Assembly (NCBI GenBank): GCA_041659405.1
Contig: JBAZYK010000009.1
Location: 47,107 to 79,106, forward strand
DNA length: 32,000 nucleotides
DNA from: Candidatus Altimarinota bacterium
GTDB lineage: Bacteria > Patescibacteriota > Gracilibacteria > UBA1369
Reading direction: 5' to 3'
Part shown: piece after piece, positions 1-32,000 of the stretch
Layout: every line of letters starts with the position of its first letter
Numbering within the stretch: the first letter of the stretch is position 1
Program-made: the position numbers and the translations under genes
Notes under the pieces: model-generated
The model's input: the letters and a program-made list of their open reading frames with translations, nothing else
The model's database searches: none
Told to the model about the DNA's origin: nothing

Positions 1-475
1 CATTGGCATTGATTTCAAAAGTTTCAGGCGCATAGGGTTGATCATCCGCAGACGCAACCAATTCAGCGGCCTTATCTGCTTTTACAGGTGCCCCCGAATA
101 ATACTCCTGCATGATTTTTCTAATCGCAGCCAGGCCTTCTGTAATTGACTTCTTCCTATAATCTTCCCTTTCCGCGCGAATACTTTGAGGATCTTTCAAC
201 GCATCTAATTTTTCTATAGCCATTTGTGCCTTACTTTTTAGGAGGTCCCGCATTTGTTGCGTACCAGCTTCGATTTTTTTACCATTTTGAATGTCTCCCA
301 AAACTCTTTTTGTCTCGTTATATTTACGTTCATAGGTATCTTCATCAAAATCAATAGCCGTTTTTGGTGTCACGGAAGCCCTTTCAGATCCTTCACTCGG
401 CGCGGGAGCACTTGCATAAACAAGTCTTTTAGCTAAAACCCCCAAATTGAATTTTGATTGTAAAAAAGTTTTCAT
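1..475 (-). CDS. hypothetical charged/helical protein, N-terminal part only (gene runs off the left edge)
   Basis: Own translation of the minus strand from ATG 475..473 (MKTFLQSKFNLGVLAKRLVYASAPAPSEGSE...RKIMQEYYSGAPVKADKAAELV...) stays open for 158 codons to position 1. It is absent from the ORF track because it is edge-truncated. A 7-nt gap to gene 483..827 suggests the same operon. Confidence 0.5.
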   Translation of the reverse strand, partial: MKTFLQSKFNLGVLAKRLVYASAPAPSEGSERASVTPKTAIDFDEDTYERKYNETKRVLGDIQNGKKIEAGTQQMRDLLKSKAQMAIEKLDALKDPQSIRAEREDYRKKSITEGLAAIRKIMQEYYSGAPVKADKAAELVASADDQPYAPETFEINAN

Positions 476-482
476 AAAGTTT

Positions 483-827
483 TTATAAATGATTTAATAA
501 ATTATCGGCTAATGTTGAAGATTGCCCGATTTCGATTTTTTCCTGTTCCACTCTAACATCCTTCTCCATATCGTTTTTTAGCTTTATTACCTGCAATAAA
601 TCCTCCTGCATTTGGGCCTGTTGCTGTTGATCTAAGACTTGCCCGTGTTCAAAACGTTGTGCCTCTTTCATCAGCGTCTGCATCAATTCTTCCTGCCCCT
701 TTTGTGGCAAATTTGCGATTTGTTGCATGAGCGTAGCTTTTTCCTCCTCAGCCAGGCTTTGAATACTGACAGAATTCATTACTAGTTCCCGTAATTGCTG
801 GTTGTTAATTGTTGTGTAATCAATCAT
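483..827 (-). CDS. small helical protein, paralog of 1245..1607 (unknown function)
   Basis: 114-aa ORF. Residues INNQQLRELVMNSVSIQSLAEEEKATLMQQIANLPQKGQEELMQTL align with IQNEKLRYLVMASESIHSLDEGNIQKMIFQVANLPVEAQQPMIEAL of 1245..1607. The C-terminal (V/I)IK...VRVE.E segment is also shared. Confidence 0.65.
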   Translation of the reverse strand: MIDYTTINNQQLRELVMNSVSIQSLAEEEKATLMQQIANLPQKGQEELMQTLMKEAQRFEHGQVLDQQQQAQMQEDLLQVIKLKNDMEKDVRVEQEKIEIGQSSTLADNLLNHL

Positions 828-833
828 ATTGGC

Positions 834-1199
834 TTAATTAAGCAGTTTTCCGTATTGTTCAATAATTGAATTAATTTTTCCGAGGTTTGCCGCAACAGCT
901 TCCTTACTTAAATATTTCTCTTCTTTAGCAAGGATTTCATCTAAACTGCCCTTAGCTTCCTGCCGTGCTTCTTCAATTTTTGGAGAAGTAGCAGGCTTTT
1001 CTAAAAGATCTAAAGCATTAAATTTTGCCTTTTGATAGCTTTCATCAGCCGCCATAAGACCTTCCTCAGCGGGTTTTTCTGTAGCAGCCGAAGGCAAAAC
1101 GTTAATATTTTTTTGTTGATCTGGGCCTACCTGAAAGATTGTACGAGCAGGCAAAAATGTTATGTTAGAGCCAAATTGTAAGTATTTTATTTTCCCCAT
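834..1199 (-). CDS. hypothetical protein (121 aa)
   Basis: ORF with a 6-nt gap to the downstream gene in a co-directional block. No family recognised. Confidence 0.55.
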   Translation of the reverse strand: MGKIKYLQFGSNITFLPARTIFQVGPDQQKNINVLPSAATEKPAEEGLMAADESYQKAKFNALDLLEKPATSPKIEEARQEAKGSLDEILAKEEKYLSKEAVAANLGKINSIIEQYGKLLN

Positions 1200-1244
1200 A
1201 TTTTTATTTTAAGATTTTTTATTTTAAACTTGCTGCAATTTTTT

Positions 1245-1607
1245 TTAGAAATTAATTTCCTTCAGCAGATCCTCCGCTTCCCGCTGCGATCTTGCGACTT
1301 CCACTGTTTCGTTTTCCACCCGGACTACAATTTCAAAATTTCTTTTGATTATCCGAACTTCAGCCGTTCTTTTTTCAATAATTTTTATGTCCATTTCAGG
1401 TGTGATCCCTTTTGCTCTTTTGGCTGCCACAATTTGCCTTTGTTCATCTTCCAGCGCCTCGATCATGGGTTGTTGAGCTTCTACAGGCAGATTGGCCACC
1501 TGGAAAATCATTTTTTGGATATTCCCTTCATCCAGCGAATGAATCGACTCAGACGCCATCACCAGGTATCGCAGTTTTTCGTTTTGTATGGGATAGTAAT
1601 AAGGCAT
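1245..1607 (-). CDS. small helical protein, paralog of 483..827 (unknown function)
   Basis: The ORF-track entry is 1245..1697. I prefer the internal ATG at 1607 (MPYYYPIQNEKLRYLVM...) because the paralog alignment begins there and the longer form would overlap the start of the divergent gene at 1687. Confidence 0.65.
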   Translation of the reverse strand: MPYYYPIQNEKLRYLVMASESIHSLDEGNIQKMIFQVANLPVEAQQPMIEALEDEQRQIVAAKRAKGITPEMDIKIIEKRTAEVRIIKRNFEIVVRVENETVEVARSQREAEDLLKEINF

Positions 1608-1686
1608 GTGTCGTAACTTGCTTAAATATCTAAATATTATATCATATAACGGTCGGCAACTCAAATCAGGATGACATAATAAACTC

Positions 1687-2772
1687 ATGAAAATCATTCA
1701 AATTACCGAAAATCAGCAGGAAAAATACAACCAATTTGTCCAAAATCACCCGCTTGGCTCAATTCATCAAACTTGGGAATGGGGCATGTTTCAATGCAAA
1801 ACGCCCGGCCGCGATCGTTTTTATGCCCTTGTTCAGGAAGACGAGCATGGCCAATGGGAAGGTGCCGCTTTGATTATTAGACAACAACTGCCAAAAGGCC
1901 TTTCCTGGCTTTACTGTCCACGCGGGCCGCTGGTTGATTATTCAAATTTGCCAAAATTTTTGCCACTTTTTCAAAAAATCGCCGAAATCGCCAAAAAAGA
2001 AAATGCCGTTTTCTTGAGATTCGACCCCGGATTAACCGAATCTCCGGATTTTTCAAAAACTCCGCCGGCAGAGAATTTAAACTTTCAAAAAACTGTTTCC
2101 AAAATCCTAAATTCCAAATCCGCGCACGCCCATTATCAACCCGAAAGCACACTTATTTTAGACCTCTCTCAATCACCGGAAGAGCTCTTAAAACAAATGA
2201 AACCAAAGGGTCGTTATAACATTAAAATCGCCCAAAAACACGGCATAACAATTTGCGTAAGTGACACCGCGCAAGACCTCAAAAATTTCTACCAACTCCT
2301 CCACCAAACCACCACTCGCGACCAATTTAGTGGCCACGCCCTGGAATTTTACCAAAACATGCTCACGATTTTAGGCCCGCAGAAAGCCAAACTTTACCTT
2401 GCGGAATATCAAACGCAACCCGTCGGCTCTTCAACTTCGCCCGGCCCTCACATCATCGCCGGCTTAATCGCAACTTATTTCAAAGACACCGCCATCTATT
2501 ATTTTGGCGCTTCCAGCAATGAATACCGCAATACCATGGCCCCATATTTGCTTCAATGGCAGGCTATTTTAGACGCACAAAAACTCGGTTATAAATATTA
2601 TGATTTCCTTGGAATCGCGCCGGAAGATCAGCCAAATCACCCCTGGGCCGGAGTGTCCGATTTTAAATTAAAATTTGGAGGCACACGTTTAAATTACGTT
2701 CCTCCTCAGGAAATTGTCTACAAACCGCTCTGGTTCAACGCAATCAAACTCGCCAAAAAATTACGACGGTAG
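1687..2772 (+). CDS. FemAB-family peptidoglycan interpeptide-bridge aminoacyl transferase (FemX-like, lipid II-dependent)
   Basis: 361 aa. The N-terminus (HPLGSIHQTWEWGMFQ), KPKGRYNIKIAQKHGI and the C-terminal GVSDFKLKFGG are typical of the FemA/FemB/FemX family as I recall it. Confidence 0.85.
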   Translation: MKIIQITENQQEKYNQFVQNHPLGSIHQTWEWGMFQCKTPGRDRFYALVQEDEHGQWEGAALIIRQQLPKGLSWLYCPRGPLVDYSNLPKFLPLFQKIAEIAKKENAVFLRFDPGLTESPDFSKTPPAENLNFQKTVSKILNSKSAHAHYQPESTLILDLSQSPEELLKQMKPKGRYNIKIAQKHGITICVSDTAQDLKNFYQLLHQTTTRDQFSGHALEFYQNMLTILGPQKAKLYLAEYQTQPVGSSTSPGPHIIAGLIATYFKDTAIYYFGASSNEYRNTMAPYLLQWQAILDAQKLGYKYYDFLGIAPEDQPNHPWAGVSDFKLKFGGTRLNYVPPQEIVYKPLWFNAIKLAKKLRR

Positions 2773-2849
2773 TACATCAAAAACAGCGCGATCTTGCGCG
2801 ACATGGGCCACCACCACCTCACGCTCTCACCACAAAACAAGCTGGACTT

Positions 2850-5585
2850 TTATGTTTCTCTAATTCTTTTAACTGTCTCAATCATTTGCGCAAAGTTGCC
2901 GGAAACCCCTCCAGTTTGCGCTTTTCTGCCATTTACAAAATAATGGAGCTGATTATTTTCCAGCCAAACAAATAATTGTGTTGGGCCAAAATTGCCCCAA
3001 TCAAGTGTCACATTAGCAACCTGCTCAACCTTATTATTTTGGTCGATCTTAAAATTTATAATTCTGCCAATCGCCGCCCGTTCATTATTGTAATTGTAGG
3101 AATTGGTAATGGTATCAAACAGAATTTCGTGCTGTGAAGCCGTATCTATAGTTTTGAAATGCTGATCTTCTTCAGCCCACGCGCGAATATGTTTCATTTT
3201 TAGGGCAAATTCCGGCAGACTTTCCGCCACTCCTTCACGCATAGAACCGCCATCATAAGCCACATTTTCACGATTAACCCTGTAGCCAATGCGACCAAAT
3301 GGCAAAGCCCGAACATCAACCTTTGCATTTGGATTATTCCAATCCAATTCTACGGTGTAATCATAAGGCGGAGTCTTTTCGGTCTTCTCCACATTGCGAA
3401 CTGTCCCCGTTACTTTTTCGTGTTGTTCAAATTGGTACTTTGATCCAAGCACTTTCAGCATGACTTTTTGCAAAGCTGAACCATCATTCACCGCGCGTAA
3501 AACATCTTCTTTGCTGTTATAAGGTTCCTCAAGTTCACCACCATTATAAGAAATTTTATATTTTCCATCAGGCATTCTAAAAGCACGGAACGCCAGCATG
3601 TAGCCATTAAATAGCAAATCAAAACGTGCTCCATCGGGTTTATCCGCATAAGCATCAATTGCTCTAAGTTGATAAAGATAATTTGGATTTATCGGTTTTA
3701 AATTTTCATGATTTTTTTCAAATGCCGCTGTGATTCTTTCAGGGCTGACCGAAGCACCTTCCGGCGTTCTTGTTTTTTCCTTGGGTCGAGGCTTTTTCAT
3801 AACCCAGTCGTCGCAAATCATATGGCTATGATCGGCATAGTCTACTTTGTAATAGAGTTTCCCATTTACTTCCCGTGCCGGATTATTTGGATTAAATAAT
3901 GTCATTTCTTCTCCGGGTGCAACTGTCACTGTGCGATCAATCTTGCCTTGTTCCGTCCTGAAATAAACAATATTTCCGGGCTTAATTACAAGCTTCCCGG
4001 TATATCCCGCCAAATCAAATTTTGTAACTTCGTGTCCTTTATCCCAATCGCGTGCAATTTCATCAACTGATTCCACTGGTCTTTCGGCAGATGCCGCAGG
4101 TGTAGAAGTTGGAGTAGCTGTTGGGGCATTAGTAGGCGCAGTAGTTGGGGCCACGGCTGGACTCACTCCAAGAGCAGAAGCACCTTTTTTGCCTGCAGCC
4201 TTCTTTCCGGGAGCTTTAGCCTGCACATCCGCAGGGGCTGGCGTCACCACTTTGACTTCAGTAAGAATCCCGGCAGTTGCCAACTTTGGAACCTTTGCGG
4301 CAGGATTAACGTGCCCCTTGTCCAAAGTAGCCCTGATAAGATTGTTCGCTTTGGCTTCCACCACTTTGTTTTCCAATAGATCAAAACCATCCTTCTTAAT
4401 TTTTGCCTTAATTTTTGCATCATCATTCAAATCCAACATTTCTTTAACTAACGGATACAATGGATCATTAATATCAATTTTAAATTGCTCTATTAATTTT
4501 CTAGCCGTGTCATTAAAAGTTGCAATATTTTGCCTTAAAACCGTCAATCTTAATTCTTTTTCCGCCTCTTCCAATAAGTTTCGCGCGGATACTTCGGAAT
4601 GAATTTTATCAAGTGTCTCAGGCTTCATAATATCTTCCACAACTCCTCCATGAATAAAATCAAACTTCAATTCACTTTGCAATTTTTCAGCTTTTCTCAC
4701 GAAAGCCTGAATTTGCCCTTTGCTGATCTCCACTTCCGCTAATGAGTCCGTTAAAAGAGGAATATCCAGTAGCACCTGTTTGTCAGAGCCCCAACTTCCT
4801 CTCCCTTTTCCTTTTCCGGATGTAGCATCTTTTATTTGTTCTAAAGTATCCTCACGAAATTCATCAAATTTAGCCGGGAATTTCTTTTTTGCGCCGTTAA
4901 AAAGGCCTACAAAATAAGCTTTTTCACGCGCGTCCAGGTTCAGATGGGAAAGCTCCTGTTCATATTCGGCAAAATTGGCGATTTTTTTAACCACATCGGT
5001 ATCCAGCTTTGTCCCCATGGTCCAACCCTCACTGGATTTATCAAATGCCGCTTTAAATTTGCCATAAGCCTCATTAGCAGAGGCCTTATCATACATTCCT
5101 AAGCCCGTAAGATACCCAACAACAGATTGATAAGCTTCCCCGTCTTTGTCAGTGCCTTCATAGTCATCAATGCCACCATCTTTTGGTTCAGCCAGCTCTT
5201 CTGCATATTTTACCGCCTCATCAAATTTGTTAGCCTTATTTGGAACAATCTCACTATAAAGTTTATTTAAATCATCGCTTACTTCACGAATCAATGCCTT
5301 TTTATCTTCCTTTTCTTTAAGATCTAACCCTATGCTTTTAAGCTGGTGTTTGTCTTTCAACTTGCCAATTTTAGACTCGATTGATCTTGGATTTGGTCCT
5401 CTTGCGGTTGCCAAAGTACGAATACGTTCAGCCGATTCATTTACGGCTTTATCAAATTCCTGTTTAGAAAAATCCGGCTTCTTTTCCAGTTCAGAAACTT
5501 CCTGAGTCACATATGCCTGTTCACGCGACTGCTCGGGTTTGTTTTGAAATACGAGTCTGTTTGGTGAGAAAAAATGTATTTTCAT
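2850..5585 (-). CDS. large multidomain hypothetical protein (911 aa): charged helical N-terminal half, A/P/T/K-rich linker, SH3-like segment, repeated C-terminal modules
   Basis: Long uninterrupted ORF. The linker is APGKKAAGKKGASALGVSPAVAPTTAPTNAPTATPTSTPAAS (about nt 4077-4244). C-terminal modules share V.LDW.N...Y.VN...GG patterns. No signal peptide is evident. Confidence 0.8.
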   Translation of the reverse strand: MKIHFFSPNRLVFQNKPEQSREQAYVTQEVSELEKKPDFSKQEFDKAVNESAERIRTLATARGPNPRSIESKIGKLKDKHQLKSIGLDLKEKEDKKALIREVSDDLNKLYSEIVPNKANKFDEAVKYAEELAEPKDGGIDDYEGTDKDGEAYQSVVGYLTGLGMYDKASANEAYGKFKAAFDKSSEGWTMGTKLDTDVVKKIANFAEYEQELSHLNLDAREKAYFVGLFNGAKKKFPAKFDEFREDTLEQIKDATSGKGKGRGSWGSDKQVLLDIPLLTDSLAEVEISKGQIQAFVRKAEKLQSELKFDFIHGGVVEDIMKPETLDKIHSEVSARNLLEEAEKELRLTVLRQNIATFNDTARKLIEQFKIDINDPLYPLVKEMLDLNDDAKIKAKIKKDGFDLLENKVVEAKANNLIRATLDKGHVNPAAKVPKLATAGILTEVKVVTPAPADVQAKAPGKKAAGKKGASALGVSPAVAPTTAPTNAPTATPTSTPAASAERPVESVDEIARDWDKGHEVTKFDLAGYTGKLVIKPGNIVYFRTEQGKIDRTVTVAPGEEMTLFNPNNPAREVNGKLYYKVDYADHSHMICDDWVMKKPRPKEKTRTPEGASVSPERITAAFEKNHENLKPINPNYLYQLRAIDAYADKPDGARFDLLFNGYMLAFRAFRMPDGKYKISYNGGELEEPYNSKEDVLRAVNDGSALQKVMLKVLGSKYQFEQHEKVTGTVRNVEKTEKTPPYDYTVELDWNNPNAKVDVRALPFGRIGYRVNRENVAYDGGSMREGVAESLPEFALKMKHIRAWAEEDQHFKTIDTASQHEILFDTITNSYNYNNERAAIGRIINFKIDQNNKVEQVANVTLDWGNFGPTQLFVWLENNQLHYFVNGRKAQTGGVSGNFAQMIETVKRIRET

Positions 5586-5732
5586 TTTTATTTTTTTTAG
5601 AGCCTCCCAAAAGGTTAATAAATCTATTGATTATACCAGAAAATCAACAATAAAAAAAGCCCCCCGAGCCCCTTCATGAAGGAAATCCGCATTCTGTCAT
5701 CCGTTTTTGGCTATAATTCAACAATATTCTCC

Positions 5733-6227
5733 CTATTTTTCCTCCATTTTAAGCCTGATTGTCTCCGGATCATTAATGTGGTCAATGTACAGGTGAGCAT
5801 CAACGTGATCGACCTCGTGCTGCACAACCCTCGCATTAAAATTCTTTAGTTTCAAAATTTGTTGCCTGCCTTTCACATCCAAAAATTTCACAGTCACGGC
5901 GGAATGTCTGGCGATGGCGTCAAACCGCTTCGGCAAGCTCAAACAGCCCTCTTCATTCAGATCCATTATCGCCGATTTATTCATGATAACCGGATTGATC
6001 ATTCCGACGACCAATTCATGCGGAGTGTCATAATTAAATTTGCAAACCACCACGCGCAAATTCACGCCAACTTGCGGAGCGGCAAGCCCAACTCCATGCT
6101 CAAGTTCCATGGTTTCCTTCATGTCCTCAATAAACTTCAAAAGTTTTTTATCGATTTTTTTGATCACTGCAGATGGTGTCCGCAAAATCGGATTATCCTG
6201 TCCCCGTTCCATTTTTAATCGTGCCAT
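5733..6227 (-). CDS. def: peptide deformylase
   Basis: All three PDF motifs are present: GVGLAAPQVG, EGCLSLP and QHEVDH. Confidence 0.95.
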   Translation of the reverse strand: MARLKMERGQDNPILRTPSAVIKKIDKKLLKFIEDMKETMELEHGVGLAAPQVGVNLRVVVCKFNYDTPHELVVGMINPVIMNKSAIMDLNEEGCLSLPKRFDAIARHSAVTVKFLDVKGRQQILKLKNFNARVVQHEVDHVDAHLYIDHINDPETIRLKMEEK

Positions 6228-6323
6228 CAGTCGTATTATTATTTATAATTCGGCGAAATATTAGGCAATCTAAACAAAAAAGTAAAGTTTTTTGGCTCTA
6301 GTTGACCATATCACGCCGTAACT

Positions 6324-7313
6324 TTAGCCTACCCATTTTGCGGCAAGAGTAACGTTGTCCGGATGTACTTTCGTAGCCGTGATTAAACTGCCACCAACCT
6401 TAACTTTTGGCTTCCCCTCAGTTCCCAATTTTTGTTCCTCGCAAATTTTAAGTTGAGCCTGTCGTTCCATGGCCAATTCGTAAAGTTTTTTAGGAGCATC
6501 TTTTTTATGTGTTTTTACATATTCACTAATTTCAGTATCGGAAACAATCCCATGAAAACCATCGGAACTTAAAAGGACCACCACTGGACGATTTGCAACA
6601 GGAATTTTCTTGATTATGGCTTCAAATTGAAGTTTGTCGGGGTTAACGTAACTGGTAGGAGAATTTTTGATTTGGAGTTTTACTGCTTCAGTAGTCACCT
6701 GTTCATCTGTAAGATCTGACAATTCATCATCACAAATTTCCGGGTAAAAAATTATTTTCAATGCTCTTATAGCTTTAATTACCTCTTTTCGTGTGTGCTG
6801 AACGTTTACTACGTCATTAAGGCTTGATTGGTCTTCCGAAGCATAAATAATTTCCCCGGTTTCAGCATCCAGAACATGAATTTTCGCGTCACCAACGTGT
6901 CCAACCTCAATTCCGTGTTCATCTCCGTCTTGGTATTCTCGAGCAAGAGCAAGCATGGTTCCTTCTCTAGGGCCAAATTTAGCCCTTTGCATGTTCACGC
7001 AAGCATCATGAAAAATACGATTCATATTTTCTGTTGGATCCAATGTTCTCAAAACAAGTTCGCACACTTCTGCGCCATGTCTTCCACCACCAACACCATC
7101 ACCAACTGCAAGAAATTTATCATCAACGACTCTATAACCGTCTTCATTTGCTTCTTTTCTGCCTTCGGTTAGTTCTCTTCCACCCTTATTTGTAGCTGCC
7201 CAAACGCTTTTATCTGGTGATTCATATTTTGCGGTATCACCAAAGCCAAAAATTTCTTTTGGTGCGGATTCCGCAGGCATCTCGCCTTCTGGTTTTAATT
7301 CAGGACCATTCAT
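6324..7313 (-). CDS. PP2C/PPM-family Ser/Thr protein phosphatase
   Basis: PPM motifs are present: ANEDGY, VGDGVGGGRHGAEV, HVGDAKIHV, LLSSDGFHG and a C-terminal PDNVTL. Confidence 0.8.
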   Translation of the reverse strand: MNGPELKPEGEMPAESAPKEIFGFGDTAKYESPDKSVWAATNKGGRELTEGRKEANEDGYRVVDDKFLAVGDGVGGGRHGAEVCELVLRTLDPTENMNRIFHDACVNMQRAKFGPREGTMLALAREYQDGDEHGIEVGHVGDAKIHVLDAETGEIIYASEDQSSLNDVVNVQHTRKEVIKAIRALKIIFYPEICDDELSDLTDEQVTTEAVKLQIKNSPTSYVNPDKLQFEAIIKKIPVANRPVVVLLSSDGFHGIVSDTEISEYVKTHKKDAPKKLYELAMERQAQLKICEEQKLGTEGKPKVKVGGSLITATKVHPDNVTLAAKWVG

Positions 7314-7416
7314 AAATAAAATTTGTTTAAATATTATTTAGGTAGGACATTGTATCACAAAATCGGCAAAAGTCCATAGTTGAATAACCCTCTTGGTGTT
7401 GTATATTTTCTAGGCT

Positions 7417-8502
7417 ATGTCACAAAAAATTCTCATCAAAGTTGGCACCAACGTTATTTCCAAAGAAGATGGAACTTTGGACGAAAAAATCATGGCCGAA
7501 ATTGTTGACCAGATTTCGCAGTTGAAAAAACAAAACCTGGAAATTATTTTAATTACTTCCGGGGCTGTTGGTGCGGGAAAAAGTCTCATCAATCTTGCCG
7601 ATAAAAATTTGGGCAAAAATGCCGACGTGATCAAACGTCAGATTTTGGCTTCAGCCGGACAAATAAAGCTCATGAATTTATACCTGAAATTTTTTGGTAA
7701 CCATCAGTATAACTGCGCGCAAATTTTAGTAACTAAAGAAGATTTCCGCGATCGCCTTCATTACCTCAACATGAAAAATTGTCTGGAGGCGCTTTTGAAA
7801 AATGAAATTGTTCCGGTCATCAATGAAAATGATGTCGTCTCTGTTACCGAATTAATGTTTACCGATAATGATGAACTGGCAGGCCTAATCGCCGCCATGC
7901 TTAATGTGGATACGGTTATTATTTTGACCAATGTTGATGGCATTTTTGATCAAAATCCTAATAATGAAGGTGCCAAATTACTAAACAAAATCGACCACAA
8001 AACCAACCTGGAAGAATTTATTTCTCCGGATAAATCTTCTTTTGGACGAGGAGGAATGCTCACAAAATCCCGCATTGCCCAAAAATTATCGCTGCTCGGA
8101 ATCACCACGCATATCGCTAACGGCAAACGAAAAAACATCCTCCTTGATTTGCTGAAATCTTCCGATTCTCCTGCCACAACTTTTCTTCCATCCAAAAAAC
8201 TTTCCAGTGTAAAACGCTGGATCGCCTATTCCCGCGGTTACGAAAAAGGCACAGTTTTTATCAACAAATGCGCCGAAGATATTATCACTTCAAAATCAAA
8301 AGCCATCAGTTTATTACCGGTTGGAATTACCAAAATTGAAGGTGATTTTGAAAAGGGCGAAATCATTAAAGTAAAAAACGAACAAGGTGCGGATATTGGC
8401 TTCGGTATGGCACAATATAGCTCCGAAAAAGCCAAAGAATTTTTGGGACAAAAAGGCAAAAGACCACTCATCCATTATGATTATTTTTTTCTTGATCTAT
8501 GA
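7417..8502 (+). CDS. proB: glutamate 5-kinase with C-terminal PUA domain
   Basis: Motifs KVGTNVIS, ITSGAVGAG and FTDNDELA, plus a PUA-like C-terminus. The stop overlaps the proC start (ATGA at 8499-8502). Confidence 0.95.
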   Translation: MSQKILIKVGTNVISKEDGTLDEKIMAEIVDQISQLKKQNLEIILITSGAVGAGKSLINLADKNLGKNADVIKRQILASAGQIKLMNLYLKFFGNHQYNCAQILVTKEDFRDRLHYLNMKNCLEALLKNEIVPVINENDVVSVTELMFTDNDELAGLIAAMLNVDTVIILTNVDGIFDQNPNNEGAKLLNKIDHKTNLEEFISPDKSSFGRGGMLTKSRIAQKLSLLGITTHIANGKRKNILLDLLKSSDSPATTFLPSKKLSSVKRWIAYSRGYEKGTVFINKCAEDIITSKSKAISLLPVGITKIEGDFEKGEIIKVKNEQGADIGFGMAQYSSEKAKEFLGQKGKRPLIHYDYFFLDL

Positions 8503-9284
8503 AAAATAAAATCGCAATCATCGGTGCTGGCAACATGGGCGGAGCTTTTTTTAGAGGTCTCGCCAAACATTTTCCGATTCAGGATTTGCTTCTTTGTGAT
8601 CACAATTTGGATAAGATGAAAGCCCTTGGCGCAAAGGTTTTTTCAACTGATGCCAATGAAATTATCCCCAAAGCTGACATTATTATCTTGGCCGTTAAAC
8701 CTCAATCTTATCTGGATTTTTGCCAAACGATCAAAGTAAAAATGGACCAAAAACTGATCATTTCCATCATGGCCAGAGTCACTTTAAAAACTCTTAAACA
8801 AACAACCGGGAGCGCCAAAATTGTTAGATCCATGCCGAATTTGCCGGCTCAGGTTGAGGCCGGTTTGACCGGTTGGGTAGCCACAAAAGACCTATCGCCA
8901 ACAGATAAAAAAATTGTTGAAAAAATCTTTTCCGCGTTGGGTGATTCGATCGAATTAAAAACTGAAAAAGCATTAAATGCACTCACGCCATTAAGTGGTT
9001 CCGGTCCGGCCTACTTTTTTTATATTTGCGAATTATTAGAAGAGAAAGCCAAAAAAATGGGCTTCACCAAAGATCAGGCCAAAAAAATGGCCGAAAAAAC
9101 TTTCATCGGATCCGCAAAAGTTTTTCAAGAAAACACCATGACGGCGGCAGAGTGGCGAAAAGCGGTAACTGGCAAAGGAGGCACCACCGAAGCCGCTTTT
9201 GACCACTTCCAAAAGAAAAATCTCGCCAAAATTTTTGACGAAGGAATCGAAAAAGGCCAAAAACGCGCCGACGAAACGATCTAA
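8499..9284 (+). CDS. proC: pyrroline-5-carboxylate reductase
   Basis: Rossmann motif [12 protein letters not shown], then GSGPAYFFY and [11 protein letters not shown]. Confidence 0.93.
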
Positions 9285-9294
9285 ATTCCCATTC

Positions 9295-10659
9295 ATGCCC
9301 ACAAATCTCCAAACTCAGATCACTCAAAAACTTATCAAAGTCCAAAAAGCCAGCCGAAAATTGGCATCTTTAAGCGATTCTAAGGTCAATCAAATCCTAA
9401 AAGATTTAGCCAAAGAACTAAAACTTCAAACCAAAAACATTCTCGCAGCTAATCAAAAAGACCTTAAAAAAATGGAGCAAGCTTCCCCCACTTCCGGCAA
9501 AGAGTCTCTCAAAAACATAAACGCACAAAATCCTCAAGATCCAAAATACGACCGTCTAAAATTAACTGCGGAACGCATCAACGCAATTGCGGCAGACCTC
9601 CTCAACGTGGCAAAACTCCCCTCTCCTCTTCACAAAATCCTGGAAAAGAAAACTTTAAAAAATGGCCTGCAGCTAAGCAAAATCAGCGTTCCATTGGGAG
9701 TCATCGGCGTGATTTACGAGGCCCGCCCCAATGTGACAATTGACGTTTTTTCACTCTGTCTAAAATCCGGAAATGCCTGCATTCTTAAAGGCGGCAGCGA
9801 CGCGCAAAATTCCAACATCGCGCTTGCAAAAATCATTCAAAAAGTTTTAGAAAAAAACAATGTAGATCAAAATATAATTTATCTTCTGGGGGCCGATGGA
9901 AACTTAAATCACCAGGCTCAGCGCGAAGCTTTAAGCATAATTTTGCAGGCAACTTCTTATATTGATGTCATTATTCCGCGCGGTGGGCAAAGTTTAATTA
10001 AATTCGTGCGTGAAAATTCCAAAGTTCCGGTCATAGAAACCGGTGCCGGCATCGTCCATACTTTCTTTGATGAAAGCGGAAAACTCGAATACGGTCGCAA
10101 CATTATTCTCAACGCCAAAACTCGCCGGCCAAGTGTTTGTAACTCTCTTGATACGTTAATCATTCACGAAAAACGGCTCAAGGATCTGCCAAAATTAGTC
10201 GAACCTCTCCTGAAATATAATGTCGAAATTTTTGCAGATAAAAAAGCGCATGCGGTACTTGCCGCAAAAAATTCATCAAATCGCCACGCCTATAATTCCG
10301 CCCTTCTTCACCTTGCCACGCCGGAAGACTTTGGTCGTGAATTTCTTTCCCTAAAAATGTCGATCAAAACCGTTCGCAATCTTGATGAAGCGCTAGAGCA
10401 CATTCAAGAGTACAGCTCCAAACACAGTGAAGCAATCATCAGCGAAAATCCAAAAAATATTCAACGTTTCCTCAACGAAGTCGACGCCGCTTGTGTTTAC
10501 GCCAACGCACCAACATCATTCAGCGACGGCGGCCAATTTGGCATGGGCGCCGAAATCGGCATCTCCACCCAAAAACTCCACGCTCGCGGCCCCATGGCCC
10601 TGCCCGAACTCACCAGCTACAAATGGCTAGTCAAAGGCAAAGGACAGATTCGAACCTAG
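9295..10659 (+). CDS. proA: glutamate-5-semialdehyde dehydrogenase (gamma-glutamyl phosphate reductase)
   Basis: ALDH-like motifs: [19 protein letters not shown], a catalytic-Cys region [11 protein letters not shown], and HSEAIIS. The track ORF starts at 9199 inside proC. I prefer ATG 9295, which is 11 nt after the proC stop. Confidence 0.92.
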
Positions 10660-10684
10660 GCAATAGAACTATGGTCTTCCAAGC

Positions 10685-11776
10685 CTACCTCTTCCCCTTC
10701 AAACTAGCTTCAATAAACCCGTCCAGCTCGCCATCTAAGACACTGCCGGTATCGTGTTCCTCGTGCTCCGTACGATGATCTTTTACCATGGTGTAAGGAT
10801 GCAAAACGTAAGACCTAACCTGATTTCCCCAGGAAGTTTCTACGCGTTCACCTTTAATCGCCGCAATTTCCGCCACCTGTTGTTTCTCCATTAAATCCAT
10901 CAGTTTCGCATTCAAAACTTTCATGGCGCGTTCCTTATTTTGCAGCTGCGAGCGCTCGTCCTGACAAGTAACCACAATGCCCGACGGAATATGAGTTATG
11001 CGCACCGCCGAAGAAGTTTTATTCACATTTTGACCACCCGCTCCACCGGATCTATATGTATCCACACGCAAATCATCTTTTTTAATTTCAGCCATATGTT
11101 CTTCCGGAATCTCCGGCAAAATTTCCACTTTAGCAAAAGACGTTTCACGTGAGTGCTTAGCGTTAAATGGCGATTGGCGCACCAGTCTGTGTACCCCATT
11201 TTCGCCCTTCAAATAGCCATAAGCCAGATATCCTGAAATCAACAAAGTTGCCGATTTTAAGCCAACTTCTTCCCCCATCGACTTATCAAAAATTTCCACC
11301 GACCAACCCTGCTTTTCCGCATAGCGCGTATACATGCGCAGCAACATCTCCGCCCAGTCATGGGCATCTTTGCCACCTGTCCCCGCGTGGATCGCTAAAA
11401 TCACATTATATTGATCGTATTTGCCATTTAAAAAGGTCGAGATCTCCAGTTTATGCCAATCTGCTTCCAAAGCCGCGACCATCTGCTTAAATTCCTCTCC
11501 ACTGGCCGCATCGTCCTCCACCCTAATCGTCGGCAACAAAGCAATAAGCTCGCCACAATCTTTTTGAATTTTTTCCCAGCGCTGAATTTCTTTTTGCAAA
11601 TCGCTCAATTCTTTACTGGTTTTTTGGGCACGTTCCTGATTATTCCAAAAGCCTTCCCCCTGCGTTAAAGTCATCAATTCGGCCACCCGCTTTTGCAAAT
11701 TTCCCAAGTCCACAGCCTTTAAAGCGTGATCAATCTCTTCGCGGATCGTTTCCAATTTTTGTTTATATTCGTGCAT
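10685..11776 (-). CDS. prfB: peptide chain release factor 2, encoded in one frame (no +1 frameshift site)
   Basis: Contains the RF2-specific SPF tripeptide (RQSPFNAKHSRETSF) and GGQ (SGGAGGQNVNKT). The N-terminal region MHEYKQKLETIREEIDHALKAVDLGNLQKRVAEL is contiguous with the rest of the protein. The track ORF's extra 16 codons start at TTG, so I prefer ATG 11776. Confidence 0.92.
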   Translation of the reverse strand: MHEYKQKLETIREEIDHALKAVDLGNLQKRVAELMTLTQGEGFWNNQERAQKTSKELSDLQKEIQRWEKIQKDCGELIALLPTIRVEDDAASGEEFKQMVAALEADWHKLEISTFLNGKYDQYNVILAIHAGTGGKDAHDWAEMLLRMYTRYAEKQGWSVEIFDKSMGEEVGLKSATLLISGYLAYGYLKGENGVHRLVRQSPFNAKHSRETSFAKVEILPEIPEEHMAEIKKDDLRVDTYRSGGAGGQNVNKTSSAVRITHIPSGIVVTCQDERSQLQNKERAMKVLNAKLMDLMEKQQVAEIAAIKGERVETSWGNQVRSYVLHPYTMVKDHRTEHEEHDTGSVLDGELDGFIEASLKGKR

Positions 11777-11922
11777 AACGCGGCCCGAAGGGCTGCTTAT
11801 AAAAATAAAGTGGCGCCCCGCCAAGCCAAGGTGAATCCATCAGAAGCAGTTTAGCAAAAATTTACATTTTGTTCATCTCTAAAAATTAAGATGAACTCAA
11901 CCGGATAATTTTTTCAACAACA

Positions 11923-12159
11923 ATGGGAATCAAAAAAAATCTAAAAAAGCTTTTGAAGGAGCCAACGGAAATGCGCATAGATGAACTCAAAAATGTGCTT
12001 TTGCATTTTGGTTTCATCTTAAAAAACATCAAAGGAAGCCATTATACATTCGCCCATCCACGTATTGATAAAATTACGGTTCCTGTCCATAATGGAAAAG
12101 CCAAAAAAAGATATTTAGAAATCATCAAAAATCATTTGATAAATAATAAACTGATTTAA
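11923..12159 (+). CDS. hicA: HicA-family mRNA interferase toxin (type II TA)
   Basis: 78 aa. IDELKNVLLHFGFILKNIKGSHYTFAHP...ITVPVH matches the HicA/YcfA pattern (G-S-H, VP.H). The toxin-first order with a 2-nt gap to the next gene is the canonical hicAB layout. Confidence 0.72.
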   Translation: MGIKKNLKKLLKEPTEMRIDELKNVLLHFGFILKNIKGSHYTFAHPRIDKITVPVHNGKAKKRYLEIIKNHLINNKLI

Positions 12160-12161
12160 CA

Positions 12162-12584
12162 ATGAAAAAATACGAATTTTCCATAACTGATTTAAGTCAC
12201 GATCCTAAGGATCCGGCCTTTGAAATTGATTTGATCAAACCTGACGGAGGTATAATCATGGGTGACGATTATAAAGAGCTTTCCAATGGTTTAGACTGCT
12301 GCCTGGAATGCGAAAAACATTTTCGCCCTAAAAATCGCAAAAGTATTAAAGCGGTTCATTATATTATTGAAAAAGTTGGCAAGCCCGCAGCAAAACATTA
12401 TCAGGCCAGTATCCCATTATTAAACGATAGCATTGTTTCCGCTGATTCTTTGGGGGAAATCGAAGAAGGCCTCAAAGCTCTTTTGTACTACGAAAAAATT
12501 TCCTACGAAAAATTAATCGGTTGCGAAATTATCAAAACTCAAAACTCTCAAACTGCAGCTAAGAAGAAAGAAAAAGTCCGTTGA
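12162..12584 (+). CDS. HicB-like antitoxin candidate (atypical, no recognisable DNA-binding domain)
   Basis: Position is immediately after hicA. Residues ~64-110 (HYIIEKVGKPAAKHYQASIPLLNDSIVSADSLGEIEEGLKALLYY) resemble the HicB fold pattern Y.I...Y.A.IP.L...GD(S/T)LEE..E..KEAL. The N-terminal half looks like a second, degenerate copy. Confidence 0.5.
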   Translation: MKKYEFSITDLSHDPKDPAFEIDLIKPDGGIIMGDDYKELSNGLDCCLECEKHFRPKNRKSIKAVHYIIEKVGKPAAKHYQASIPLLNDSIVSADSLGEIEEGLKALLYYEKISYEKLIGCEIIKTQNSQTAAKKKEKVR

Positions 12585-12670
12585 TCAACATCCTTGACGA
12601 TGCAAATATTTAACGCTGGTATCTTCCCCCAAGCTTCGGTAAACTGTTGGAGCTTTAAAGTTCTTTTGGC

Positions 12671-14266
12671 ATGTCTGAATCAAAATCCATAGCCGGCTCC
12701 CCTTCCAATCTTCCCGCACAGTCAGGTAACACCGCGCGCAGAATTTTGTGGAACACCGTTTCGCAAATTATCGGTAAAGCCATCATCATGGTGCTGGGCA
12801 TTATCGTGGTAAAAATGGCCACCAATTACCTTGGCAAAAGTGGTTATGGTGAATATGCCACAGCCTTTGAATATCTGGCCTTTTTTGGAATTGTCGCTGA
12901 TTTGGGGCTTTACACCGTGGGTATCCGTGAAATGTCCAAAGACGAAACAAAAATTCCCATGATCATTGGGAATGTTCTAACTATACGCACGGTTGTGGCT
13001 TTTTTAATGATTGGTGCCGCCATCATTGGCACTTTTTTTATTCCCCAATATCAAAATACCAGAATTCCTATCGCCGTTATTATCGCAGGGGTAGCCACAA
13101 TTTTTAATCTGATCACCTCCACGATTTCTTCGGTTTTGCAGGTCCACCTAAAAATGGAATATAGCTCTTTTGCCTCTGTCGTGGGCAAAATAGTCAATGT
13201 TGGTTACATGGCTTTTGTTATCTACATACTTCACGCCACCGACAAAGTTGAAGGCCTTTACCAAATGGTGTGGGCGGGCGCAATCGGCAACGCCATCATG
13301 CTTGTCATTACTTATCATTACTCCTCCAAACTCGCCAAAATTCGTTATCGTTTCGATAAAGAGTTTTTCACGGATGTGATTATGAAGGCACTTCCCTATG
13401 GTATTGCGCTGATTTTAAATACCATTTATTTCCGTATCGGCTCGATTTTGCTTTCGTTGATGAAGTCCACCGACGACGTCAGTATTTATCGTGTCCCAAT
13501 GACCATGATTGAAACGGTTGGCATCCTGCCGCTATATTTCATGAATTCAGTTTTGCCGTTTTTAACCAGATCCATCGCCCGCAAAGATGGCAAGCACGGC
13601 AAAATGATTCAATATTGTTTTGATTTTCTGGTGATGGGTAGCGCCCCGATAGTTGTTGGCACCGTAGTTTTGGCTTATCCACTCATTTCTTTGATTAGCA
13701 GCCCGGAATTTTTGAGCAATCTCCCCGCCGGATTTTATGGTTCCGACATAGTTTTGCAGATCCTGATTTTTGCTCTGGCTTTCTCTTTCATAAATAGTTT
13801 ATTTGGCTTTATTTTAGTTGCCGATAACCGCCAGGTGGCTATTCTTAAACGAAATCTGATTGGTGCAATTTTTACTTTTATTCTCGATTTTATTTTTATT
13901 CCTTACTTTGGAGTTAGAGCCGCCGCCTTTAGCAATGTTTTAACTGAATTTTATGTGGCCGTGGCTTCATACATGATTGCCAGACATTATCTAAAATTTA
14001 AAATCGAACTTAAAAACGCGCTAAAGGCCACCGCCTGCGCAATTATAATGGGTATCGTTGTTTCATATTCTCACAATTTACTTTATCCGATTTTTCAAAA
14101 TAAGAGCCTGATAATCACAGTTGCGATCGGCGGGATCGTCTATTTCGGCCTACTTTTCCTCACCAAAACCATCACCAACGAAATGCTTAACATGGTCAGA
14201 AAACGCAAACCGATCCCGGAATTAACCCAATCGGAAACAGGCGAATCCATGGATACGCCACAGTAA
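12671..14266 (+). CDS. MOP-superfamily (Wzx/PST, MurJ-like) lipid-linked oligosaccharide flippase
   Basis: 531 aa with roughly 12-14 hydrophobic segments. The N-terminal region RILWNTVSQIIGKAIIMVLGIIVVKMATNYLGKSGYGEYA is typical of Polysacc_synt-type flippases. Confidence 0.78.
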   Translation: MSESKSIAGSPSNLPAQSGNTARRILWNTVSQIIGKAIIMVLGIIVVKMATNYLGKSGYGEYATAFEYLAFFGIVADLGLYTVGIREMSKDETKIPMIIGNVLTIRTVVAFLMIGAAIIGTFFIPQYQNTRIPIAVIIAGVATIFNLITSTISSVLQVHLKMEYSSFASVVGKIVNVGYMAFVIYILHATDKVEGLYQMVWAGAIGNAIMLVITYHYSSKLAKIRYRFDKEFFTDVIMKALPYGIALILNTIYFRIGSILLSLMKSTDDVSIYRVPMTMIETVGILPLYFMNSVLPFLTRSIARKDGKHGKMIQYCFDFLVMGSAPIVVGTVVLAYPLISLISSPEFLSNLPAGFYGSDIVLQILIFALAFSFINSLFGFILVADNRQVAILKRNLIGAIFTFILDFIFIPYFGVRAAAFSNVLTEFYVAVASYMIARHYLKFKIELKNALKATACAIIMGIVVSYSHNLLYPIFQNKSLIITVAIGGIVYFGLLFLTKTITNEMLNMVRKRKPIPELTQSETGESMDTPQ

Positions 14267-14300
14267 TTTGGAAACATGCACGAAGCGAGTTCGCCAAATT

Positions 14301-15740
14301 CTATCGTGCAATTTTTTTCACCAGCTCCTTAAATTGCTCTCCGCGTTGTTTGTAGTTTTTAAATTGATCAAAGCTCGCCGCAGCCGGTGACATTACCACC
14401 ACATCGCCGAAAACCGCATTCTCCCGCGCCTTCATTAAGGCCTCTTCCAGATTTTTGCAACGATAAACCGCCAATGGAGAATGGCGAATTTCGGCAGATT
14501 CATGCCCTGATTTGCCAATTTCACTCGCCGCCAAATTCAGCGCTTCTTCCATTTTTGGCGCAGTTTGTCCCATCAATAAAACCATTTTAAGTCGTGGATT
14601 TTTTTGGAGTTCGATCCCCCACTCTTTGTAATCTGCAAATTTTTCCGATCCACCGGCAATCAAAATTACCGGATTCTTAAAGGCATAACTCGCCGCCACA
14701 GAAGTGTCGGGAGTAGTCGAAAACGAATCATTATAATATTTCACGCCATCAATTTCTTTGGCAAATTCAAGCCGATGTGGCAGTCCGGCAAACGAATACA
14801 GTACCTTTTGGATAGCCGAAATCGGCACATTTAAACTTCGGGCCACACACACCGCCGGCAAAACATTTTCCAAGTGATGTGCCCCAATTAAAGCCACTTT
14901 CCCGACCTCACCAACAATTTGCAATTCAGCCAACTCCGAATCCTCACTCGCCGGCACAAACACAATTTCGCCTTCCTCCACATACGCCCCGGCCTCAACC
15001 GGATTTCTTGTACTTACCGTCAATTTTCGGGCAGGAGTTTGATCCGCATATTGTTCAAAATCGTCATAATCTTCATTGAAAATCGCCAGATTATTCGGCT
15101 CCTGAAAGCGCACAGTCGCACTTTTCGCCGCTCTGTATTCTTCCACATTTTTATGATAATCCAGATGATCCGAAGTCACCCGCAAAACAACCGCAATTTG
15201 CGGACTGATCCTTAAATCCTGCAGTTGAAAACTCGACATTTCCAAAACAGCGATCGAATTTTCCTGCATTTCATCTAAAAATTCCAAGGGCGATTGGCCA
15301 ATGTTCCCGCCCAAATAAACACTATAGCCGGCCTCTTTTAACATCAAAGTAATCAAAGTTGAGGTCGTCCCCTTGCCCTTTGTACCGGTAACTCCAATCA
15401 TTAAATACGGACAATTTTCCATGAAATATTGAGTCGTGCTGGTCACTGTAACCGCATCAGTTCTCTTCATTTTTCGCAAAGCCGCCTTAACTTTTTCAAT
15501 ATGGATCCCCGGACTTCGCACCAAAACATCGCATATTGCAGCCTTTTCCAGATAATCCGCTCCACCATAAACCCGCACCCCCAGCGGTAAATCCGCCAAG
15601 GATTCAGCCAAAACAGCATCATCAGTTTCACGCTGATCAAACAAAATTATCTCATTCAGGCAGTGTTTTTTAAAATACTTGGCAGCCGCAAGTCCTTCAA
15701 CCCCCGCCCCAATTATCGCTATTTTTGAATCAGTATTCAC
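14301..15740 (-). CDS. murD: UDP-N-acetylmuramoyl-L-alanine--D-glutamate ligase
   Basis: N-terminal Rossmann-like IAIIGAGVEGLAAA, Mur ligase P-loop GVTGTKGKGTTS and a C-terminal domain with IAGGSEKFADY. Confidence 0.92.
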   Translation of the reverse strand: MNTDSKIAIIGAGVEGLAAAKYFKKHCLNEIILFDQRETDDAVLAESLADLPLGVRVYGGADYLEKAAICDVLVRSPGIHIEKVKAALRKMKRTDAVTVTSTTQYFMENCPYLMIGVTGTKGKGTTSTLITLMLKEAGYSVYLGGNIGQSPLEFLDEMQENSIAVLEMSSFQLQDLRISPQIAVVLRVTSDHLDYHKNVEEYRAAKSATVRFQEPNNLAIFNEDYDDFEQYADQTPARKLTVSTRNPVEAGAYVEEGEIVFVPASEDSELAELQIVGEVGKVALIGAHHLENVLPAVCVARSLNVPISAIQKVLYSFAGLPHRLEFAKEIDGVKYYNDSFSTTPDTSVAASYAFKNPVILIAGGSEKFADYKEWGIELQKNPRLKMVLLMGQTAPKMEEALNLAASEIGKSGHESAEIRHSPLAVYRCKNLEEALMKARENAVFGDVVVMSPAAASFDQFKNYKQRGEQFKELVKKIAR

Positions 15741-15762
15741 CGGTAAAGATTAATTTTAAATC

Positions 15763-15776
15763 TGTGCACGTGCACA
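15763..15776. promoter_or_regulatory. perfect 14-bp palindrome TGTGCACGTGCACA in the murD/rnj divergent intergenic region (possible operator)
   Basis: Read directly from the sequence. It lies 23 nt upstream of the murD start codon. Confidence 0.25.
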
Positions 15777-16001
15777 CAACTCTGCCACTTTTTGAGAACT
15801 ATGTCAAAAAAGCCGACTACTTCCCGGTTTATCAAAGTTTTCGCAGGGAATGGCGTTTTGGCGACATATGCGAAATTTGCATAATCCCCAAAAAACGTGC
15901 TATGATTAAACGAATTCAACTTATCCGAGCGCGGCGCCGTCGGATGAGAGGCTAACAAGCCCTCCGCATTGCGGGGCCAAAATATTCTCTAATTTCATTT
16001 A

Positions 16002-18392
16002 ATGAATCAAGAACCAAACGGGAAGCCAAGTGAAGATAAACTCGATCGATGGATCGAAGAAACTCTCCATGAGGGCGTTCCAAAAAAAGAAGATAAGTTC
16101 GTGCATGAGAGCTTACCCCAACAACCAAAACCTCAAAACAAACCTGACGCGGTACCGGCAAAGCCACTAGCTGGCCAACCAGTTCCACCATCTGGCTATC
16201 AAAAGCCACAAATCGCGCATAAACCCGGGCAAGGCGCGAATACTTCAAGGCCAGGAGGCCCCGGCCCAAGACCTACGGGTCCAAGACCCGGTAAATTTAG
16301 TAATGCCGCTGGTCGTCATTCTACCGGCCCAAGAAGGCCAATTCACGGTCAACAAAACGTTCCACCGGCTCACGGCCGCCATTTTGCGCAACCTGCCGGC
16401 CAACCAATTGCGCCTGCTACCAAATCCAATCAATTTCAATTACAGCAACAGTCACAGGCTAAACCACAAGCCAAGAAGCCATTTTTTAAAGGCTTTTTCA
16501 ATCGTGGTCAAAAAAACGTACCTGCTCAAGCGCCGGCTACGCAAACTCCTGCGCAATCGCTTGCTCAGCCACCTATTCAAACTCGTGCACAATCACCTGT
16601 TGTTCAAACCCCAACTCAAACTATGTCGTACCCAACCAATTTTGAAAAAAACGCTCCGGTAGCTCCTATAGTAAAAGGCCAACCAATCCAATATCGCGGT
16701 GTACTGCGCCTAATTCCGCTTGGCGGTCTTGATGAAGTCGGTAAAAACTGTATGGCCGTGGAATATGCCACCAGTCAGCAAGCCCTTAAAGAAGGCCAAT
16801 CCGAGATCATCATTATCGACATTGGTTTCCAATTTCCGGAAGAAGATATGCTTGGTATCGATTACGTGATTCCTGATGTTTCTTATCTGGAAGACAAAAT
16901 CGACCGCATTCGTGGAGTTTTATTAACTCATGGTCATCTTGATCATATTGGCGCGATTCCTTATATAATCCCAAAACTAAACTTCCCAATGATGTTTGGA
17001 ACACGCCTTACTATGGGCCTTGTTGATAAACGTTTGGAAGAGTTTGGGTTAGAAAAACAGGCTAAGACCCGCATTGTTACCACTGAAGACACTCTTCAAC
17101 TTGGGCCGTTCAATGTCAGCTTTTTCCCTGTAAATCACAGTATTCCGGACGCTATGGGAATCGTAGTAAAAACTCCGGCGGGTAATATTGCCCACACCGG
17201 TGATTTTAAATTCGATTTCACCCCTTCCGGCGATCAAAAACCGGCAGATTTTGCCCGCATTGCGAGCCTTGCATCTCAGGATATTGCCGCTCTTTTTATT
17301 GATTCAACCAATGCTTTAAAGCCCGGATACACGGTTTCCGAAAAGAAAATTGGTGAGTCGCTTGAGCACATTATTAAAAGTATTGAAGGCCGCGTTCTGA
17401 TCGCTTCTTTTGCCTCCCAAATTGGACGCATGCAGCAGATCATCGACTATTGCGAAAAATATCATCGTAAAATTTACCTAAGTGGCCGCAGTCTTATCGA
17501 TAACGTTTTCATGGCTCAAAAACTTGGCTATCTACGTGTGCCAACCGGCCTTGTCCACGACATTCGCAAGACTCACAAACTTCCTGATACACACGTCGTA
17601 ATTTTAACTACGGGTAGTCAGGGCGAATCCGTTTCTGCGCTTACCCGCATGGCTTTGGAAGATCACCCAAGTATCAAAATTAAAAAAGGTGATACGGTTG
17701 TGCTTTCTTCTTCCCCAATTCCGGGCAACGAACGCGCAATTTCCACAGTAATGAACAATCTTTCCCGCCTTGGCGCCAAGATTATCAACAACCAAATTAT
17801 GGATGTTCACACGTCCGGACATGCGCAGCAGGAAGACCTAAAACTAATGATGTCACTTGTAAAGGCAAAGGCGGTTGTACCGGTCCATGGTGAGTTTTTT
17901 ATGCGCCTTGGAAATCGCGATCTTGCCGCATCACTCGGCTACAAAGAACAAGATACCATTATGGTTGAAAACGGCGGCGTGATCGAAGTTGAAAATGGTC
18001 GTGCCCGCGCAACCGGTGAAACGGTTGAAACCAACTACATTATGGTTGATGGCTTGGGAGTCGGCGACATTGGCGCGCAAGTGATGATGGACCGTCAAAC
18101 TCTTGCCGAAAACGGCGTACTGATCATTATGATTCCAATTGATAAGCAAACCGGCAAGCTCAAAGGCGAAATCGACGTGATCTCCCGTGGCTTTATCTAC
18201 ATGAAAGAATCCGAGATGCTCATTGCCGAAATCAAGGAAATCTCCCGCAAATCCTACCAGAATATTCTTGAAAAACGCAAAGACTTAAAGCGCGGCGACA
18301 TCAAGAAATACATTACGGAAAGCGTGGACAAATTCGTCCACCAAAAGATCGAACGTCACCCGCTGGTATTGCCCGTGGTAACGGAAGTTTAG
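16002..18392 (+). CDS. rnj: ribonuclease J with ~230-aa proline/glutamine-rich N-terminal extension
   Basis: From about residue 233: LRLIPLGGLDEVGKNCMAVEY, the metallo-beta-lactamase motif HGHLDHIGA, a beta-CASP region and a C-terminal domain. The upstream 232 codons are in frame and low-complexity (P, Q, A, G, K). Confidence 0.92.
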   Translation: MNQEPNGKPSEDKLDRWIEETLHEGVPKKEDKFVHESLPQQPKPQNKPDAVPAKPLAGQPVPPSGYQKPQIAHKPGQGANTSRPGGPGPRPTGPRPGKFSNAAGRHSTGPRRPIHGQQNVPPAHGRHFAQPAGQPIAPATKSNQFQLQQQSQAKPQAKKPFFKGFFNRGQKNVPAQAPATQTPAQSLAQPPIQTRAQSPVVQTPTQTMSYPTNFEKNAPVAPIVKGQPIQYRGVLRLIPLGGLDEVGKNCMAVEYATSQQALKEGQSEIIIIDIGFQFPEEDMLGIDYVIPDVSYLEDKIDRIRGVLLTHGHLDHIGAIPYIIPKLNFPMMFGTRLTMGLVDKRLEEFGLEKQAKTRIVTTEDTLQLGPFNVSFFPVNHSIPDAMGIVVKTPAGNIAHTGDFKFDFTPSGDQKPADFARIASLASQDIAALFIDSTNALKPGYTVSEKKIGESLEHIIKSIEGRVLIASFASQIGRMQQIIDYCEKYHRKIYLSGRSLIDNVFMAQKLGYLRVPTGLVHDIRKTHKLPDTHVVILTTGSQGESVSALTRMALEDHPSIKIKKGDTVVLSSSPIPGNERAISTVMNNLSRLGAKIINNQIMDVHTSGHAQQEDLKLMMSLVKAKAVVPVHGEFFMRLGNRDLAASLGYKEQDTIMVENGGVIEVENGRARATGETVETNYIMVDGLGVGDIGAQVMMDRQTLAENGVLIIMIPIDKQTGKLKGEIDVISRGFIYMKESEMLIAEIKEISRKSYQNILEKRKDLKRGDIKKYITESVDKFVHQKIERHPLVLPVVTEV

Positions 18393-18430
18393 TATAAGCA
18401 AAAAGGTCTAAACAGTTCATATTCACACAA

Positions 18431-18460
18431 AAAAGGCCCCGCCTTGGCGGGGCCTTTTTA
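18431..18460. terminator. bidirectional rho-independent terminator between convergent genes
   Basis: AAAA-GGCCCCGCC-TT-GGCGGGGCC-TTTTT. It has a 9-bp GC stem (18435-18443 with 18446-18454), an A-tract on one side and a T-tract on the other. Confidence 0.75.
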
Positions 18461-18503
18461 TATAATCTAATTATTTCCCGGATTCACTACCTTCTGAAGT
18501 ATC

Positions 18504-19442
18504 TCATTGTGGAGTATCGCCACCCTTATCTAACACGACCCATCCGCCACTTGATACAACTTTGCGTGTAAAACCGCCTTCACGGCAGCCGGCATAAGTA
18601 TAGTAACCACCAACTTTAGTCCAAGTAGGAGTTGTACAAACATTTTTATCGGTAACTTTTCCAAGCGGAGCCTTGCATTCACCAACATCTATCATCATTA
18701 CTGGTAAATCCGGATCAGTTGGGGTGCTACTTGCGATTGTTTGTTTGCAGTCAGTGCGCTTTACACCCTCAAGTCCTTTAATAAGTTTGTTTCTAAAACT
18801 ATCAATTTCCTTTGCTACCTGGGCTGGAACTGGAGTTCCTATAACAGCTGAAGTTAATTGCTTTATTGTAGCCATACCTTCTGCAGAAGGAAGTCCAATA
18901 GCTTCTTTCAATCCTCCGGCCGTATTGATATAAACTCCAAAATTACCCGTCTTGTCACCTGTTGCATTCATACAAGAAGCAAGAGTATGGGACATAATAT
19001 CACCTTTTTCTACAGATTCGAATTGAGGATTGCGACAATCTTGTTTTCTTTCTATGTTTATAACAATTGGCAATGATGGACAATTAATAGTACTCGTAAT
19101 TGAAGCTCCCATATCCGGTTTTGTTGGCATAGCGCCACCACTTTTAACCGTGCAAGTTGTCGGGTCAAATGCTTTCAATCCTTCTAACGCCGATGCTTGA
19201 AGGTCAGAAATATCAGCCCAAAATTCATCAGTTACAGGTTTACCGGCATTAGCTTGGACTCCAGTCTTTGCTGATGCAGTTTTAGCCTCTTGTGATTTTG
19301 TTCCACGTCTTAAAGAATTTGAATGAGTTGCGCAACCCACATTTGCGGCACCTGTAACCAAAGCAAGCCCTAAAGCCCCTGCTCTTGCTAATTTACTTAA
19401 TCCGCTTGGTGCTTCATCCGTTGAGTGTCTATCTAATGACAT
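18504..19442 (-). CDS. secreted or lipid-anchored Cys-rich hypothetical protein (312 aa)
   Basis: N-terminal hydrophobic signal LARAGALGLALVTGAANVGC with a non-canonical lipobox, followed by 8 further Cys spread through the mature part. No family recognised. Confidence 0.7.
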   Translation of the reverse strand: MSLDRHSTDEAPSGLSKLARAGALGLALVTGAANVGCATHSNSLRRGTKSQEAKTASAKTGVQANAGKPVTDEFWADISDLQASALEGLKAFDPTTCTVKSGGAMPTKPDMGASITSTINCPSLPIVINIERKQDCRNPQFESVEKGDIMSHTLASCMNATGDKTGNFGVYINTAGGLKEAIGLPSAEGMATIKQLTSAVIGTPVPAQVAKEIDSFRNKLIKGLEGVKRTDCKQTIASSTPTDPDLPVMMIDVGECKAPLGKVTDKNVCTTPTWTKVGGYYTYAGCREGGFTRKVVSSGGWVVLDKGGDTPQ

Positions 19443-19549
19443 AATTTAATTGTTAATTAACAAAGGGACGAACTATAAACAAAAATCCCGATTATGTCAA
19501 TAGGCATTTTTGACAAAACGCAAAAACCTCATGATTTTGCATAAGTTCA

Positions 19550-19635
<86 letters not shown>

Positions 19636-19676
19636 AAACGTATCTGAAACACCTTATTTAAAAAAGGTGCAAAAGG

Positions 19677-19704
19677 ATTATAGCGAAATTGGCCCTGAAG
19701 GCAA
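19677..19704 (-). promoter_or_regulatory. candidate sigma70-type promoter for tRNA-Tyr
   Basis: On the minus strand: TTGCCT, 16 nt, then TATAAT (19682..19677), about 42 nt upstream of the tRNA 5' end. Confidence 0.35.
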
Positions 19705-19765
19705 ATAAAGTTTTTTTCAGCCTCATTTTTTTTTGGATCATGATCCCCCGTTTTCTTATTCCTTT

Positions 19766-20884
19766 TCAGGAAGCCTCTGCCTCAGAGTTAAACTTCAGCA
19801 AAGCCTGAATTTTCGCAGCAGTATCCCTTGCTTGCCTTACTTTTACGCCGAGTGCGGCATAGGTTGGTGGACTTAATTTCCCGTCAGGGGCAATGGTAAG
19901 ACTGGCCAAAAACGTCCTGAAAAGACCGGATTTGGCACTGGCCCCATCATCCGATTCCCTTTTTTTAGCTATTTCTTCCTGCGCTTGTTTTTCTGAAGCC
20001 CGAACAGTTCCTAAAAGCCTTCTAACTGCCTGATCTGAAGTATGTCCCGCAAGCCATTTTGCATTCGGTCCAAAAATTTCTTCGGCAACCACACCAAAAC
20101 CAGCAGCAGTAACTACCATTTCCAATAAGAGAACATGAAAAAGCTCTTCTGCATCCGGATTTTTTCCTAACTTAAAAGTGTCAATCTTCCTGGCCACTGC
20201 GTGTAATTGCTCCGCGGCAGTTTGGTGTGCTTTAGTTTGGTTGGCAGTACTTTCAGCCGCAGAAGCAAGCCCAATCCCGGTGACATCGATTCCAGCCCTA
20301 ACATAGTTCTCAACTGCCACATAAACTTCCAACATTCTTGTTGGATCCGCCAGTGCAGCTTCGGTGGTGATAGCTGAAAACCTTTCAAGTAATGCCGGGT
20401 CCGGGCCGGTAATATCTGCAGAGCCCACTGCCGGAAAGCCACCTAAATCCAAATGAGTCAGTTCCGCTCCGGCAGTAGCAAGCATGTCTCTTATTATCGC
20501 TGTATTTGCCGGAACCAGGGCGGGTAATCCGGTTTCCGGGTCAGGTTCAAGTGAAGCTTTTTTTAAACTACGCATCATTCTTCCCAGCTGATCTAAAATT
20601 CTCTGATACACAGATATTAAATTTGCTATCCTAAGAAGCACCTCCGGTTGCGCGAATACTTTTTCTGCGACCCCATTATGTGGGCTATCTTCAAGCATTT
20701 CCAAAAAACCATCTATTTGTTTATTTGCCTCCTCTACAGCCGCAATGTCACCTTTTTTAAGACGCAGAGTGGCTCCATGTGCAAGGCTCTCAAGTTCCGC
20801 AAGGTGCGCCCCGCCGTCACCTTTTTTAATTATTTTTCCACCCTTGTTATCATCATCTTCTCCACCTTCACTTGGTCCAGACAT
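19766..20884 (-). CDS. hypothetical Ala-rich helical protein (372 aa), ORFan
   Basis: Long ORF. The track start at 20890 is TTG, so I prefer ATG 20884 (MSGPSEGGEDDD...). Sampled lines appear more GC-rich (50-55%) than neighbours. No family recognised. Confidence 0.7.
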   Translation of the reverse strand: MSGPSEGGEDDDNKGGKIIKKGDGGAHLAELESLAHGATLRLKKGDIAAVEEANKQIDGFLEMLEDSPHNGVAEKVFAQPEVLLRIANLISVYQRILDQLGRMMRSLKKASLEPDPETGLPALVPANTAIIRDMLATAGAELTHLDLGGFPAVGSADITGPDPALLERFSAITTEAALADPTRMLEVYVAVENYVRAGIDVTGIGLASAAESTANQTKAHQTAAEQLHAVARKIDTFKLGKNPDAEELFHVLLLEMVVTAAGFGVVAEEIFGPNAKWLAGHTSDQAVRRLLGTVRASEKQAQEEIAKKRESDDGASAKSGLFRTFLASLTIAPDGKLSPPTYAALGVKVRQARDTAAKIQALLKFNSEAEAS

Positions 20885-20951
20885 AAGCAATAAATTAAAA
20901 TAAGCTGCGGGATTTTACAAAGCTTTAAAACAATAATCAAGTAATAACCAA

Positions 20952-20980
20952 TTGCCTTCTTGGCTTTAATATCCTAAAAT
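20952..20980 (+). promoter_or_regulatory. candidate promoter giving a leaderless mRNA for 20987..21427
   Basis: TTGCCT (20952-57), 17 nt, then TAAAAT (20975-80). The ATG at 20987 begins 7 nt after the -10 hexamer and there is no Shine-Dalgarno sequence. Confidence 0.35.
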
Positions 20981-20986
20981 AGACCT

Positions 20987-21427
20987 ATGACCCACGAATT
21001 TGTACCAGCATTACCATCAGATGAAGACTCTGGAATCGTATTAAGGAAACCTCAATTCAGAGGCGATACTACGCATGTTTTTTCGCCAGATGGAACTGAA
21101 ATTATCCAAGCACCACAAGCAGATCCCGAAGTTGATAAATTTTTACAAACAATTGCTGGATTACCCGATGAAGCACAAGCAGCCGCCTTCGCCGAGCTTC
21201 AACAAGCAAATAATCCCTTGTCCCAAAAAGTGCAGGCTCGCATGAGGGGAGAAAACGAAGTTTCAAAAAAAGCTGCTGCCGAGGCTATGAGCAAAGGAAG
21301 TGAAGCTCGCAGTGACAATATGGATGTAACTAGAGCCTTAATTGCCGGACAATGCGCCGCCGCCGCACAATTTGCTCAGCCAAGTGGCAATGATACAAGT
21401 GCTGCAATTATCAAAAAATCCGCCTAA
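20987..21427 (+). CDS. hypothetical acidic/Ala-rich protein (146 aa)
   Basis: The ORF contains FLQTIAGLPDEAQAAAFAELQ, reminiscent of the ANLP..Q motif in 483..827 and 1245..1607. Confidence 0.55.
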   Translation: MTHEFVPALPSDEDSGIVLRKPQFRGDTTHVFSPDGTEIIQAPQADPEVDKFLQTIAGLPDEAQAAAFAELQQANNPLSQKVQARMRGENEVSKKAAAEAMSKGSEARSDNMDVTRALIAGQCAAAAQFAQPSGNDTSAAIIKKSA

Positions 21428-21454
21428 TCAAATTTGTAGCAAATGCGCTCCAAA

Positions 21455-21850
21455 TTATTTTTCAGGAAAAAATAATTTTCCATCCGGCAACGGCATTGGA
21501 ATGCTTGCGTTCACAATGCGTCCATGAATTGCACGAACATCCACCTGGATTCTTTCTAGAATTTCTGCATCTTTTTTAGCCCCCTCCTCAGTAAGTTGTA
21601 GCCTCAAAGATTTAGATTCCTTGCCTGCGGGAGCAGCGTGAACCAGTAGTCCATTAAGAAACTCTCCGACGGCCAAGCGGTCTTCGTCTGGGAGTGTTTC
21701 CATGTCAATGCCTGCAGCTTTAAGCGCTGTTTCAATAGGTATTTTTTGAGCCCTCTTTGAGGAGCCAACCGTACCAATTACAACAAGAAGTCTTTCCACG
21801 GGAGTAAGCTTATCAAAGTTGCCTGCTTCGTTTGTAGATGTTTCTGCCAT
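21455..21850 (-). CDS. hypothetical protein (131 aa), possibly winged-helix-like
   Basis: ORF only. The helix-helix-helix-wing impression (LTPVERLLVVIG ... IPIETALKAAGI ... RLAVGEFLNGLLV ... SLRLQLTEEG) is weak and unverified. Confidence 0.55.
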   Translation of the reverse strand: MAETSTNEAGNFDKLTPVERLLVVIGTVGSSKRAQKIPIETALKAAGIDMETLPDEDRLAVGEFLNGLLVHAAPAGKESKSLRLQLTEEGAKKDAEILERIQVDVRAIHGRIVNASIPMPLPDGKLFFPEK

Positions 21851-21936
21851 AAAACTAACAATAATAAATTAACAATAGTATTATCGCACATATTACACGC
21901 TGGGTCAATCAACACTAGACGAACGAAAATTATAGT

Positions 21937-22812
21937 TTAATTGGCTTTTTCCAAATATTCCCTTGAAGCATCATCTACCTGAAAAGTTTTCAAAGCTTCC
22001 AGTAATACCTCAAGCGGCTTTTTGCCATTAAAAATTTCTGCAAATTTTGCTGGCTCTCCTGCTCTGCAACAATCAATCGGTTGCCTATTTAAGTAAATTT
22101 CCCAATCTCTCAAACCATTCCATCCTTTATTTCTTTCGGTTGGTTGCCTGCCAGAAGCCGTATTATCAAATCCGACATCAAGGCTATCCATAGCCTTAAT
22201 TGTCAATGATACGCCTCCATGGCTACTGCAATTTTTTGATACCGCAAACTGATTTCCTCCAATTTGAGATGTGCCATTTATTCGATATCCATTTGTAAAC
22301 AATCGCTCAAATAAGCCATTTATTTCTCTTGTAATGGCCAAGTCATGTTCTCGTTTTTCACGTTTAGCGGGATCAAAATGATTATCAGCATTTCGGGACA
22401 CATCATCAAAATCAGCCAAAAGCATAGCAGCTAAAACCATGATTTGTTCTCTTGTAAAACCAATTCTTTCCGCAATTTTAGGAAATTGCTCATCTTGCAA
22501 ACCTACTTGTTCAATTTCAAGTACTGACATTTCAACAGATTCATTGCCAATAATAGGAAATCCTTTGCTCTCTCCATCTGGAAAATGAATGATTAAAAGA
22601 TCATGAAGTCGTTCAGCAATCGAACCTTTCGGAATATTTACTTCATTTTTATTATTATCAAGCAATTTTAGGTCTTCCTGTATTAAAAATCGAAGTTTTG
22701 GATGAGCGACATGCCCAAATTTATCTTTTTGCTCAGTCATGAACATTTCTGGCAAATCAGCAACTGAATATATTTTAGCTTGTTTTGGACCTTCTGCGGC
22801 TGAAGATTCCAT
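21937..22812 (-). CDS. hypothetical protein (291 aa; 300 aa if started at 22839), ORFan
   Basis: Long ORF. I prefer ATG 22812 (MESSAAEGPKQ...) because the nine upstream codons are extremely AT-rich. No family recognised. Confidence 0.68.
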   Translation of the reverse strand: MESSAAEGPKQAKIYSVADLPEMFMTEQKDKFGHVAHPKLRFLIQEDLKLLDNNKNEVNIPKGSIAERLHDLLIIHFPDGESKGFPIIGNESVEMSVLEIEQVGLQDEQFPKIAERIGFTREQIMVLAAMLLADFDDVSRNADNHFDPAKREKREHDLAITREINGLFERLFTNGYRINGTSQIGGNQFAVSKNCSSHGGVSLTIKAMDSLDVGFDNTASGRQPTERNKGWNGLRDWEIYLNRQPIDCCRAGEPAKFAEIFNGKKPLEVLLEALKTFQVDDASREYLEKAN

Positions 22813-22877
22813 AAATAAAAATTTAAAAATAGACCACATCTTAGCTTCGTGACTTTCTAACTGTCAAATTAAAAACC

Positions 22878-23178
22878 CATAAACGAGAAATACTCTAACC
22901 AAATCGACCCAGCCCAATTGTGGTTTTGTCTTTTGATATACAAAAAATCATTCTAAAAAAAACATGAGCGAGAAATACTCTGAGCAAATTGAGGAATTTT
23001 CTTTTGATATACAATAAAACATTCCAAAAATTGTCATGAGCAAAATGAGGAAATCCAGATTTTGGGTCTTGTGGGTCCCAAGATTTGGATTTCCGATTAA
23101 CGCGAATGATAATTTTTGGAATTCACTATAGGGAAAAAGTTCCCAAAAGAAAAAAACCGCCAGGTTTTGTCTTTTGAT
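22878..23178. repeat. degenerate tandem duplications (units of about 85 and 72 bp) of the tRNA-Thr 3'-flanking sequence
   Basis: Repeated blocks: CGAGAAATACTCT at 22884-96 and 22969-81; CATGAGC at 22963-69 and 23035-41; TCTTTTGATATACAA at 22929-43 and 23000-14; GGTTTTGTCTTTTGAT at 22922-37 and 23163-78. The last copy ends 6 nt from the tRNA-Thr CCA end. Confidence 0.65.
23049..23094 (+). repeat. long imperfect inverted repeat / 18-bp RNA hairpin (two G-U pairs when read on the + strand)
   Basis: GGAAATCCAGATTTTGGG, a 10-nt loop, then CCCAAGATTTGGATTTCC. Paired manually, with 16 Watson-Crick and 2 wobble pairs. Confidence 0.5.
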
Positions 23179-23184
23179 TATTCA

Positions 23185-23260
23185 TGGAGCCACCTGTCGG
23201 ATTCGAACCGACGACCCACTGTTTACAAAACAGTTGCTCTACCAGCTGAGCTAAGGTGGC
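23185..23260 (-). tRNA. tRNA-Thr (anticodon TGT), CCA encoded
   Basis: Manual fold: GCCACCT-TA-GCTC-AGCTGGTA-GAGC-A-ACTGT-TTTGTAA-ACAGT-GGGTC-GTCGG-TTCGAAT-CCGAC-AGGTGGC-T-CCA. Confidence 0.92.
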
Positions 23261-23511
23261 TCACGCTTGAAACCTATTCTATTCAGATAATTACTTCTGA
23301 ATGCTGGTAATAACTTCTCCCAAAAATGGGCAAAGAGATGATAGGTTAACACATCATAACTGTCAAATAGAATGACTATTTAAAAAATATCATTCATGTA
23401 GATGTGCTTTTTCAGCGCTTTTTAAAGCTCCATTTCTTGTGCATTAACACTTTTTGTAATACTCTTTTACCACAGCCGTTTTATCAATCGATTACCAATT
23501 AATATTTATTT

Positions 23512-24315
23512 ATGAAAAACACAGCCAAGATCTTCTTAATGTCCGGTTTTATTGCGATTTTTCTTACAGGTTGCAGTAACGTCACAACCGATCAATCGGG
23601 CGCAAATCAAACACTTTCCAAGCAAGCTCAAAGCAAAACCGAAACATCTGTTATTCCTCAGACTCCGGCTCCGGTGGTAACCCAGGCACCATCTACGGAA
23701 ATAAATCCAAATGCAAAATATGAAGTTTCATTAAATAAAGATAATACCAAGTTTATCGTCACTAAAGACGGTAAAGACTTTGTAACGGGCAATGTTTCCG
23801 GAATTATGCCCGGAACCAATGGAGATGAAGAAGTGGCAATTCTAAAGCAAACGCCAAAAAATCTTTATGTACAAACTTGCGCAACCGGTTTTGGTGGCTA
23901 TATTTTATACAAATTTTGTTATGGATCAGTTTACAAGGTGGACTTAAGTACTGCTGCGGTTACTGACTATAAACTTGCGCATGTTTTGGATATTTCCGAT
24001 GATGAAACCATGGCTGCCTCGGTCGATATCAGCAAAAAAAAGATAATCATAACCAATCTTTCTACCAAAACCTCTTCGACCTTTGAGGTTGACTCAAAAT
24101 TCAACCAGTTTGGTGATATGAAGTTTTCACCTAAGAGTGATAAATTTGCTTATGCTGCTGCGGTAGGTGAACCGGGAGCTGAATCAGGTGTGGTTATTTC
24201 TGTTGATCTTAAGAGCAAAAAACAAACCCAGGTCGCAAAGACAAAGGGCTCAGATAATTACTTCAAGGTATTGGGTTGGAAAGATAATAACACCGTAGAT
24301 TACAAAGAAGTTTAA
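23512..24315 (+). CDS. lipoprotein of unknown function (267 aa)
   Basis: Signal peptide with a canonical lipobox: MKNTAKIFLMSGFIAIFLTGC-S. The mature part is beta-rich in appearance. Confidence 0.8.
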   Translation: MKNTAKIFLMSGFIAIFLTGCSNVTTDQSGANQTLSKQAQSKTETSVIPQTPAPVVTQAPSTEINPNAKYEVSLNKDNTKFIVTKDGKDFVTGNVSGIMPGTNGDEEVAILKQTPKNLYVQTCATGFGGYILYKFCYGSVYKVDLSTAAVTDYKLAHVLDISDDETMAASVDISKKKIIITNLSTKTSSTFEVDSKFNQFGDMKFSPKSDKFAYAAAVGEPGAESGVVISVDLKSKKQTQVAKTKGSDNYFKVLGWKDNNTVDYKEV

Positions 24316-24342
24316 AGCGGAAGCACATCAAACGCATACACA

Positions 24343-25470
24343 ATGCCAATTATGAACACAAACGGAGCCGGTTCGGCTGTTTCTAGGGAACTTCTGGAGA
24401 AGTTTCCAAATATTGAAGCAAGCAAACCACTCGCACCGCTTAACACCATGCATATTGGTGGTCCGGCTGATCTTTATTACAAACTCACCAATATTGATGA
24501 GTTACCGGAACTGCTTCAGGAAGCCCATAAACTCCAAATCCCCTACTTCATTTTAGGCGGCGGCAGTAACACCGTTTTTGCCGATGAGGGCTTTCGTGGC
24601 CTGGTTATCCACCTTCAAGCCAAAAATATTGCACTGGAACCGGTCGCCACCGGCGAACAGCCGGATTCAACTTTTGCGAATCCTCAATCTGTGCCCGGGC
24701 ACAGCCAAGGGTCTCCCAAATCCAGTCTCCCAAATCCAGTCTCCCAAATCCTATCTCCAAAGTCCCACCTCCTGACCGCCGAATCCGGCGCTTCGTTGTC
24801 TCAAGTTATTCAATTCGCCCTTAAAAACAACCTTATTGGTATGGAAAAACTTATGGGGATACCGGGCACAATTGGCGGAGCAGTGCGTGGAAATGCCGGT
24901 GCGTTTGGCGTAGAAATCAAAGATCTCTTCCAGAAAGCACTAATTTATTCTCCTAAGACGGTCGATATTGACGCGCAAAATCGCCTTCCCCAAGCCATTC
25001 GTGAGGTCGATTCGCAGTATCTTGATTTCAGCTATCGCAACTCCAAAATTAAAAAATCGTCCGAAATTATTTTAAAAGTCTATTTTAAATTGCATTCGGC
25101 TGATTCGGAAACTATCAAAAAGGCAATGGATGAAACTGCTGATATTCTTAAAAACCGCGTAAGTAAGCAGCCAAAAGGTTATTCTACGGGCTCGATTTTT
25201 AAAAATCCCGGAGGTAGTCCAAGTGATCCAACCGGCCAAGATCCAAAACTAAAAGCCGGTTATTTATTGGAACAGGTTGGTGCCAAAGGCCTACAGGTGG
25301 GCCAAATCAAAGTATCCGACCAGCACGCCAACTGGTTCCTAAACCTTGGTGGAGGCACTCAAAAGGACTTAATCCAGCTTTGCGGAATCCTTAAAGCTAA
25401 GGTAAAAGAACGTTTTAATGTAGATCTTGAGCCGGAAATTCAGCTTGTTTCTGCGGAGAATGCTGTCTAA
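24343..25470 (+). CDS. murB: UDP-N-acetylenolpyruvoylglucosamine reductase with ~43-aa low-complexity insertion
   Basis: Motifs PLAPLNTMHIGGPADLYY, ILGGGSNTVFADEGFRGLVI, GIPGTIGGAVRGNAGAFG, GSIFKNP and QHANWFLN. The insertion PVATGEQPDSTFANPQSVPGHSQGSPKSSLPNPVSQILSPKSH lies within the FAD-binding domain. Confidence 0.9.
   Translation: MPIMNTNGAGSAVSRELLEKFPNIEASKPLAPLNTMHIGGPADLYYKLTNIDELPELLQEAHKLQIPYFILGGGSNTVFADEGFRGLVIHLQAKNIALEPVATGEQPDSTFANPQSVPGHSQGSPKSSLPNPVSQILSPKSHLLTAESGASLSQVIQFALKNNLIGMEKLMGIPGTIGGAVRGNAGAFGVEIKDLFQKALIYSPKTVDIDAQNRLPQAIREVDSQYLDFSYRNSKIKKSSEIILKVYFKLHSADSETIKKAMDETADILKNRVSKQPKGYSTGSIFKNPGGSPSDPTGQDPKLKAGYLLEQVGAKGLQVGQIKVSDQHANWFLNLGGGTQKDLIQLCGILKAKVKERFNVDLEPEIQLVSAENAV
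24711..24766 (+). repeat. 14-bp tandem repeat GTCTCCCAAATCCA: 2 perfect copies, a third with 1 mismatch, and 1 degenerate copy, inside murB
   Basis: Copies at 24711-24, 24725-38 and 24739-52 (last base differs), with a degenerate copy at 24753-66. They are translated in three different frames as SPKS / (S)LPNP / VSQI. Confidence 0.9.
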
Positions 25471-25571
25471 CTAACGCTTATTTTTGTCTTCTGAAAGCCA
25501 AAAAAAGCTTATTCCTAAATTACCCAACACTTTTAAGGTCCGGCAATTCATTAAAATTGTCTTAACACCGA

Positions 25572-25600
25572 TTGCGTTATAAGCTGCTTTTTGGTATACT
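25572..25600 (+). promoter_or_regulatory. candidate sigma70 promoter with extended -10 upstream of the pilin-like gene
   Basis: TTGCGT (25572-77), 17 nt, then TGgTATACT (25592-25600), about 35 nt upstream of ATG 25635. Confidence 0.45.
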
Positions 25601-25634
25601 GATCTGAAGTATAAAAATTCTAACCAATAAAAAT

Positions 25635-26039
25635 ATGCAAAAAATGCTTACAAAGACCAATATCAAGAAAGTAGCAGTAACGCTGCTCATGACGCTCGTT
25701 CTAATGATGTCCACAGTGATGTCAGTAGGCGCTCAAGACGGATTCGGTATTACAGGTGCCTCTCCAGCCGCAGTCACATCTTCTACAGGTGGTCAGGGGA
25801 GTCTCCGTCAGTTAGCTTTAACAATCGTAAACTTTGCTCTAACATTCCTTGGCTTAATCGCCGTTATAATGATTATCTATGGAGGTTTCCTTTATGTGAC
25901 AGCCGCTGGTAAGGAAGACAAGGTTGAAACAGGCAAAAAGATCATTATGTATTCAATTATGGGTATCGTGATCATCTTGTTATCATTCGCCATCGTCAAC
26001 ACTGTTCTTACAGCAGGTACAGGCGCTACAACAGGCTAA
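25635..26039 (+). CDS. small secreted two-TM membrane protein resembling TrbC/VirB2-type (T4SS) pilin-like proteins common in CPR genomes
   Basis: Signal peptide ending VGAQD, then a hydrophobic helix, YGGFLYVTAAGKEDKVETGKK, and a second hydrophobic helix. This is the architecture and motif of VirB2/TrbC-like pilins as I recall them. Confidence 0.65.
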   Translation: MQKMLTKTNIKKVAVTLLMTLVLMMSTVMSVGAQDGFGITGASPAAVTSSTGGQGSLRQLALTIVNFALTFLGLIAVIMIIYGGFLYVTAAGKEDKVETGKKIIMYSIMGIVIILLSFAIVNTVLTAGTGATTG

Positions 26040-26066
26040 TCGCAAGCGAGAAAAACTATCAACAAC

Positions 26067-26100
26067 AAAAAGCCCCTTCTATAAAAAAGGGGCTTTTTTA
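26067..26100. terminator. bidirectional rho-independent terminator between convergent genes
   Basis: AAAA-AGCCCCTT-CTATAAAA-AAGGGGCT-TTTTT. The 8-bp stem pairs 26071-78 with 26087-94. Confidence 0.72.
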
Positions 26101-26131
26101 GTACCGATTTAATAAATAATTTATAAATCGT

Positions 26132-26995
26132 TCATCTTTTTTTGCTACCATGAACTTTTGTGCCCGTGCCCTTTTTCTTTTGTGTCCTGCGTCTATTGGA
26201 CTTCATTTTCTTCTCCTTTGTCTGCTGTATCTCCTTATCTATCTGATCGCTATATTTCTCCGCCGCCTCCCAGGCCAATTCAAAAGTTTGTTTAAAAGCC
26301 TTGGCGATTTCTTTGCTTTCAATAATGATTCCGAGCATCTCTTTCCAGTCGGCAATCATAATTTTATTATCAAATAAATTGATCTCCGGCGTAAAGTCCA
26401 GCTTGTCCAAAGGCAATAATCGGCTTCTTCGTAGTTCCTGGTTATCCAGGCCGTGTCTTTCGCGATCTTTTGGTGTATCCGGAAACAGGGCTCTAATCGG
26501 AATTTTTTTGGCGGCACGGCGCTTGTAGTATTTTGGGAAATACCACGGAATGGCTTCCTGATTTACCTGGTCGCTGGCATAGGCCAAAATTTCCTCAGTG
26601 GAATTTAAAGTTTCTTCATACACACGAATCAGCCCTTCTTCGCCTTCATAAAAATAAACCTTTGGCCTGCCGGAAGCGTGATAATGGGTGGTCAATTCAG
26701 GCAAGATTTCGTCCGCTTCATTGGCCAGACGTGCATATTTTTCACTTTGTTCTTTTAAATAGGCGATAATTTTGGCTGGAGGAAGCGCTTCGTAATAACG
26801 ATTCCCTCTTTTATTTTGACTGATCACAATTCCTTTTTGCACCAGTTGATCCAGAATATCATAAGCGGTTGTGCGGTTAATACCGGCCTTTTTGGCGATT
26901 GTGGAAACCGGTGAAGCAACGCCAAGCTCCATTGCCGCCATATAAAGTTGAGCTTCTTTTATGTTTAGTCCAAGTTTTTGCAGGTTCGCAATCAT
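26132..26995 (-). CDS. TrmB-family HTH transcriptional regulator with basic C-terminal tail
   Basis: The N-terminus LGLNIKEAQLYMAAMELGVASPVSTIAKKAGINRTTAYDILDQLVQKGIV is a typical TrmB winged HTH. The C-terminal tail is NRRRTQKKKGTGTKVHGSKKR. Confidence 0.8.
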   Translation of the reverse strand: MIANLQKLGLNIKEAQLYMAAMELGVASPVSTIAKKAGINRTTAYDILDQLVQKGIVISQNKRGNRYYEALPPAKIIAYLKEQSEKYARLANEADEILPELTTHYHASGRPKVYFYEGEEGLIRVYEETLNSTEEILAYASDQVNQEAIPWYFPKYYKRRAAKKIPIRALFPDTPKDRERHGLDNQELRRSRLLPLDKLDFTPEINLFDNKIMIADWKEMLGIIIESKEIAKAFKQTFELAWEAAEKYSDQIDKEIQQTKEKKMKSNRRRTQKKKGTGTKVHGSKKR

Positions 26996-27135
26996 GGAAA
27001 TAGCTAAAAATTTATAGAATTTTCTTTAGGATGCTTGTGTGGAAAATAATCGTCAGAATAAATTTTAACTCAAAAGCAGCTCAAAAGAAAGGCAAAAAGC
27101 GCTTATCAGGTATGTCATATTTTAAAGACACTGGC

Positions 27136-27164
27136 TTGACAATCTGCTGTGTTTCGACGATTAT
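27136..27164 (+). promoter_or_regulatory. candidate sigma70 promoter for 27236..29014
   Basis: TTGACA (27136-41), 17 nt, then GATTAT (27159-64), 72 nt upstream of the ATG. Confidence 0.35.
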
Positions 27165-27235
27165 TATGTTCTTGTATTTAGAATTCGTACACAAAAAATT
27201 GGACTCACAAAATATCATCAAATTTTCAATTTAAT

Positions 27236-29014
27236 ATGCAAACCTGCTCAGCCTGCCAATCGCAATTCACAATCACTCCGGAAGAAATAAAATTTATCGA
27301 CAAAATAAGTCCCATTTTTGAAGGCAAAAAATTTCCAATTCCGGCACCTGCCATTTGCCCGGATTGTCGCTTGCGCACGCGCACCGCACACCGCAACGAG
27401 CAATACATGTACATGAATAAATCCGCAAATACCGGCGAATCTTTGCTTTCACTTTATTCTCCTGATACCGATTGGGGCAAAAAATATAAAATTGTCACCG
27501 ACTCGGAGTGGTGGAGTGACAAATGGGATGGTACCGATTTTGGCCGTGATTTCGATTTTAATCGACCATTTTTTGAACAATTTGCGGAGCTTTGTCGTGA
27601 TATTCCTCACGTTAATTTAATTCAGGTTGGCAACGAAAATTCGCCATTTACCACCGGCACCGGATACTGCAAAAACTGCTATCTGATCAACTGTTCCGAA
27701 AATTCTCAGGATTGTTATTATGGCAAACTTGTTCAGGGTTGTACCGATGCCATGGACTGCAGTTATGCCTATGATTCCGAGCTTTTATACGAATGTTTTT
27801 ACGTGACCAAATGTTACGATTGCAAATATGTTTATTACAGCCAAAATTCGTCCGAGTGCTGGTTTAGCGAAAATTTAAAAGGCTGCAGCAACTGTTTTTT
27901 ATGCACAAATTTAAGCAACAAACGGTACTATTTCATGAATCAACCTCTTGAAAAAGGACAGTACGAAGCCAAAATGAAAGAGTTTTTAGGCTCCGCTCAA
28001 AATGTGGAAAAAGCCAAAGCCATTCTTGATGACATGCGCAAAAAACGCATTCACAAATATGCCACGATTATTAATTCCGAAAATTCCACCGGCGACTTTT
28101 TAACCGGCTGCAAAAACTGCACCGATTGTTATGACGTGAATGATAGTGAGGACAGCAAGTATGTGACCGTTGGCGTAAATGTAAAAGACAACTTCGACTG
28201 TTCAAACATGTATTTAAAGCCGGAACTAAGCTATCAGGTACTTGGAACAATTGGAACCTATAACGTAATTTTCAGTCTCTACATTTTTAATTCTCAGGAC
28301 GTAATGTACAGCGAATTTTGTTATAACAGCAAAAATCTTTTCGGCTGTTCCGGGCTTCGCAAAAAGCAATATTGCATTTTCAATAAACAATATACCAAAG
28401 AAGAATATGAAAAACTTGTGCCAAAAATAATCGAGCACATGCAGAAAACCACTTTGCGAAATGGTGGATCTTTAACAGGATCCTCAGCCTGTGAATGGGG
28501 CCAATATTTTCCGGTTAAATACTCCCCTTTTGGCTATAACGAAACAGTTGCCCAGGAATATTTGCCGCTTACAAAAGAGCAGGCCATCGCTAAAGGCTAT
28601 CACTGGAAAGATCCGGATAATCGCGAATACAAGCCTCAAACCTACAGCGTTCCGGCCGACATTAAAGACGTCAAAGATGAAATAACCAATCAGGTTCTGG
28701 CCTGCAAAAATGTTTTGAATGACACATCGGGTGATGCTTTGAATGCCACTGAGCCAGCCAAACTCTGTGGCCGCAATTACAAAATTATTCCGCAAGAACT
28801 TCGCCGCCTGCGCAATTTAAATTTGCCAGTCCCGACTAAGTGTCCGGATTGCCGCCACATGGACCGTATGAAGCTCAGAAATGCCCGTAAACTCTACGAT
28901 CGCACATGCGCCAAGTGTAACGCCACTATTAAGACCACCTTCGCCCCAGACCGCTCCCGCTCAGGCGGGAAAATCGTCTATTGCGAAAAGTGCTACCTGC
29001 AAGCGGTTTACTGA
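27236..29014 (+). CDS. Cys-rich repeat protein with N- and C-terminal CxxC zinc-ribbon modules (conserved hypothetical, CPR-type)
   Basis: 592 aa. N-terminus: CSACQ...ICPDCRLRTRTAHRNEQYMY. C-terminus: KCPDCRHMDRMKLRNARKLYDRTCAKCN...VYCEKCY. The centre has two blocks of short Cys-containing repeats (YCKNCYLINCSENSQDCYYGKLVQGCTDAMDCSYAYDS...; GCKNCTDCYDVNDSEDSKY...). Confidence 0.8.
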   Translation: MQTCSACQSQFTITPEEIKFIDKISPIFEGKKFPIPAPAICPDCRLRTRTAHRNEQYMYMNKSANTGESLLSLYSPDTDWGKKYKIVTDSEWWSDKWDGTDFGRDFDFNRPFFEQFAELCRDIPHVNLIQVGNENSPFTTGTGYCKNCYLINCSENSQDCYYGKLVQGCTDAMDCSYAYDSELLYECFYVTKCYDCKYVYYSQNSSECWFSENLKGCSNCFLCTNLSNKRYYFMNQPLEKGQYEAKMKEFLGSAQNVEKAKAILDDMRKKRIHKYATIINSENSTGDFLTGCKNCTDCYDVNDSEDSKYVTVGVNVKDNFDCSNMYLKPELSYQVLGTIGTYNVIFSLYIFNSQDVMYSEFCYNSKNLFGCSGLRKKQYCIFNKQYTKEEYEKLVPKIIEHMQKTTLRNGGSLTGSSACEWGQYFPVKYSPFGYNETVAQEYLPLTKEQAIAKGYHWKDPDNREYKPQTYSVPADIKDVKDEITNQVLACKNVLNDTSGDALNATEPAKLCGRNYKIIPQELRRLRNLNLPVPTKCPDCRHMDRMKLRNARKLYDRTCAKCNATIKTTFAPDRSRSGGKIVYCEKCYLQAVY

Positions 29015-30288
29015 ATCGCATTCTCTCCTGCCAGCCTGCCGGTAGCCCACGCCGCCTGCAGATTAAAGCCTCCGGTAAAGCCATCAATATCCAAAATTTC
29101 TCCGGCAAAATAAAGCCCGGGGCAAATTTTGGATTCCATTGTGTTTGTATTTACTTCACTGGAATCCACTCCGCCCGCTGTAACAAATTCATCGCCGGCG
29201 CCTCTACCGGTTGCTTCCAATTTCATATTCTGGAACAGTCCTAAAATGGCATCACGCTGGGATTTATTAAGTGTAGCTACCGTATGTTTAGGGGCGATTT
29301 TTAGAATTTCACAGAAAACTTCAGCCAAAGATTTTGGTAAAAATAGATCCAAAAAATTCACCAGAAACTTTTTACCATTTTGCTCTGTGAGCAGGATAAA
29401 GCGCTTTTTAAGCTCTTCCGGCTTTTCTTCCGGAAAGAAATTAATGTTGATTTTAAGTGGCTTTTCAGGACTAAAATCTTCATATGCAGCCATGCTGGAA
29501 AGCGCAAAAATTGCCGGTCCACTCACGCCTTTATGCGTAAAAACAAAAGATCCGGTGCGTTCATATTTGCCAACGGTTATTTTTGCCTTCTTAAAAGCCA
29601 CCCCCGCCAGTTTGGATACCCAGGTATCTTTCACCAAAAATGAGTGCAAGGAAGGTGCTAATTTTGTAATTGAATGTCCTAAAGATTTAGCAAAAGCATA
29701 GCCGTCGCCGGTTGATCCGGTCTGTCGATAAGCATTGCCACCAGTCGTAATAATAACGCTATCAACTTCAAAATTACGACCATCTTTAAGGAAAATTTTG
29801 AACTTCGCCCCGCCCCTTTTTGGCTTTCCACCATCGCTCCCGACTTTCTCAATTTTCTCAACAATTGCATTCAGAAAAAATTGCGCGCCCGTGCCGGCGA
29901 CTCCGGCTTCCGCTCGTTTTAATCCGCTTCCCAATGCCCCAACAATGTCTTTTCCATTGTTAGAAGCCGGAAAAACCCGCAAATCTTCTTCGGTTTTCAT
30001 CTTCACTCCATGATCTTCAAACCACTCAATCACCTTTTCCGGTGGAAATCTAAACATTGCCGACATCAAAAATTTCGCCCCGCGCGGATAATTTTTCAAC
30101 AATTCTTTTACATCAAAAATCCCGGTGGTTACATTACAGCGACCACCTCCACTAATCAGCACTTTTGATCCAAGCTGAGCGTTTTTTTCGAACAACAAAA
30201 CTCCCGTTTCCGGGGCAAGTTCTTCTATTGTAGCCGCCGCCATTAAACCTGCTGCGCCTCCTCCGATGATTGCTGTTTTTTTATGCAT
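29008..30288 (-). CDS. HI0933/BaiN-like NAD(P)/FAD-dependent oxidoreductase
   Basis: Motifs KKTAIIGGGAAGLMAA, VLISGGGRCNVTT and a C-terminal GLYFAGEILDIDGFTGGFNLQAAWATG. I prefer ATG 30288 (MHKKTAII). The 3' end overlaps the convergent gene by 7 nt. Confidence 0.88.
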   Translation of the reverse strand: MHKKTAIIGGGAAGLMAAATIEELAPETGVLLFEKNAQLGSKVLISGGGRCNVTTGIFDVKELLKNYPRGAKFLMSAMFRFPPEKVIEWFEDHGVKMKTEEDLRVFPASNNGKDIVGALGSGLKRAEAGVAGTGAQFFLNAIVEKIEKVGSDGGKPKRGGAKFKIFLKDGRNFEVDSVIITTGGNAYRQTGSTGDGYAFAKSLGHSITKLAPSLHSFLVKDTWVSKLAGVAFKKAKITVGKYERTGSFVFTHKGVSGPAIFALSSMAAYEDFSPEKPLKININFFPEEKPEELKKRFILLTEQNGKKFLVNFLDLFLPKSLAEVFCEILKIAPKHTVATLNKSQRDAILGLFQNMKLEATGRGAGDEFVTAGGVDSSEVNTNTMESKICPGLYFAGEILDIDGFTGGFNLQAAWATGRLAGENAIQ

Positions 30289-30432
30289 ATTCAAAAAAAC
30301 TTTTAATAATAAAAGCAAAAGCATTCTACGCTAATTCTCCTACGCCGCAAGCACGTAAGGCGTGGCAAAACAAAACCAGCGACCAAGCCACGCCACAAAA
30401 TCTGAATCAAAATGCTTAGCCCGAAACCGAAA

Positions 30433-30612
30433 CTAAGCTTTTTTTGTAGGCAGAATTTTATACATTCCGGTACCGCAAACGCTGCATTTACCCTTGACGG
30501 CTTTGCGTCCTTTTTTGCCGAATTCTACCTCTTCATAACCTTGTACCATTTCTCTTTTTTCTTTACATTTAACGCAATATCCCTGCATTACTATTACTTC
30601 ATCTTTTGCCAT
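30433..30612 (-). CDS. DUF5679-like small zinc-ribbon protein (59 aa)
   Basis: Own translation: MAKDEVIVMQGYCVKCKEKREMVQGYEEVEFGKKGRKAVKGKCSVCGTGMYKILPTKKA. The CxxC...CxxC spacing and the K(N/K)GR.A.KG.C..CGT motif match DUF5679 as I recall it. It falls below the 60-aa cutoff of the ORF track. Confidence 0.7.
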   Translation of the reverse strand: MAKDEVIVMQGYCVKCKEKREMVQGYEEVEFGKKGRKAVKGKCSVCGTGMYKILPTKKA

Positions 30613-30746
30613 AACAAAGAAATTAAAAATTATAAATTGATTCTACCCTATAAGACGAATAGCTTCAAACTCTTTCATTTGCAATATTGCACAGAAATTG
30701 ACTGGATTCTTAAAAACACCCATCCAATCCCAAACGCCTGTATTGA

Positions 30747-30773
30747 AATGGTCGGGGTGAAAGGATTCGAACC
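30747..30773 (-). repeat. orphan copy of the tRNA-Pro 3' end (att-like direct repeat)
   Basis: The 27-nt sequence AATGGTCGGGGTGAAAGGATTCGAACC is identical to 31480-31506. Adjacent sequence (CCGGAAGCTCAACC...) cannot complete a T-stem or a tRNA. Confidence 0.85.
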
Positions 30774-30780
30774 CGGAAGC

Positions 30781-31116
30781 TCAACCGCCGGTATTCCTGG
30801 CAGCATAATTGAAACTATAAAAATATTTCTGCCAGCTTTCATCTGATGACCCATAGATATTTTCACCAAAAAAGTAATCCGCCCAAACCTCCCGCGCCCT
30901 GGCAACCTCCCGCAAACGATGAATATTTTTAGGATCTGCCATCGTAAGATCAAAGAGCTCCAAAGCTCTATCAAAAGCCAATTTAGAGTATTCCAGATTG
31001 GCTTTGTTTTTCCAGTTAATGGCACGAATCACCTCACTACCAATATTGGCCATCTGGTCAATCAACGAAAACTGAAACCATCGGCCGGAAGCCGCGCTTT
31101 GATGCTGAAAACTCAT
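30781..31116 (-). CDS. helical hypothetical protein (111 aa), second gene of the tRNA-Pro cassette
   Basis: ORF with motifs FSLIDQMANIGSEVIRAINWKNK and RALELFDLTMADPKN...YFYSFNYAAR. Its start overlaps the upstream gene's stop (ATGA at 31113-16). Confidence 0.68.
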   Translation of the reverse strand: MSFQHQSAASGRWFQFSLIDQMANIGSEVIRAINWKNKANLEYSKLAFDRALELFDLTMADPKNIHRLREVARAREVWADYFFGENIYGSSDESWQKYFYSFNYAARNTGG

Positions 31117-31457
31117 AGTTCAATCAATTTAAAAACTACCTCGAGAATTTTTGCACGAATTTTCGGATCATCAACGCCCCTCGAACGATTTCCCCAGGAA
31201 GGACGCAAATTAATCATGGAATCAAATTCAATCAAATCATCACCGGTAAGATCAGGATAAATATTGATTCCCCAAAGATGATCCTGCTTCGAACCCAGCT
31301 CAAGCAAATAAGCCTCCTGATCTGCATGAAGATCAGCATCAACAGCCATAATCTCTTTTTCAATATCCACAACGGCTTTCACCAAATTCCCAAACATCTT
31401 ATTTGACATCTCTTTAAGCTCTTCACGTTTAACCTTTTCTTTTTGAACAATTTTCAT
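31113..31457 (-). CDS. DUF5674-like protein (114 aa; 122 aa if started at 31481)
   Basis: MFGNLVKAVVDIEKEIMAVDADLHADQEAYLLELGSKQDHLWGINIYPD...FDSMINLRPSWGNRSRGVDDP matches the DUF5674 family as I recall it. The longer form would begin directly next to the tRNA-Pro CCA end. Confidence 0.72.
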   Translation of the reverse strand: MKIVQKEKVKREELKEMSNKMFGNLVKAVVDIEKEIMAVDADLHADQEAYLLELGSKQDHLWGINIYPDLTGDDLIEFDSMINLRPSWGNRSRGVDDPKIRAKILEVVFKLIEL

Positions 31458-31481
31458 CAAACGAAAGGTTAAATATTTCAA

Positions 31482-31558
31482 TGGTCGGGGTGAAAGGATT
31501 CGAACCTTCGACCTCTTGGTCCCAAACCAAGCGCGCTAGCCAACTGCGCTACACCCCG
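31482..31558 (-). tRNA. tRNA-Pro (anticodon TGG), CCA encoded
   Basis: Manual fold: CGGGGTG-TA-GCGC-AGTTGGCTA-GCGC-G-CTTGG-TTTGGGA-CCAAG-AGGTC-GAAGG-TTCGAAT-CCTTT-CACCCCG-A-CCA. Confidence 0.92.
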
Positions 31559-31751
31559 ATAAATTGCGAGAAAACCGTTCCGAAACAAAGTGAGTTCGAG
31601 CTCCGCGAGAACGAGCGAAGTGAGGACTCTGAGATCAAAATAACAAAGTTATTTTGTATCGAAGAGAGGTTTTCCCTATTGGGTAAATTGCGAGATTTGC
31701 GATCCGAAACGTATCGAGGAGAGCAAATCCCTATTCTGATAAATTGTGAGA
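31559..31751. repeat. tandem ~56-bp repeat (2 full copies plus a partial third) abutting the tRNA-Pro 5' end; the first copy carries a 69-bp insertion
   Basis: (A/G)TAAATTG(C/T)GAGA at 31559, 31683 and 31739. CCGAAAC at 31580 and 31704. GTATCGA(A/G)GAGAG at 31656 and 31711. TCCCTATT at 31673 and 31728. The insertion spans 31587-31655. Confidence 0.7.
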
Positions 31752-32000
31752 AACCCACCCTTTTTAAGTGCGCTGAAAACTGTTCCTAGTTTTCAACGCC
31801 TATTATTTATAGGCAAAACTTGCGCCAAAGTCAATGATTCATGTTTCCGGCATTTCTACTTTCCGGTTAGAAGTGGGATCATACGCTTTTTGGTTTGAAT
31901 AAATTAAATCGCTAGACATAGAGCTGAACAATGCGATATAAAAAGAAATCAACATCACTCACCCCACGAACCAGTAATCTGAATCCTTTTAATCTGGCAT

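Follow-up and report, generated by a model that had tools for sequence, protein, structure and literature searches.

A 0.7-kb two-gene unit with the footprint of integration at the 3' end of tRNA-Pro(TGG)

Introduction

How does a piece of DNA that holds two small genes come to lie between an intact tRNA gene and a displaced copy of that gene's 3' end? Integration into tRNA genes is textbook biology, and to our knowledge the elements that integrate in this way carry an integrase and are kilobases long. The locus considered here lies in a 32-kb window, by which we mean the whole stretch of DNA that was analysed, on a 79-kb contig that ends 14 nt beyond it. The initial annotation, made from the sequence alone, saw in this locus the attL/attR-type footprint of integration at a tRNA 3' end, left the choice between the remnant of a decayed island and a miniature cassette moved in trans, and mentioned toxin-antitoxin or abortive-infection cargo as inference only.

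We find that this unit of 0.7 kb has the full footprint of tRNA integration, with an empty site in relatives, and that in distant phyla the gene pair is found again, by tRNA genes and within duplications of the local target. Mini-cassettes of this kind, if they move in trans, would add to the small genomes of uncultivated bacteria a layer of gene flow that has been overlooked, and DUF5674 and its partner would be singled out as a selected-for or selfish module.

Results

A repeated tRNA 3' end and its two copies

The repeat is the exact 27-mer AATGGTCGGGGTGAAAGGATTCGAACC, which has two copies only in the window, 733 bp apart from start to start (Table 1), even with up to three mismatches allowed; no match arose in any of 100 dinucleotide shuffles (chance expectation 0). 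It extends imperfectly to 33 nt, of which 31/33 are identical (30741-30773 versus 31474-31506). The right copy comprises two bases of the 5' T-stem strand, the T-loop, the 3' T-stem strand, the acceptor 3' strand, the discriminator and CCA, and the tRNA-Pro(TGG) gene to which it belongs is identical at 77/77 positions to the tRNA-Pro of two relatives (L101 and L102). At the left copy only 2/5 T-stem pairs are present, and a T-stem cannot form there because the flank on its 5' side is conserved sequence that encodes the C-terminus of the second cassette protein; a covariance scan (cmscan) gave no tRNA-like match even at E<=10. An intact tRNA is thus followed downstream, in the same orientation, by its cognate displaced 3' fragment, much as the initial annotation had described, and its own counter-hypothesis, that the left copy is the tail of a decayed tandem tRNA-Pro, fails on the covariance scan and on the coding nature of the flank.

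Table 1. Features at and around the tRNA-Pro locus, in window coordinates
Feature	Position	Strand	Basis
DUF5679 zinc-ribbon gene, native downstream neighbour of tRNA-Pro, outside the cassette	30433..30612	-	Pfam; syntenic in L101, L102
Promoter-like site by the DUF5679 gene	30640-30668		Promoter scan
Left repeat copy, attR-like; orphan displaced tRNA 3' fragment	30747..30773	-	Repeat search; no tRNA match
Junction segment, last conserved gene 2 codons (..AAR) to orphan repeat; contains distal cassette end	30774..30795	-	Alignment and sequence
Cassette gene 2, 111-aa five-helix protein, no Pfam family	30781..31116	-	ORF; AlphaFold
Cassette gene 1, DUF5674 protein, 114 aa, alpha/beta fold	31113..31457	-	Pfam PF18924, E 3.9e-35
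Hairpin directly 3' of the tRNA, encloses gene 1 start codon	31428..31473	-	Inverted repeat; folding -12.1 kcal/mol, z -2.7
Right repeat copy, attL-like; last 25 nt of tRNA-Pro plus 2 trailer nt	31480..31506	-	Repeat search
Intact tRNA-Pro(TGG), CCA encoded; putative regenerated target gene, attL side	31482..31558	-	ARAGORN and Rfam tRNA (71 bits, E 6.5e-15)
Sigma-70-like tRNA-Pro promoter TTGACT-17-TATAAA, common to relatives	31806..31834	-	Alignment and sequence

An artefact of assembly does not account for this arrangement. The junction running from the pair through the orphan to DUF5679 is 100% identical in contigs of three separate samples (one from ENA, two from Logan), and the sequence with which both Logan contigs open, upstream of the right copy, is genuine T-stem; an assembly chimera was rejected on the agreement of the three samples.

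Two coupled genes between the repeats

Between the repeat copies lie two translationally coupled genes and nothing else, sharing an ATGA overlap at 31113-31116. Gene 1, whose ATG stands 24 nt past the tRNA 3' end, scores 120.6 bits against PF18924 (gathering cut-off 27) over profile positions 4-109 of 109, and thereby joins a family with at least 8000 DUF5674 homologue clusters; its AF2 model (pLDDT 83.7) found no match in the PDB by Foldseek or among viral folds. Gene 2 is modelled by AlphaFold as five helices (pLDDT 89.5), with no PDB match either by Foldseek on the model or by PDB sequence profiles, and no relatives of it were found on IMG/VR viral contigs. Its tail, NTGG*, departs from the homologues shortly before the orphan repeat. 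Both proteins are highly conserved, with many invariant polar residues and no fold relatives found in the PDB, and our literature search found no paper naming DUF5674 or PF18924.

The absence of a recombinase claimed in the initial annotation holds for the 32-kb window, whose real ORFs gave no Pfam match to one. Neither GC content nor skew is anomalous across the cassette. TGA is a true stop here, the window encoding the RF2 gene prfB (467 bits) and gene 1 ending where its homologues end; the UGA-as-Gly code (NCBI labels the MAG Gracilibacteria) was rejected on the same grounds.

An empty site in relatives

Two relatives obtained by protein search and contig look-ups (L101, L102) have tRNA-Pro, then 153-158 nt, then DUF5679, and the pair is absent from the 8-11 kb at hand. 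Synteny is firm, with DUF5679 92% identical, HI0933 71-73% identical, and pilin and MurB genes next. Since these genomes have the same tRNA and DUF5679 without the pair, they differ from the window by an insertion or a deletion of the 733-bp unit at the tRNA 3' end, and the search for an uninterrupted site that the initial annotation had proposed came out positive. The orphan stands 134 nt from the start of DUF5679, to be compared with the tRNA-to-DUF5679 spacing of 153-158 nt in the relatives, and its position matches the expected place of the native tRNA end. The trailer behind the intact tRNA agrees with the relatives' trailer at 12/15 positions, which would fit incoming DNA derived from a related tRNA-Pro locus.

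Gain in the lineage of the window and repeat-mediated loss in the relatives cannot be told apart, the relatives being only ~72% identical in the flanking protein. The pair could even be ancestral at tRNA-Pro, another genome (L104) having it at the same tRNA-Pro(TGG). A further relative (L100, ~92% nucleotide identity) has a contig that stops inside DUF5679, short of the site; a metagenome scan with the HI0933 protein returned only non-syntenic relatives at 53-62% identity, and looking up the exact protein of the DUF5679 neighbour led back to the same strain only.

The pair elsewhere: spread, tRNA genes and flanking repeats

The pair is mobile. As a conserved module it occurs in 581 or more species or genomes of many phyla, in unrelated contexts and at 55-80% identity; the two genes are adjacent in ~70/80 species-level genome loci from many phyla (gene 2 identity 52-67%), and even the nearest homologues of the pair (74-80%) sit in other genomic contexts. 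It is also associated with tRNA genes, with 11 tRNAs within 250 nt of the pair where 1.0 is expected. Besides the window, a same-strand tRNA lies 5-216 nt upstream of the pair at seven loci, namely Pro-GGG (L004), Ser (L016 and L032), Ala (L080), Pro-TGG (L104), Pro-CGG (L106) and Arg (L110); at some loci the pair begins 5-30 nt past a tRNA, and tRNA-Pro is its site in four lineages. No orphan tRNA fragment was found at these seven loci. In L104 the pair lies together with a GNAT gene between tRNA-Pro(TGG) and tRNA-Pro(CGG), the last 33 nt of which are identical. Among 248 neighbouring ORFs within 3 kb of the pair at ~85 loci, no integrase recurs. Enzymes related to tRNA make up ~3% of the neighbours, roughly what one might expect of a small genome, and a functional link to them was rejected on that estimate.

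Repeats bracket the pair at a few other loci. In a WOR-1 genome (L012), a tRNA-Asn 3' fragment running from T-loop to acceptor (18/21 identical) faces tRNA-Asn across the pair at a spacing of 743 nt; the pair is inverted relative to that tRNA, and the fragment is the sole non-tRNA match within the 1.2 Mb scanned. Together with the tRNA-adjacent loci, this fragment disposes of the possibility, raised with the initial annotation as grounds for refutation, that the pair is never found with tRNA fragments elsewhere. At L037 a small-ORF repeat brackets the pair (spacing 771 nt), and at L069 a duplicated tyrS 5' end including the start codon does so (701 nt). Repeat scores of at least 16 were reached by 5/67 loci and by 4/644 shifted controls (p 6e-4); the repeats of 16-17 nt at L013 and L053 are weak cases only, controls scoring similarly. 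Wherever flanking repeats occur (L012, L037, L069 and L013 included), their spacing falls within 694-771 nt. Between genomes the bracketing repeats vary in both sequence and length (16-62 nt), the loci compared have no conserved, non-coding end of the cassette usable as a fixed attP, and at the majority of loci the pair has no flanking repeat at all.

Discussion

A proposed promoterless cassette at tRNA-Pro

Taking the repeat, the orphan, the empty site and the behaviour of the pair elsewhere together, we consider it on balance probable that the unit of 733 bp is a promoterless cassette of two genes, acquired horizontally, which entered tRNA-Pro(TGG) by Campbell-type insertion and was moved in trans. 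A single crossover would have brought a circle into the site within the segment of the tRNA gene that runs from the T-loop to its 3' end. The incoming DNA would have carried its own copy of this segment of 25-27 nt, regenerating an intact tRNA proximally (attL-like), and the native 3' fragment, together with its own trailer, would have been shifted to the distal end (attR-like), so that the two repeats may have worked as att sites. The T-loop is reportedly a recognised crossover sublocation, as Williams is said to have set out in 2002. An enzyme encoded elsewhere, and acting in trans, would have performed the insertion, and a tyrosine integrase of the T-loop class is the most likely candidate; alternatively, the host's own recombination machinery might have acted on the short conserved homology. 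Points against this scenario are that neither a circular form nor a product of excision was seen, that the other seven loci with an upstream tRNA lack an orphan fragment, and that the composition of the cassette is unremarkable. The scenario makes specific predictions: the junction of the putative circle should read ...GAGCTTCCG + 27-mer + GAAATATTTAACC..., and the empty site should read tRNA body + 27-mer + TCAATACAGGCG....

As for expression, we infer that transcription of the pair probably starts at the tRNA promoter and reads through, because the gap between the tRNA and gene 1 is only 24 nt. The sigma-70-like site is the sole plausible promoter for both tRNA-Pro and the promoterless pair. 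The hairpin behind the tRNA has no T-run, and so may permit read-through or perhaps serve in processing.

Alternative explanations

The varied repeats, the inverted pair at L012 and the lack of a fixed attP are awkward for one dedicated integrase, and the first alternative does without one. DNA of a related donor, with the pair downstream of its tRNA-Pro, may have been inserted by host recombination via the conserved tRNA 3' end, either as a circularised fragment, in a Campbell-type single crossover, or through homology-facilitated illegitimate recombination; the ends of tRNA and synthetase genes would then recur as the most conserved anchors between species. This would suit the trailer after the intact tRNA, which resembles the relatives' native trailer (12/15), the presence of the pair at tRNA-Pro in four lineages, the absence of both a fixed cassette end and a recurrent integrase, and the nature of the repeats elsewhere, which are local conserved sequence (the tyrS 5' end at L069, the tRNA-Asn end at L012, the small-ORF repeat at L037). 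In E. coli, moreover, 27 nt lies near the lower limit of length for RecA-dependent exchange. However, 25-27 nt of homology is very little for homologous recombination to be efficient, the start of the repeat at the T-stem/T-loop junction in two different tRNAs (those of the window and of L012) resembles enzymatic site choice, and the origin of the first repeat-flanked copy would be left unexplained. We regard integrase-free acquisition as unlikely, if the strongest of the competitors.

More doubtful is the remnant that the initial annotation had entertained beside the mobile cassette: an integrase-bearing island at tRNA-Pro, from which deletions spared only an addictive or selected two-gene module and two att cores. 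Its classical attL/attR geometry is that of published islands (PMC4383910), att-flanked elements without integration genes are documented as CIMEs (PMC6323972), and the C-terminal tail of gene 2 diverges ~22 nt before the orphan, as a possible deletion junction might. Yet non-conserved DNA beside the pair amounts to just 24 nt on one side and ~7-22 nt on the other; L012, L037, L069 and L013 show the same minimal content at the same 694-771 nt spacing; the pair stands 5-30 nt past a tRNA in further loci, and repeated decay to exactly two genes is unlikely; and across ~85 loci the 3 kb around the pair contain no recurrent integrase. Of the two readings left by the initial annotation, we thus favour the miniature cassette moved in trans over the decayed remnant, because the pair is equally minimal at the other repeat-flanked loci and integrases are not recurrent neighbours.

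One may also ask, with slim prospects of being right, whether the pair is itself a new minimal mobile unit of ~0.7 kb without a known recombinase, which targets tRNA 3' ends and other conserved gene ends and duplicates 20-60 nt. The two proteins would then be novel DNA-insertion machinery, or would exploit a host enzyme acting on tRNA ends, and the inserted pair would live off the promoter of its target. If this is true, bacteria of the candidate phyla would harbour a widespread selfish cassette that standard island and IS finders miss.

A self-mobilising mini-element that duplicates its target through staggered cuts tens of nucleotides apart, made by the cassette proteins or by a host system, seems to us very improbable. 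Unrelated repeat sequences at unrelated targets, insertion in either orientation to the target (the window versus L012) and two very conserved proteins with many invariant polar residues and no fold relatives found would all be in keeping with it, but terminal inverted repeats and conserved ends are absent, the repeat length varies (16-62 nt), most loci have no flanking repeat, the trailer-like sequence after the intact tRNA (12/15) is not predicted by pure target duplication, and proteins of 111-114 aa without a nuclease or recombinase signature are unlikely transposases. Hardly credible, finally, is the proposal that the orphan is no integration footprint and simply what a deletion left of a second tRNA-Pro gene, an isoacceptor whose 3' end is identical: L104 does show natural tRNA-derived direct repeats around the pair (Pro-TGG and Pro-CGG), but between tRNA-Pro(TGG) and DUF5679 a second tRNA-Pro is absent from the closest syntenic relatives, the identity in the window runs 2 nt beyond CCA and through 4/6 of the next nucleotides whereas the L104 tRNAs diverge directly after CCA, the orphan-to-DUF5679 spacing matches the tRNA-to-DUF5679 spacing of the relatives, and the tRNA-like signal is gone at the left copy (cmscan, E<=10).

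Comparison with known systems

The trans-moved cassette that we prefer can be set against several known classes of element. Insertion sequences and transposons are a poor match; we found no transposase family match, no conserved ends, and repeats of 16-62 nt. Type II toxin-antitoxin systems resemble the pair in having two small, overlapping, co-directional genes, a patchy cross-phylum spread and a variable context, and the gene layout is indeed of this type (ATGA overlap, 114 + 111 aa, pairing in ~70/80 loci). Unlike them, the pair is unusually conserved (55-80% across phyla), has no detected DNA-binding domain and, in the window and in several other loci, has no space for its own promoter. 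Similarity to a toxin, an antitoxin or a defence protein was sought in Pfam, NCBIfam, PADLOC, PDB profiles and by Foldseek against the PDB, and none appeared; with the IMG/VR search likewise empty, the suggestion of toxin-antitoxin or abortive-infection cargo found no support.

Integron cassettes, like the pair, are small (0.5-1 kb) and promoterless with scant non-coding DNA, and like the pair as proposed here they depend on an external promoter and on a recombinase encoded elsewhere. Unlike them, the pair is without an attC-type site, attI, intI or array, and its sites are tRNA and gene ends that are duplicated on insertion; at this locus tRNA-derived repeats form the flanks, housekeeping genes lie alongside, and an IntI-type recombinase is absent. 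The islands of the dusA-specific integrases enter the 5' end of a protein gene and restore it (PMC4482086), as at L069, where the duplicate restores the tyrS 5' end with its start codon; these islands have an integrase family dedicated to them, of which no member is found at the pair.

The locus also resembles islands and prophages that a tyrosine integrase has placed in tRNA genes, with an intact tRNA, inserted DNA and a displaced cognate 3' fragment in direct orientation, a block of identity from the T-loop to the 3' end, and an empty site in relatives. The regenerated target gene together with its displaced fragment is the published signature of such integration, and finders of the Islander type discard candidates below 2 kb or without an integrase (PMC4383910). 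The locus shows the fragment and, in L101 and L102, the uninterrupted site; it differs from these islands in having neither an integrase nor mobility genes, only DUF5674 and the helical protein lying within the interval, and in its length, 733 bp (0.73 kb) against at least 2 kb and the 2-200 kb that Islander accepts (PMC4383910).

Further counterparts are the CIMEs of Streptococcus and other Firmicutes, which have kept attL and attR, have lost their integration and transfer genes, and can be moved by the integrase of a related element (PMC6323972). The cassette is likewise flanked by att-like repeats (27/27 identical), with integration and transfer genes absent and no recombinase gene between. 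A parent element for it did not emerge, since near the pair, at ~85 loci, nothing related that bears an integrase was found. CIMEs differ from it in being kilobases long and in their recognisable descent from a known ICE or IME family with common att sites, whereas the cargo of the cassette is one conserved gene pair, found across phyla and at many different sites.

Results

The tRNA-Pro 3' end and its orphan copy

The 27-nt direct repeat occurs exactly twice in the window, with no third copy when up to three mismatches are allowed and no match in 100 shuffled sequences (0/100); tolerating two mismatches extends it to 33 nt. Given the placement of the intact tRNA-Pro(TGG), the right copy represents the last 25 nt of this gene, beginning at the T-stem/T-loop junction and ending with the encoded CCA, together with two bases of the trailer. 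The left copy is a genuine orphan. Even at a permissive threshold (E<=10) a covariance scan gave no tRNA-like signal there, and its 5' flank codes for the conserved C-terminus of gene 2; these findings together rule out a decayed tRNA, and a truncated second tRNA-Pro is also less likely than the insertion considered below. The repeat, the intact tRNA, the orphan and the coupled two-gene content between the copies are all as the initial annotation had described them.

Positions of the features discussed, within the window
Feature	Position	Strand	Remark
Direct repeat AATGGTCGGGGTGAAAGGATTCGAACC, left copy	30747-30773		orphan
Direct repeat, right copy	31480-31506		tRNA-Pro 3' end
Gene 1, DUF5674, 114 aa	31457..31113	minus	full-length match, E 3.9e-35
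Gene 2, 111 aa, five-helix	30781..31116	minus	AlphaFold prediction, pLDDT 89.5
tRNA-Pro(TGG), intact	31482-31558	minus	ARAGORN and Rfam agree
tRNA-Pro promoter TTGACT-17-TATAAA	31806-31834	minus	nearest promoter conserved with relatives
TCTCGCAATTTAYC, three copies	31558, 31682, 31738
DUF5679 zinc-ribbon, 59 aa	30433-30612	minus
Cysteine-rich protein, 592 aa	27236-29014	plus	weak C-terminal treble-clef zinc-finger match only
RF2 (prfB)	10685-11824	minus	467 bits

The empty site in relatives

Two syntenic relatives, L101 (GCA_964582265.1) and L102 (GCA_020049755.1), were located by a protein search that used the HI0933-like oxidoreductase of the flank as query. Their HI0933 and DUF5679 proteins are 71-73% and 92% identical to those of the window and, as in the window, a pilin gene and MurB come next. 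Their tRNA-Pro(TGG) equals that of the window at 77/77 positions and is separated from DUF5679 by 153-158 nt, with no DUF5674 pair within the 8-11 kb fetched around the site. The empty site sought as a check on the integration proposal is therefore present and, because these relatives keep tRNA-Pro followed by DUF5679 without the pair, the genomes differ by insertion or deletion of the 733-bp unit, consisting of the pair and one repeat copy, precisely at the tRNA 3' end. In the window 134 nt separate the orphan from the DUF5679 start, and the orphan occupies the expected place of the native tRNA end. Either a gain in the window lineage or a repeat-mediated excision in the relatives fits the difference. 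Directly past the intact tRNA, the first 15 nt, TTGAAATATTTAACC, agree with the native trailer of L101 and L102 at 12/15 positions, whereas the sequence trailing the orphan shows no such match; this fits incoming DNA that brought a tRNA-Pro 3' end and its trailer from a related donor. As a weak hint, the nearest relative perhaps lacks the pair, since a collection of 5.8 billion proteins holds an 89% relative of HI0933 and no homologue of the cassette proteins above 80% identity.

Across the pair, the orphan and the downstream genes, the ENA contig is 100% identical to Logan contigs of two further samples, which rules out an assembly chimera; the Logan contigs begin with genuine T-stem sequence. 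Gracilibacteria are a group known to decode UGA as glycine. Here, UGA is a real stop codon, since RF2 is encoded in the window and the end of gene 1 coincides with the ends of its homologues; on the same grounds a glycine reading was rejected. The MAG is named 'Candidatus Gracilibacteria' at NCBI although it encodes RF2, probably a broad use of the label.

Expression and flanking DNA

The tRNA and gene 1 are only 24 nt apart, a hairpin around the gene 1 start codon (-12.1 kcal/mol, z -2.7) has no T-run, and the nearest conserved promoter is that of the tRNA, so the pair is likely to be co-transcribed with tRNA-Pro. This promoter lies about 231 nt from the tRNA 5' end in the window (31559-31790) versus 16 nt in L101 and L102. 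The extra segment contains the three TCTCGCAATTTAYC copies and a 25-nt unit present twice, folds better than shuffled sequences (z -3.55) and gave no match in Rfam; tRNA-Pro in this genome thus has added DNA on both sides. The neighbouring DUF5679 protein is strongly conserved for so tiny a protein, being 92% identical in L101 and L102 where the flanking enzyme is about 72% identical. Further along, the 3' ends of the 592-aa cysteine-rich gene and the convergent HI0933-like gene share 7 nt; the cysteine-rich gene is absent from the same position in both relatives.

The two cassette proteins

The two genes overlap by ATGA. Their products are unusually conserved, with mean column identities of 65% and 75% in their alignments and many invariant polar residues in both. 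Gene 2 has no match in Pfam or NCBIfam, and neither protein has one in PDB (sequence profile and Foldseek), BFVD, PADLOC, PHROGs or NCBIfam; the pair was found on no viral contig in IMG/VR, and the literature searched does not mention the family. As these fold, profile, viral and literature searches were negative, the suggested toxin-antitoxin, abortive-infection or other defence role gained no support beyond the gene architecture that fits it.

Distribution and recurrence at tRNA genes

Relatives of gene 2 (52-67% identity) occur in at least 581 species-level genomes, including those of Patescibacteria, Margulisiibacteriota, Saganbacteria, Omnitrophota, WOR-3, Planctomycetes, Acidobacteria, Bacillota and a Bathyarchaeon, and about 70 of the 80 top-ranking loci have DUF5674 immediately upstream. 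The genomic surroundings of the pair are not conserved: 248 ORFs in its neighbourhood matched more than 300 Pfam families, no family in more than four, with no recurrent integrase among them, and even the closest homologues of the pair (74-80%) lie in different genomic places. The pair is mostly co-directional with its upstream gene (48 loci, against 19 where it is not) and often close behind it (less than 60 nt in 20/67), and therefore fits a promoterless hitch-hiker.

Across the 80 genome loci there are 11 tRNA genes no more than 250 nt from the pair, compared with 1.0 expected from the remainder of the same loci. In eight cases a same-strand tRNA is directly upstream, at the following distances from tRNA 3' end to gene 1 start: Pro-TGG in the window (24 nt) and in the more distant L104 (12 nt), Pro-CGG in L106 (85 nt), Pro-GGG in L004 (about 22 nt), Ser-GCT in L016 (22 nt), Ser-GGA in L032 (5 nt), Arg-TCT in L110 (30 nt) and Ala in L080 (216 nt). 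The pair recurs independently at tRNA ends. The L104 tRNA-Pro(TGG) (2575-2651) and a tRNA-Pro(CGG) (3959-4036) share an identical 33-nt 3' end and enclose the pair and a GNAT acetyltransferase gene, so that the pair is flanked here by a naturally occurring long direct repeat.

The footprint at tRNA-Pro has a second, older counterpart in L012, a 1-Mb WOR-1 contig, where an opposite-strand tRNA-Asn ends about 10-22 nt past gene 2 and its T-loop-to-acceptor part recurs as a diverged copy (18/21 identical) 40 nt upstream of gene 1; a scan of 1.2 Mb gave no other match outside tRNA genes. The T-loop boundary is shared with the window, while the tRNA is different and the pair inverted.

Target duplications away from tRNA genes

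Direct repeats bracket the pair at non-tRNA sites as well. In L069 a 41-nt repeat (core 25/27), with one copy on either side of the pair (3640-3680 and 4341-4381), is the 5' end of tyrS, namely the ribosome-binding region and the first nine codons with the start codon; gene 1 begins with the start codons native to tyrS (MPKVITDEK), and the second copy restores tyrS. The pair also lies directly upstream of tyrS in L013 and of serS in L109. In L037, from Saganbacteria, a repeat of about 62 nt (3557-3618 and 4328-4390; 19 nt exact, about 77% identity overall) flanks the pair. Each L037 copy encodes an opposite-strand 14-codon ORF, M(N/S)(H/R)V(T/S)(D/A)EDKKHI(C/Y)G(G/E), and the differences alter six codons yet keep both ORFs open. 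Weaker repeats of 16-17 nt are present in L013 and L053. Repeat scores of at least 16 were obtained at 5/67 loci versus 4/644 same-locus shifted controls (p 6e-4). Leaving aside the weak L053 (845 nt), the repeats of all bracketed loci are spaced 694-771 nt apart, and from this near-constancy the mobile unit is the two genes alone. Inside the flanking repeats, these loci have neither conserved non-coding ends nor inverted repeats.

Discussion

Our findings describe an insertion at a tRNA 3' end in which the tRNA is regenerated, the native fragment is displaced and the cargo is minimal. The empty site, the regenerated tRNA and the window, in which no recombinase was found, support the integration footprint without a recombinase proposed in the initial annotation. 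We infer a Campbell-type recombination between the chromosomal tRNA and a circular intermediate that bore the 25-27-nt tRNA segment, the insertion probably being carried out in trans by an integrase encoded elsewhere. We favour such in-trans insertion for two reasons, the first being that an identity block from T-loop to 3' end is reportedly typical of one tyrosine integrase class. The second is that CIMEs, elements retaining att sites after loss of the integrase, are known (PMC6323972).

The main rival is the host's general recombination machinery using the conserved tRNA end as an anchor. It would account for the donor-like trailer after the intact tRNA, for the unrelated repeats at other targets and for the missing fixed cassette end; however, the homology is very short, and the T-loop boundary common to the window and L012 fits it poorly. 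A decayed island and an insertion activity encoded by the pair itself are both less likely than the in-trans integrase, and we would be surprised if the pair proved to be a mini mobile element that acts autonomously or exploits the host.

In the literature searched, we found no description of a conserved cross-phylum gene pair that occurs repeatedly at tRNA ends and inside target duplications. The cassette shares its footprint with tDNA-integrated islands, but these have an integrase and a size of at least 2 kb; it has neither, and therefore should not be filed among them. Islander-type tools would discard such a unit (PMC4383910). It behaves most like a CIME, with no parent element present, or like an integron-style cassette, which is similarly a promoterless unit but relies on an attC/attI system that is absent here; in the window, the att-flanked insertion is clean, verified and shorter than a kilobase.
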